The translations under genes were made by a program, and so were the position numbers. Positions 1 through 64,000 of a stretch of 64,000 bases of DNA are shown in pieces; the stretch's first letter is position 1; every line of letters begins with the position of its first letter. Source of the stretch: Hyphomicrobium sp. (GTDB lineage Bacteria > Pseudomonadota > Alphaproteobacteria > Rhizobiales > Hyphomicrobiaceae); the NCBI GenBank assembly GCA_041940525.1, contig JBGTSB010000003.1:6916-70915 (forward strand). Reading direction: 5' to 3'. The notes under the pieces are model-generated. The model saw nothing but the letters and a program-made list of their open reading frames with translations. It was not told where the DNA came from and searched no databases.

Positions 1-9507: not shown

Positions 9508-12500
9508 CAGGGGCTGTTCTCGCGGGTCCGCTTCTCAAGCGCATCACGTAACGCCCCGAGTGAAGCGAACGGAGAATCCGGATCGGCACCCTTGGCCTTC
9601 TTTGGAGGAGCCGCCTGGCGAACCTGCGGGCGCTCTTCGCGCCGCCGCCGGTTGTTCCGATCGCGATCCTTGTTGAACTTGCCCTTGGCCTTGTTCGGCC
9701 GTTTAGCCTGATCCGCCTGGCGCTCTTGTTTCCTGCCGCCAGCATTGTCGGCGTTCTCGCTGGTCGCTTGACCATCGCTGGCGGTAGCAGCTGCCTCTGG
9801 ACCACCAGCCTTAGCCCGCCGGCCTTGATTGCGTTCGCGGCGGCGGGAGTCACGGTCATGGCGATGCCTGCGCGGCCGCCAGACTTCCTCAAACGTTTGC
9901 GGTTGTTGTGCTGCAACGGCGTCGGTTGCCTCTGATGTTGGCGCTTCGGCGGCTGCTTCAGGCGCGGCGGCGTTGTCCGCAGCTGCGCCATGTTCATTCT
10001 CGGACTGTGCGTTGCCCGCTCCGTCGGGATCCGGCGCGGTGTTCTCGTTTGCCGCAACTGGCGCGGAAGTGTCGGTACCCGGCTCCCCTGCAACGATCAC
10101 CGGTTCCGCGTTCGCCGTCGTGCCAACCTCTGATGCTGGCGAGGGAGCAACAACAACATCCGGCTCTTTCGCAGGCTCGGCTGCCTGTTCAACCGGGCGG
10201 CGTTCCATTCTGAAGCCAAGGGCACGCAACACTTGTCCAAGCTCGTCAGGCGAACAACCCAGAATGGACATCATGTCGGACGTGACGGTGAAGCCGCCAT
10301 CGCCAGTGGAGCCCTTCGGCGGCAACTCAGGCGCCTCGGGCTTTGCCCGCCAAGCCAGCAGTGGCCGGATCTGGTCGGCCAGACGCTCCAGAATATCAAG
10401 GCGGACTGCGCGGGGCCCACACACGTGGAAGCCGTATGCGCGATAGAAGACTTCCGGAATCGAAGCGTCGGCCGGAACGGATGTCAGCCCGGCGCGCGGT
10501 GGTTCAGGCAGGGCATCAAGAGATAGACCGGCATCGCCCGCATGCTTTAGCGCCCACAAAGTAGCAGCCATCTCGGCCGGCGCGGGCTTTAGCAGAAGCG
10601 GCACGTAGATGTTAAAGGCACCAAACCGCACGCCATACTTGCGCAGCTGTCCGCGCGAGGCCTGATCAAGGCTCTTGATCTCTTCGGCTACGATCTCACG
10701 CTTCAATACGCCGAAATGCTCGATGATGCGGAAGGCAATGCCACGGCCAAGCCCGGTCACGTCTTCCGCGTTGCTCAAATCGACCAGCGGTTTGAGCTTG
10801 TCGGCGATCAACTCTGTCACAAGCGTCTCAAGCCGGGCCTGAACCTTTTCTTTGTCGGGTCCAGACAAATGCTCATCACTCAAAAGAGTCACGCCCGGCT
10901 TCAATGGATCAGCGCCGGCTTCCAGGCGGCCGATCGGCTCGTCGCGCCAGAGCACTTCACCCTGCCGCGTGATCTTGAAGGCGTCCGGGTTGGCGGCGGA
11001 GACCCGGCGTGCGCGCAAGGCCAGCTCTCGCGACAGGACATGGGCGGCGGCGTTTCGTGCAGCTTTGCCGTGAATGCCGGTGTCGGCATGCGTGTCGGGC
11101 GAGAATAGGAAACCCTTCAATCGCCCCACGAAGTGGTCTTCGACCTTTATCTCACCGTCTTCTGAGATCACGGCATTCAATTCCTCTTTTTCGCGCATGC
11201 CGCGCATCAGCGCACTTGTGCGCTTATCGACAAACCGCTGCGTCAGGCATGTATGCAGGGCATCGGAAAGCGCATCTTCTATCTCGCGGGTACGCGCCTG
11301 CCAATGTTCGGGATCCTTCAGCCAGCTAGGCCGGTTGGAGACAAACGTCCATGTGCGGATGTGCGCGATCCGATTGGCCAGCGTATCGATGTCACCGTCG
11401 GTCCGGTCGGCGAAGGCAACCTGCTTTGCAATCCAGTCTTCCGGCACATGGCCATCTGAACTGCGCAGATACTTGAAAATGGCACCGACAAGTTCCGCGT
11501 GGTTCTGTGTCGAGATCTTGCGGTAGTCAGGGATCTGGCACACGTCCCAAAGCATCTCGACAGCCCCGGCGCCGCGGGTCAAGCCAACAATCTCTTGATC
11601 GTTCGAAAGCGTCTCCAGCGCGATGACGTCATCGGCGAGCCGGGCCCGCGTCAGCCGTGGTTCGCGCGGCAACTCGCGCAGGCTCTCATGCAGCTTTTCA
11701 AGGCTGGAGAAGTCGATATCGCGATTGCGCCACTGAAGAACTTTGACCGGATCGAACGTGTGCGTTTCCAGCCGCTCGATCACGTCGGGATCAAGCACGT
11801 CTGCGCGCCCTGTCACCCCGAACGTGCCATCGTTCATGTAGCGGCCAGCACGCCCTGCGATCTGCCCCAACTCCGACGGATTCAAATTGCGATGGCTATG
11901 ACCATCGAACTTGCGCAGCGACGAAAAGGCGATGTGATCGACATTGAGGTTCAAGCCCATGCCGACCGCATCGGTCGCCACCAAGAAGTCCACGTCGCCG
12001 GACTGGTACAGGTCCACCTGAGCGTTGCGCGTACGCGGAGACAGCGCGCCCAGCACCACGGCCGTGCCGCCACGCTGGCGCCGCACGAGTTCCGCGATGG
12101 AATAAACATCGTTTGCCGAAAACGCGATCACGGCGGTGCGCTGGGGCAATCGGGTGATCTTCTTCTCACCCGCATAGGTTAGCTTTGAGAGCCGTGGCCG
12201 GGAAATAAAGTTCGCTCCCGGGATCAGATCCATGATTGGCTCACGCATGGTCTGCGCGCCCAACAACAGCGTCTCCTTCAGGCCGCGCGCGTGCAACAGC
12301 CGGTCGGTGAACACGTGACCGCGATCGAAATCGGCGGCCAGCTGAATCTCGTCGATCGCCAGGAAATCGACGTCAACGTCGCGCGGCATCGCCTCGACCG
12401 TGCACACCCAATACCGGGCCTTCTCGGGCTTAATCTTCTCCTCGCCGGTTATGAGCGCCACTTTGGCGGCGCCAACGCGGGCGGAGATCTTGTCGTAGAC

Positions 12501-12647
12501 CTCGCGTGCCAGCAGCCGCAGCGGCAGTCCGATCATGCCGCTGTCGTGGCCGAGCATGCGTTCTATGGCGAGATGGGTTTTGCCGGTATTCGTCGGGCCG
12601 AGCACGGCTGTGACGTGGCGGATGCGTGTTTCGAAATCGCTACTCAT
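9507..12647 (-). CDS. Superfamily-2 ATP-dependent helicase (Suv3-like) with an Arg/Lys-rich C-terminal extension
   Basis: Walker A GPTNTGKTH, DEIQ box, and helicase C motifs (LVATDAVGMGLNL, QIAGRAGR). The C-terminal ~250 aa are low complexity (RRHRHDRDSRRRERNQGRRAK...). Confidence 0.8.
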   Translation of the reverse strand: MSSDFETRIRHVTAVLGPTNTGKTHLAIERMLGHDSGMIGLPLRLLAREVYDKISARVGAAKVALITGEEKIKPEKARYWVCTVEAMPRDVDVDFLAIDEIQLAADFDRGHVFTDRLLHARGLKETLLLGAQTMREPIMDLIPGANFISRPRLSKLTYAGEKKITRLPQRTAVIAFSANDVYSIAELVRRQRGGTAVVLGALSPRTRNAQVDLYQSGDVDFLVATDAVGMGLNLNVDHIAFSSLRKFDGHSHRNLNPSELGQIAGRAGRYMNDGTFGVTGRADVLDPDVIERLETHTFDPVKVLQWRNRDIDFSSLEKLHESLRELPREPRLTRARLADDVIALETLSNDQEIVGLTRGAGAVEMLWDVCQIPDYRKISTQNHAELVGAIFKYLRSSDGHVPEDWIAKQVAFADRTDGDIDTLANRIAHIRTWTFVSNRPSWLKDPEHWQARTREIEDALSDALHTCLTQRFVDKRTSALMRGMREKEELNAVISEDGEIKVEDHFVGRLKGFLFSPDTHADTGIHGKAARNAAAHVLSRELALRARRVSAANPDAFKITRQGEVLWRDEPIGRLEAGADPLKPGVTLLSDEHLSGPDKEKVQARLETLVTELIADKLKPLVDLSNAEDVTGLGRGIAFRIIEHFGVLKREIVAEEIKSLDQASRGQLRKYGVRFGAFNIYVPLLLKPAPAEMAATLWALKHAGDAGLSLDALPEPPRAGLTSVPADASIPEVFYRAYGFHVCGPRAVRLDILERLADQIRPLLAWRAKPEAPELPPKGSTGDGGFTVTSDMMSILGCSPDELGQVLRALGFRMERRPVEQAAEPAKEPDVVVAPSPASEVGTTANAEPVIVAGEPGTDTSAPVAANENTAPDPDGAGNAQSENEHGAAADNAAAPEAAAEAPTSEATDAVAAQQPQTFEEVWRPRRHRHDRDSRRRERNQGRRAKAGGPEAAATASDGQATSENADNAGGRKQERQADQAKRPNKAKGKFNKDRDRNNRRRREERPQVRQAAPPKKAKGADPDSPFASLGALRDALEKRTRENSP

Positions 12648-12826
12648 GTGCCCCTACGGCCTTGGCTTCCAAGCGGTTGGCATGGCATCGGCTGAAGTCT
12701 GGATCAAGTGTTTCGTGATCTGAGCGTGGCATGTCTTAAATCCTACGCCGGGACGAAGCCCGCTGCCAAACACGAATGATCCAAAGGTGAAGCGCGAACG
12801 GCCATGCCGCCAACGCCATCGGCGGT

Positions 12827-13669
12827 TCAGTTCGTCAGCGCGATCTGCATTTGGTTGGGGCCCTTGATCGTAACCTTGTTGGCTGAGATGACGGCTTCGC
12901 CGGCAGCAGTCGGAATTTTGACAGCGTGCGGAACCATCAAACCAGCGCTGGGAACAGGCCGGAATGTGATGAGAATGTTGTTGTTGCGGGCCAGGTCGCG
13001 CAGTTCCTGCGTCTCTCTGAAACCAGCAATCGGAACGTACTTAATCTTGCAGACGATGCCCTCCACCGGCTGGCCGGACGGTTGGCTTTCTTCAATGAGC
13101 ACTTTCTTCCGGTAATAGAGCACCAGATCGAAGCGCTGCTTGCCGTCAAAGATCGAAACCTTGCGGTCACAAGGGTTGGGGCCCTTTGCCCGGACGAGGC
13201 TCAAGATCGCGCTTAGCGGATCAGAAACGTCTTTAATGTGCTGCTCAAGCAGCGGCACGGTGCCAGGCAGTGGTTGTTCGGCCGGCAAAACTGTCAGGCC
13301 CGTCACGGTGCGGTCCTTGAAGTTCATGGCGACAGAGCCGCTCTTGATGGTGCTCTCGAAGTCGAATTGATAGAGCGCGGGAGACGTCGAATTGCCGGAG
13401 AGCGCCCCCTGGGTGCGCGTTTGACCCTTCCAGCCCAGCAGCCCGGCGATCGAAAACTCCGCATTGCTCTCCAACGCATAAGTTTTCGTGCTCAAGTCCG
13501 ATCGGAAGGTAAAGCTGCCGATTTCGAACCTATTCAGTTCAACGGAATAGAGTGCGTCGATCTGTACGCGATCCTGCTCGGCCGCGACAGGCAAACCGGA
13601 CCCTGCGAGAAGCATCCCGGCTGCGGCAAGACCGCAGCCCAGACCACGCATGAATTGCCTATTGGTCAT
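12827..13669 (-). CDS. Secreted hypothetical protein, DUF3108-like
   Basis: Signal-like N-terminus MTNRQFMRGLGCGLAAAGMLLAGSGLPVAA, followed by beta-rich sequence resembling DUF3108 proteins. The family assignment is from memory only. Confidence 0.5.
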   Translation of the reverse strand: MTNRQFMRGLGCGLAAAGMLLAGSGLPVAAEQDRVQIDALYSVELNRFEIGSFTFRSDLSTKTYALESNAEFSIAGLLGWKGQTRTQGALSGNSTSPALYQFDFESTIKSGSVAMNFKDRTVTGLTVLPAEQPLPGTVPLLEQHIKDVSDPLSAILSLVRAKGPNPCDRKVSIFDGKQRFDLVLYYRKKVLIEESQPSGQPVEGIVCKIKYVPIAGFRETQELRDLARNNNILITFRPVPSAGLMVPHAVKIPTAAGEAVISANKVTIKGPNQMQIALTN

Positions 13670-13990
13670 AACTGTCAAAAACACCCCAGAATGCGGGTCA
13701 ATCACGCAATCCTCAGCGCCTAAGCGCGTTTTGCGTCATTTGTTTGTCTCCGCAACGCATCTATCTTGCACAATAAGGGGTTATAGGCCCCTCGCGCCAG
13801 TTAATCTTGGCGCCAGGCCGCTTGACGCGATACCCGGCCCGGTATAGGAAAAGCGCCAAATTTCCGCCTGATGCCCTGATTGGCCATCCGGCGGGCTCTA
13901 CAGATGAGCCTTTCATCCCGGTGAGCAATTTTAATGTTTTCCACGCCTTCGGCACAATGGCTGATGGGCGCGGCGAAGGAGCATGATGTT

Positions 13991-14290
13991 ATGACACGGC
14001 GTTGTGAGCTGACGGGCAAGCTGCCTCTTTCTGGCCAGCTGCGCTCTCACGCAGAAAACAAGACGAAGCGCAAGTTCCGCCCCAACCTGGTGAACGTGAC
14101 GCTTCTCAGCGAAACTCTTCAGCGCAAGTTCAAATTGCGCATCTCGGCCAGCGCCCTGAAGACGGTGGAGCATCGCGGCGGCTTGGATGCCTTCTTGAAG
14201 AAGGCCCGCAACGAGGAACTTTCTGAAAAGTGCCTCAAGCTGAAGCGCGATATCGCCAAGGCGTCTGAGGATCAGGCGGCTGCCGCTTAA
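13991..14290 (+). CDS. rpmB: 50S ribosomal protein L28
   Basis: [43 protein letters not shown] is the canonical L28 N-terminus. Confidence 0.9.
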
Positions 14291-14322
14291 GGCAGGCCCC
14301 TGAGATCAGCTGATAGAACTAG

Positions 14323-14356
14323 AAAAGGCCTGGGTGCTTTCGCTCCCAGGCCTTTG
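14323..14356. terminator. Bidirectional stem-loop terminator between the convergent rpmB and phytase-like genes
   Basis: AAAGGCCTGGG (14324-14334) pairs with CCCAGGCCTTT (14345-14355) as an 11-bp perfect stem with a 10-nt loop. A/T runs lie on both sides. Confidence 0.55.
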
Positions 14357-14402
14357 CCTTGCGCACGCTCATGACTGCCCGGTGGGGCAACGGCAGGGCG
14401 CC

Positions 14403-15485
14403 TCAATTCTTCGCTTGCTGGCCGCGCTTTCCGTCGAGGGCAAACTGCAGCAGCAAGGTGCGCTGGAAGAAGCGGTTGAAGTTGTCGTCAGAGATCAGGG
14501 TCACAATGGTTTCGCCGGCGGCGTTGGTGTGAACGCCAAGCCCTTCCATGTTGTCGATCTCTTTCGAGATGTCGGCCTGCAGCAAAGTTTCGCCATCCAT
14601 CACGGCGCCCGGCTTCAGTTTGCTCGCGGCCAGACGGCGCAAGCGGATCTTCACGCCTTCGCTCCAGCGGAACCGCCGTTCCAAGATCAGCAGATCGCCA
14701 TCTGGCAGCACCGCGGCGTCCGTGATGTCAAACCCGCCAATGTCGCGCACCGAGAACGCGCTGTGCTTGCCGCCGCGCAAGAACCAAGCCGCGTGGTGGC
14801 CGTCCTTCGTCATTAACCGCTCGGCGATCGCGACGATTGAACCCTTTGCTGGCCCCTTGTTCAACACGGCAACGGCTTCGATGCCGTCCGTACTGCGCCG
14901 CTCTTTCACGACAGACGGGATATTCAGATACTGTGACGGGGCACCGAGACCTTTCTTGCCTAAGGGAAAGCGGCCAATGCGGTCGAGCTGTTCAAACGAG
15001 ATCAGCAACGTGCCTTTCTCAAGCGTACCGGAAAGCAGCGTCACGCCCTCCGCATCCCGATAACGGTTGCGGCGCAGCTTCTTGCCTTTCAGCGCCAGCA
15101 GCGGTCCAAGCTTTGTGCTCTCGATGCCGGACAACACTTTGCCACGATATTCAAGCTTCCCCGTCATCCAGCTCCCGGCGTCCGATACTGCGACGAAGCT
15201 CTTGCCGTCAGGCGACAACACCAAGCCGGACCAGCCGCCGAACGCCTTCTCGGGTGACGACAAAACCAGGCCACCCCGCCACTCCAGTTTGCCGAAGCGC
15301 GTGGCGTCGCGGTCCGTTCGGTTGAAGCCAGGGATCGCCTTGCTTTGCACCACGATGGGCGCGGTGGTCATGTTTTGTGTCGCGGGCTTAGGATTGGCGA
15401 GCGCCACGCCTGCGACGGTTAAAGCCGCGGCGCCACCGGCCAGAAGCCGTTTCGGCCCGCAAGAGAGTTTACCGTGCGATCGCAT
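14403..15485 (-). CDS. Secreted protein of the esterase-like activity of phytase family (tentative)
   Basis: 360-aa ORF with a signal-like N-terminus. Motifs such as GGWSGLVLSPDGKSFVAVSDAGSW and DIGGFDITDAAVLPDGDLLILERRF resemble that family. The assignment is from memory. Confidence 0.55.
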   Translation of the reverse strand: MRSHGKLSCGPKRLLAGGAAALTVAGVALANPKPATQNMTTAPIVVQSKAIPGFNRTDRDATRFGKLEWRGGLVLSSPEKAFGGWSGLVLSPDGKSFVAVSDAGSWMTGKLEYRGKVLSGIESTKLGPLLALKGKKLRRNRYRDAEGVTLLSGTLEKGTLLISFEQLDRIGRFPLGKKGLGAPSQYLNIPSVVKERRSTDGIEAVAVLNKGPAKGSIVAIAERLMTKDGHHAAWFLRGGKHSAFSVRDIGGFDITDAAVLPDGDLLILERRFRWSEGVKIRLRRLAASKLKPGAVMDGETLLQADISKEIDNMEGLGVHTNAAGETIVTLISDDNFNRFFQRTLLLQFALDGKRGQQAKN

Positions 15486-15524
15486 CTCTGCCCCACCCTC
15501 GCATCAGGTTCAGTTCGAAAGCGG

Positions 15525-17438
15525 CTAGGCCCGCCGGACATCAAGTTTGGCCGCAGATCGCCGCATGCGCCGTACTTGGCGCGATTGACGACCGTCTCCG
15601 CCAGGCGGCCCGTTTTCTTCAAACAGCTCGGCAAGCTTGTCCGTCATCGCACCGGCTAGCTCACTTGGATCGTTGATCGTCACCGCACGCTGATAGTAGC
15701 GCGTTACGTCGTGCCCGATGCCGATTGCGAGCAGTTCGACAGGCGAATGCGTTTCAATTTCCTTGATGACTTGCCGCAAGTGCTGCTCCAGATAGCTTCC
15801 GGAATTCACCGAAAGCGTGGAATCGTCCACCGGTGCGCCGTCGGAAATCATCATCAAGATCCGGCGCTGCTCTGGCCGCGCCATCAACCGCGCGTGTGCC
15901 CAAGACAACGCCTCACCGTCAATGTTCTCCTTCAAGATGCCTTCACGCATCATCAAAGCCAAAGAGCGTTTGGCCCGCCGCCAAGGCGTGTCAGCGGTCT
16001 TGTAGATGATGTGGCGGATGTCGTTCAGGCGCCCGGCGTTGTTCGGCTTGCCCGCTTCCATCCAGCGTTCGCGTGATTGCCCGCCCTTCCAGGCCCGCGT
16101 CGTGAAGCCCAAGATCTCAACCTTCACGCCGCAACGTTCCAGCGTCCGTGCCAGAATTTCAGCAGCGCATGCCGCGACCATGATCGGCCGCCCGCGCATG
16201 GAACCAGAGTTGTCCAGCAGCAAAGTAACGACTGTATCGCGGAACTCCATGTCCCGCTCTTGCATGAACGAAAGCGGAAACATTGGATCGATGATAATCC
16301 GGGTCAATCGCGCGGTGTCGAGCGCGCCTTCTTCCAGATCGAAATCCCAGGCACGGTTTTGCTGGGCCAGCAGGCGGCGCTGCAAACGGTTGGCCAATCG
16401 CGCAACGACGCTAGCCAGTGCCTTCAGTTCCTTGTCCAGAAACGCGCGTAGGCGATCCAATTCTTCGGGAGAGGACAAGTCTTCAGCCAATACTTCTTCG
16501 TCGAACTCCCGCGAGAACACGCGATAGCCGAACGACTCCGGATCATCCAGAACGGAGGAGTTCGGCCGCCAGGGATCCGACGTCTCGGCCTCCTCAGGCG
16601 CCTCGCTTTCAACCTCAAAGTCTTGCGACTCGCCGGAATCCGTTACATCAGCAATGTCCGACTCTTCGCTTTGCGTGGACTCGCTGTCGCCGCGGCTCTC
16701 CTGGCCTTCATCGGTTTGCGTGCTCTCGTCGCTCTCTTCCTCGCCGCCTTCCGGCTTTTCCTCGTCATCCGACGGTTGCTCCTCAGGCTGGCTCTCGCCC
16801 GTCTGTTCCAGAAGCTCCAGCGCCGACAGCACGTCACGCATCAGCCGGCCAAATTGCTCTTGGTCGCCTGCCAACTCGTCCATGCGCTCCAAAAGGGGTG
16901 CGCAGCGTTCTTCAACCCAGGGCCGCCAGAGGTCGACAAGGGCTTGGGCGTTGTCGGGCGTCTCGATGCCAGTGAGCCGTTCGCGAACAATCATCGCCAT
17001 CGCCTCGCTGAGCGGAGCCGACTGGCGGTCTTTGACATGGGCGAAGCGGCCGTGGGCGAAGTGATCATCCAGTTTGGCGCTGAGATTATCTGCCATCCCG
17101 GACATGCGATTGGTCCCGATCGATTCAACACGGGCGTTCTCGACCGCTTCGAACACTTCTCGCGCGGGGCCGGAACCAGGAGCAAGGGAATGGTGTAGCC
17201 GGTCGTCATGGCAAGCCGATCTCAGTGCCAAGCTGTCCGCCCAGCCTCGAATGACCGCGATCTCCCGGCGGGTCGGCGTGCGCGACGGCTCCGGCAAATG
17301 CATGACGCTGCCGTGTAGATCTGGCGAGCCCGCGCTGAAACCTACGGTCATATCGCGATCGGCCGATACCGCTCGCGCTGTGACGCCGATGGCGCGCTTC
17401 AGCGGGTCTGCCGGTGCTTCGCGATGTCCATTACTCAT
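15525..17438 (-). CDS. cobT: Cobaltochelatase subunit CobT-like protein (vWA domain, acidic linker)
   Basis: 637 aa with a central poly-acidic stretch ([18 protein letters not shown]...) and a C-terminal vWA/MIDAS segment ([15 protein letters not shown]). It lies directly downstream of cobS. Confidence 0.85.
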
Positions 17439-17462
17439 AGGCAGGCTTAGCCATGCTTAGGG

Positions 17463-18464
17463 TTAGCTCAGGGCCACGTTCGCGGCGCTCTCAGGGAGCT
17501 CTTCACCGAAAGAGCGCTGATAGAACTCCGCCACCAAGGGCCGTTCCAGCTCATCGCACTTATTCAAGAACGTTAGCCGGAATGCGAACCCGATATCACC
17601 GAAGATTTCGGCGTTCTCCGCCCAGGTCATCACCGTCCTCGGGCTCATCACGGTCGAAATGTCTCCGTTGATGAAAGCCTGGCGCGTAAGGTCGGCAACG
17701 CGCACCATGGCCGAGACCTGCTTGCGTTTCTCATCACCCTTGGAGAACGACTTGACCTTCGACATGATAATACGCGCTTCGTCGTCATGCGGCAGGTAGT
17801 TCAAGGTGCAGACGATGGACCAGCGGTCCATCTGGCCCTGGTTGATCTGCTGCGTGCCGTGATACAGGCCTGACGTATCACCAAGTCCGATTGTGTTTGT
17901 GGTCGCGAACAGCCGGAATGCGCTGTGCGGTCTGATAACCTTGGACTGGTCAAGCAGCGTCAGCTTGCCGGAAACTTCCAGCACGCGCTGAATAACAAAC
18001 ATCACGTCCGGCCGCCCGGCATCGTATTCGTCGAAGACCAGTGCCGTGTTGCTCTGCAGACAGTAGGGCAAAATGCCTTCGCGGAATTCGGTGACCTGTT
18101 TGCCATCCTTCAGAACGATGGCGTCCTTGCCAACCAAATCAATGCGGCTCACGTGACTGTCGAGGTTCACGCGAATGCATGGCCAATTCAACCGGGCCGC
18201 AACCTGCTCAATATGGGTGGACTTGCCGGTGCCGTGGTAGCCTTGGATCATGACGCGGCGGTTGTGCTTAAAGCCAGCCAGGATTGCCAAAGTTACGTCG
18301 TGGTTGAACAAATAGTCTGGATCTGTGTCAGGCACGTGCTCGTCGGCCTTCGAATAGGCGGGCACTTCCAGGTCGCTGTCGATCCCGAACACCTGGCGGA
18401 CCGACACTTTCATGTCAGGGTCTCCGGCAGCGGAATTGGTCTTGGCCAGGGTTTGAGCGGGCAT
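17463..18464 (-). CDS. cobS: Cobaltochelatase subunit CobS-like AAA+ ATPase
   Basis: [29 protein letters not shown]...[32 protein letters not shown] matches the CobS/MoxR-type AAA+ pattern. Confidence 0.9.
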
Positions 18465-18558
18465 AAAACTCTCTGCGGGTTGTTTCTGTGCCGTACGGAT
18501 AACGACGGCGGTCGGTTCGCGATTGATGGTTTAACAGCTGCTCTGGCGAATGCCAGGT

Positions 18559-19179
18559 CTATGCAAGTCCAGCCTGCTTCAGGAAGTTATAGGCCTGGAT
18601 GACCTCACGCAACTTGTCAGCGGAGCGCGTATCGCCGCCGTTGGCGTCCGGATGATGCAGCTTAACCAGCTCTTTGTACTTGGCTTTGATGTCTTCCTTG
18701 GTCGCCTTGGCGTCCAGATGCATCGTATCCAGCGCCTTCTTCTCCAGCGGCCTCAGGCTCCGCCGCCGTGTTTCGGCTTCCTCGCGCGCTTGCTTGGCCC
18801 GCCAGGCTGCAAAATCTTGTGCGCCCCCGCCGGAGTCGCCCTTGCGGGCCTTACCATCCTCGCGCGTGCCGTGCGCCCAGGCGTTGGCGCCAACCTTCCA
18901 CGTTGGACGATGTCCAACGATTGCGTCCTTCTGGAAGTTGCGCACTTCGTTATCGCTCATTCCATCGAAGTAATTGTACGCTGAATTGTATTCGCGCACG
19001 TGGTCTATACAAAACCGGAAATAGTCACCCTCGCGTCCGCGGCCCATGGGCGCGCGATAAGGCGCGGGCTTGCCGCAACCCTTCCATTGGCATGGCGGGA
19101 AGTCCGTATCGGAACGCTTGGGTTTCGCTCCGCGCTTCGAAACGCGGATCGAATCGAAGTATTTCGAGTTGAGCTTCAT
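18559..19179 (-). CDS. J-domain (DnaJ-like) protein
   Basis: C-terminal J domain with an HPD motif (KAKYKELVKLHHPDANGGD). I place the start at the internal ATG 19179 (MKLNSKYF). Confidence 0.75.
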   Translation of the reverse strand: MKLNSKYFDSIRVSKRGAKPKRSDTDFPPCQWKGCGKPAPYRAPMGRGREGDYFRFCIDHVREYNSAYNYFDGMSDNEVRNFQKDAIVGHRPTWKVGANAWAHGTREDGKARKGDSGGGAQDFAAWRAKQAREEAETRRRSLRPLEKKALDTMHLDAKATKEDIKAKYKELVKLHHPDANGGDTRSADKLREVIQAYNFLKQAGLA

Positions 19180-19317
19180 GCTAGGAAGTATGATCTCAAG
19201 GCTGGTCCCGCACAACAAGGCGGCGCGAAACATTCTACAAAAACCGGGCTTGCCAAATCATCAACATTGGCCAGCCAAACGGGGCATAGCAGGTAGCATC
19301 TTAAGAAGGGCAAAGCG

Positions 19318-19599
19318 ATGGCGCCCACAGCGGCAGAAAAACGCATCCGGGAGAAATTGATGGTGGCGCTGGAGCCGATACGGCTTGACGTCGTCAATGA
19401 AAGCGAGCTTCACGCTGGACACCGCTCTTCGCCCGGCACTGGAGAAAGCCACTTTCGTGTGCTCGTGGTCTCGGAAAAATTTGCCGGGCGCTCGCGACTG
19501 GAGCGTCACCGGCTGGTCAACGAGGTGCTGAAGGAAGAAATGACCAAAATCCATGCCCTCGCTTTGTCTGCTCTGGCGCCAGGCGAACAGGTCAGATAG
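19318..19599 (+). CDS. bolA: BolA family protein
   Basis: LDVVNESELHAGHRSSPGTGESHFRVLVVSEKFAGRSRLERHRLVNEVL is a BolA signature. Confidence 0.85.
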   Translation: MAPTAAEKRIREKLMVALEPIRLDVVNESELHAGHRSSPGTGESHFRVLVVSEKFAGRSRLERHRLVNEVLKEEMTKIHALALSALAPGEQVR

Positions 19600-19655
19600 C
19601 TGAACGTCAGGGTAGAAATGTGAGGAAAAAGAACGCGAAATCAATTAGATAGAAT

Positions 19656-21950
19656 GTGAGTCAATATTTAATACTTGCACCCTATTATGGCCCACGGCGC
19701 AAAAGGGCTTTTTGGGGCATGGTCACGTCTGACTTTTATGAGCAGCTAAGAAAGAGCTTAAGGGGTTGGTTCCTCAAGTGGAACCCAGCCACGCGGCTGG
19801 CTGGTGCATGCGTCCTAGCGGTTCTTGTAACCGCGTTGTTTCTAACCGCGACGGTGATCTGGTCCGCGTACAAAATCGATAATCGCGAGGTCAAACGGCA
19901 GGCCAGTATGGTCTACCACACGATCCAAGCCTACACGAAAAAGCTGGCTTACGATCAGCAAAGCGTCGTCATTTGGGATGATGCGATCGAGAACATCAAA
20001 ACCGAATTCAATCGTGACTGGATAGAAAACAACATCGGCTCGTGGATGCCGGAGTATTTCCAGCACGACCGGACGTATCTCATCAGGGCCGACGGCGCTG
20101 TCCTCTACGCCAACTTCAACGGTCAAACGCAGCAGTCAATCGATCTGCCGCAAAAGATTAAGCAGCTGAGCGTCGAACTACGCAGGAAGATCGCGGCCGG
20201 CGCGCTCAAGTCATATGAGGCCGGTAAAGGCGCGTTTCCCACGCGGATCGCCTGCGCCATGCTGGACGGACAGCCCGCGATCATAAGCATCGCGCCGATT
20301 ATCTCAGACACCGGCAAATCGCAACCAGCTGGCTCGGAAGCTATGATGGCCAGCGTGCGGTTCTTCGATGCCAAGCTGGTCAAGACGCTGGCGGAAAGCC
20401 ATAAGCTGAAAAACGCCCGCACAATGGCATCCCCCGATGTCGGCCCCGATGAAGCGTTCGTGCCAATCATGGACGACAAGGGCCGCGTGATGACCTACCT
20501 CGCGTGGCTGCCTACGCATCCGGGCTACCACTTGATGTCAGAAATTATGGCTGTTTGGCTTGTCGGCCTGCTGGCGATTGGCATGGTCGTAACATTTCTG
20601 GCGCGCGCAATTCGTGAGGCCTATTTGCGCTTGGCGGAAAGCGAAGCGAAGGCGCAGCACGCGGCTTTGCATGATGTCATGACAGGACTGCCGAACCGCC
20701 AGTACTTCAACGAGCGCTTAGCCGGATCGCTGAAGAAGGCAAAACAGCCCGTATCGTTGCTGCTCTTGGATCTTGACCGGTTCAAGCAGGTCAACGACAC
20801 CATGGGCCACCGCGCGGGCGACGAACTCATTTGTGAACTGGCTGCGCGGTTGAAGAGTTTGCTCCGCCCGGAAGACTTTCTGGCGCGTGTCGGCGGTGAT
20901 GAATTCGTGGTGATTGCAGAAGGCGACGACAGTCAGGGTGAAATCGACGCACTATCCAGTGCCATATCACTGGCCGCGAACAAGCCCTTCACAATTCAAC
21001 AGCGGCGCACATCGATCGGCATCAGCATTGGCATCGCAACTTCGACGAGCGCGCATGGCGACCTAGTTCAAATCACCCGCCAGGCTGACCTTGCGCTCTA
21101 TCGGGCAAAAAATGCAGGCCGCAATCGCATACAGTTCTTTACTGATGAGATGGGCGACAGCTTGCGCGACCGTCACGTGTTGGAGGCGGAACTGCGTACC
21201 GCCCTGGAGACGGGCTCGCAGCTCGAAGTCTATTATCAGCCGGTTTACTGCGCCCGCACGATGCGCGCGGAAGGCGTCGAAGCGCTTGTGAGATGGAATC
21301 ATCCAAGACTTGGCCAGGTCGCGCCGCTGGATTTCATCACGATCGCCGAAGAAAGCGGTCTAATCGACAAGCTTGGATATCACGTTCTTCGCACCGCCTG
21401 CCACGAGTCGCGCGGTTGGAACATAAATACAGTGGCGGTCAATGTCTCTCCGCTTCAGATATTGAAGGCGGACTTTGTCGACAATGTCCTGTCGATCCTC
21501 GAAAGCGCCAAGATGCACCCGAGCCAGCTAGAACTCGAGATCACTGAAGGAACTCTGTTGGATCAGTCTGGCTTTGCCGAAGCGATGCTGAAACGCCTGC
21601 GCGACGAAGGTGTAAAGATTGCTCTCGATGACTTCGGAACCGGCTATTCGTCGTTGAGCTACCTCGTGACCCACAAGGTGGATCGCGTGAAGATTGATCG
21701 CTCCTTCGTCCAGAAGATGGGCCGCGGCTCGCACGCTGATCCTGTCGTGCTCTCAATCGTGACTATGGCGCACTCAGTCGGTCTACAGGTGACGGCCGAG
21801 GGGGTCGAAACAGAAGAGCAGAAGAGCTTGCTCAAGATGATTGGATGCGACGTGCTGCAAGGCTATCACTTCTCGCGTCCCATCCCAGCCGAGCAAGCGG
21901 AGCTTTTGCTGAGAACGGAAGCGGCCGGGATCACTGCTCAACCGGCCTAA
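19656..21950 (+). CDS. Membrane sensor diguanylate cyclase/phosphodiesterase (CHASE4-like, GGDEF, EAL)
   Basis: GGDEF motif (RVGGDEFVVIA), EAL motif (VEALVRW) and DDFGTGYSSL. The N-terminal periplasmic region between two TM helices looks CHASE4-like. The start is uncertain (GTG 19656 or ATG 19719). Confidence 0.85.
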   Translation: MSQYLILAPYYGPRRKRAFWGMVTSDFYEQLRKSLRGWFLKWNPATRLAGACVLAVLVTALFLTATVIWSAYKIDNREVKRQASMVYHTIQAYTKKLAYDQQSVVIWDDAIENIKTEFNRDWIENNIGSWMPEYFQHDRTYLIRADGAVLYANFNGQTQQSIDLPQKIKQLSVELRRKIAAGALKSYEAGKGAFPTRIACAMLDGQPAIISIAPIISDTGKSQPAGSEAMMASVRFFDAKLVKTLAESHKLKNARTMASPDVGPDEAFVPIMDDKGRVMTYLAWLPTHPGYHLMSEIMAVWLVGLLAIGMVVTFLARAIREAYLRLAESEAKAQHAALHDVMTGLPNRQYFNERLAGSLKKAKQPVSLLLLDLDRFKQVNDTMGHRAGDELICELAARLKSLLRPEDFLARVGGDEFVVIAEGDDSQGEIDALSSAISLAANKPFTIQQRRTSIGISIGIATSTSAHGDLVQITRQADLALYRAKNAGRNRIQFFTDEMGDSLRDRHVLEAELRTALETGSQLEVYYQPVYCARTMRAEGVEALVRWNHPRLGQVAPLDFITIAEESGLIDKLGYHVLRTACHESRGWNINTVAVNVSPLQILKADFVDNVLSILESAKMHPSQLELEITEGTLLDQSGFAEAMLKRLRDEGVKIALDDFGTGYSSLSYLVTHKVDRVKIDRSFVQKMGRGSHADPVVLSIVTMAHSVGLQVTAEGVETEEQKSLLKMIGCDVLQGYHFSRPIPAEQAELLLRTEAAGITAQPA

Positions 21951-21959
21951 CTTTCTCCG

Positions 21960-22241
21960 TCAACCGTGATGACGATGGCAGCGGCGCAACCAGATGCGGC
22001 AGCCACCGCGATAGCCACGGCAATCACGAACGTAGTGGCAGTGACGGCCACGGCGGTAACGCTTCCAGCGGCTATATCCACGGCGGCGCCAACCAGCCGT
22101 CTCGGCTAGCATCTTAGAAGCTTCAGGCTTTACTGCGTGACTTCCAGCTGCGCCCATCGGCATGGCCTGAGCGTTACCGGCGGCGAGTGCGGCAGACATC
22201 AGCACCGCGGCGGCCAAGCCGGTTTTGAACTTAAATCCCAT
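21960..22241 (-). CDS. Small secreted, highly cationic Cys/His/Arg-rich peptide (hypothetical)
   Basis: 93 aa. The signal peptide is MGFKFKTGLAAAVLMSAALAAGNAQA. The mature C-terminus is WRRRGYSRWKRYRRGRHCHYVRDCRGYRGGCRIWLRRCHRHHG, with 4 Cys. Confidence 0.45.
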   Translation of the reverse strand: MGFKFKTGLAAAVLMSAALAAGNAQAMPMGAAGSHAVKPEASKMLAETAGWRRRGYSRWKRYRRGRHCHYVRDCRGYRGGCRIWLRRCHRHHG

Positions 22242-22270
22242 CGCGTTTCTCCCTTTAAAGAGCCGGGCCC

Positions 22271-23539
22271 TTAGTCCGCCACAGGATCAAAGCCCAACGT
22301 GTCTCCAACGGCCTTAACACGAATAGCCCCAATCTTGTTACGTGATTTGCGCAGGATCTCAAAGCGATAGCCATAAAAGGTAAACACCTGTCCCGGCTCT
22401 GGGATGCTCTGGGCCTCGTGTATTACCAACCCCGCAATCGTGGTCGCCGTCTCTTCCGGCAGATCCCAGGACATATGCCGGTTCACGTCGCGCACCGGCA
22501 CCGTACCGTCGACGTTTACGGTTCCATCCGCCTGATGTCGGATCTGAGCGTCGTGTGTGTCGTGCTCATCAGCGATCTGGCCGACAATTTCCTCGAGGAT
22601 GTCCTCCAGCGTGATCAGGCCTTGGACCTCGCCATACTCGTCCACGACAAGCGCCATCTGCGCCTTGAGCTTGAGGAAGGCGTTAAGCTGATGCTTGAGG
22701 CTGGTCGTATCAGGCACGAACCATGGCGGTGCCGCGAAGCTCATAATGTCGAGCTTGCTCACATCCCAACCGGTCTTGCCAAGCGCGATGAGGATGTCCT
22801 TCGTGTGAACGACGCCGACGATGTTCTCTTGCTTGTCCTGCCACAGCGGGATGCGGGTAAACGGCGACCGCAAAATGTCATCCAAAATTGATTGCGGGCT
22901 ATCGCCGGCGTTGATCGTTTCCATCTTTGTGCGATGGATCATCAAGTCGGCGACATGCAGCTCGCTCAAGTCTAGCTGCGTGCTCGGTGGCGGCTTGCGG
23001 CTTTCTTCCGCACCGGGCCGCTCCTGCGAGACCGTGCTGCCTCCGTTGCGGCCATCATCATGGATAGCGGCTGCGCTAGGCTGTCCAAACCCAATCCGGC
23101 AGGCTGACGCGACAAGCTCAGAAATCGGGGCCAGTACGGCGACGGCGGGTCGTAGGACCGGCGCACTCCAAAGCGTTACGGTCTCGGGAAAGGCTTGCCC
23201 GGCGGACTTCGGTAACAGCGTTGCGAACACCGCGATCGCCAGAACCATAACGACGCCGGCATAGACTGGTCCGGTTTCGCCAGCCGTCCGGAACGCGAAC
23301 CAGGAGGCCAGCACGATTGCAAGAACAGTGGCCAATGTCTGCCCGAGGAAGACGGCGTTGGATGTTCGCTCTGGATTAGCCAAAAGGCGCAGCGCGTCGG
23401 CCGAACCCGTCGCACCCTTGCCGCGCGCAGCTTGCACCTGAGCAGGATCCACAGTCTTGAGCGCGGCATCGGCTGCGTTGAAGAATGCCGTGATCGCAAT
23501 CAGGACGATGATTGCAACGGGCAAAAGTTCGAGCGACAT
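22271..23539 (-). CDS. CNNM/TlyC-family transporter-associated protein (DUF21, CBS pair, CorC_HlyC)
   Basis: N-terminal TM domain, a CBS-pair region (ADLMIHRTKMETI...IVGVVHTKDIL), and a C-terminal CorC/HlyC-type domain (VNVDGTVPVRDVNRHMSWDLPEE...FTFYGYRFEIL). Confidence 0.85.
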   Translation of the reverse strand: MSLELLPVAIIVLIAITAFFNAADAALKTVDPAQVQAARGKGATGSADALRLLANPERTSNAVFLGQTLATVLAIVLASWFAFRTAGETGPVYAGVVMVLAIAVFATLLPKSAGQAFPETVTLWSAPVLRPAVAVLAPISELVASACRIGFGQPSAAAIHDDGRNGGSTVSQERPGAEESRKPPPSTQLDLSELHVADLMIHRTKMETINAGDSPQSILDDILRSPFTRIPLWQDKQENIVGVVHTKDILIALGKTGWDVSKLDIMSFAAPPWFVPDTTSLKHQLNAFLKLKAQMALVVDEYGEVQGLITLEDILEEIVGQIADEHDTHDAQIRHQADGTVNVDGTVPVRDVNRHMSWDLPEETATTIAGLVIHEAQSIPEPGQVFTFYGYRFEILRKSRNKIGAIRVKAVGDTLGFDPVAD

Positions 23540-23554
23540 GACTGAGCAAGTTTC

Positions 23555-25624
23555 CTATTGAGCGTCCGCGCGGCTGCCGTCGCTAGAGCCGTTATCGGCT
23601 GGCTGAGTGTTGCCTGCCGAAGTCCGTGAAACGGCGCTGACTAGCATGATCAGGATAAGCCCAACAGGCAACCCGAATATGGCGGCCCAAAGCCGGTGAA
23701 TACCGAACCAGTTCGCCGCACCCGGCGTGGAATTGACGCCCTGAGCGTAGTCGAAAACGGCTTTCTCCGCAGCCGCCAATTGCTCCGGCCCGGCCGACTG
23801 CACGTCCTGGCGGAGGAACTCTATTTCCTCGTGTCCCAAAGGCCCACCGTCGGACAGCGCGCCCGTCAGATCGTAAAACGTGACCGGGGCATACTGCGTG
23901 CCAGCCAGATAGACCAGCGTAACCACCAAACCTCCAGCCATGCCGGCAACGGCGCCCGCTCGCGTCACCCACGGCCAGCGCACCGCCGTCAACATCACCG
24001 GGAACAGTCCCGCAGCCGCGATCGCGAAAGCAAGGGCCGCAAGGGTCATGGGCTCGGCATCGCAAGCCACCGCCGCGGCGGCCGCGGCAATAGCGAGAAT
24101 TGGTCCGCATAGCCGCGCCCAAATTCCTACCCGGCCATCGCTCGGCTCCGCAGGGCAACGGCTGATGCAACACCCCAGCGTCTCGGCGGCGCGCCCGCCG
24201 GCCCATGCGGTGGCAAGTGCTGTGGCAAGCGCGGCAAGAATACCGCCAAGGGCGAAGATGGTCTGCCAATGCTTCGGCAACCCGCCCAACGCCAAGCCAA
24301 GAGAAGCCACGTTATGCGGTGCGACCGTGATTGAACTTTCGGTGACCTTGCCGCTCTCGTCGCCCTTGGCCGAAGCGGCGGCAGGAAGGATCCGCGTGCG
24401 CCAGGCCTGTCCAGCCAGCTGCATCGTATCGCAACCGCCTGCTTGCGCTGCCGACGTCACGGCTTGCCGCACACCATCCGGTTGCTCCGCCCATTCCAAA
24501 GCCGAAACTTTGTTGTGCAGCCGCAGCCAACGGTCAGCGTTCTCAATTTCTCTGCCACCTTTCAGCGCCGCGTTCACATCGTAACACAAGCGCGCCGAGA
24601 CCCCATGAACACGAACGCCGCCTGCGTCGAAAGAGGACGGCATATCTGCCAGAGAGAGAGACTTGGAGAGCTGCTCATAAAGCGAAACTTTAGTCAGTGC
24701 CGCGTACGCGGGAACACCGGCCAAGACGACGATGGAGACTAGAACAGCCCATGCTGTTGCCATACTGGCATGCCGCGCTCCGCGCGCAGTGAACGTCTGT
24801 ACGACAAGGTGAGGCAGAACCGCTGTGCCTGCCGCCAGACAAACGATCATCGCCACCATATTCGCCGGATCGGTCTGTAGGAACGGCCGCGTGTGCGGAC
24901 GCAGTGTGATCGCGTTTGCGAGTTGGTCCGTGATGAGCTTCACCTCAAGCTCGCGGATGTCGGCAAGCGCTTGCCCGTAAAGAAGGTGGCCGAACGGCAA
25001 GCCATACCGGTCCAGACTCATCGCTGAAAGCGGCAGCACGTGCGCGGCGAGAATGCCGACAACAAGCGTGGCGCAGAGCCACGTCACAGCGCGCAGTCCG
25101 CCGGCGGCTAACACGAGACCAACCAACACAGCCGCGACCCCGGCAGCCATTGCAAACGGAACCGCGAAACCGGACTGGGCGAAGTTGCCGAGCATAGTCA
25201 GCTGCGCCACGAGCAGGAGGGCACAAATCACTAAAACGATGAAAGCACTGAGAAGCCGGACCGCTCTGCTGCCACCGAACCGCGCCGACAGGTAGCGGGG
25301 AATCGACCCACCAGTGTTAGCGCCATCAAACCCGGGTGCGATCAAGACACCGAGCAGCACGAGCCCAGCCGTCAACCCGATGAGCCAAGCCAAAGCATCG
25401 CTGCCTGTATAGAAAATCGCGCCTGTCAGCTCGGCGAACGGAGCCGCCGACAAGAACGCGCCTGCCAGCGCAAGGCCAGCAAACACAGCAGGGACTTGCG
25501 CGCCTGCGAAATCGTATCGCTCTTGCAGGCGCGTGAAGGCTGCCAACCCAACCAGCAAAAACAATACCGCGGTGATCAAAAGCAAAAGCAGTGTAGGAGA
25601 AACGGAGGACAAACTTTCCATCAT
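23555..25624 (-). CDS. Solute:sodium symporter family permease (the type that partners with DUF4212)
   Basis: 689-aa polytopic membrane protein, translationally coupled to the upstream DUF4212-like gene. It contains a hydrophilic insertion of about 120 aa in the middle. Confidence 0.7.
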   Translation of the reverse strand: MMESLSSVSPTLLLLLITAVLFLLVGLAAFTRLQERYDFAGAQVPAVFAGLALAGAFLSAAPFAELTGAIFYTGSDALAWLIGLTAGLVLLGVLIAPGFDGANTGGSIPRYLSARFGGSRAVRLLSAFIVLVICALLLVAQLTMLGNFAQSGFAVPFAMAAGVAAVLVGLVLAAGGLRAVTWLCATLVVGILAAHVLPLSAMSLDRYGLPFGHLLYGQALADIRELEVKLITDQLANAITLRPHTRPFLQTDPANMVAMIVCLAAGTAVLPHLVVQTFTARGARHASMATAWAVLVSIVVLAGVPAYAALTKVSLYEQLSKSLSLADMPSSFDAGGVRVHGVSARLCYDVNAALKGGREIENADRWLRLHNKVSALEWAEQPDGVRQAVTSAAQAGGCDTMQLAGQAWRTRILPAAASAKGDESGKVTESSITVAPHNVASLGLALGGLPKHWQTIFALGGILAALATALATAWAGGRAAETLGCCISRCPAEPSDGRVGIWARLCGPILAIAAAAAAVACDAEPMTLAALAFAIAAAGLFPVMLTAVRWPWVTRAGAVAGMAGGLVVTLVYLAGTQYAPVTFYDLTGALSDGGPLGHEEIEFLRQDVQSAGPEQLAAAEKAVFDYAQGVNSTPGAANWFGIHRLWAAIFGLPVGLILIMLVSAVSRTSAGNTQPADNGSSDGSRADAQ

Positions 25625-25625
25625 G

Positions 25626-26027
25626 TCAGTCCTTGCCCTTCATGCGGGCCTGCCATCCGGCGAACAGGAAAATCAGCACGGCAAAGACGATGAGAATGCC
25701 TTGACCAGCAAGGTAGTGCCCCAAGGGAAAGCCAGCCGCGGCGACGAGGTTCAGCGGATCAATCAGAAACGGCGTTAGCAGGCCGAACAGCATCACCAAG
25801 CAGCTGATCGTCCAAGCCAGCCGCGAAAGGCGTAGCCCAGCTTGGCCGGCCTCGGTTCGCTTCAAGGCAATCCGGTAAGCGCCGCGAAGGATCAACATGG
25901 CGCCGGCGGCTGCCATCACTGCCAGAAACAATGCGCCAACAGGAAATGGGATGATGCCGTCCAAAAGTCCGGAGGCGGTCAAGGCCACGGCCAAGATGAT
26001 CAGAGTGCCAAGGCCAATCTCGATCAT
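25626..26027 (-). CDS. DUF4212-like small membrane subunit of the solute:sodium symporter
   Basis: The C-terminus GFPLGHYLAGQGILIVFAVLIFLFAGWQARM resembles the DUF4212 signature. The stop lies 1 nt from the symporter start. The start is uncertain (ATG 26027 chosen). Confidence 0.55.
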   Translation of the reverse strand: MIEIGLGTLIILAVALTASGLLDGIIPFPVGALFLAVMAAAGAMLILRGAYRIALKRTEAGQAGLRLSRLAWTISCLVMLFGLLTPFLIDPLNLVAAAGFPLGHYLAGQGILIVFAVLIFLFAGWQARMKGKD

Positions 26028-26254
26028 TTGGAAGCGATGACCCCGGCTGGTTGGCCACAGGACGGACCTTGCCCTTGCCCTGGGCACGAGGCGATGCGGA
26101 TTAAGCATCGCCCCGGCTTCTTCCCTAGACTTGGACCGTTCTTTGGGGCCTGACGAGCAGGCCCGTACATCAGGTGATCCTGCCTGTGCACGCGGCGACA
26201 ATGTGAGGTGAAGTGCCGCATGTCAAGACGCTGACAGCGCTGACGAATGAGAAA

Positions 26255-26899
26255 TCACGACGTGGCCAGCCTACATTCCTCGTCGGCGGGCAGCGGATCG
26301 CATTTGGTCGATTGAACGCAGGACTTCATGGCTTCCCGCGTTTCACTGGAATAGACGCCGGAGATCGTTCCGCTGTAGAGCCCGAAATTAGCCAGCCCGC
26401 ATTGATAGAGCCTCACTATTCTTTCCCCACCGTAGCGGACGGCCCGCTCGTAATCGGCTAATGCACGGCTTGGCCGGCCCAACGTCTGATGGATATGAGC
26501 CCGCGTATCGTGCGCATGGGCACTGCTGGGCTGCAACTTCAAGGACCGTTCAACGTCCCTCATGCCCCGCTCGGCTTGGCCCGTCTTATAATAAGCCCAG
26601 GCACGATTGTTCAAAGCAATCGCCGAGTTCGGATCAAGCGCGATGGCCTGGTCATAGTCCGGCAAGGCGCGGTCATACTTTGATTGCAGAGAATATGCGA
26701 GCGCGCGCATGGCGTAGGCCAAGCTTTTTTCAGCTTTGGTAAGGCCTGGGATTTTCAAGAAATCAGTACAGCCAGTAATGCGGCGGTGATTGTCCTGGCT
26801 AAAGCAATCCGCGATGGTGTCGCTGCGCGCCGCCCCGCCACACACGAGCGCCGTGACAACGAGCAACACTCCAATCAACTTTGGCCGGGCATTCCACAC
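26255..26899 (-). CDS. Secreted TPR-repeat protein with a C-terminal peptidoglycan-binding-like segment
   Basis: Signal peptide followed by TPR repeats (YDRALPDYDQAIALDPNSAIALNNRAWAYYKTGQ...). The C-terminus LYQCGLANFGLYSGTISGVYSSETREAMKSC resembles PG_binding_1. Confidence 0.7.
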   Translation of the reverse strand: MWNARPKLIGVLLVVTALVCGGAARSDTIADCFSQDNHRRITGCTDFLKIPGLTKAEKSLAYAMRALAYSLQSKYDRALPDYDQAIALDPNSAIALNNRAWAYYKTGQAERGMRDVERSLKLQPSSAHAHDTRAHIHQTLGRPSRALADYERAVRYGGERIVRLYQCGLANFGLYSGTISGVYSSETREAMKSCVQSTKCDPLPADEECRLATS

Positions 26900-27062
26900 G
26901 TTAGACCGGACCTTCTGAACGGTTCATGGCTCGGAAAAATTAACGCTTATCAGCGCTGAAAGATACGGTGATGGTTAAATGCGGCGACAAGGCGTTCTAT
27001 TTCCTGCATTCCACCTCTACTATGACTAGTCAGGATCTGCTGGAAAGCGAAGGCTTATACCT

Positions 27063-28301
27063 TTGAAAAATCGCATCCTTCTCATCATTGGGGGCGGCAT
27101 CGCCGCTTACAAGTGCCTCGACCTGATCCGCCGCCTGCGCGAGCGTTCGATCGGCGTGCGCACTGTTCTGACCGCCGCGGCCGGGCAGTTCGTCACGCCA
27201 TTGTCCGTCGGCGCGTTGTCGAACGATCGCGTCTTCAGCAATTTGTTTGATCTGAACGATGAGCGCGAGATCGGCCACATCCGCTTGAGCCGTGAAGCCG
27301 ACCTCATTGTCATCGCTCCCGCGACGGCCGACTTGCTCGCCAAAATGGCAGGCGGCCACGCCAACGATCTGGCGACGAGTGTGCTGCTGGCAACCGACAA
27401 ACCTGTGCTGGCCGCCCCGGCAATGAATCCGCGCATGTGGCACCACCCCGCCACGCAGCGCAACGTCGCTCAGCTGAAGCAGGACGGCGTATCCTTTATC
27501 GGGCCAGCCAGCGGAGAAATGGCCGAAAGCAACGAAGCCGGCATGGGCAGGCTGGCCGAAGTGGCAGACCTCGTTGATGCCATCGAACAGCAATTGGCTT
27601 CAGACAAAGGTAAGTCGTCATCGACGGGAGGTGCCTTGGAAGGCCGCCACGTCCTTATCACCAGCGGCCCAACGCATGAGCCGATTGATCCCGTGCGCTA
27701 TATCGCCAACCGCTCGTCTGGCAAGCAGGGGCATGCGATCGCCGCAGCCGCCGCACAAGCTGGCGCACGCGTTACGCTGGTCTCAGGCCCTGTTGCCTTG
27801 CCAGACCCAAAAGGCGTCGCCGTACTTCACGTAGAGACAGCGGCGCAGATGCTAGACGCCGTACGCGAAAGCCTTCCCGCCGACGTCGCCATCTTCACCG
27901 CCGCCGTTGCCGACTGGCGTGCCGCAGCCTCTTCTCCGTCCAAGATCAAGAAGGGGCGGGCGAAGACGCCGTCTAGCCTCGAGCTGGTCGAGAACGAAGA
28001 CATCCTTAGAACGGTCGCGTCCGCGCGCCGTAAGCGCCCGGGCCTTGTCATTGGCTTTGCGGCCGAAACGGACGACGTGGTCAACTACGCGCGCAAGAAG
28101 CGTAAGGACAAAGGCGCCGACTGGATCGTTGCCAACGACGTGTCACCGTCGACGGGCATTATGGGTGGTGATCGTAATCGTGTTCATCTGCTGACGGGCT
28201 CCGGCATGGAAGAATGGCCGGAGATGTCCAAGGACGCAGTCGCCCAGCGGCTGATTGAACGCGCCGCCGGCCATATTAATCGCGAGCAGGTCAAGCCGTG
28301 A
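27063..28301 (+). CDS. coaBC: Bifunctional phosphopantothenoylcysteine decarboxylase / phosphopantothenate-cysteine ligase
   Basis: TTG start. [28 protein letters not shown] and [25 protein letters not shown] are CoaC and CoaB signatures. Confidence 0.9.
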
Positions 28302-28846
28302 GCAAGAAAACGAAAGTCAAAGTCTCGTACCTGCCGCACGGCGAAGGCCTGCCGCTGCCTGAATATCAAACGCCCGGCGCTGCGGGGCTCGATCTGCTGG
28401 CCGCTATCGGCGGCGACAGGCCCCTCATGGTGCAGCCCGGAGAACGCGTCGCCGTCCCGGCCGGGTTCATGATGGAGCTGTCGGAAGATTTTGAAGCACA
28501 GGTCCGGCCACGCTCTGGCCTGGCGATCAAGCACGGGCTAACGGTCCTCAACGCACCTGGAACGATCGACTCCGATTATCGCGGCGAGGTGCAGGTGCTG
28601 CTGATCAATCTCGGGCAAAGCCCGGCCATGATCCAGCGCGGCGACCGCATTGCACAAATGGTGATTGCGCCGGTGATGCAGGTGAAGCTGCGCAAGACGG
28701 CAAAGCTATCGAAGACCAAGAGGGCCGGCGGCGGCTTGGGTTCAACCGGCAAGAGTTCGCCAGAAAAGAAAAACAAAGATCCAAGTAAGCAGAAAAAGAA
28801 GAACGCCATGCCCAAAAAGCGCGGAAAAAAGACAAAAGCCGCCTGA
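28298..28846 (+). CDS. dut: dUTP diphosphatase with a Lys-rich C-terminal tail
   Basis: [24 protein letters not shown] and GGLGSTG are the dUTPase motifs. The GTG start overlaps the coaBC stop (GTGA). A further 31 aa of K-rich sequence follows motif V. Confidence 0.9.
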
Positions 28847-28988
28847 AAGCGCTAGTCTGTGACCGAAGCCTAATGCAGTGGCCGCAGATATACAGGAAAC
28901 CAGGGCTTGAGAGCCGGCCCGTTTCTTGACAAGACATACGCAGCCAATGCGGCACAATCCCTGAAAGTCTGAAAAGAGGCGCCTTCCC

Positions 28989-29981
28989 ATGAATGAAATC
29001 ACAGACATAAAGACACTGAAGGCCACGACGTCTTGGGGCCGGGGCCGTGTCTACAACGACATCACCGAAACGATTGGCCATACGCCCCTGGTGAAACTGG
29101 CCAAGATCGGCAAGGAGTCCGGCGCCAAGGCTGACATCCTGCTGAAGCTCGAGTTCTTCAACCCGCTCTCCAGCGTGAAAGACCGTATCGGCGTATCCAT
29201 GATTGACGTGTTGGAAGCCGAGGGCCGCATCACGCCAGGCAAGACCGTGTTGATCGAACCGACATCCGGCAACACGGGCGTCGGCCTCGCCTTCGTCTGT
29301 GCCTCGCGCGGATACAAGCTGCAACTGGTGATGCCCGAGTCGATGTCGATCGAGCGCCGCAAGATCCTGTCTCATCTCGGCGCCGAACTCGTATTGACGC
29401 CGGCCGCGGCCGGTATGCCCGGCGCTATCGAGAAAGCCAACGAGCTTCTGGCCAGCACGCCGGATGCCATCCAGCCGAGCCAGTTCGAAAACCCGGCCAA
29501 CCCCGCCGTTCACGCACGCACCACGGCGGAAGAGATCTGGCGCGATACCGACGGCAAGGTCGACGCGATTGTTGTCGGCGTCGGCACGGGCGGAACGCTC
29601 ACCGGCGTCGGCCGCGTCCTGAAACCGCGCAAGCCGGACCTGAAGATGATCGCCGTTGAACCGACAGGCAGCCCCGTGCTGTCCGGCGGCAATCGCGGTC
29701 CTCATAAAATTCAAGGCATCGGCGCGGGCTTCGCGCCCAAGGTCCTCGACCGGTCTCTTATCGACGAAGTCGTCACCGTCTCCAACGAGATGGCGTTCGA
29801 TGTCTCCCGCCTCGTTGCTAAGACGGAAGGCATTCCCGGCGGCATTTCCACCGGTGCCAACGTCGCCGCCGCGATCTCCGTCGCGACCCGGCCAGAGTAC
29901 GCCGGCAAGACGATCGTCACCTTCGCGCCGTCGTCGGCAGAGCGCTACTTCTCGTCGGAGCTGTTCCTCGAGCCGAACTAA
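28989..29981 (+). CDS. cysK: Cysteine synthase A (O-acetylserine sulfhydrylase)
   Basis: [22 protein letters not shown] (PLP-binding lysine) and [12 protein letters not shown] are present. Confidence 0.9.
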
Positions 29982-30011
29982 GTCTCGAGCGTTCTGCAAA
30001 GAGTTTGAGAT

Positions 30012-30043
30012 AGGCGGGATCTGCAGTCCCGCCTTTCCTTTTT
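30012..30043 (+). terminator. Rho-independent terminator of cysK
   Basis: AGGCGGGA (30012-30019), loop TCTGCAG, then TCCCGCCT (30027-30034), followed by TTCCTTTTT. Confidence 0.7.
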
Positions 30044-30145
30044 GGAATAGCGGATGCGCTTTGAAGTCAAGCGTCACCAATCAGTCACAGAGGTCCATTC
30101 CGAATCGGACTAGCATCAAGAATGCCTGTCAACGGGAGACCTCTG

Positions 30146-30427
30146 ATGCATTCCGAGATCTACACCGACAATGAAGGCTCATGGCGATGGCGTCTCGTCG
30201 CCGGAGCGGGCGACACGATTGCATGCTCGAATGACGGCTATGCAAATTACGCTGACTGCCTAACGGGCCTCGACCAGGTCAAGGCTTGGGGCGCATCCCA
30301 CTCCAGCTCAAGACCAGCGGCCAGCGCGCTCCCCGCCGATCCCAGACGCGTCCCGGCCATGTACCAAGAACCGACCGCCGAAAACGCCGCGCTATTCGCG
30401 ATGCTGGACCAGCTGCTGAACAGGTGA
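30146..30427 (+). CDS. YegP/DUF1508-like small protein
   Basis: MHSEIYTDNEGSWRWRLVAGAGDTIACSNDGYANYADCLTGLDQVK fits the DUF1508 repeat pattern (Y.D..g.wRwrL.a.nG..ia.S..Y). Confidence 0.6.
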   Translation: MHSEIYTDNEGSWRWRLVAGAGDTIACSNDGYANYADCLTGLDQVKAWGASHSSSRPAASALPADPRRVPAMYQEPTAENAALFAMLDQLLNR

Positions 30428-30458
30428 GGCTGCGACTTTCTGGCCAAAGGCCCACTTG

Positions 30459-31946
30459 TCAGCGCGACAGGTGAAGTGACAGCACCCGCTCGCCGATACC
30501 TTGAAAAACACTCACCAGCTCTTCGCCCGAGTTAGCCAAGAACGCATGCGAGGAGCTTGTCGCGCAGGTGCTCAACAGAGTCGCGGCCGATGAACTCACT
30601 TCAAAGCCGACAGTATAAACCTCGATGCCCTTGTCCTTCATGCCTGCGCACAGAGATAGAGCCTGATCCGCTGAGCTTCCGTTCGCCGCAGATTGGTAGG
30701 CCCGTGCGCCAACCCGATAGCCCTCAGGCGAAAACTGATTGTTGTAATCACCGTCGGTCATGAGGACGGCGATCTTGCGTATGGTTTTGTCACCGGGAGC
30801 AGGATAGGCGGCTGGATCGTCGGACGTGCCGTCCCAGACGTCTTTCCAGTTCGGCGATAGCGTATACCAGGCCCACGCCGTCCCAAGTTGACCGGCCGTG
30901 CCGCCCTTCGCAGACAGGCCATCAACTAAGGAGACGAGGTCATCCTTATTGTTGGTAAGCGGCATGACCGCGCTCGCAGCGCCTGGGCTGCAGCCGAACT
31001 CGACCGGCGTGCTGTCGTCGTAGCTTCGGCCTTCGCGCATGGCCGTCATCAGGTAGCTGTCGGGACCAGGGACGTCATCGGTAAATCGCAACGGGCCCGT
31101 GCGCTCGGCCACGCAAGCGGTTGGGTGGTAGTAGTAGGTCTGTGTCTTATAAACCCAGTTTCCGCCTTGCTTGACCCAACCGGTCTCGCTGTAGGTCTTC
31201 ACGGCCGGCGTCGGGCCGGCGGCCACTGCGCGGGGCGCGCTGGGCAAGCGCACACCATCGGAAAACGGCACGAGCGACACGCGCACGCGCGAGCGCAGCC
31301 CTTCGGTCGCGAGCATTGTGTTGATGAGCTGCTTGGCGGCCAGCTTCATCGCATCCAGCTTCGAGCCGCTGGAGCAAGGACTATCGTGGAGGCCAGGTGC
31401 GTAGTCACACATGGAACCAGTCACGTCTAGCATGAGCGAGAGTTCAAACATGCTGTTGGTGATGGTGGCTTCACTCTCCACACGCAGTGGCAGGTCGCCA
31501 GAGCTGAAAACGTCGGAGAAGAGTGTCGAAATCCTAACTTCACCGTCAGCGACGACGGATTTGCCGCGAACTTCGAAATCGATTGTTTCTTGAGTAGCGC
31601 CGGACCAGAGGCTCTTCTGCCGGTTCAGACTGAAAATCTCCCGCGCGGCCTGAATGGCGCCTGCCGTATCGGCCTGATTAGTCTGCAGCCGCGCGGCTCC
31701 GGCCAGCACACCCGCATCAAGAGCAACCTGCAAGTCGGATTGAGCTGTAGCCCAGCGGCCCAATTCCAAGGCAGCCGTCACTGAAAAAACCAGAACAGCA
31801 ATACTGGCTGCGAATATCGGAGCGACGGATCCACGGTCATCTCCTAAGCGAAGCCAGCTCCTTCGCGTCTTTTGCCCCCCCCTATAACCAACGCGCTGAA
31901 CAAATATCCAAAGCATCGAAGTATTCCTATGAGGCGTTGGATACAA
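30459..31946 (-). CDS. TadE/TadG-like N-terminal domain protein with a vWA domain
   Basis: The N-terminus GSVAPIFAASIAVLVFSVTAALELGRW is a TadE/G-like pseudopilin-type segment. A vWA-like MIDAS is present (LMLDVTGSM...). No tad locus is nearby. Confidence 0.65.
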   Translation of the reverse strand: MYPTPHRNTSMLWIFVQRVGYRGGQKTRRSWLRLGDDRGSVAPIFAASIAVLVFSVTAALELGRWATAQSDLQVALDAGVLAGAARLQTNQADTAGAIQAAREIFSLNRQKSLWSGATQETIDFEVRGKSVVADGEVRISTLFSDVFSSGDLPLRVESEATITNSMFELSLMLDVTGSMCDYAPGLHDSPCSSGSKLDAMKLAAKQLINTMLATEGLRSRVRVSLVPFSDGVRLPSAPRAVAAGPTPAVKTYSETGWVKQGGNWVYKTQTYYYHPTACVAERTGPLRFTDDVPGPDSYLMTAMREGRSYDDSTPVEFGCSPGAASAVMPLTNNKDDLVSLVDGLSAKGGTAGQLGTAWAWYTLSPNWKDVWDGTSDDPAAYPAPGDKTIRKIAVLMTDGDYNNQFSPEGYRVGARAYQSAANGSSADQALSLCAGMKDKGIEVYTVGFEVSSSAATLLSTCATSSSHAFLANSGEELVSVFQGIGERVLSLHLSR

Positions 31947-32209
31947 GCTTCGCCGCTGGCGGCAGCTACATCAAACTTAAGATATCTAATAGGAAAACGC
32001 GGAGTAAATTTAACGCGGGGTTAGCCATGTTCTTCGCGATGCGGATCAAGGCGCATCGAGCCGGTAAAGCGTTGCCAAGAGCGCCGCCGGGCGCGCGCGA
32101 TAGGGTGTTTCCAGGCCGGCCGGACGCAGCCCTTCATCTACGCAAAGTGTTCCCTGCGAAACAGTCCTGTCTCAAGAAAGCAGCCAGCCTATCGGTTAGC
32201 GAACCGGTC

Positions 32210-32785
32210 ATGTCTGCCAAAGGGAGTCGCGCCATGAACGCCTTTATGCGCTTTTTCGATTCATTCGCTTCGCCGCTATTCAGCGAAGACGCCGAAGGCC
32301 GCCAGGTATACTTCCCGAGTGGGGCATGGGGTGCCGGCTATCTTCCCAAAGACGCAGCAGCCGCGGACAAACTTCGCACCAAGGTCCGCTACAGCTTCAT
32401 CGTCTTTTTCGTAGTCGTGCTGCCGGTCGTCATTCAATTCATCCCGTTGGACAACCCAGGCGACGTCCCGTTCCTGATGGGCGTAAGCATCGGCATCGGA
32501 TTGATCTTCAACATCGTGTTGCGCTTCTACGCGCTTGGCCTTCAGCGTTCCGATGCGCGCATCACGTTTGGCGAAGCAAGGCAGCGCCATCTGAAAACCC
32601 TCGGCCGCGGCTGGCTGATTGCGATGATCATTCTGTCGCTCCCGCTCATCGGCCTCGGCGCCGCGATCTTAGCCATCGGCGAACCAGAAGCGGCATGGCT
32701 CGGCTGGACGCTGATCGCGATGTTCGGCGCATGCCTGGTGACATTCATCGTGAGCCTGCGCGCACACACGCGTGCGAAAGCGTGA
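32210..32785 (+). CDS. Hypothetical polytopic membrane protein
   Basis: Four predicted hydrophobic helices (FIVFFVVVLPVVIQFI, MGVSIGIGLIFNIVLRFYAL, LIAMIILSLPLIGLGAAILAI, LGWTLIAMFGACLVTFIV). The start is uncertain (ATG 32210 or 32234). The upstream part of ORF 31937 looks non-coding. Confidence 0.4.
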   Translation: MSAKGSRAMNAFMRFFDSFASPLFSEDAEGRQVYFPSGAWGAGYLPKDAAAADKLRTKVRYSFIVFFVVVLPVVIQFIPLDNPGDVPFLMGVSIGIGLIFNIVLRFYALGLQRSDARITFGEARQRHLKTLGRGWLIAMIILSLPLIGLGAAILAIGEPEAAWLGWTLIAMFGACLVTFIVSLRAHTRAKA

Positions 32786-32906
32786 ACTCAGACCGAAGGC
32801 ACGTGTCAAAATCCGGCGCAGACGTTTCGCTGAAGTGCGAGCGTTTACGCCCGTCTGCGATATTGCTACCACGATCTGAACGAGACTGAGTGGAGAGCGG
32901 TTCGTC

Positions 32907-33293
32907 ATGAGCGTCGTGCTAGTTGCTATCGCAATCGGCCTGGTGGTGGTCACGGTGTGCGGTGGATACCTGCTGCTGTTGTCACGTGTCGATGCCTACA
33001 AAGAGGACCGGCGCTTGCGGCAGGTATGGGGGCGCGAGACCGATCGACCTCCACCGTGGGAGCAGCCCACCGTCTTTGACGATTCCGGACCGCAATGGCG
33101 CAAGGCTCAATTTTCGGTGCTCATGGATCGGCTAACGTTGGTCAAAACGAACGATCATGAAGACTATCTTTTCAGGCAGGACTATCTCCGCGATCGCGAG
33201 ACGGGCCAGTTGTGGCGACTGACGACCGAGGAGCCAAATATGAGCCAGTTTCTGAGATTGACGCCCGTCGAAAAAATACCAGACGACAATTGA
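32907..33293 (+). CDS. Hypothetical protein with an N-terminal TM anchor
   Basis: 128-aa ORF with N-terminus MSVVLVAIAIGLVVVTVCGGYLLLL. I do not recognise any family. Confidence 0.4.
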   Translation: MSVVLVAIAIGLVVVTVCGGYLLLLSRVDAYKEDRRLRQVWGRETDRPPPWEQPTVFDDSGPQWRKAQFSVLMDRLTLVKTNDHEDYLFRQDYLRDRETGQLWRLTTEEPNMSQFLRLTPVEKIPDDN

Positions 33294-33501
33294 CAGCTCG
33301 GTGCCTGCGATGACCCTAGCTGAGCCTGCCGTGATCTTGCTGCTTGTCGCCGGCTACATCGCACTGGTCGCAGGCGTGCTCGCCGGAACTTGGCTGCACT
33401 TCATGCCGCAGTGAAGGCTGCAATGCCGGACTAACCTCTAAGAGCGTAAGTCATCGAAGGCAGGCGTTGTCAGGCGGCTCGCACGGTCTGCGACGCGCTC
33501 A

Positions 33502-33801
33502 CTAGGGCAAGCAAAGCCACGCGCCGAGGCACGTTTTCGGCGGGCCGACTTTGCAGCCGGTCTGCGAGGCGCGGCACGTCGTGGTGCCAGCCCCGTCTTT
33601 GCACGATGTCTTCACAGGGCCTCTGCCTTCACGGCCCTGGCTGGCCATGATGTTCGCAAGACCGTTCGTCGCAAAAAGCTTTGCCATGTCGTGGGTGATC
33701 GCTTCGCCGACCGATCCGACTTTCACGCAGTCGGCCTGAGCGGACGCCGCAAACGCGCACATCATCGCCGTTGCGGCCAAGCCGAGTTTCAAAGAGCGCA
33801 T
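33502..33801 (-). CDS. Small secreted Cys-rich protein (hypothetical)
   Basis: The internal ATG 33801 gives MRSLKLGLAATAMMCAFAASAQA as a signal peptide. The mature part has 7 Cys (from CVKVG... to ...TCLGAWLCLP). Confidence 0.45.
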   Translation of the reverse strand: MRSLKLGLAATAMMCAFAASAQADCVKVGSVGEAITHDMAKLFATNGLANIMASQGREGRGPVKTSCKDGAGTTTCRASQTGCKVGPPKTCLGAWLCLP

Positions 33802-34105
33802 GAGCCCCTCCGAAATTTGAACGATGCCAAGCCGAAACGCTAGTCGAGCCCACGCCCCCCGACAATGGACTTGAGCCCGCCGAACGAGCGTTTGCGCCGC
33901 GACGCCCGAAAACCGTACCGCAATTGCCACGCTGGGCGGGGGTGGGGCCGGGAGGTGGGTGGATCACTGTACGGGTCGCGATCACGTTCATCGTGAGCCC
34001 ACCCTCACTCACTGTGAGTGTTGGGCCTGACGCAGAACAATAGATAGGGCTCAGCGCCCATATGAGCTTGCCTGTCGGAATATCGCCACCGGCGATAATT
34101 TATTG

Positions 34106-34133
34106 TTGCCAGCGATACAGCGAATCATACATT
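34106..34133 (+). promoter_or_regulatory. Candidate sigma70-like promoter for the RT module and its leader
   Basis: TTGCCA (34106-34111), 16-nt spacer, TACATT (34128-34133), in the AT-rich part of the 566-nt divergent intergenic region. Called by eye only. Confidence 0.2.
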
Positions 34134-34144
34134 TAGATCAACAT

Positions 34145-34300
34145 CGTTTGGAAGACATGCGGATAGTCGTAGTCAGCTGGGACGACATGTCCTGTTGTGG
34201 TGAAGAAGGGCACCCCAAAACACAATCCGCCGTCGCAGGCCAGGGCCGCCGCGCCCGCCCGCGACGCGCGGGCGCGGTATGATGTTCAAGGTTCCAACCG
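34145..34300 (+). ncRNA. Speculative retron msr-msd ncRNA candidate in the leader of the RT module
   Basis: CGTTTGGAA (34145-34153) pairs with TTCCAACCG (34292-34300) in 8 of 9 positions, and G34154 sits at the junction. Inside are the hairpin 34154-34191 and a 10-bp GC hairpin, CCGCGCCCGC (34249-34258) with GCGGGCGCGG (34268-34277). No long perfect a1/a2 repeat was found. Confidence 0.2.
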
Positions 34301-34367
34301 TCGTTTTTCCGATCCCCAAAGTTCGCGACGACTCGCAATGACGTGGGTTGCTTTGAGGGAGACTAAC

Positions 34368-34478
34368 ATGTCGGAAAGACCAAGCGACAAACGGCGGGCG
34401 CGTCCAGGATACAAGCTTCTCTGGAAATTGATCATTTTGATCGCGAGGATGCTTGCATGGATCTTCGATCTAATCTGA
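34368..34478 (+). CDS. 36-aa single-TM peptide, first ORF of the RT module (hypothetical)
   Basis: SD GAGGGAG lies 6-7 nt upstream of ATG 34368. The product is MSERPSDKRRARPGYKLLWKLIILIARMLAWIFDLI, with a basic N-terminus and one hydrophobic helix. The upstream part of ORF 34197-34478 is Arg-rich and looks non-coding. Confidence 0.4.
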   Translation: MSERPSDKRRARPGYKLLWKLIILIARMLAWIFDLI

Positions 34479-34825
34479 CGGCGCGCACCTTGTCATCTGA
34501 GCAAATTGGGAGGCTGCAAGTGCTAAATGAGAGCTTGAAGATTCTCCGGCTGTATCTCGGGCTGACCCAGTCGCAGTTGGCGAAGGATCTCGGCATATCT
34601 CAATCATATGTTTCGGAAATTGAACGCGGCGAAAAAGATGTCACGCTAGATCTTTTGCAAAAGTACAGCGACAAGCTTGAGGTGCCTTTGTCATCACTGA
34701 TCTTTTTTGCAGAGAATCTTGATGGAGTTCCGCCCAAATCTCAGCGACGGATCTTTATTGCTGAGAAGGTCCTTAAGCTCCTTAAACACATGGCTCCCGG
34801 AGATGCAGAAGAAAACAAAAACTGA
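34457..34825 (+). CDS. XRE (Cro/C1) family helix-turn-helix protein
   Basis: LKILRLYLGLTQSQLAKDLGISQSYVSEIERGEKDVTLDLLQKYSDKL is a canonical HTH_3 motif. An alternative in-frame GTG start at 34520 has a stronger SD (GGGAGG, 34508-34513). The stop lies 10 nt before the RT start. Confidence 0.8.
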   Translation: MDLRSNLTARTLSSEQIGRLQVLNESLKILRLYLGLTQSQLAKDLGISQSYVSEIERGEKDVTLDLLQKYSDKLEVPLSSLIFFAENLDGVPPKSQRRIFIAEKVLKLLKHMAPGDAEENKN

Positions 34826-34835
34826 GATCTATCCT

Positions 34836-35825
34836 ATGACTCGGTCGCCACTTTTCCAGCTCCCAACCCGCAGGCGGCTTGCTCAGCTATTGGGCTTCAA
34901 ACTATCAACATTAGAAAAGCTCATAGAGTCTCGCGAACAGAACTACTGGTATAAGGAAGAGCTTATTGCCAACAAAGTGAGAAAGATCGCTCGCCCCTTC
35001 GGAGCAATGGACAAGACCCACGCCATTCTCGCCAACCTTTTGAATAGGGTAGAACAGCCCAATTGGCTCAGTTCGCCCAGGCGCAATATGACGACCGTCC
35101 GCAACGCTGCTAAGCACCTGGGCGCGGCAAGACTGACGTCACTCGATATCAAAAAGTTCTATCCGTCCACCACAGATGAACATGTTTTCAAGCTGTTTCA
35201 TTTTGGCTTTGAGATGCCCGATGACGTGGCTGGTATGCTGACCAAGCTGGTCACAGTTCATGCCCGTGTTCCGTTTGGGTCGCCACTGAGCCCAATTCTC
35301 TGCGCGATCGTTCATCGTGAGCTGTTTGATGAGGTTGAGCAACTGTGCATCACTCACGATGCCATCGCGACCGTCTGGGTTGATGATGTCGTAGTCTCAG
35401 GCTCAGACATATCCGACAAGTTAGAGTTTCAAATTAAAGGCGCGATCAAAAAGCGCCAGTTGAACTATCACAAAGTTCACCGCCGACGTGCCAAACGTGG
35501 GTTAGTGGTGACGGGTGTGCATGTGTCGGCGAACGGATTGGCGCCAGCCAATAAGCTTCACAAAAAGATGCGAGATGGCATGGTTGAGCTGAACAATGCA
35601 TCATCCTCTGATGACAAGTTGCGCCTATTACGCTCGCTAATTGGACTCAATGTGCACATGGCTAGCATATACGATGAAGGTGACGCTCGGAAGCAGAGAC
35701 TCCTGAAGCAGCGGCAGTGGCTACACAATGAACGGCGCAGGACCGAGCGCCTGCTTGAAAAATGCCCAAGTCCAGAAAATTGCGAAGCGCGTCACGCGCT
35801 AGTTTCACAGAGACCACCCTTCTAG
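34836..35825 (+). CDS. Retron-type reverse transcriptase (329 aa)
   Basis: RT motifs are present: NAAKH (35103-35117) directly before LDIKKFYPS, VPFGSPLSPILCAI, the WVDD catalytic box (35376-35387), and RGLVVTGVHV with VTG at 35508-35516. The layout is collinear with my recollection of Ec86 RT. G+C is lower than in the flanking genes. Confidence 0.85.
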   Translation: MTRSPLFQLPTRRRLAQLLGFKLSTLEKLIESREQNYWYKEELIANKVRKIARPFGAMDKTHAILANLLNRVEQPNWLSSPRRNMTTVRNAAKHLGAARLTSLDIKKFYPSTTDEHVFKLFHFGFEMPDDVAGMLTKLVTVHARVPFGSPLSPILCAIVHRELFDEVEQLCITHDAIATVWVDDVVVSGSDISDKLEFQIKGAIKKRQLNYHKVHRRRAKRGLVVTGVHVSANGLAPANKLHKKMRDGMVELNNASSSDDKLRLLRSLIGLNVHMASIYDEGDARKQRLLKQRQWLHNERRRTERLLEKCPSPENCEARHALVSQRPPF

Positions 35826-35938
35826 TGTGATGTTAGATTTTGGCTGGTGCTCCCCACGCCCTTGCATCCCGCACCGGCCTTGCCACATGATCGGCCATCA
35901 CCGCACACCCACGCGCGGCAAGCAGCAAAGGCGGGTCA

Positions 35939-36769
35939 ATGGCCCTCAGCCCGGAAGAAATTGAACGCTATAAGCGCCACCTGGTGCTGAAAGAGATTGG
36001 CGGCCAAGGCCAGGCCAAGCTCAAGGCCGCGCGCGTGCTCGTCATCGGCGCCGGGGGGCTGGGCTCGCCCATCATCACCTATCTCGCGGCGGCGGGCGTC
36101 GGTACGATCGGCGTCATCGATGATGACGTCGTCAGCCTCGACAATCTGCAGCGTCAGATCATTCACGCCACGGCGGACGTCGGCACGGCCAAGGTCGATA
36201 GCGCAAAGGCGGCGGTCGCGCGTCTCAATCCGAACGTCACGCTGGAAGCCATCCCCGAACGGCTGACGGCCGGGAACGCGATGGACGTGATCGGCCGTTA
36301 CGATCTGGTCGCCGACGGCTCGGACAATTTCGCAACGCGCTATCTCGTCTCGGACGCCTGCTACCTCGCCGGCAAACCATTGGTGTTTGCCGCGGTCGGT
36401 CCGCTCGACGGGCATCTGACCACGCTCAAACCGCACCTGAGCGATGCCAGTGGCGCGCGTTACCCAACCTACCGCTGCATCTTCCCCGAGCCGCCGGAGC
36501 CGGGAACGGTCCCGAACTGTTCTGAAGTCGGCGTGCTGGGCGCCATCGTCGGCGTGATCGGAACGCTGGCCGCCACGGAGATCCTGAAGGAGCTCACCGG
36601 AACGGGCGAAAGCCTGGCCGGCCGGTTGCTGCTCTACGATGCCAAGGCCACGCGCTTCGAGACGATCACCCTGCAATGGGACCCGGACAACCCGCTCTCC
36701 GGCAATACCCCAACGATCCGCGATCTCTCCGCCCACGCAGGCGCCAACGGCGGCGTTTGCGCTGCATAA
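35939..36769 (+). CDS. moeB: Molybdopterin-synthase adenylyltransferase (HesA/MoeB/ThiF family)
   Basis: RYKRHLVLKEIGGQGQAKLKAARVLVIGAGGLGSPIITYLAAAGVGTIGVIDDDVVSLDNLQRQIIH, plus a CxxC-type region (YRCIFPEPPEPGTVPNCSE). Confidence 0.85.
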   Translation: MALSPEEIERYKRHLVLKEIGGQGQAKLKAARVLVIGAGGLGSPIITYLAAAGVGTIGVIDDDVVSLDNLQRQIIHATADVGTAKVDSAKAAVARLNPNVTLEAIPERLTAGNAMDVIGRYDLVADGSDNFATRYLVSDACYLAGKPLVFAAVGPLDGHLTTLKPHLSDASGARYPTYRCIFPEPPEPGTVPNCSEVGVLGAIVGVIGTLAATEILKELTGTGESLAGRLLLYDAKATRFETITLQWDPDNPLSGNTPTIRDLSAHAGANGGVCAA

Positions 36770-36845
36770 ATCACTCTCGCGTTCGTCTGAAAATCAGCGT
36801 ATCTCTGGCGCCAAGAGGCATGAGTTTGTCAGCTGGGCAAAGCTA

Positions 36846-37049
36846 ATGACACGACGCGTCACACGTATCGCTTGGATGCTCACCGGCATCTTTCTCGCTG
36901 TGGGAGCAGCGGCCAGCCTGGTGTTGCTCTATGGCACGCCGAACCGCAGCTGGAGCCAGATCCTGGTCGAGATCTCGGCCTTCGCCGACATCATCGCGAT
37001 TCTGTTCTGGCTTTTGATCTTCGCGATCTATTGGTCCCGCCGGCGCTGA
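36846..37049 (+). CDS. Small two-TM membrane protein (hypothetical)
   Basis: MTRRVTRIAWMLTGIFLAVGAAASLVLLY...ISAFADIIAILFWLLIFAIYWSRRR. The upstream part of ORF 36639 looks non-coding. Confidence 0.4.
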   Translation: MTRRVTRIAWMLTGIFLAVGAAASLVLLYGTPNRSWSQILVEISAFADIIAILFWLLIFAIYWSRRR

Positions 37050-37067
37050 CGGGACCAACGATTAGTC

Positions 37068-38048
37068 TCAGTCGTCGCCGCACGGGAATTCAACCGTCAC
37101 GAACGGCGCATCAACCCGGCACATCTTGCGCGACTTAGCCCGGCTGCGGTCTGGCACGCGAACGTAGACGTCGTCTGAAACGTCCACTTCCACTTTGGCT
37201 TCTGCCGTGCGCGTGCGGTCTGCCCGGCCGGGTTCGGATGCCCAAGCGTCAGCCTCTTCCTTCGGGCTGAGCTGCGGACGCTTCGCCAGCCGCGGCTGAG
37301 GCGCGCGCGCTTGCTTTGTCTCTTCCGGCTCGTCCACATCCACATCGCGTTCAGCGACTTCCGGCTTCGGCTCGATCTTCTTCACCGGAACCTGTTCGAT
37401 GGGATCAGAAGCGGCAGCCTTCACCGGCGCCTTGGCCTCGGTAGGTTGAGGGGCCGGAGCTTCTGGCGCTGGCGTCTCTGCCGTTTCAGGTTCAGCAGGC
37501 TTGGGCTCGGCCACGGGCTCGGAAATCTCAGCCTTGGCCAGCTTCGGATTGCGGACTGGGGCAGGAATGTCTTTGGGAAGTTCAGCGACGGCCTTCTTCT
37601 CAACCGCCTTTTCCTTCGGTTTGGCTTTCGCCTCGATCACGTCGCAGCGATCCAGGTTGGCCGGCGCACGCGTCCAAATCATTTCCTTGGAGAAAAGCTT
37701 GGTGCCCATATAGCCAAGAACGACAAGGCGGTTGCGGCCGGAGGGCGTCAGCTCAACGTCAAACTTCTTGCGCTCTTCGGGATTGTAAATCCAGCCGTTG
37801 TCCCAGCTGCGTCCAACCTTGCCGACGCCGCCGATGATCTGCGTGCCACACGCCTTCTGCTTTGCGCGGTCCTTAAGCCAAACCAGCTTTCCGCACAGAC
37901 GGCTGCCACAGCGCGTGATCTCAACGGCACCACGTCCGGTGTGATCGATCCAAACCCCGAGAGGTGAACCGGCGGCTGACGCTGGCAGTGGTGTTGCCGC
38001 CAATGCGGTTACGACACCTGCGATGGCGATTTTTTTTCTGGCCGTCAT
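37068..38048 (-). CDS. DUF2147-like secreted protein with a long Pro/Glu/Ala/Lys-rich C-terminal extension
   Basis: Signal peptide MTARKKIAIAGVVTALAATPLPASA. The DUF2147-like core is GVWIDHTGRGAVEITRCGSRLCGKLVWLKD...WDNGWIYNPEERKKFDVEL. About 200 aa of PEAK-rich tail follow. Confidence 0.7.
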   Translation of the reverse strand: MTARKKIAIAGVVTALAATPLPASAAGSPLGVWIDHTGRGAVEITRCGSRLCGKLVWLKDRAKQKACGTQIIGGVGKVGRSWDNGWIYNPEERKKFDVELTPSGRNRLVVLGYMGTKLFSKEMIWTRAPANLDRCDVIEAKAKPKEKAVEKKAVAELPKDIPAPVRNPKLAKAEISEPVAEPKPAEPETAETPAPEAPAPQPTEAKAPVKAAASDPIEQVPVKKIEPKPEVAERDVDVDEPEETKQARAPQPRLAKRPQLSPKEEADAWASEPGRADRTRTAEAKVEVDVSDDVYVRVPDRSRAKSRKMCRVDAPFVTVEFPCGDD

Positions 38049-38424
38049 CACAATACCTCGCTTGAACTTTTCTAGGACCGGCGGACGAACACATGATCCT
38101 AACTCTGGGTATGACTCTGGAGTCTTAAAACGGCGTTTTAAGACAAGCGCCGGCGCGTACCATCGTCGCAGCCAACACCCTACAACGTCATTCAACACAG
38201 TAAGTTTTCGTAAATGTGGAAGATGACGGGATTTTCTTCGTAAACATTGCGCACACTGTTCAATCTCCCACGCTCCTGGATACGAATCCTGACAACGGTG
38301 AGAGACGGCGGCCAAAGTTTCCGTATACGTCTATTTTTGCAGGTGGCTGGTCGAACCTGCAAAACGAACAAACCATAGCAATATCAATGCTTGACGCGGG
38401 CGAGTTCAATCCTAAGGATGTATA

Positions 38425-38443
38425 AGGATCACTTAGTGATCCT
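38425..38443. promoter_or_regulatory. Perfect 9-bp-arm palindrome upstream of the IS630-like fragment
   Basis: AGGATCACT T AGTGATCCT lies 30 nt upstream of ATG 38473. It is preceded by the direct repeat TAAGGAT (38413-38419 and 38422-38428). It could be an operator or a relic of a terminal inverted repeat. Confidence 0.3.
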
Positions 38444-38472
38444 ATCAGATCATCTAATCCAAGAGTGCCCTC

Positions 38473-39027
38473 ATGCCCGCACCGATTGAGCTGAGGCGGG
38501 ACTACACCGCCCAGCAGTTGCGCGACTATGCAGCAGCCATTGAAGACGAATCCCACGCCAGACGCTTGCTGGCGATCGCAGCGATCCTAGAAGGTCGAAG
38601 TCGGACAAGAGCCGCCGAGATCGGTGGAATGGAACGCCAGACGCTCCGCGATTGGGTTCATCGCTTCAACGAGTCTGGCCCAGACGGCCTAAAAAGCATG
38701 CGCTCTCCCGGCCGCCCGCCCAAGCTTGACGACAAGCAGCGCAAACAACTGGCGCACCTGATCGGCAGCAAGCACGCGCCGGAGTTGAACCCCCGCTGGC
38801 GCCTGGCCGATGTTGCGCGGCTTGTGCGTGATGAGTTCGGAGTGGACCTGGACGAGGTCAGCGTCGGCCGTTTGATGCGCAGCTTTGGGTACACCTATAC
38901 CGGCACGCGCTGGAGCAAAGACGACAGCGCAGACGACGACGGCGGAGATGGACCTAGTTTGAGCTTAATAATTGCGAGCTTTTCGCGCGCGGCCGCCATG
39001 CCTGTGGCGCACATGACGACCTGCTAA
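38473..39027 (+). pseudogene. IS630-family transposase N-terminal (HTH) fragment lacking the DDE domain
   Basis: ARRLLAIAAILEGRSRTRAAEIGGMERQTLRDWVHRFNESGPDGLKSMRSPGRPPKLDDKQRKQL...RWRLADVARLVRDEFGVDLDEVSVGRLMRSFGY matches the N-terminal DNA-binding half of IS630-type transposases. The sequence then degenerates and stops, with no DDE region downstream. Confidence 0.6.
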
Positions 39028-39063
39028 TCTTGTGCCGACAGCGGACAATCCTAATATCAGGGT

Positions 39064-39639
39064 ATGCTAAGACAGCACATGCCCACGGGGGCTACCCACG
39101 AAAAATGGGGCTCCGTCAATGTCTCCCGATTTCCAGCGCATCTCCTTGGCCGGCTGGATGAAGCGCTCAGCTACTTGAAGCAATCGCCAACTTTCCTGGC
39201 GTGTATGGCGCAAGTGAATGCCCGGGGCATCCCGATCTTCCTTGAACACCACCAAGCCAACACTCGCTTTTATCATCGCGACCCGCAAAACCTGCGCATC
39301 GAATGGGCACCCAACCTTGGGCTGGCGGACATGACTGGTTATCTGACACCCGCTGTTTTGTTGGCCCATGAATTCGCCCACGCGCGCTATACGCCGGAAC
39401 AGCGCGAAACCATGCTGGCTCAGCCTCGGCCGCGCGGATTCGACTGCGCGGAGTATGGCGTTGAAGAAGCTTGTGTGATCCGGGAGGTCGAAGGTCCGGT
39501 CTGTGCTGAACTCAATGAGGCCCGAAAAGACCAAGGCCTGGAGCCGCTGGAAACCGCAACGCGCTTCCAGTATCGCATCGGTCGCCTGATCGAAGTCGCT
39601 GGTCCAGTCGCCCCTCATCCGGGCTTCTGGCCGAATTAA
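39064..39639 (+). CDS. Hypothetical protein with an HExxH zinc-metallopeptidase-like motif
   Basis: 191-aa ORF containing AVLLAHEFAHARYTPEQ. There is no signal peptide. I do not recognise the family and the start is uncertain. Confidence 0.45.
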   Translation: MLRQHMPTGATHEKWGSVNVSRFPAHLLGRLDEALSYLKQSPTFLACMAQVNARGIPIFLEHHQANTRFYHRDPQNLRIEWAPNLGLADMTGYLTPAVLLAHEFAHARYTPEQRETMLAQPRPRGFDCAEYGVEEACVIREVEGPVCAELNEARKDQGLEPLETATRFQYRIGRLIEVAGPVAPHPGFWPN

Positions 39640-39718
39640 CTTTCAGCGGCCGGGGCGCACAACCGCGTCAAACGATTTCGTTGACGTGGAGCAGCCATTG
39701 CCCGTACGGTCCGCCACC

Positions 39719-40132
39719 ATGACTTGGCTTCGCAAAAACCGCCGGCGGCTATCGCTCTTCAGCGCGCTTGTTCTCGCGCTGCAGACGCTTGCCATTTTGG
39801 GCTCTGCGCAGGCCCAAGCCGCCGCAACCTCTGCGGACGGTTCGAACCTTGTCACGATCTGTACGGCCCAAGGGCTCAAGGTTTTGGACTTGAATGCGCC
39901 GGACGGTGAGCCCATGCCGGTCGACAGCCCAAACACGTGTCCGCTCTGCATTATCGGAGGCTGTCATCACGGCCCTGCCCAGGTCCTAGGTCTCACTCGC
40001 CTTCCAGCGGTGCTGATCGTCTATGAGCCGGTGCAGCTCGAACAGCCCTCCTTTGTGGAGCGGGATGAACAGCCCCGCCCGCATCAGTCCCATCGCAACC
40101 CCAGCCCCCGTGGTCCTCCAGCGCAGGTGTAG
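39719..40132 (+). CDS. DUF2946-like small secreted protein (CxxC-type motif CPLC)
   Basis: MTWLRKNRRRLSLFSALVLALQTLAILGSAQA is the signal peptide, and NTCPLCIIGGCHHG follows. It sits directly upstream of a TonB-dependent receptor, as is typical for DUF2946. Confidence 0.6.
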   Translation: MTWLRKNRRRLSLFSALVLALQTLAILGSAQAQAAATSADGSNLVTICTAQGLKVLDLNAPDGEPMPVDSPNTCPLCIIGGCHHGPAQVLGLTRLPAVLIVYEPVQLEQPSFVERDEQPRPHQSHRNPSPRGPPAQV

Positions 40133-40196
40133 TCCACTTGCCGTTGGGCCGCGCAGCGGCCTTGAAGACCTAGTCTAACTTCGCCCTGGGGGGCCT

Positions 40197-42428
40197 ATGT
40201 CCACACGTTCCAAATTCGTGCGAGTCACGAGCCATGCTGTTGCATCGATTGCTTTGGCGGCAAGCGCTGCGGCGCAATCCGCAACTGAGCTGCCAGCCGT
40301 TGAAGTCTCGACATCACAAGTTAAGAAGAAGCAAGCCGTCGCCAAGAAGCAACCATCTGCGCCACAAGCGGCCGCGCAACCTGTCGAGCCAGCCTTCCAG
40401 CCATCTGAGACGCCAAACGGTTCACCAGCACAAAGGTCTGGCGCGCTCACAGTGCCGAACACCGGTGAAGCCCGCGCCGAGATCCAGCGGACGCCGGGAG
40501 CCGTCTCACTTGTTCCGGCTGAAACTTACAAAACCTCTACACCTGCTGTGACGCTGAAGGACGCATTGGACTTCACGCCCGGCGTGTTCGTGCAGCCGAA
40601 GTGGGGCGAAGACACCAGGCTCTCTATCCGTGGCTCCGGCCTGTCGCGCAACTTCCACGGCCGCGGCGTCCAATTGTTGATGGATGGCGTGATCCCGATC
40701 ACCACCGCTGACGGCGGCAGCGATTTCCAGGAAATCGATCCCACGGCGTACCGCTATTTGGAAGTCTTCAAGGGCGGCAACGCGTTGCGCTATGGTGCCA
40801 ATCAGTTGGGCGGCGCTATCAACTTCGTGATGCCCACGGGCTATGACTCCGAAGCATTCGGTGCGCGCTTGGACATCGGCAGCTTCGGCTTCCGCAAAAC
40901 TACAGTTAGCTCCGGCGGCGTCTTCGGCGCGGCGGACTATTTCATCACTGGCACCTGGCAGGAGCAGGACGGCTTCCGCGATCACTCGTCCGGCGAAAGC
41001 GTCCGCGGGGCCATGAACATCGGATACAAACTCTCCCGCAACGTCGAAACGCGATTCTACCTCAACGCCAACGACATCCAGCAGGACATCCCAGGATCTG
41101 TCACCAAACAGCAGGCGCTCAACGATCCGAAGGGGGCGTTCGTTTTGCCCGGCGAGCCGTTTGTCGGCCCATTCTTCCCCCAGAGTATCGGTAACGACAA
41201 CGTTGACCGCGACTACGAACGCAACATCGAAAGCATCCGCGTCGCCAATAAGACCGCTGTACGCCTCAGCCAAGGCACGCTTCTCGAAACAGGCGGCTTT
41301 TTCCTCGACAAGGAGCTGGACCATCCGATCCTGTTCGTGATCGACAATCGTACGCGCGACTACGGCGGCTTCGCTCGCGTTACCAACGATGCGACAATCG
41401 GCGGTCACCGCAACCAGTTCGTCGCGGGCGTAACCGTCCATAACGGCGAAACGCGATCGAAGTTCTATCGGAATATCCTGGGCGAGCGCGGCGACCTGTT
41501 CTCGGACAAAGATCAAATCTCCAAGAACACAGTCGTCTATGCCGAGAACTCATTCTTCGCGCTGCCTTCCCTCGCGCTCGTTGCAGGCATCCAATATGTG
41601 GACGCCTCTCGCGAGTCGGAAGACCGGCTGGGTGCTGCTTCGGGCAAAGCCGATTTCAGCTTCTGGAACCCAAAAGCCGGGATCGTCTGGGACGTGACGC
41701 AAACCTCTCAAGTGTTCGCCAATGTCTCCAAGAGCGGCGAAGCACCGACGTTCTCAGAGATCACGATCAATCCCACGGCCACAACCAGCCTCAAGCCGCA
41801 GGAGGCCGTGACCTACGAGATTGGCACGCGCGGCCGTTCGGAAAACTTCAACTACGAGATTGCTCTCTATCGCTCAAACTTGGACAACGAGTTCCAATGC
41901 CTCAATGTTGGTCAGAGCCTTTGCCAGCAGGCCAACGCTGATAAGACAATCCATCAAGGCGTGGAGTTCGGCGTTGGTGCTGCCGTGTGGCAAGGCCTAT
42001 TCGAACGTGATGCCACACCCGACAAACTCTGGCTCAACCTGGCCTATACCTTCAGCGACTTCCGCTTCGACGACGACGCCCAGTTCGGCGGCAACGAGCT
42101 GCCGGGCGCCCCGCGCCACTACCTGCGCGCCGAGCTGCTCTACAAGCATCCATCGGGCGTCTTCGCTGGCCCGAATGTTGAGTGGGTTCCACAGGCCTAC
42201 TACGTCGACAACGCCAACACCCTTGAGACGGACGCCTACGCGCTGCTAGGCGCAAAGATCGGTTACGAGGGTGAGCAATTCACGGCCTACATCGAAGGCC
42301 GGAACTTGACGGACGAAACCTACATCTCCTCGGTCAGCATCGCGGGCGACGCGAACGGCGCTGATGGAAACTTCTTCGAGCCGGGCACGGGGCGCGCCGT
42401 GTATGGCGGCGTCAGCATGAAATGGTGA
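40197..42428 (+). CDS. TonB-dependent receptor (context suggests copper uptake, OprC/NosA-like)
   Basis: Signal peptide, a plug region (GVFVQPKWGEDTRLSIRGSGLSRNFHGRGVQLLMDGVP), a barrel, and the C-terminus AVYGGVSMKW. It is flanked by DUF2946 and YcnI/PCuAC genes. Confidence 0.85.
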   Translation: MSTRSKFVRVTSHAVASIALAASAAAQSATELPAVEVSTSQVKKKQAVAKKQPSAPQAAAQPVEPAFQPSETPNGSPAQRSGALTVPNTGEARAEIQRTPGAVSLVPAETYKTSTPAVTLKDALDFTPGVFVQPKWGEDTRLSIRGSGLSRNFHGRGVQLLMDGVIPITTADGGSDFQEIDPTAYRYLEVFKGGNALRYGANQLGGAINFVMPTGYDSEAFGARLDIGSFGFRKTTVSSGGVFGAADYFITGTWQEQDGFRDHSSGESVRGAMNIGYKLSRNVETRFYLNANDIQQDIPGSVTKQQALNDPKGAFVLPGEPFVGPFFPQSIGNDNVDRDYERNIESIRVANKTAVRLSQGTLLETGGFFLDKELDHPILFVIDNRTRDYGGFARVTNDATIGGHRNQFVAGVTVHNGETRSKFYRNILGERGDLFSDKDQISKNTVVYAENSFFALPSLALVAGIQYVDASRESEDRLGAASGKADFSFWNPKAGIVWDVTQTSQVFANVSKSGEAPTFSEITINPTATTSLKPQEAVTYEIGTRGRSENFNYEIALYRSNLDNEFQCLNVGQSLCQQANADKTIHQGVEFGVGAAVWQGLFERDATPDKLWLNLAYTFSDFRFDDDAQFGGNELPGAPRHYLRAELLYKHPSGVFAGPNVEWVPQAYYVDNANTLETDAYALLGAKIGYEGEQFTAYIEGRNLTDETYISSVSIAGDANGADGNFFEPGTGRAVYGGVSMKW

Positions 42429-43429
42429 GAAAGATGAAAAATCAGAATCCAGAAAAATTCATTGGAGTTCTAACAGCCGTTGGCTTGACGCTTTTCGCTG
42501 GCGCGACGCTGGCGCGCGCCCATGCAGGCCTCGAGCAGAAGCAAGCTCCGGTGGGAACCGGCTATAAGATTGTCGTGAAAATCCCCCATGGATGCGAAGG
42601 CTCGGCTACGACTGCTGTTCACGTGTCGATCCCTGAAGGCGTCATCGGCGTAAAACCGATGCCCAAGCCAGGTTGGCAGCTCAGCGTCGAACGTGGCGCC
42701 TATGAACGGGCGTATCAGTTCTATCATGGCGATTTGAAAGAGGGCGTCCGCCAGGTCTCATGGAGCGGCGGCAACCTGCCAGATGCGTTCTACGATGAGT
42801 TTGTGATGTCGAGCTTCGTTGCCCGCGAACTGGAACCTGGACAAACGCTCCACTTTCCAGTGACGCAAACGTGCGAGAAGGGACAAATCGCCTGGGATCA
42901 GATCCCGCAGCAGGGACAAGATCCCCACGCCCTGGAACGCCCAGCCCCTGGCCTGATGCTTGTTGCCGCCGAAAACTCTGGGCACCACAAGCACCACCAC
43001 GGCAAGGCCTCGGGTGCCAGCACCATCGAAATCGAAAAACCATGGACACGCGCGACTCCTGCGGCCGCCACAGTCGCAGCAGGTTATGTCACGCTGAAAA
43101 ATGTCGGCAAGGAAGCCGACAAGCTGATCGGTGGCAGCGTCGAAGGCGCGGCGTCGGTCGAAGTCCACACCATGAGCAACGACAACGGCGTCATGAAAAT
43201 GCGCCACCTGGAGGCCGGATTGGAACTGCCACCCGGCGAGACGGTAACGCTCAAGCCCGGCGGGCTGCACCTCATGATGATGGGATTGAACGCGCCGTTC
43301 CAAGAGGGCGGCACCTTGAAAGGCAAGCTCAAGTTCGAAAAGGCTGGCGATGTGGATGTCGAATTCGCGGTGCAGCCAATCGGATCAAGCGGCCCAGAAG
43401 ATAGCCACGATCACCATTCGCACCATTAG
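42422..43429 (+). CDS. Fusion protein: YcnI-like DUF1775 domain plus PCu(A)C copper chaperone domain
   Basis: The N-terminal half is HAGLEQKQAPVGTGYKIVVKIPHGCEGSATTAVHVSIPEGVIGVKPMPKPGW (DUF1775). The linker is His-rich (GHHKHHHG). The C-terminal half carries the HTMSNDNGVMKMRH...GGLHLMMMGL PCuAC Met/His motif and ends EDSHDHHSHH. The start overlaps the receptor stop. Confidence 0.8.
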   Translation: MVRKMKNQNPEKFIGVLTAVGLTLFAGATLARAHAGLEQKQAPVGTGYKIVVKIPHGCEGSATTAVHVSIPEGVIGVKPMPKPGWQLSVERGAYERAYQFYHGDLKEGVRQVSWSGGNLPDAFYDEFVMSSFVARELEPGQTLHFPVTQTCEKGQIAWDQIPQQGQDPHALERPAPGLMLVAAENSGHHKHHHGKASGASTIEIEKPWTRATPAAATVAAGYVTLKNVGKEADKLIGGSVEGAASVEVHTMSNDNGVMKMRHLEAGLELPPGETVTLKPGGLHLMMMGLNAPFQEGGTLKGKLKFEKAGDVDVEFAVQPIGSSGPEDSHDHHSHH

Positions 43430-43437
43430 TCTGAATT

Positions 43438-43481
43438 TCCGGGCCCTGCGCGGCAACTGGCCGGTTGCCAACGGGCCCGGA
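43438..43481 (+). terminator. Nested stem-loop downstream of the YcnI-PCuAC gene (terminator candidate)
   Basis: TCCGGGCCC (43438-43446) pairs with GGGCCCGGA (43473-43481) and encloses the inner hairpin GGCAAC/GTTGCC. There is no clear U tract. Confidence 0.4.
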
Positions 43482-43559
43482 TTAAACTAGAGCCGCATAG
43501 TAGGAATTACTCCAGTAGATTATTGGCTCAGCGGCGGCCGCCTCGACTGCGCGGAAGTC

Positions 43560-43575
43560 TGACATCTTGACATCT
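43560..43575 (+). promoter_or_regulatory. Tandem 8-nt direct repeat TGACATCT x2 in the exbB upstream region
   Basis: TGACATCTTGACATCT lies 56 nt upstream of the exbB ATG and contains a TTGACA hexamer. It is a possible -35 element or regulator site. Confidence 0.2.
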
Positions 43576-43630
43576 ACAGTAATGTATAGGCGAACTCCCG
43601 GCTCAACAATTCGCAGGCTGAAGTAGGCTT

Positions 43631-44758
43631 ATGACTGAGAAATCAAGCATCAATACCATCCGTCGGGCTCTGTCGTGGGTGCTGGCCTCAAGTCTGATCG
43701 CTGTTGCGGTCTTGCCTGCCGCCGTGTCAGCGCAAGATGTGGTTAACCCGTCAACAACGGACACCGCAGCACCAGAGCCCACCAACCCAGCGTCCAGTAC
43801 GGCCGCTCCATCCGGAACTACGGCAACGGAGCCGACTGCAGAGCCAGACGCGGCTGCCGCCACGAATGGTTCGGACCAATCCGAAACCCCAGCTACGCGG
43901 TCTGCGGCACAGCCGGAGGCTCAACCTGCTGCCGGTACGATCCCCGTTGAAGATCTGCCACTCGACGGGTTGGAGGGTGTCGGCGAAACAGCTCCTCCTG
44001 CTGAAGCAGCAAGCGAGGAAGGAGCCGCGGGAACAAGCGAAACCGCGAGTGCGAATTCAAGCCTGCCGCATGACTTGTCACCCTGGGGCATGTACATGCA
44101 GGCGGACATCGTCGTGAAGGCCGTCATGATTGGTTTGGCCTTCGCCTCGGTCATCACCTGGACAGTGTGGCTGGCCAAATCTGTAGAGCTGTTCTCTGCT
44201 CGCTCGAGCGTGACACGGGGACTACGCGCCATCTCCAGCCAAAGCACGCTCGCTGGTGCTGCTCAGGCACTCGGAAACCGTAAGGGGATCGTGCGGGCGT
44301 TCATCGACGTGGCGGCCTTGGAACTGCGCATGTCTACGGAGACGCCTGACAAGGCCGGCATCAAGGAACGTGTCGCCTCCAGGTTAGAGCGCGTTGAAAG
44401 CGCCGCTGTGCGCAAGATGAACCGAGGCACTGGCGTGCTTGCCACGATTGGCTCGACAGCTCCGTTCGTCGGCCTGTTCGGTACCGTCTGGGGCATCATG
44501 AACAGCTTCATCGGTATCTCGAAATCGCAAACGACGAACCTGGCGGTCGTTGCGCCGGGCATCGCCGAAGCCTTGCTCGCAACGGCGATCGGTCTCGTCG
44601 CGGCCATTCCAGCTGTCATCATCTACAACTGGTTCTCGCGCGGCATCGGCGTATACCGCGCACACGCAGGCGACGCGTCAGCCGAAGTGATGCGTCTCGT
44701 GTCCCGGGATCTTGACCGCGTTGACAACGCCCATCGTCACGCATACGCGGCGGAGTAA
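43631..44758 (+). CDS. exbB: TonB-system energizer ExbB (long form with an N-terminal periplasmic extension)
   Basis: The C-terminal MotA/TolQ/ExbB channel core is LATIGSTAPFVGLFGTVWGIMNSFIGI...APGIAEALLATAIGLVAAIPAVIIYN. The N-terminal ~150 aa are a signal peptide plus a Pro/Ala/Thr/Glu-rich region. Confidence 0.85.
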   Translation: MTEKSSINTIRRALSWVLASSLIAVAVLPAAVSAQDVVNPSTTDTAAPEPTNPASSTAAPSGTTATEPTAEPDAAAATNGSDQSETPATRSAAQPEAQPAAGTIPVEDLPLDGLEGVGETAPPAEAASEEGAAGTSETASANSSLPHDLSPWGMYMQADIVVKAVMIGLAFASVITWTVWLAKSVELFSARSSVTRGLRAISSQSTLAGAAQALGNRKGIVRAFIDVAALELRMSTETPDKAGIKERVASRLERVESAAVRKMNRGTGVLATIGSTAPFVGLFGTVWGIMNSFIGISKSQTTNLAVVAPGIAEALLATAIGLVAAIPAVIIYNWFSRGIGVYRAHAGDASAEVMRLVSRDLDRVDNAHRHAYAAE

Positions 44759-44763
44759 ACGCA

Positions 44764-45228
44764 ATGGCTGGCGGACTGCATAACGGCGGCGACGATCTCG
44801 ACGAACAACACGAGATAAACGTCACTCCCTTCATCGACGTGATGCTCGTCCTGTTGATTATCTTCATGGTGGCAGCCCCTCTGTCGACCGTCGATATCGC
44901 AGTCGACCTTCCTGTCTCGAACGCCAAGGCCAAGCCACGGCCCGACAAGCCGCTCTACCTGACAATCAAGGCCGACCGGTCTCTTGCGGTTGGCAACGAT
45001 GCCATTTCGCGTCAGCAGCTGGCCAATGGGCTAGACGCACATACCGAAGGCGATCGCAACAAGCGCATTTTCCTGCGTGCGGATAAAACGATCCCATACG
45101 GCGAGTTGATGCGCGTGATGAATCTGCTGCGCCGCGCCGGATATCTTAAGATCGCGCTCGTCGGCCTTGAAGGCATCGGCGATCCGAAAGCGCCACCGGT
45201 CGCCACCACCGGAACAGCGGGGCCGTAA
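44764..45228 (+). CDS. exbD: TonB-system transport protein ExbD
   Basis: EINVTPFIDVMLVLLIIFMVAAPL...LPVSNA...IFLRADKTIPYGELMRVMNLLRRAGY. Confidence 0.9.
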   Translation: MAGGLHNGGDDLDEQHEINVTPFIDVMLVLLIIFMVAAPLSTVDIAVDLPVSNAKAKPRPDKPLYLTIKADRSLAVGNDAISRQQLANGLDAHTEGDRNKRIFLRADKTIPYGELMRVMNLLRRAGYLKIALVGLEGIGDPKAPPVATTGTAGP

Positions 45229-45245
45229 GGGCGGGGCCGAATAGA

Positions 45246-46061
45246 ATGCTCGCTTCCGATGTCTTGAACACGAACAGAGACAATTGGCTCTTATGGGCCG
45301 GCTCCGGCCTGCTTGTTGTGATGCTGCATGTTGGTGGCGCCTTTTTTGATTGGAGCGAAGAAGAAGAAGTCTTCGATGACGAGGTCGCCGGCGCGATTGT
45401 CATGGAACTGGCGCCAATCACGACGACGCAGCGCGTCAAGACGCCGGATGCTGCGCTCGGACCGCAGTCAGAGGAGTCTGTCGCAACGCCGCCTGCGACT
45501 GAAAAACAAGAAGAGACGCGCCAGCTTGACATCCCTCAGTTCGAGCAGTCGCCATTAGCGCCTGATCCGGAAGTCGCGCTGCCGGTTGCTAAGCCAGTTG
45601 AAGAAGTGCCGGACGAAGAAAAGCCGGAAGAACTGGAAGAGGTGCAGCCAGAGAACTTGGCCATGGAGCAAGCTGCATCGTCCATGGCGATGTCGCCACA
45701 ACAGATCGAGGCAGAGCAAGCGCCCGTCGTCAAAGCTAAGACCCTTGGCGAAGGCAAGAAGAATTCCAAGGCGATCCTGACCTATCAACGCCAGTTAATC
45801 GTCCATCAGAAGAAGTTTCGCCGCTACCCATCGAAAGCACGCCGGCGCGGCCAACAAGGCACCGCCAAAGTTGAGTTCTCTATCGACCGCTCCGGCAAGG
45901 TCATAGGCAAGAAACTCATTGGATCATCGGGATACCCCATCTTGGATGAGGCGGCGCTCGCGGCTGTGGATCGCGCCAGTCCCTATCCTGCTCCTCCCGT
46001 TGAAGTCTCCGGAGAAGTTCTCCATTACGCCGTTCCCATCCAATTCAAGATCAAGCGTTAA
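45246..46061 (+). CDS. tonB: Energy transducer TonB
   Basis: N-terminal TM anchor, a Pro/Glu-rich spacer, and the C-terminal TonB domain (YPSKARRRGQQGTAKVEFSIDRSGKVIGKKLIGSSGYPILDEAALAAV...PPP). Confidence 0.8.
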   Translation: MLASDVLNTNRDNWLLWAGSGLLVVMLHVGGAFFDWSEEEEVFDDEVAGAIVMELAPITTTQRVKTPDAALGPQSEESVATPPATEKQEETRQLDIPQFEQSPLAPDPEVALPVAKPVEEVPDEEKPEELEEVQPENLAMEQAASSMAMSPQQIEAEQAPVVKAKTLGEGKKNSKAILTYQRQLIVHQKKFRRYPSKARRRGQQGTAKVEFSIDRSGKVIGKKLIGSSGYPILDEAALAAVDRASPYPAPPVEVSGEVLHYAVPIQFKIKR

Positions 46062-46164
46062 CCTGACGGTTTGTTGATCAGACACCATCAGCATGGCCTT
46101 CCCACACCCTTTCAAAACCGGTATGTAATAAAGTTACAGAGTTAAGGTTTAAGGGTCCGATACA

Positions 46165-47547
46165 GTGTCACTCCGGCTAAGGCTGATCCGCAGCGTGGCA
46201 ATGGTGTTGCTAGGCACATTGGCGTTCGGCGCGCTGCTGACGAATTGGCATGCGCAGCAGAAGATTGATCGCGAACTGAGCGCGGCTGTCGCCGTGGCAC
46301 AAAGCACGGCACAAGTCGCGCTAGAAGACGCCGCCCGTGCCGGCATTCCCCGCGAAGGACTGCGGCGTGTGGTGCACGCCTTTGATGGCAATCGCCACGT
46401 CCGCGCAATGTTGATCGATCCTCAAAATAAAGTGGCCGACACATCCACCGTGCGCGCGCCGGAGGCCGATGAAGCCCCGCCGCAATGGTTGTCCGGCGTG
46501 CTCGATCAGCCGGCTAAGGTTGTCAACGTCACGCTTCCGGCATCGTTGATGAAGTTTGGAACGATAGTTCTGGAAAGTGACCAGCGCAGCGAAACGGCGG
46601 AAGTCTGGGAAGATATGCTGCTCAGCCTGACGACGCTTACGACGTTCTGCTTCGTTATCCTCGGCCTGATCTACTGGATGCTAGGCCGCGCACTCCAGCC
46701 GCTGTCTGCGCTTTCGCGAGGCTTTGAGCAGGTTGGCCGAGGAGACTACGCGACCAGAGTGCCGGAGCGTGGCCCCACAGAACTCGCGCACCTGTGTGCC
46801 AACTTCAACATCATGGCCGACGCACTTGGCCGATCCGAACGGCGCAACAGCAAACTCAATGAACAACTGGCGGCAGTGCAGGAAGAAGAGCGCGCCGAGC
46901 TCGCCCGCGACCTTCACGATGAAGTTAGCCCGTTGTTGTTTTCGATCGACGTCGACGCAACGGCCATCCGCAAGAGCGCGGAAAGTGACAACATCGAGTC
47001 TGAAACGACATCGCAGCACGCAAGAGCCATTTCACAGGCCGTGGGCCAGATCAAGTCTCAGGTAAAATCGATCCTCGGGCGTCTTCGCCCGGCTGTGCTG
47101 TTGGACCTCGGCCTTTCAAACGCGATTGAGAATTTAGTTGCATATTGGGAAGCACGGCGCCCGCATATAAAGTTCGAATTGGCGATCACGGAGGCGGGTT
47201 GGGGTGATCAGCTAGACGCTGCGATCCACGGGATCGTGCGCGAGGCCTTGAGCAACGCCATGCAGCATTCAAATCCGCAGAGGGTTGAAATTGCCGTGAA
47301 GGAGAAAGCTGGCATCATTGCTGTGCGTGTCACCGACGATGGTGGAGGCCTTTCAGAACCATCCGCTCAAGGCAGTTACGGTCTGTTGCACATGCGCGAA
47401 CGTGTCGTCGCAAAGGGAGGGCGCTTCGTCGTGCGAAACCGAGACGACGGACTAGGTGTGATCGTCAAAGCCGAATTGCCCCTACCAAGCACGCTATCAA
47501 ACAACAAACGCGCACAATCAGAAAAACAAGAGGCAGTTGCGTCATGA
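46165..47547 (+). CDS. Sensor histidine kinase (HAMP, HisKA_3, HATPase_c; NarX/LiaS type)
   Basis: GTG start and two TM helices. The H-box is LARDLHDEVSPLLFSI, and the ATPase motifs are REALSNAMQHS and DDGGGL. Confidence 0.85.
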   Translation: MSLRLRLIRSVAMVLLGTLAFGALLTNWHAQQKIDRELSAAVAVAQSTAQVALEDAARAGIPREGLRRVVHAFDGNRHVRAMLIDPQNKVADTSTVRAPEADEAPPQWLSGVLDQPAKVVNVTLPASLMKFGTIVLESDQRSETAEVWEDMLLSLTTLTTFCFVILGLIYWMLGRALQPLSALSRGFEQVGRGDYATRVPERGPTELAHLCANFNIMADALGRSERRNSKLNEQLAAVQEEERAELARDLHDEVSPLLFSIDVDATAIRKSAESDNIESETTSQHARAISQAVGQIKSQVKSILGRLRPAVLLDLGLSNAIENLVAYWEARRPHIKFELAITEAGWGDQLDAAIHGIVREALSNAMQHSNPQRVEIAVKEKAGIIAVRVTDDGGGLSEPSAQGSYGLLHMRERVVAKGGRFVVRNRDDGLGVIVKAELPLPSTLSNNKRAQSEKQEAVAS

Positions 47548-48164
47548 AGGTCTTGATCGTGGACGATCACGCGGTGGTACGGCAAGGCGTGCAACGGTTG
47601 CTGTCGTCGCTACCAGGCGCGGAGATATCAGAGGCTGGAACTCCGCACGAAGCTCTGGCGAAGTTCAAGTCCGAACGGCCAAACGTCGTTGTCTTGGACA
47701 TCAATCTTGGTGCCGGCAGTGGGTTGGAACTTCTGAAGCGCTTTCAAATCGAGCACGCGCTCTCGCGCATTGTCATGTTCTCAATGCACGCCGAGCCGAT
47801 CTATGCATCGCGCGCTATCAAGTCTGGGGCTTTTGGGTATGTATCAAAGAGTGCCGGCGCCGAAGAGCTTGTCACGGCGGTCTCTAAAGCAGCTGCCGGC
47901 GAACGCTACGTCGATCCCGAGACCGCGTCCAAACTCGCACTCAACCTGTATCCAACGGAAAATCCTTTGGAGAGTTTGACGAACAGAGAGGTTGAGATCC
48001 TGCGCCTGCTGGGCGACGGCAAGAGTCTGTCGGGCATCGCTGAGACGCTCGGCATCGCGTATAAGACTGTTGCCAATTCGTGCAGCCGCTTGAAGGAAAA
48101 GCTTGGCTTGGAGCGGACGGCGGATCTCATCCGCCTGTCTCTGGAAACCCGTCGCGAACACTAG
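47544..48164 (+). CDS. Response regulator, NarL/LuxR family
   Basis: MKVLIVDDHAVVRQG, VVVLDINL and a C-terminal LuxR HTH (LTNREVEILRLLGDGKSLSGIAETLGIAYKTVANSCSRLKEKLG). It overlaps the kinase stop by 4 nt. Confidence 0.9.
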   Translation: MKVLIVDDHAVVRQGVQRLLSSLPGAEISEAGTPHEALAKFKSERPNVVVLDINLGAGSGLELLKRFQIEHALSRIVMFSMHAEPIYASRAIKSGAFGYVSKSAGAEELVTAVSKAAAGERYVDPETASKLALNLYPTENPLESLTNREVEILRLLGDGKSLSGIAETLGIAYKTVANSCSRLKEKLGLERTADLIRLSLETRREH

Positions 48165-48170
48165 CCGATC

Positions 48171-48190
48171 GGGAAGTTTTCCCATTTTTG
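48171..48190 (+). terminator. Weak terminator candidate after the response regulator
   Basis: GGGAA (48171-48175), loop GTT, TTCCC (48179-48183), then ATTTTTG. The stem is only 5 bp. Confidence 0.3.
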
Positions 48191-48386
48191 TACGGCTCCC
48201 ATTTTCTTAATCTTGCGCCACGCGCCAATCGAACGGCATCCCCGACCCTGCCGGACAGCGGGACCAGAGAACTGGCAAGGCGCGGGGCTTGAACGCTTGC
48301 AGCAAGTGTTCGTGCTGAGCTGGTAGGCGGCGGGCTGGCTGGCAACGGCTGGTCCGTCGTCGTTAGCCAATGCCCCGAAAAACAAA

Positions 48387-48417
48387 GTGCGGTGATGAGC
48401 AGGGCTCATCACCGCAC
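48387..48417 (-). terminator. Rho-independent terminator of the SDR gene
   Basis: Perfect 14-bp stem, GTGCGGTGATGAGC with GCTCATCACCGCAC, and a 3-nt loop. On the minus strand it is followed by TTTGTTTTTCGGGG. It lies about 110 nt downstream of the SDR stop. Confidence 0.65.
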
Positions 48418-48529
48418 CATTTGGAACCGCAACGCGGAACTGTGAAACGCGGTGCCTAACATTGGACTTTACACGCCAAGTGTTAGGAGAATGCAAACGG
48501 CCTACACCCCGCAAGTATGCGGCTTTTTC

Positions 48530-49411
48530 TTATTCGTCCTTATTTCTGGGCTTAAGAAGCCACCCCAGCAGTGGAACCAAACCCGGATGCGGCAATACGC
48601 GCAGAACCGGCATCCCAATAAGCGAAAGCAAGCCGGGTATGACCACCTTCTTGCCGAGCTTGAATTGCCACCAGATGGCGCTCGCCACGCGCTCCGGCGA
48701 TAGGGCAGGCAGCAGATCGCGATAAAACGCCGTCTCCGCGCCCATGTCCTCGTGAAATCCGGTTTCCACCGGTCCCGGCGCTGCAACACAAATCCGAACG
48801 CCAAGGCCCGAACATTCGCAGGCGATCGCCTCAGTAAACGAGAGCACGTAGGCCTTGCTCGCGTAATAGGCCGCCTGATACGGCCCCGGCACGTAGCCTC
48901 CCAACGAGGCAACGTTGATAATCCCGCCGCGCCCACGCGCAATCATTTGCGGTAGCGCTTGCCGGGTCAGCCGGGTCACGGCGCCAACGTTCAACTGCGT
49001 GAGCCGATCGATATCTTCAACGCTATGGCCAGTCATCGCGCCGCCCAGTCCCATGCCGGCGTTGTTGATCAGAATGTCGAGATAAAGCCCATGTGCGTCG
49101 AGCGCGGCTTCGATCTGCGCGAACGCCGCCGGCTCCGTGATGTCGAGCGCTAGCGGAACTGCCGCGCTGTCGCGATAGTTCGCCTCGATGGCTTCGGCCG
49201 CTTGCTTGCAAGGCCCTAAATGGCGCGCGACGAGCACGACCGCGCGCTTGTCCTTCGCCGCCCGCCGCGCCAGTGCCAAGCCTATGCCGCGAGAAGCTCC
49301 TGTGATGACCACGGCAGGCCGTTTACCGGCAGCATCCGCGATCGCCTGCGGGTCCTGCTGCGCGCGCCGGGAAATCCAAACGTTAGCCAAGCGGGCCAGG
49401 TGGTCGATCAT
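48530..49411 (-). CDS. Short-chain dehydrogenase/reductase (SDR) family oxidoreductase
   Basis: VVITGASRGIGLALA (TGxxxGxG), NNAG, and the active-site sequence YYASKAYV (YxxxK). A C-terminal hydrophobic tail is present. Confidence 0.85.
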   Translation of the reverse strand: MIDHLARLANVWISRRAQQDPQAIADAAGKRPAVVITGASRGIGLALARRAAKDKRAVVLVARHLGPCKQAAEAIEANYRDSAAVPLALDITEPAAFAQIEAALDAHGLYLDILINNAGMGLGGAMTGHSVEDIDRLTQLNVGAVTRLTRQALPQMIARGRGGIINVASLGGYVPGPYQAAYYASKAYVLSFTEAIACECSGLGVRICVAAPGPVETGFHEDMGAETAFYRDLLPALSPERVASAIWWQFKLGKKVVIPGLLSLIGMPVLRVLPHPGLVPLLGWLLKPRNKDE

Positions 49412-49469
49412 GACGCCTCATTGCTGACAGCGGCGCCGGGCGACCGCTGAGCCCGCAATATAGGCAACC

Positions 49470-49841
49470 CTACAGTGATGCACAGCCCGCCGCTGCTGCA
49501 GCCGGCCGGCTCCTTGTCGTCGTTTGGCGGGTCTTCTTGCGCTTGCCCCACCGGATCGGCTTCACCGGCGGCTCGTCAATATCGCAGTGCCAGAGGTCAT
49601 GCTGAACCTGCAGGCCCAGCCAATAGCGCGCGCCTTGACCGAGTGCGATGCCCAGCCGTTGCGCCATCTTGCGGTCGACGCTGCGCCTCTCCGCCAGCAA
49701 ATCGCCAAGCATACGTGCCGAGATGCCAAGGTGACGGGCGAGCGCGGCACGGGTCATCCCGAGGCACGGCAGAATGTCCTCCCGAAGAATTTCCCCCGGA
49801 TGAGGCGGTTCTGGCAGATCCTCTATGAATGTCCTGTACAT
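49470..49841 (-). CDS. higA: HigA-family antitoxin-like HTH protein (orphan)
   Basis: HPGEILREDILPCLGMTRAALARHLGISARMLGDLLAERRSVDRKMAQRLGIALGQGARYWLGLQVQHDLW is the typical HigA/VapI HTH. No higB-like ORF lies upstream. Confidence 0.75.
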   Translation of the reverse strand: MYRTFIEDLPEPPHPGEILREDILPCLGMTRAALARHLGISARMLGDLLAERRSVDRKMAQRLGIALGQGARYWLGLQVQHDLWHCDIDEPPVKPIRWGKRKKTRQTTTRSRPAAAAAGCASL

Positions 49842-50098
49842 CGCTCCGCTTCGAGTTTTTTTGAATATGACACTATTAATACAGTGATTTGCTAAAGCAG
49901 AGGTTGAGAAGGCAGAGACAAAACACGGCAAATAGGGAGAAAAGACTGACTTGTGATTATTGAGACTCGTTCATCCGTCCACGGCGGGCCGAAATGGTTG
50001 CCGTCAAAACTGCGACAGTTCAATGACTACTCCGGCCGTATCTGCAACTGATCTATCGGCGTGAGCGGATTGAAGAGGAGCGAAAACACTACTCGGGA

Positions 50099-50174
50099 TG
50101 GTGCCGCTTGCGTGACTTGAACACGCGACCCCCGCATTACGAATGCGGTGCTCTACCAGCTGAGCTAAAGCGGC
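50099..50174 (-). tRNA. tRNA-Thr (anticodon CGU)
   Basis: The reverse complement reads GCCGCTT-TA-GCTC-AGCTGGTA-GAGC-A-CCGCA-TTCGTAA-TGCGG-GGGTC-GCGTG-TTCAAGT-CACGC-AAGCGGC-A-CCA. This is a complete 76-nt cloverleaf with an encoded CCA. Confidence 0.95.
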
Positions 50175-50312
50175 GTTCCCTGTCTGGGAAGAAGCGCAGG
50201 GATAACCGGTGCTTTGGCCGATTGCAAGGCCTTCAATCGCCAGCCGAAACGATGAGTCACAGCCCAATTGTCAGACGGCTCAGGCCCCCGTTATCCGGCT
50301 CACCTCGAAGCC

Positions 50313-50359
50313 CGGAACATGGAAAAGCGGAGCACGGTGCCGGGTAACACCATGTTCCG
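50313..50359. terminator. 10-bp stem hairpin between the hypothetical gene and tRNA-Thr
   Basis: CGGAACATGG (50313-50322) pairs with CCATGTTCCG (50350-50359) around a 27-nt loop. A T-rich run (CTTGTTGTCTT) is present only on the plus strand. Its function is uncertain. Confidence 0.3.
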
Positions 50360-50444
50360 CTTGTTGTCTTGGGCGTTGCGAGAGGCCAGCCAGCTTGCGA
50401 TCTGGGTCAAGTGGATGGCTGGACCCGGCTACAGCACGGTCCCC

Positions 50445-50750
50445 TCAGCCGTGAGCGGCCCCGGAGCGGGCCCAGTCGAACAACTTGCGCCGCGGCATCG
50501 GCACGACAACATCGTCTTCTCTGAATTCGTGTTTGGGGAGCAATTCCCAGTCCATCTCGCGGATGGCTTTGCGGACGGTCTCGTCGGTCGTCAGGTCCCA
50601 GGCGACCCAAGAGCTTTCTTGCAGCCGGCCATTGGCCCAGCGGCGGGCGCGTAGGAAGTTGTCTTCAATTTGATATTCAACGCCAGCCTGAACCGCTGAC
50701 GGCATCCAAGAGGACGACTTTTTCAAACACGCAGACATTACGAACTCCAT
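50445..50750 (-). CDS. Hypothetical protein
   Basis: 101-aa ORF whose composition looks protein-like (VEYQIEDNFLRARRWANGRLQESSWVAWDLTTDETVRKAIREMDWELLPKHEF). I do not recognise the family and the start is uncertain. Confidence 0.4.
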   Translation of the reverse strand: MEFVMSACLKKSSSWMPSAVQAGVEYQIEDNFLRARRWANGRLQESSWVAWDLTTDETVRKAIREMDWELLPKHEFREDDVVVPMPRRKLFDWARSGAAHG

Positions 50751-50993
50751 ACAATTACTACTGCGACGTTAAGAGTTTAGACTCCGTTACTCTTAACAAA
50801 CCCCTAACGGTTTCGGTTTGAGCTCGAGAGGCCTACGAGATCGCTCACGCGCGCCAAGTCATCCACACGCCGTCGAACGCTGCGCGAACGTGACCGCCGC
50901 GCCCTAGACAGCGGCTCCCAGGGTGTGGCCTGTTAGCGCTGCTGGCGGCACGCGTTGGGCGCCAGCACCAGCCCACGCACCGCGGAGACCGAC

Positions 50994-52355
50994 ATGGAAG
51001 CTATCAGCCAAGCACTCTCGTCCCTGAATTCGATTGTCTGGGGTGTGCCGATGCTCGTGCTGATCTTGGGCGTTGGCCTCTATCTCACCATCGGCTTGCG
51101 ATTGATGAGTATTCTCAGGCTGCCAGTCAGTTTCAAACTGCTGTGGCGCGGCCTCGCCTCGCGCGGCGCGGGTGACATCAGCCCATTCAACGCTTTGATG
51201 ACATCACTGTCGGCGACGATCGGCACCGGAAACATCGCCGGTGTCGCGACAGCCATTTTCCTCGGTGGCCCGGGCGCGGTTTTCTGGATGTGGATGACGG
51301 CGCTGGTCGGCATGGCCACCAAATACGCTGAGGCCGTCTGCGCCGTGCAGTACCGCGAGACGGACGAGCGCGGCAACTTCGTCGGCGGCCCGATGTATTA
51401 CATCAAGAACGGCATGGGCGAGAACTGGAAGTGGCTGGCCGTCTGCTTCGCCCTGTTTGCAGGTGTCGCGGGGTTCGGCATTGGTAACATGGTGCAGGCA
51501 AACTCTATCGCCGACGCCTTGAACGCAAACTTTGCAGTCCCCGAAGAGGTGACAGGCGGCGTGCTGGTCGTGCTCGTTGGTGCGGTTCTGCTCGGCGGCA
51601 TCAAACGCATCGCGACGGTGGCTGGAAAGCTGGTGCCATTCATGGCCATTGCCTATGCCATCGGCGGTACCATCGTGTTGGCGATGAACGCAGGCGAAAT
51701 CGGCAACGCGCTGTCGCTCATTTTCACGCACGCATTTAACCCGGCTGCCGCCACCGGAGGTTTCGCCGGCGCGGCCGTTTGGGCGGCCATCCGTTTTGGT
51801 GTCGCTCGCGGTGTCTTTTCCAATGAAGCCGGGCTCGGGTCCGCGCCGATCGCACACGCGGCAGCGCAAACGAGAGGCCCGGTGAGCCAAGGCCTCGTTG
51901 CAATGCTGGGCACTTTTATCGACACGATTATCGTGTGCAGCTTCACCGCGCTCGTTATTCTCGTGACCGGCGCCTGGACAAGCGGCGAAACCGGCGCTGC
52001 GCTCACCTCGAAGGCGTTTGAGCTCGCCCTTCCTGGAGCTGGCAATTACATCGTCACCTGCGCCATCGCGATCTTTGCTTTCACGACGATTCTTGGCTGG
52101 AGTTACTACTGCGAACGGGCGCTGCAATACCTGTTCGGTGTTGTGATCATCGTGCCATTTCGTATCGTCTGGTCGCTCGCCGTGCTCGCTGGCGCAACCT
52201 TGAAACTCGAGTTCGTTTGGCTTCTTGCCGATACCTTGAACGCCATGATGGCCGTGCCTAACCTGATCGCGCTCGTTGCCCTGAGCCCGGTCGTCTTCAA
52301 GATCACAAAAGCGTTCTTTGCGTCAGGCGGGCAGTCCGAGAACAACCCGCTTTAG
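50994..52355 (+). CDS. Alanine/glycine:cation symporter (AGCS family)
   Basis: MEAISQALSSLNSIVWGVPMLVLILGVGLYLTIGLRL...SPFNALMTSLSATIGTGNIAGVATAI..GGPGAVFWMW...FSNEAGLGSAPIAHAAA is the typical AGCS signature. Confidence 0.9.
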   Translation: MEAISQALSSLNSIVWGVPMLVLILGVGLYLTIGLRLMSILRLPVSFKLLWRGLASRGAGDISPFNALMTSLSATIGTGNIAGVATAIFLGGPGAVFWMWMTALVGMATKYAEAVCAVQYRETDERGNFVGGPMYYIKNGMGENWKWLAVCFALFAGVAGFGIGNMVQANSIADALNANFAVPEEVTGGVLVVLVGAVLLGGIKRIATVAGKLVPFMAIAYAIGGTIVLAMNAGEIGNALSLIFTHAFNPAAATGGFAGAAVWAAIRFGVARGVFSNEAGLGSAPIAHAAAQTRGPVSQGLVAMLGTFIDTIIVCSFTALVILVTGAWTSGETGAALTSKAFELALPGAGNYIVTCAIAIFAFTTILGWSYYCERALQYLFGVVIIVPFRIVWSLAVLAGATLKLEFVWLLADTLNAMMAVPNLIALVALSPVVFKITKAFFASGGQSENNPL

Positions 52356-52381
52356 ACTGCGCGGGGGCGGCTGGCCAGTAA

Positions 52382-52621
52382 TCAAGCGGCGAGCGGATCG
52401 CTGCGCCGCGGCACTTGCGGTACAGACGCGTGAGCCGCGCCTTGGCGGGCTTGCGCGGCGGCCTGACTTACGACTTCCAGATATTCGGAACGAAACGCGT
52501 AGAGTGTGGTGTCGATCGGCGAAAGCTGGACCCAGATCAAGTCGCGATCCAGCCATGCAACCGCTTCCATTTCCCGTGAATCACCGCGAACACGGACCGT
52601 GTCTCCGGGCTGGATGGTCAT
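52382..52621 (-). CDS. Small hypothetical protein
   Basis: 79 aa counted from the internal ATG 52621 (MTIQPGDTVRVRGDSREMEAVAWLDRDLIWVQLSP...). I do not recognise the family. Confidence 0.35.
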   Translation of the reverse strand: MTIQPGDTVRVRGDSREMEAVAWLDRDLIWVQLSPIDTTLYAFRSEYLEVVSQAAAQARQGAAHASVPQVPRRSDPLAA

Positions 52622-52797
52622 CGAAGTCCTCGCAATACAAACTAGCATTCACATGGCTGCAAATGACGCCTGGTAAACGATATCTTAATAAGCACAGACG
52701 GGTGATTATTGCGAGAGCAAGAGTTCTCAAATTACATCAAGTTGCGGAATAAGATTAATTTCGCATATGAAAAGCAAGGACTTTCGGTCGCCGCGAA

Positions 52798-54678
52798 TTA
52801 TACCGCGCGATACGGCCGCATTACAGCAGGTGCAGACTCTTCTTCATCGTCAGCACCAGGATCATCTGGTGCTCTGGGCGAAACGAAGATCGTATGTTCT
52901 TGCGTCTTTTCCGGCTTGCTCCGCCCCTTAGACGCCGAAGCTTCGGCCGGTACGTCCTTACTAGACTTGGCTCCAGTTGATGACGTGGCTTTGCGTTCTT
53001 GCTTTTGATCACTCCCGGCATCCTTCGCCGGTGTCGCCGCTGACGTCATGTTGTCTCGCTCCTCAGTTGCCACAGTCGCAACCGGCGTTTTCTCCTGCTT
53101 CTGGGATGAAGTGTCCGCCTGCTCCTGTCCCGGTCCGGCAGCGATCTTTTCGTCCTCTCCGGTTTCAGGCGGCGCAGGCGTAGGCTCGGCAGCAGGTTCT
53201 GGATTGGCTTTAACCGGCTCCACCTTAGTGGTGGCAACAGCAGGGGCAGGCGAAATATCCTTCTCCGGCTTCTCTTCTTGCGCAGGAGTTTCCGGCTCGG
53301 CCGTCAGATCGAGATCAGCGGGCTGTTCCTGTCCAAGCGCGACAAGCTCGTTCAACCGGTCATGAAGCGCAGCTTCGTCAGGCGCATCGCCAACGCGCTC
53401 GACCGGCACCTTCCAAACGAACGCATCCAGCTGTCCGGTCACGGGAGACACGGCCGCCCAGCGTTCCGCCACGACACCATCGGCCGTCCAAACCGCGTCA
53501 CGCTGTGCGGTAACCGCCCGCGCCAGCCATTCGCGCACGCGCCCCTTATCTCCATGCTGCTCACCTTCGATACGCGCCATCAACGTTGCGGCGGCCTGCG
53601 TCAGCCGCGCATTGTCCAGTAGAGGCGACAAGGCATGGCGCGCTTCGTCGTACGCGTGCGCGTCAATCGCGGCTTTGGCCACGGCGATCGGGCTTTCAAC
53701 GGCATGCGGCCGCATGCCAGCCAATTTCTTCACCCGGTCCAGCCGGTCCCGCGGGCTGTCGCCAATGCGCGCGTAGGCATAGGCCGTCGCCAAGTCAGGA
53801 TGCGGCGCCTTCTTCCAGGTGCTCTGGAGAACCTTTGCTGCTTTCGCGGTATTGCCCTGACTAGCCAAGATCCGCCCGGCAATCGCAGCAGCCGGAATGA
53901 GATCAACCGCAAGCCGGTGTGCTTCGCTGGCCAGCGTTAGAGCCTTCGCCGGGTTGTTGTCTTCCAGCTCTTGCGCTTGTGCAGTCAGCAAGACCGCGCG
54001 GCGCCTGTCGGCCGTTGGCTTGTCGATGTGACCATTGCGTTTGGCCGTGGCGAGTGTTTCGAGCGCGCCGGCCCAATTCCCTTGGCGGCACTGCAAGTCA
54101 AACAAAGCATCAATCGGCCAGGCAAGTTTGGGATTGAGTTCCAGGGCGCGCTGCGAATAGTGCAGCGCCGGTTCAGGGGCGTTCTCGCGCTGGGCTTCAA
54201 CGAACAAGCCGCGCAGGCCAAGCTGCTCTGTATCGGGTGAAGCCAACATCGACTCAAAAATCCGCCGTGCGGTGGCGCGATCGCCAGACAGTTGCGCGGC
54301 TTGCGCGCGTAGCAGCTGCGTCAACGGCTCATTCGGCAGGGACTTGCGCGCCTGGATCGCATAACGCGTTGCGTTCGCACGGTCTCCAGCACCAACGGCG
54401 ATCATGCCGCTGGACAACGCATCCAGACCACGCTGCTGTCGCCTGCGATTGATGAAGCGACCGAGGATAGCCGGGCTGTCCCACATGTGCCGTATTAGCG
54501 ACCACACCACTCCGAGCAACGCCATCACCGCGACGACGATAACGACCGCGTGGAAGACACTCGTTTCGATTTGTTGGTTTTCCCAATTGATGACGAGCTG
54601 CCCGGGACGGTCCGCGAGCCAGGCGAGGCCGGAGGCAACAACCAGCACTACAAGGAGAAAAGCGACAAGGCGCAACAT
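52798..54678 (-). CDS. hemY: HemY-like protein (HemY_N domain plus TPR) with a long acidic/Pro-rich C-terminal extension
   Basis: The N-terminus MLRLVAFLLVVLVVASGLAWLADRPGQLVINWENQQIETSVFHAVVIV...RRRQQRGLDALSSGMIAVGAGD is characteristic of HemY_N. The gene lies in the heme-gene block. Confidence 0.8.
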   Translation of the reverse strand: MLRLVAFLLVVLVVASGLAWLADRPGQLVINWENQQIETSVFHAVVIVVAVMALLGVVWSLIRHMWDSPAILGRFINRRRQQRGLDALSSGMIAVGAGDRANATRYAIQARKSLPNEPLTQLLRAQAAQLSGDRATARRIFESMLASPDTEQLGLRGLFVEAQRENAPEPALHYSQRALELNPKLAWPIDALFDLQCRQGNWAGALETLATAKRNGHIDKPTADRRRAVLLTAQAQELEDNNPAKALTLASEAHRLAVDLIPAAAIAGRILASQGNTAKAAKVLQSTWKKAPHPDLATAYAYARIGDSPRDRLDRVKKLAGMRPHAVESPIAVAKAAIDAHAYDEARHALSPLLDNARLTQAAATLMARIEGEQHGDKGRVREWLARAVTAQRDAVWTADGVVAERWAAVSPVTGQLDAFVWKVPVERVGDAPDEAALHDRLNELVALGQEQPADLDLTAEPETPAQEEKPEKDISPAPAVATTKVEPVKANPEPAAEPTPAPPETGEDEKIAAGPGQEQADTSSQKQEKTPVATVATEERDNMTSAATPAKDAGSDQKQERKATSSTGAKSSKDVPAEASASKGRSKPEKTQEHTIFVSPRAPDDPGADDEEESAPAVMRPYRAV

Positions 54679-54689
54679 CGTGGGTGTCC

Positions 54690-56462
54690 TTACGGCTGGG
54701 CTGTTTCAGGAGACGAGGGTGGAAGCGGCGCTGGCGTTTCCGGCCTGACTGAGCCAGGCGCCGGCAGCCGTTCTGCAGAGCTGTCATTCGCGGGCGAATT
54801 GCCGTCGGCGGCACCGGCTTCACTTGGCTCGCCGGGTGAATCGGACGTCAAAGACGCTTCAAGCTGATCCTCGATCTGGCCAATCGCGTCATCAACGGCA
54901 TGGCGTGCTTCGACCTTTGTCAGCCAGTCTTGCGCTGGGCCGGAAGCAGCAGGAGGAATTGTCTTGGCATGTTCGAGTACTTCTCCGAGGCGCCCCTCGG
55001 TCAATGCGTTCTGCATGCGCGAGACAACAGCGCTGGCGCTCTTGTCGTCGTCGGTCGGATTGAGGTTTCGCACCCTTACGATCGATTTCGCGCCGGCAAC
55101 GAGCTTGTCGATCACGCCGCCCTTCTCTGGCATTTCAGCCGCGTCGATGACGGCATTCGCGACGGGCCGGAACTCCTGGCGCAGTTCGCCAATCGTCGCC
55201 ACGCCGGTACCTTGAAACCGGCCCAGTGGCGACAGGTCAAGCTTACCGCCGGCGACATCGCGAACCTTGGACAGTGCGTCGGTGTAAGGTTGCCCGCTGT
55301 CCACGAGGCGTTTCAGGTTGGCAAGCTGCAGCGACACGACGATGCGCTCTGCATTCGTGCGGCGTTCCTCTTCGCTCTTGATAACAGCCGCCAAGCCATC
55401 TTCCAGCGCTGCCAGCTTCTTGCTCAACGGGTCAATCGCTTCACCGACGCCGCCTTTCACTTGCGTTGAAACGGTGCTCTTCAACTCACTAAACTCACTA
55501 GAAAGCTTTGCAGCTTCCTCCTGAAGAACTTGCATCTTCGCGGCGTCGCGTTCGCTGTCGGCCTTCAAGGTTTCAATGCGCTGTTCAAGCCGGGCCGCTT
55601 CGGTTTTCAAACCGCTGATATCGCCGCTAAGCCGCTGCGTTCCAGCCCGTGCCGCGACGGCATCCTTGGCGGCCTCTCTAATACGAGACTCAACATTCTG
55701 CGGCATCGACCGCCGCACTTGATCGATTTCCTTGGTCAGCGAAGTCTGGACGTCTGAAAGTTTGCCCGACACGGCAACGAGCTGCGAAATGCCGCCTTCG
55801 GATGCGCCGTCTTGCGCACCCTTGGCGATCGTCGCAAGCCGTTGGTCAAGCGCATCCAGACGCTTCTCGGTCGCTTCGCTCAGCGCCGCGGAAGACGCCT
55901 CTTTCAATGCGTCCTGCGTTTCCTGCGCGATGGCTTGCTGCGTCTTGCTCAAGCTCGCGGTCTGCGTTTCCAAGTCAGCGATACGCTTGTCGACTGCGCT
56001 AAGCTCACCAGAGACAGCCTGAGTGCCATTCGACTGCTCGACTGCAGCAAGGCGGCGCTCAAGCTTCCAAGTCTGCGTTTTGAGATCCTGCGCCGGGGTG
56101 GTCACGCCAAGATATGGTGCGACCCACTCCGCCGCTGCCACGGCAAACACGCCGCCCGCGATGCCAGCCAGCACGTGACTGAAGATCCCGGCACCTGACG
56201 TCCGCGCTGGTGGTGGCGTCCCTTTTGCGCTGTCCTTACCCTCGGCTTTCGCCGTCGAGGCATCCTTGTCCTTGACGTCGGCCTTGCCCGGTTCGCTGGC
56301 CTTGGTTTGATCGGTCGGCCCGGCCGCGGCGCTAGCCTTGTCTGAACTAGCGGCCTTCTTCTCCGGTTCTTTGCCGGCAGCCGTGACGTCCTCGGCTTTC
56401 AAGTCCAAGGTCGCGTGCGGCCTTTTAGCATCGGACGGGTTGTCTTTTTTCGAGTTCGACAT
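54690..56462 (-). CDS. Alphaproteobacterial Mic60/mitofilin-like protein (COG4223)
   Basis: The start is at ATG 56462 (MSNSKKDN). It has a single TM helix (IFSHVLAGIAGGVFAVAAAEW), a long coiled-coil region, and a conserved C-terminal domain (...GRLGEVLEHAKTIPPAASGPAQDWLTKVEARHAV). It sits between hemD and hemY. Confidence 0.7.
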   Translation of the reverse strand: MSNSKKDNPSDAKRPHATLDLKAEDVTAAGKEPEKKAASSDKASAAAGPTDQTKASEPGKADVKDKDASTAKAEGKDSAKGTPPPARTSGAGIFSHVLAGIAGGVFAVAAAEWVAPYLGVTTPAQDLKTQTWKLERRLAAVEQSNGTQAVSGELSAVDKRIADLETQTASLSKTQQAIAQETQDALKEASSAALSEATEKRLDALDQRLATIAKGAQDGASEGGISQLVAVSGKLSDVQTSLTKEIDQVRRSMPQNVESRIREAAKDAVAARAGTQRLSGDISGLKTEAARLEQRIETLKADSERDAAKMQVLQEEAAKLSSEFSELKSTVSTQVKGGVGEAIDPLSKKLAALEDGLAAVIKSEEERRTNAERIVVSLQLANLKRLVDSGQPYTDALSKVRDVAGGKLDLSPLGRFQGTGVATIGELRQEFRPVANAVIDAAEMPEKGGVIDKLVAGAKSIVRVRNLNPTDDDKSASAVVSRMQNALTEGRLGEVLEHAKTIPPAASGPAQDWLTKVEARHAVDDAIGQIEDQLEASLTSDSPGEPSEAGAADGNSPANDSSAERLPAPGSVRPETPAPLPPSSPETAQP

Positions 56463-56575
56463 GAAACAGAAGTTCTCCGGACGTAAACGAAGGTGCACCG
56501 GCAAGGGGAATCGCACGCTTCGTAGCGGCAATTTGAAAGCCAAAATGTGTGTGGTTTACTAAGGCTCAATGGCGC

Positions 56576-57304
56576 TCAGTGCTGATTTGACGCTAACTCT
56601 CCTACTAAGGCCAGTATTTCTTCCAATGCTGGCCGTGCTGCAACATAAATCGGCTGCGAAGCATCAAAGTCCAAGCTATCGGCGACGGCCTGCGACAGAC
56701 AGAAGTAGACCATGCAACCTGCCGCATCGCCAACCCCAGCGTTTTCAGCCAGCCGGACGAACAGTTTCGCGGTGCGTGGCGACATTAAGATGACGCCGCC
56801 GGCTGTGCCGGACCGGATTTGCGAAATAACCGCGTCTGGCAGCGATTGGGCCTCAACCATCGTGTAAACAATCTCGCGGCGGACCTTGAACTCATGTTCG
56901 CGCAATGCCGCCGGGAGGTCAAAGGCCATAGCGTCGCCGCTGAGGTAGAGCAAAGGCCCATCGCCGGGTCTGAAACGGCTCTGGATCACGTCAACAAGTT
57001 CGCGGGCGCCCTTTTCGCCGGAATACACCGTCGTGAATCCAACAGAGCGCGCCAGCTCTTCGCTAGCCGGCCCGGCGACGATGACGGGCAATTTAGTCGC
57101 GGCTTTCAATGACGGGGATTGCGCCAGCGCCCGCAGTGCGTTCCGGCTGGTAGCAATGATCGCCTGCGCATCTTCGGGCGGCGCTTCAACCGTTGCGAAG
57201 TCCGGTCGCAACAGCGGCGCGAGCGATACCGTGTGACCGAGGTCAAGGAGTGGCCGTGTTAGCCGTTCTGAATCCGCTTCGGGTCTGGTGACGATCAGAT
57301 GCAT
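56576..57304 (-). CDS. hemD: Uroporphyrinogen-III synthase
   Basis: MHLIVTRPEADSERL...AIIATSRNALRAL... is HemD-like. Its position immediately downstream of hemC supports the call, and its start overlaps the hemC stop. Confidence 0.8.
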   Translation of the reverse strand: MHLIVTRPEADSERLTRPLLDLGHTVSLAPLLRPDFATVEAPPEDAQAIIATSRNALRALAQSPSLKAATKLPVIVAGPASEELARSVGFTTVYSGEKGARELVDVIQSRFRPGDGPLLYLSGDAMAFDLPAALREHEFKVRREIVYTMVEAQSLPDAVISQIRSGTAGGVILMSPRTAKLFVRLAENAGVGDAAGCMVYFCLSQAVADSLDFDASQPIYVAARPALEEILALVGELASNQH

Positions 57305-58248
57305 CAGTTGATATGTGGCAAAAGGCCGGGCTTGGCGGTGGTCAGGATCGTAGCGCCGGCTTCATCACCGATGCGCTCGGCATCCTCTTTGGCGCCAAAC
57401 CCCGTCGTTGCGCATTCGTCGGATCCGTCCGGCGCCAGGATGCTGCCGGAAAACTTGAGTTCCCCTTCCGAAATCTGAGCCAAGCCGGCAATCGGTGTGC
57501 GGCAAGAACCCTCAAGCCTCTCTAAAAACGCACGCTCTGCGGCGACGCAATAGGCGGTATTCTCGTGGTTTAAGGGCGCGATGGCCGTGCGGACAGTCTC
57601 GTCATCTTCGCGCATCTCAATACCGATCGCGCCTTGCGCGACAGCTGGCAACATCACGTCGACCGGCATAGCCGCTGTGATGTGCTCGGCCATTCCAAGC
57701 CGGTTCAGGCCCGCGCAGGCGAGGAAGGTCGCGTCAGCAACGCCCTCTTCGAGCTTTCGCAAACGCGTCTGCACATTGCCGCGAAAGCCGACGACCTCAA
57801 GGTCGGGACGCGCGCGTCTAACTTGCGCTGCACGCCGCAGTGATGACGTGCCAACCTTGGCACCGGCCGGAAGCGCCGCCAGCGCCGCGTAGCTGCGGCT
57901 GATGAAGGCATCCCGCACGTCCTCCCGTTCGAGAACCGCGCCAATCTTCAACCCGTCGGGCAGGACCGTTTGCACGTCTTTCATGGAATGCACGGCTATA
58001 TCGATTGCCTTGCTGAAGAGAGCTTCTTCGATTTCTTTGGTAAACAGCCCCTTGCCGCCTATCTCGGCCAGCGGCCGGTCAAGCACCATATCGCCGGTCG
58101 TCTTGATGACGACGATCGGATAGTCTTCCTCTCCACCCCCGTTCACGGCTATCAGCCTCCGGCGCACCTCGTGAGCCTGAGCCAGCGCCAGGGGAGAGCC
58201 CCGTGTGCCAATGCGGATGGGTAGTCCTTGCAAGCGTTCGATCCTCAA
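57304..58248 (-). CDS. hemC: Hydroxymethylbilane synthase (porphobilinogen deaminase)
   Basis: IRIGTRGSPLALAQA, IKTTGD, AVHSMKD, SSLRRAAQ and RGNVQTRL are present, along with the conserved Cys in EGSCRTPI. Confidence 0.9.
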   Translation of the reverse strand: MRIERLQGLPIRIGTRGSPLALAQAHEVRRRLIAVNGGGEEDYPIVVIKTTGDMVLDRPLAEIGGKGLFTKEIEEALFSKAIDIAVHSMKDVQTVLPDGLKIGAVLEREDVRDAFISRSYAALAALPAGAKVGTSSLRRAAQVRRARPDLEVVGFRGNVQTRLRKLEEGVADATFLACAGLNRLGMAEHITAAMPVDVMLPAVAQGAIGIEMREDDETVRTAIAPLNHENTAYCVAAERAFLERLEGSCRTPIAGLAQISEGELKFSGSILAPDGSDECATTGFGAKEDAERIGDEAGATILTTAKPGLLPHIN

Positions 58249-58317
58249 TGCTAGGCCAGCGATGAAAGACGGACTGCACGCTTTACTGCATCAGCCCCGT
58301 AAGTCAAAGCAATCGCC

Positions 58318-59433
58318 ATGCAATCGACCAATAGTGATCCGGAAAATGCTCAGCGCGGCGGCCGCATTGCCGTCCTCGGCATCGAGACGAGCTGTGATGA
58401 AACCGCAGCCAGCGTGGTCGTGCGCAATGGCGATGGTAAAGGCGAAATCCTGTCCAACATCGTCCGATCCCAATGGCAAGAGCACGGGCCGTTTGGCGGG
58501 GTCGTTCCGGAAATTGCCGCCCGCGCCCACGCCGAGTGTCTGGATGAGATCATCAAGGAAGCCATGCTCTCGTCTGGCCTGAGTTTCGAGGATCTGGATG
58601 GTGTTGCGGCAACGGCCGGGCCTGGCTTGAATAGCGGACTGATTGTGGGGCTGATCTCGGGCAAGGCGATCGCGCTAGCGCACAGCAAACCGCTCATGGC
58701 AATCAATCATTTGGAAGCGCATGCCCTCACGGTTGGACTAACGGAACAGCTTCAGCCGCCCTATCTGCTGTTGCTGATTTCCGGCGGCCACACGCAACTT
58801 CTGGCAGTCAACGGTGTCGGCACTTACGAACGGTTAGGCACCACGATCGACGACGCCTTGGGTGAAGCGTTCGACAAGACGGCCAAGCTGCTTGGCCTTG
58901 AAATGCCAGGCGGTCCATCCGTCGAAGCCGCCGCCCGCAAAGGTAATCCTAAGCGCTTTGCATTCCCACGGCCAATGGCCGGCCGTCCCGAACTGCACTT
59001 TTCCTTTGCAGGACTGAAAACGGCTGTCCGTCAAAAGGCGACAGCGCTTCAACCTCTGAGCCATCAGGACATCGCCGACATTTGCGCGTCCTTCCAAGCA
59101 GCCGTCGCGGGAAGCCTGGCGGACCGTTTGCAAGGTGCGCTGAAACTATTGCAAGAGCGCGGCAGCGCAGCCGCTCGCCATCTTGTCGTTGCCGGTGGCG
59201 TCGCAGCCAATCAAACCCTGGCGCAGCTGATCCGAAACACGACCGAAGCACACGGCTGCAAGCTCTCGATCCCGCCGGCATCTCTATGTGGAGACAACGC
59301 CGCCATGATCGCCTGGGCTGGCGCTGAACGGCTGCGGCTTGGCCTGACGGACGGGTTGGATTTCGCCGCGAGGCCACGTTGGCCGCTCGACGAGAAAGCA
59401 CCGCCCGCCAGCGGTGCCGGCGTCAAAGCCTAG
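58318..59433 (+). CDS. tsaD: tRNA N6-adenosine threonylcarbamoyltransferase
   Basis: [33 protein letters not shown] and VVAGGVAAN are present. Confidence 0.9.
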
Positions 59434-60092
59434 CTCAGCACGATGTTGAAAGTGCCTGCCAACGCGCCCTCTTCCAGCCGGTCGGCCTCTTCCAGCTTTA
59501 CAAGAACGCTGTCTCGCTCCTTTTGCGGGAGGCTGTTCAAGATTCCATCGCGAGCATTTCCGGGATCACCCGCGACATACATCTGCGTTATCAGCGTCTC
59601 ACGCTCGGGTGCTTCGACCTTAAAATGGATATGTGGCGTCCGCCCAGGATACGCGACGGGCCGGATTGTGCGGAAGCTGTAGTTGCCCTGGGCATCCGTC
59701 ACGTAGTGCCCACGGCTCTGGAAGCCGGGATCAACGTCACGCTTTGAAAACCAGCTGCGGTCTCGAGGGTGCCGGTAAACCCCGTTGTTGTCGCACTGCC
59801 AGATCTCAACGCGCGCATTGCGGATCGGATGACCCGACGCATCAAGCACCTGACCGGTTACGTGAGTGATCTTGCCAAGTGCTCTTGCGGCCTCTCCCCG
59901 TACCTGCACCAAGTCGTTGTCAATATCGCCAGACCAGTCGACAGGATAGAATGGTCCTTCCGTTTGCTGTGGTGTCGCCGTTAGCGCATCGTTGGCGCGT
60001 AGCAATTTATGACCAAGCGGAAGAGCTGCCGCGGTAACCAACCCGCGAACGACCGTACGGCGTCCAATCCAAGGTGTCTTGGTATTGCTCAT
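59430..60092 (-). CDS. Intradiol ring-cleavage dioxygenase family protein with a Tat-like signal
   Basis: The N-terminus contains RRTVVRGL. The core is TEGPFYP...[15 protein letters not shown]...[10 protein letters not shown]. The 3' ends of this gene and tsaD overlap by 4 nt (convergent). Confidence 0.7.
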
Positions 60093-60165
60093 AATGAAGC
60101 CCCTTTGCGTACGCCATGATATGAATGTCTCCTAAACGAACCAACCGGCGAAAATCCGTCTCTAC

Positions 60166-60801
60166 ATGTCTCATCCATCAGCAGCGCAAACTCACGTCGC
60201 CGGCGTCATTCTGGCCGGCGGCGGCTCGACGCGCATGGGCGGCGGCGACAAGGGTCTGATATCGCTGAACGAAAGCACCATGCTCGACCATGTGATCAGC
60301 CGGCTGAAGCCGCAAGTCAGCCAGCTGATCATAAACGCCAATGGCGAGCCAGACCGGTTTGCGCGGTTTGGCGTCCCGGTCGTTCCAGACGGAGTGCATG
60401 CTGGGCAAGGCCCGCTATCAGGCGTTCTCGCCGGGCTGGATTGGGCAAGCCGCGATCCCAGCCTGTCAGCGATTGTAACCGTGGCGTCGGACACACCCTT
60501 CTTGCCGGATGACTTGGTCGCGAGACTGCTCGAAGCTAATAAACCGTTCGCCGTCGCTGCATCGCAGGGCCGGGTCCATCCAACGATCGGGCTTTGGCCC
60601 TTGACCATGGCGGGCCCAATCGAAACGGAATTGTCGGATGGCAAGAGACAGGCGCAAGCCTTCGTGCGCGACCATGGTGCTGCCACTGTGAACTTTGGCG
60701 TAAGCAACGAGAACGGCCACCAAGTCGACCCATTCTTCAACGCCAACACGCCGGAAGATCTGGACTGGGCGCGCCGCATATTGCAAACATCGGCGCCATG
60801 A
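60166..60801 (+). CDS. mobA: Molybdenum cofactor guanylyltransferase
   Basis: GVILAGGGSTRMGGGDKGL, PDGVHAGQGPLSGVLAGL and VASDTPFLP are present. Confidence 0.85.
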   Translation: MSHPSAAQTHVAGVILAGGGSTRMGGGDKGLISLNESTMLDHVISRLKPQVSQLIINANGEPDRFARFGVPVVPDGVHAGQGPLSGVLAGLDWASRDPSLSAIVTVASDTPFLPDDLVARLLEANKPFAVAASQGRVHPTIGLWPLTMAGPIETELSDGKRQAQAFVRDHGAATVNFGVSNENGHQVDPFFNANTPEDLDWARRILQTSAP

Positions 60802-61313
60802 CAAAACCTCCCGTCATCGGTGTCGCCGGTTGGAAAAATTCGGGCAAGACGACGCTCACCGTGAAGCTTGTAGAAGCGTTCGCAGCTCGTGGCCTCAAAG
60901 TGGCAACGATCAAACACGCACATCACAGCTTTCAAATTGACGAGGGCGAGACCGACAGCGCCCGGCACCGCCGCGCAGGCGCCAGCGAAGTGGCGATTGT
61001 ATCGGGCGGGCGCTGGGCCATCGTCCATGAACTGCGTGACGAGCCAGAACCAAGCTTTAGCGATATGCTGGACCGGCTATCGCCTGTTGATCTCGTGATC
61101 GCCGAAGGCTTCAAGCGCGAGCCTATCTCGAAGGTTGAGGTGCGCCGTTCCGAAAGTAAATCAAAGGAGCCGCTTGCGGCCTCCGATCCGAACATCATCG
61201 CGATCGCTACGGATCACGAGACCGATGGCGGAACGCTACCTGTATTTGCGCTCGACGATATAGATGGCATCGCCAAACTCATCGCACAGCATTTGGGATT
61301 GCACCTCTCATGA
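60798..61313 (+). CDS. mobB: Molybdopterin-guanine dinucleotide biosynthesis adapter protein MobB
   Basis: The internal ATG 60798 gives MTKPPVIGVAGWKNSGKTTLTVKLV...IKHAHHSFQID. It overlaps the mobA stop (ATGA). Confidence 0.85.
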   Translation: MTKPPVIGVAGWKNSGKTTLTVKLVEAFAARGLKVATIKHAHHSFQIDEGETDSARHRRAGASEVAIVSGGRWAIVHELRDEPEPSFSDMLDRLSPVDLVIAEGFKREPISKVEVRRSESKSKEPLAASDPNIIAIATDHETDGGTLPVFALDDIDGIAKLIAQHLGLHLS

Positions 61314-62065
61314 CGCCAAGAACGCCAGCGATCCTGCTGATCTTCACCATGGCCTGCTTTGCTTTCGCCGGACCCGCCACTGCGCAGGATCCCAAAGTAC
61401 CACCAGCAGATGATCCCGGCGGCATCGCGATCGGACTAACCGGAGCAGGCGTCGACTACACGGACCCGGAGATCGCGACTGGGCTGGCCAGGGACGGTGA
61501 AGGCAACATCGTCGGCTGGGACTTTGTCGACAACGACATCTTTCCCTATTCGGCTGACGCCGGTTCCAACGGCCATGCCAAACTGATGCTGAGCCACGCG
61601 GGCGTTGAGGTCGTTCCATTCCGCATCGCCGAGCCGAACCATGTCGCCATGGCGGCAGCGTTCCTGTCTCAGACGCCAGCCGGCATTTTGGTTGTCACGG
61701 CTTCAAGCAAAGAACAGAAGGATTGGGAGCTGTTCGCCGCCGCTGCCAACCGGTTTCCGCATCTGTTGTTCCTCGTGCCCGCCGGCGGCAAGGACGGGGA
61801 CTTTCCCGCCGCTTTCAGTTTACCCAACGTCTTGGCGGTTGCCGCCCGTCCTGCGGACACCTCAATCGCAGACCTGGCTTACATCTCACCGCAGGGCCCT
61901 GAGACGAGTGACGTAGAAGCCGCCATCGGCCTCGCAGCGGCCCTGGCGCTATCGTGCGAAGCGGGTGGAAAAACGAACGGGGCAGATCGCAAAACCAGGA
62001 TCTTGGAGCAGCACACCACGCGCGAAGCCAGCCAGCGTCTGCCGGTGTTCAAGCCGTGCGGCTGA
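61310..62065 (+). CDS. Secreted subtilase (S8)-like protein, possibly catalytically degenerate
   Basis: A signal peptide is present. Compare IAIGLTGAGVDYTDPEI with the S8 pattern VIDTGVDYTHP, in which the Asp is apparently absent here. WDFVDNDIFPYSADAGSNGHA carries the His region, and GPETSDVEAAIGLAAAL resembles GTSMAAPHVAG. The start overlaps the mobB stop (ATGA). Confidence 0.45.
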   Translation: MTPRTPAILLIFTMACFAFAGPATAQDPKVPPADDPGGIAIGLTGAGVDYTDPEIATGLARDGEGNIVGWDFVDNDIFPYSADAGSNGHAKLMLSHAGVEVVPFRIAEPNHVAMAAAFLSQTPAGILVVTASSKEQKDWELFAAAANRFPHLLFLVPAGGKDGDFPAAFSLPNVLAVAARPADTSIADLAYISPQGPETSDVEAAIGLAAALALSCEAGGKTNGADRKTRILEQHTTREASQRLPVFKPCG

Positions 62066-62068
62066 CCC

Positions 62069-63193
62069 TCACGCTTTTGAGTGCAAGATCCGGTAGACGC
62101 CGAACCGCGATGTCAGCATGCACAACGCGGCGATCACAATGACCACGATGCCGAGCAGAATGTAGCCCGCCAGATCTAGAGATCCCGTGCCTATCAAACG
62201 CTGGATCTCCGCCAGGGTCACGGCGCCGCCGCCGACAAGACCCAAGATCGTCGGCAGCACCAAAAAGGTCAGCATCGCACAAACCGCGCCAACCAAACCG
62301 GCGCGAATACCAAGGCTGAGGAAGTGCTTTTCGAATTCGCGCGCGATGAAGCGGTCCGTCGCTCCAACGAAGTGCAACACCTCCACAATTTCGCGGTTGG
62401 AGGCCAAGGCGCTGCGTGTGGCTGAAACGATCACGGCGGTTGTCGCCGCCGCCACCAGCAACAAGATGCCCAGCCCGCCAAGCGCGAAGCCGTGCGTCAC
62501 CGTGCGGATCTGCCGTTGCCAGCTGCGATGGTCGTCGAGCGTCACACCCTGGAACTGGCCATCTAGTGAAGCCCTCACGGCATCAAGATCCGGCGGCGAA
62601 TAAGGATCGACCTGCAACGCGATGAGGCGCGGAACAGGAAGGCTCTTCAGAACTTCGATATCGCCAAGCCAAGGTTCGAGCAGCTTGCCGCTCTCTTTGA
62701 TGCTGAGAATCCGGACTGCGGTCACGCCGCGCTCTTTCCGCAGGTAGCTCGCAACGCTGTCGATTAACGGTTGCGCGTCACCGCTATCGGGTGGCTCAAC
62801 CTGAACTGTAACCTCGCTGGCAATGTCCTGGAGCCAAGCGTCCGCCGAGCGGTGGATCATGAACACCGCACCAGCCGTCAGACAGGCGAGAAAACACATG
62901 ATCGAGATCACAAGCGTGAGCGAACCACCGGCAACAGAGCCGGGCGGAACGATCGCGACGTTCATCAGCTCATGGGCGGACGGCTGCTTCTTGCGCTTGC
63001 CCATACGCGATGGCGCCTGTGTCGGCTCCTCGCGAACGAAGTCACCCGTGTGGCTCAGCGGATCGAATTCCGCGCCCGGCCGGCCGGTTTGCGTCGGCGG
63101 CACGTCGAAATCCGGATAAGCCTCTGGCTCCGTGCGCAATCGAGCGCCGCGTTGGGCGGCCCAGCGTGCATCCTTGTCATACGATCCTGACAT
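62069..63193 (-). CDS. ftsX: Cell division ABC-transporter permease FtsX-like
   Basis: Four-TM FtsX topology with a large periplasmic loop. It lies downstream of and overlaps ftsE, and has the alphaproteobacterial N-terminal extension. Confidence 0.8.
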   Translation of the reverse strand: MSGSYDKDARWAAQRGARLRTEPEAYPDFDVPPTQTGRPGAEFDPLSHTGDFVREEPTQAPSRMGKRKKQPSAHELMNVAIVPPGSVAGGSLTLVISIMCFLACLTAGAVFMIHRSADAWLQDIASEVTVQVEPPDSGDAQPLIDSVASYLRKERGVTAVRILSIKESGKLLEPWLGDIEVLKSLPVPRLIALQVDPYSPPDLDAVRASLDGQFQGVTLDDHRSWQRQIRTVTHGFALGGLGILLLVAAATTAVIVSATRSALASNREIVEVLHFVGATDRFIAREFEKHFLSLGIRAGLVGAVCAMLTFLVLPTILGLVGGGAVTLAEIQRLIGTGSLDLAGYILLGIVVIVIAALCMLTSRFGVYRILHSKA

Positions 63194-63839
63194 GGCCCTC
63201 GTGCAGCTCCAGCCGCGGCGCCTTGAACTGCCGCATCAATTGATGGTCATGGGTGGCGATAAGAACGGACGTTCCCAGCCGGTTAAGTTCGATGAACAGG
63301 CGCAACAGCCGCCGTGCCATCTGCGGGTCGACGTTACCGGTCGGCTCGTCGGCAAGCAGAACTTCCGGTTTGCGGATCAATGCCCGGGCAATGGCCGCGC
63401 GCTGCTTTTCACCGCCTGAGAGCACGGACGGGTAGGCATGCATCCGGTCGCCTAATCCGACCCACTGAAGAAGATCGGTCACGTCTTCTTTATCGTCATG
63501 AATGTTGGCCCGCTTGTCGACAACGCGAAGCGGCAGCGCAACGTTCTGCCAGGTCGTCAAATGATCAAGCAGACGAAAGTCTTGGAACACGATGCCGACC
63601 CGGCGCCGCAGCTGGGCGCGCTTGGCCGGAGAAATGTGGCTGACATCCTGATTAAACATGTGCAGCTGGCCGCGCGTCGGATGCATGGACATGAACAGAA
63701 GCCGCAGAAGTGACGTTTTGCCCGCGCCCGATGGTCCGGTCAAAAAGTGGAACGAACCAGGCTTGAGATGAAAATTGACATCGGAAAGAACCTCCGGTCC
63801 CCGGTCATATCTTAGTCCGACATTCGTCAAGCGGATCAC
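63177..63839 (-). CDS. ftsE: Cell division ATP-binding protein FtsE
   Basis: GPSGAGKTSLLRL (Walker A), LSGGEKQRAAIARAL (ABC signature) and LLADEPTGNVD (Walker B). Confidence 0.9.
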   Translation of the reverse strand: MIRLTNVGLRYDRGPEVLSDVNFHLKPGSFHFLTGPSGAGKTSLLRLLFMSMHPTRGQLHMFNQDVSHISPAKRAQLRRRVGIVFQDFRLLDHLTTWQNVALPLRVVDKRANIHDDKEDVTDLLQWVGLGDRMHAYPSVLSGGEKQRAAIARALIRKPEVLLADEPTGNVDPQMARRLLRLFIELNRLGTSVLIATHDHQLMRQFKAPRLELHEGHVRIV

Positions 63840-64000
63840 GTTGGCGTTCCAATAGTTGTTACGGCGTCATGCGAGACTTGCGCTCCCGGCTTCGCGCCCG
63901 TCTCCAAGATGCCCAGTTATGCGAAAAACTTGGACGCCGATCAATCTGTTAGGATTGTGGCAGGCTCGTGTGCAAGTTCACGATGAAGCGGCTAGGATAA

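Follow-up and report, generated by a model that had tools for sequence, protein, structure and literature searches.

The 64,000-nt stretch of Hyphomicrobium sp. DNA analyzed here (referred to as the window) carries a compact locus in which a palindrome and a predicted promoter are followed by a structured noncoding RNA and by genes for a small protein (SP, 36 aa), a helix-turn-helix protein (HTH, 101 aa), and a reverse transcriptase (RT, 340 aa) (Table 1). The three open reading frames of the original prediction, at 34368-34478 (36 aa), 34457-34825 (XRE HTH), and 34836-35825 (RT), are present as given, and the neighbors agree with it: one gene belongs to the ThiF/MoeB family, and the other is small and encodes an N terminus resembling a signal peptide. 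Two of the start sites, however, were revised. The RT had been placed at 34836, 10 nt after the HTH gene, but a start at ATG 34803, overlapping the 3' end of the HTH gene by 23 nt, is most likely because the protein then begins MQKKTKTEIYP... and all homologs carry this N-terminal E.YP segment. For the HTH gene, the longer frame exists, but its ATG at 34457 is a less likely start than GTG 34520, which is preceded by a Shine-Dalgarno (SD) sequence, GGGAGG (34508-34513). The closest relatives have ATG-TTG-AAT-GA exactly at the position of 34520, and the HTH_VI profile also begins there. With the HTH start at GTG 34520, the SP and HTH genes do not overlap.

Table 1. Features of the retron locus, in window coordinates
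Feature	Coordinates	Strand	Basis
Left copy of imperfect 18-nt direct repeat, CCGTACCGCAATTGCCAC	33913..33930	+	Conserved flank, 5 nt from left breakpoint
Replaceable low-GC cassette holding the entire retron	33936..35853	.	Comparison with TARA scaffold L038
Palindrome TATCGCC-ACC-GGCGATA, candidate HTH operator	34081..34097	.	Unique in window, positionally conserved
Predicted sigma-70-type promoter: -35 TTGCCA 34106-34111, 16-nt spacer, -10 TACATT 34128-34133	34106..34133	+	Consensus scan
hyRNA (predicted): msr-msd-like domain (~34140-34367), embedded SP coding sequence, 3' clamp	34140..34519	+	Conservation, covariation
SL-A stem-loop, GGGAC-GACAT-GTCCT	34179..34193	+	Helix 1, 98.8% paired, one compensatory pair (GC to AU)
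SL-B stem-loop	34195..34218	+	Helix 2, both-sided changes in 7/8 pairs
SL-C GC-rich hairpin, candidate msd (reverse-transcription template)	34249..34277	+	Inverted repeat; helix 3, 96% paired
DR1, CGCGACG, SL-C apex	34260-34266	+	Direct repeat
IR1, 5' arm of long-range helix: GATGTTCAAGGT (34281-34292) and CCGTCG (34298-34303)	34281..34303	+	Helices 4 and 5
SP riboregulator: anti-SD 34314-34322 pairs with SD side 34350-34359	34314..34359	+	Per-sequence folds
DR2, CGCGACG, riboregulator internal loop	34324-34330	+	Direct repeat
SL-D, riboregulator inner hairpin	34330-34349	+	
SP, 36-aa small protein MSERPSDKRRARPGYKLLWKLIILIARMLAWIFDLI, predicted toxic effector	34368..34478	+	SD-preceded ORF conserved in 25/25 loci
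IR2, 3' arm: TGACGG (34476-34481, including SP stop codon) and CACCTTGTCATC (34486-34497)	34476..34497	+	
HTH_VI protein, Cro/C1 (XRE)-type, 101 aa from GTG	34520..34825	+	PADLOC HTH_VI, Pfam HTH_3, start in relatives
Type VI retron RT, 340 aa	34803..35825	+	PADLOC RT_VI (8.1e-65), alignment of 37 homologs, N-terminal extension
Right copy of 18-nt direct repeat, CCGCACCGGCCTTGCCAC	35869..35886	+	Conserved flank, 15 nt from right breakpoint

In Type VI retrons, a small accessory protein 5' of the HTH gene was described by Mestre et al. 2020 (PMC7736814). Two preprints have since shown the SP to be the toxic effector of the SP-HTH-RT operon, and the SP gene lies within a hybrid RNA (hyRNA), in the order SP-HTH-RT, in Retron-Vpa2 (10.1101/2025.10.22.683967) and Retron-Sen3 (10.64898/2026.04.27.721009).

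The assignment of the present locus to this type, ventured in the original prediction, is borne out by profile searches. The RT matched PADLOC RT_VI with an E value of 8.1e-65 (217 bits) over profile positions 1-272 of 279, with RT_III-A as runner-up (9e-34, 115 bits), and Pfam RVT_1 at 7.9e-11; the HTH protein matched PADLOC HTH_VI at 1.5e-31 and Pfam HTH_3 at 1.4e-15. Judged by the RVT_1, RT_VI, and HTH_VI scores, both proteins match far above chance, and profile scores place the RT within the Type VI RT clade. Among solved structures, the Ec86 RT comes closest (2e-10 for residues 49-204 of the 340-aa protein). The lineage of retron RTs is defined by NAxxH in region X and the VTG triplet in region Y (Mestre et al. 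2020, PMC7736814). The motifs lie exactly where they had been predicted (NAAKH at 35103-35117, WVDD at 35376-35387, and VTG at 35508-35516), and across 37 homologs H94, T226, and G227 show no variation, with A91 kept in at least 90%. A PF/PW tail is conserved at the C terminus.

The gene order is conserved as well: peptide-HTH-RT synteny, a check proposed with the original prediction, is kept in 25/25 related loci retaining the HTH, extends across phyla, and includes the closest relatives, while in one relative (L032) HTH and RT are fused in a single ORF. This conservation argues against an RT of some other defense or mobile class (group II intron, DGR, or Abi/UG/DRT) lying next to the HTH and peptide genes by coincidence. 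Resemblance to such classes consists of weak similarity tails to Drt3a (13.3 bits) and group II RTs (TIGR04416, 12.5 bits), far below the respective cutoffs of 200 and 300 bits, whereas the RT_VI match covers the full profile; searches for intron RNA domains, DGR repeats, and Rfam families gave no match. We regard this explanation as extremely improbable and effectively refuted.

The catalytic box, WVDD instead of YxDD, raises a different doubt, namely that the Trp-for-Tyr exchange has left the RT dead or noncanonical and that the locus is a plain SP/HTH toxin-antitoxin pair for which the RT is only a scaffold. We found no characterized precedent for Trp in the catalytic box in the literature, the HTH-SP pair of Sen3 works without RT and noncoding RNA, and a census includes six Type VI retrons without detected msDNA. 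Yet W181 is kept in at least 90% of a clade diverging to 31% identity, together with the invariant V182, D183, and D184 (numbered from position 34836 as the start) and with every other RT motif, and this conservation points to selection on the active site. RT catalysis is, moreover, needed for defense in both characterized Type VI retrons, and SL-C, the template-like hairpin, shows conservation with covariation. An inactive RT is thus improbable. WVDD is the norm for the whole, mostly alphaproteobacterial clade, with YVDD in remoter Type VI relatives.

At 101 aa and with its gene overlapping the RT start, the HTH protein falls among the small Cro/C1-type HTH proteins of Type VI retrons (cluster 2_1, 91-110 aa). 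Its nearest solved relatives, C.BclI and HipB, are dimeric operator binders.

The original prediction had also looked for the effector in the small peptide or the HTH module, a view with which the analysis agrees. The strong SD sequence that it had noted for the 36-aa ORF is GAGGGAG at 34355-34361. It had described a transmembrane helix; the helix is hydrophobic but has a polar stripe at heptad spacing (<H> 0.61, muH 0.50), unlike a plain transmembrane segment, and follows a polybasic N terminus. On account of its very short length, the absence of a database family, and its overlap with conserved RNA structure, the ORF might be thought untranslated and the region a purely noncoding retron RNA. 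This is highly unlikely, since an SD-preceded ORF of the same architecture occurs in 25/25 loci, its length is constant at 36 codons across the subclade in relatives of ~72% nucleotide identity, pN/pS is 0.33-0.52, the heptad stripe (K20/R27/D34) is conserved, and toxicity of the homologous SP has been proven for Vpa2 and Sen3. By analogy with these two retrons, we predict that the SP is the toxin. With 36 aa it falls outside the 75-79 aa of the named SP clusters (cl2075, cl2760, cl3272, and cl3897), and its length fits the "Large" lineage, whose SPs are unclustered. Membership in that lineage is probable, based on host taxonomy rather than on a tree containing this sequence.

Upstream of the SP gene, the noncoding domain of the predicted hyRNA is conserved across 16-21 loci. 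Its consensus structure is 93.7% paired, compared to 39-51% in slid controls, and compensatory changes occur at 21 pairs, a number reached by 0/500 shuffles. Because folding the window's hyRNA as a single sequence gave a stability not significantly above that of shuffles (z = -1.5), the structure claims rest on the comparative data. Rfam searches at permissive thresholds matched no retron or other RNA family. Within this domain, helix 3 of SL-C shows GC-to-AU covariation, and the description of a repeat in the msd loop of Vpa2 makes this hairpin the candidate msd. The long-range helix formed by IR1 and IR2 (helices 4 and 5) brackets the SP gene and shows compensatory changes at 6/7 core pairs across loci; the pairing matches the IR1-IR2, or a1-a2-like, pairing described for Type VI hyRNAs. 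The window's arms were read directly from the sequence because MAFFT misaligned them, and in an alignment-free test of the IR1-IR2 duplex, GC-rich background obscured any signal (mean z = -0.8). By eye, a closing helix P1 around SL-A and SL-B was plausible in sphingomonad loci and inconsistent in the window's subclade, and no classical a1/a2 pair with a branching G was assignable.

Shortly before the SP start codon, the SD sequence of the SP gene is paired to an upstream anti-SD in per-sequence folds of 25/25 loci, with a modest margin over the shuffle control (0.83 versus 0.62). The two sides change together between loci, as in GCUCUC/GAGAGC versus GCACUC/GAGUGC. RNAalifold recovered only the inner hairpin of this segment because the anti-SD register shifts between loci. 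The 7-mer shared by the SL-C apex (DR1) and the riboregulator loop (DR2) is exact in the window, and in the closest relatives both copies carry a parallel change, GCGAC to GCGAG; the DR1/DR2 match exceeded positional controls in only 9/20 loci. The computational analysis thus found features of Type VI hyRNAs: a domain resembling msr-msd, sequestration of the SP ribosome-binding site, and inverted repeats around the SP gene.

The palindrome 5' of the predicted RNA occurs once in the 64-kb window (0.11 occurrences expected) and abuts the -35 box; its position is shared by 19 loci, with arms reaching as much as 13-15 bp. A third GCGATA half-site (34112-34117) occupies the promoter spacer. In the closest relatives, a -35 GTTG..C and the GCGAT that follows it are invariant, and TAnAC-like -10 boxes lie 17 nt downstream; we infer a transcription start at ~34140. 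Tentatively, the palindrome, together with the spacer half-site, may be a DNA operator of the HTH protein, in which case the published "5'-conserved stem-loop" would be a transcriptional control element and not an RNA structure. Alternatively, the palindrome may itself be that stem-loop, an RNA element of Type VI retrons.

The entire retron lies on a replaceable cassette. TARA scaffold L038, from a sister strain, matches the flanks at 95-97% identity up to position 33935 and again from 35854, and between the matching flanks it has an unrelated cassette of 2,136 bp. GC content falls from 0.60 in the flanks to 0.52 in the retron cassette. The protein of the alternative cassette had no Pfam match; precomputed DUF8370/DUF8371 labels exist. 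The imperfect 18-nt direct repeat bounding the cassette may be due to chance. The cassette swap at an identical chromosomal site documents a defense hot spot.

Taken together, we conclude that the locus is very probably an intact Type VI retron, an abortive-infection-type antiphage module on a 1.9-kb exchangeable cassette. It would be an additional member of a known system, with its mechanism taken from homology. The original prediction had suggested a distinct variant, defined by the peptide, the WVDD box, and the host, but the evidence does not support this: the SP upstream of the HTH gene appears in Mestre et al. 2020 (PMC7736814) and is the toxic effector in the two preprints, WVDD is present in every alphaproteobacterial relative examined, and the published "Large" lineage already has an alphaproteobacterial subcluster. 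Its description of the Type VI mechanism as poorly understood is likewise outdated, given the preprints on Retron-Vpa2 (2025) and Retron-Sen3 (2026).

By homology to Vpa2 and Sen3, one transcript, the hyRNA, would serve as template for reverse transcription as well as SP message and would be bound by the RT and the HTH protein. The SP would be a toxin in a system restrained by the HTH protein; phage recombination or anti-RecBCD functions would be the trigger, upon which the SP would arrest the infected cell. An HTH dimer could also autoregulate the operon via the promoter-abutting palindrome. Extrapolation to the present clade is uncertain because the two characterized Type VI retrons differ in control logic. 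We lean slightly toward a Vpa2-type route. Once the system is triggered, msDNA made by the RT from SL-C would accumulate, its complement of DR1 (CGCGACG) would pair with DR2 in the riboregulator loop, and this pairing would open the anti-SD/SD helix and allow translation of the SP.

It is possible, though we think it less likely, that the same Type VI retron is instead controlled as in Retron-Sen3, where this logic has been demonstrated. SP and RT-dependent single-stranded DNA would then be constitutive, the HTH protein would be a posttranslational antitoxin, loss of RecBCD activity in the course of infection would free the toxin, and the RNA would only organize the complex. The palindrome or stem-loop ~289 nt 5' of the SP gene matches the position at which the Sen3 lineage has its "5'-conserved stem-loop," which is essential for defense; the IR1-IR2 clamp is also found in cl2075, and the HTH protein resembles HipB-type antitoxins. 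However, the 36-aa SP lacks the N-terminal extension of ~25 residues and the long amphipathic C-terminal helix with which Sen3-type SPs contact the HTH protein, the taxonomy of the host favors the "Large" lineage, that of Vpa2, over cl2075, and the sequestered SD sequence and the DR1/DR2 repeat fit translational control.

This locus, from a mostly alphaproteobacterial clade with WVDD, is a compact and complete addition to the Type VI retrons, a family for which the mechanism was elucidated only recently and in two examples from the Gammaproteobacteria. Covariation for the long-range helix clamping the toxin gene is unusually clean in the comparative data, and an element already known to be essential for defense gains a testable alternative, DNA operator versus RNA stem-loop. 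Should the operator reading hold, Type VI control would have a third layer, at the level of transcription, and the WVDD clade, with its 36-aa toxin and ~380-nt hyRNA, would be the most compact Type VI model system. The current understanding of Type VI retrons is not overturned.

Among known systems, the HTH_VI domain aligns to C.BclI, HipB, and C.Esp1396I-type regulators. XRE/HipB antitoxins and the C proteins of restriction-modification systems are dimers on palindromic operators at their own promoters, and a palindrome is found at the retron promoter here; DNA binding by HTH_VI is putative, and according to published work the retron HTH protein, unlike those regulators, also binds the RT and the hyRNA. 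Retron-Eco1/Ec86 (Type II-A3) has the same retron RT fold, with NAxxH and VTG, and is the best PDB match by sequence. It differs in its effector, which is nucleoside deoxyribosyltransferase-like and not encoded within the noncoding RNA, in its abundant msDNA acting as antitoxin, and in having no HTH partner.

Retron-Sen3 (cl2075 lineage, Salmonella enterica; 10.64898/2026.04.27.721009) is closer, with the same SP-HTH-RT architecture, a conserved short palindrome or stem-loop ~280 nt 5' of the SP start, and an HTH gene that partly overlaps the RT gene. Its SP, however, is longer (79 versus 36 aa) and includes an N-terminal extension as well as a long amphipathic helix, and SL3 of its noncoding RNA spans ~166 nt, in contrast to a candidate template hairpin of ~29 nt. 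IR1-IR2 covariation, clear here (6/7 pairs), is not significant in cl2075, and the upstream palindrome, which here abuts the predicted -35 box, looks more like a DNA operator.

Compared with Retron-Vpa2 ("Large" lineage, Vibrio parahaemolyticus; 10.1101/2025.10.22.683967), the SP is shorter (36 versus 55 aa), the catalytic box is WVDD rather than YADD, and the hyRNA is ~380 rather than ~470 nt long. The relatives here are alphaproteobacterial and marine, the present locus is known from sequence alone, and the DR1/DR2 match is not universal in the clade (9/20 loci). Nevertheless, the two systems have the same ncRNA-SP-HTH-RT order, an SP gene within a structured hybrid RNA that sequesters its ribosome-binding site, inverted repeats by which the 3' end is joined back to the msr-msd arm, a candidate short direct repeat common to the template hairpin and the riboregulator loop, a hydrophobic C-terminal SP helix, and probably the same broad RT lineage.

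The three ORFs read from the sequence, a 36-aa ORF (34368-34478, after GAGGGAG; the small protein, SP), an XRE-type HTH ORF running to 34825 and a reverse transcriptase (RT) ORF running to 35825, are all present, and the motif positions claimed for the RT in the original prediction (NAAKH at 35103-35117, WVDD at 35376-35387, and VTG at 35508-35516) proved exact on reading the sequence. The module lies within a GC trough (0.47 to 0.53, versus 0.60 to 0.66 in the flanks). RT_VI was the best PADLOC profile for the RT (8.1e-65, over nearly the entire profile), with RT_III-A as the runner-up (9.1e-34), and HTH_VI matched the HTH protein (1.5e-31); the Pfam matches were RVT_1 (7.9e-11) and HTH_3 (1.4e-15), respectively. 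NCBIfam matches that would make the RT a group II intron RT or Drt3a fell far under the family cutoffs, and these identities were rejected. Together, these results confirm the original guess of Type VI, and the locus is a genuine, apparently intact Type VI retron. The nearest solved structure to the RT in the PDB is that of the Ec86 RT (2e-10); the PDB contains no Type VI retron structure.

The RT of a Type VI retron belongs to clade 3 and is accompanied by a Cro/C1 HTH protein 91 to 110 aa long; small auxiliary proteins were already remarked on when the type was described (Mestre et al. 2020, PMC7736814). The SP is the toxin of Retron-Vpa2 (Zhang et al., bioRxiv 10.1101/2025.10.22.683967) and also figures in the Retron-Sen3 work discussed below. 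The 36-aa peptide, originally put forward as an extra TM peptide that might define a variant, is therefore a canonical component. We scanned genomes and obtained 29 related loci, with an HTH gene detectable in 24; the others were truncated, degraded, or too divergent (locus L028). The expected synteny held in 25/25 loci (the window plus the 24 HTH-positive loci), each with a small ORF 5' of the HTH gene that has a Shine-Dalgarno (SD) sequence, a polybasic N terminus (net charge of +4 to +11), and a hydrophobic helix. A comparable SD-preceded ORF was present in L028, which was scanned additionally. In Shimia abyssi (~2550-3100 of L026), a decayed copy retains ncRNA-like sequence and a frameshifted RT N terminus, with neither HTH nor SP detectable. 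SP ORFs range from 36 to 68 aa, are exactly 36 codons in four closer metagenomic relatives, and have a pN/pS of 0.33 to 0.52. The predicted TM helix is hydrophobic, with polar residues recurring at heptad spacing (K20/R27/D34 in the window), and looks less like a plain TM segment than like an amphipathic helix that may be membrane active or oligomerizing.

A protein search returned 52 RT relatives, the nearest being 55 to 59% identical and metagenomic; an identical protein is present in MAG GCA_041940865.1. Across 37 aligned RTs, V182, D183, D184, H94 (NAxxH), and T226-G227 (VTG) are invariant and W181 is kept in ≥90%. The WVDD box does not single out this locus, as had been suggested: among 33 loci compared, it marks a whole, mainly alphaproteobacterial clade, with YVDD in remoter Type VI relatives (Anaerolineae, Acidobacteriota, and Gamma- and Betaproteobacteria). 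A literature search found no paper naming WVDD alongside reverse transcriptase. The clade has very probably been sampled before, judging from taxonomy in a published Type VI tree that lacks the window sequence, since the "Large" lineage there includes Vpa2 and a sub-cluster of Thioclava, Cereibacter, Marinosulfonomonas, Rhizobium, Sphingopyxis, and Sphingobium. The same 37-RT alignment shows a conserved PF/PW tail; nearly all homologues end, after a variable linker, in this dipeptide (35817-35822 in the window; alignment A1), which hints at a role in docking a partner and is not mentioned in the Vpa2 and Sen3 papers.

Both gene starts could be refined. All RT homologues carry ~11 additional N-terminal residues with a conserved E.YP, and in the window an in-frame MQKKTKTEIYP starts at the ATG at 34803; the RT is thus most likely 340 aa, and its first 23 nt overlap the 3' end of the HTH gene, an arrangement shared with relatives. 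The HTH start of the closest relatives (ATG-TTG-AAT-GA) aligns exactly with GTG-CTA-AAT-GAG in the window, preceded by GGGAGG, and the HTH_VI profile match begins at the same GTG, most likely giving a 101-aa protein (34520-34825) without SP overlap. In a distant Type VI relative on the Neopusillimonas aromaticivorans chromosome (L032, 2650-3948), a single 432-aa ORF joins HTH and RT; an assembly frameshift is possible, but this Rosetta-stone-type fusion hints at physical HTH-RT association.

The sole promoter-like site 5' of the RNA domain is a predicted TTGCCA-16-TACATT. The palindrome adjoining its -35 box is unique in the 64-kb window (0.11 matches expected) and occupies the same position in 19 loci, where its arms reach 13 to 15 bp; the closest relatives show no variation in the -35 box or in a third GCGATA half-site inside the promoter spacer. 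In distant YVDD loci, TTCGC/GCGAA palindromes lie 280 to 345 nt 5' of SP. The nearest solved relatives of the HTH protein are operator-binding dimers. It is possible that the palindrome acts instead as an RNA stem-loop, as its position is that of the essential 18-nt "5'-conserved stem-loop" found ~280 nt 5' of SP in the Retron-Sen3 lineage (García-Rodríguez et al. 2026, 10.64898/2026.04.27.721009); however, the A·C mismatches present in 4/16 loci would not be accommodated in an RNA stem. From these mismatches, the promoter-adjoining and conserved position, and the HTH relatives, we propose the palindrome as a candidate HTH operator.

RNA elements were defined from a 16-locus DNA alignment with RNAalifold, except that the window's IR1/IR2 arms (CAAGGT/ACCTTG, GATG/CATC, and CCGTCG/TGACGG) were taken straight from the sequence because MAFFT misplaced them. 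In the consensus structure, 93.7% of cells were paired, versus 39 to 51% in slid controls, and 21 pairs changed on both sides, a number reached by 0/500 shuffles; 6/7 IR1-IR2 core pairs were compensatory. In per-locus folds, an anti-SD lying 5' of the SP SD paired with it in 25/25 loci, with only a modest shuffle control, and positions flanking this helix compensate (e.g., GCUCUC/GAGAGC versus GCACUC/GAGUGC).

Regulatory DNA and RNA elements of the module (window positions)
Element	Position	Basis or remark
Palindrome TATCGCC-ACC-GGCGATA	34081-34097	Adjoins -35 box
SL-A (stem-loop)	34179-34193	16-locus alignment, RNAalifold
SL-B (stem-loop)	34195-34218	16-locus alignment, RNAalifold
SL-C (GC hairpin)	34249-34277	16-locus alignment, RNAalifold
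SL-D (inner hairpin)		16-locus alignment, RNAalifold
IR1-IR2 long-range helix	34281-34303 with 34476-34497	Encloses SP riboregulator and coding sequence
Anti-SD/SD helix	34314-34322 with 34350-34359	Per-locus fold

TARA scaffolds, reached via a member of the MoeB 90%-identity cluster, match the window at 95 to 97% identity in both flanks, of which the left ends at 33935 and the right begins at 35854; between them lies a different 2.1-kb cassette of equally low GC. Window positions 33936-35853 correspond to 2780-4915 of the sister-strain scaffold L038, where the protein encoded by the alternative cassette is 496 aa long, carries precomputed DUF8370/DUF8371 labels, and weakly matches the PADLOC candidate PDC-M36A (8.9e-8). 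An imperfect 18-nt direct repeat (14/18 identical; 33913-33930 and 35869-35886) lies in the conserved flanks, 5 and 15 nt from the breakpoints, and could be a recombination site or due to chance. Given the unrelated cassette between near-identical flanks, the hot spot bounded by this repeat has at least two alternative cargoes, the retron being one; with moeB on one side and a gene for a small secreted protein on the other, it looks like a hot spot for defense cassettes. In two related loci (L027, ~1495-1590; L006, ~1717-1830), tRNA-like sequence (GGTTCGAATCC...) immediately 5' of the retron palindrome suggests cassette insertion next to a tRNA in those genomes; the sole tRNA in the window, tRNA-Thr (50099-50174), is distant from the retron. 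An IS630-like transposase pair (38473-39027, HTH_23/28/29/32/33, and the next ORF, 186 aa) 2.6 kb 3' of the retron, near a GC dip at 38050-38500, lies outside the cassette, as the sister strain has it too. A 64-nt segment (33307-33370) is missing from an otherwise 97%-identical TARA scaffold.

The architecture and general mechanism of this retron are already described, and its supposedly distinctive features are typical of its clade; the locus contributes a few useful comparative details and a single reinterpretation open to testing, that of the palindrome as the HTH operator. In Retron-Vpa2, phage-induced msDNA derepresses SP translation, and the msd and riboregulator loops share a conserved 7-nt direct repeat (Zhang et al., bioRxiv 10.1101/2025.10.22.683967). 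In this locus, one copy of the 7-mer CGCGACG lies at the apex of SL-C (34260-34266) and another within the riboregulator loop (34324-34330); both sites read GCGAG in the closest relatives. The match beats positional controls in only 9/20 loci and is suggestive of a Vpa2-type switch. In Retron-Sen3, SP and HTH work as a constitutive toxin-antitoxin pair under post-translational control, for which inhibition of RecBCD is the trigger, and IR1-IR2 pairing occurs on both sides of the SP gene (García-Rodríguez et al. 2026, 10.64898/2026.04.27.721009). The locus resembles Sen3 in its SP-enclosing IR1-IR2 helix, and its promoter-adjoining palindrome lies where the Sen3 lineage has its essential stem-loop.
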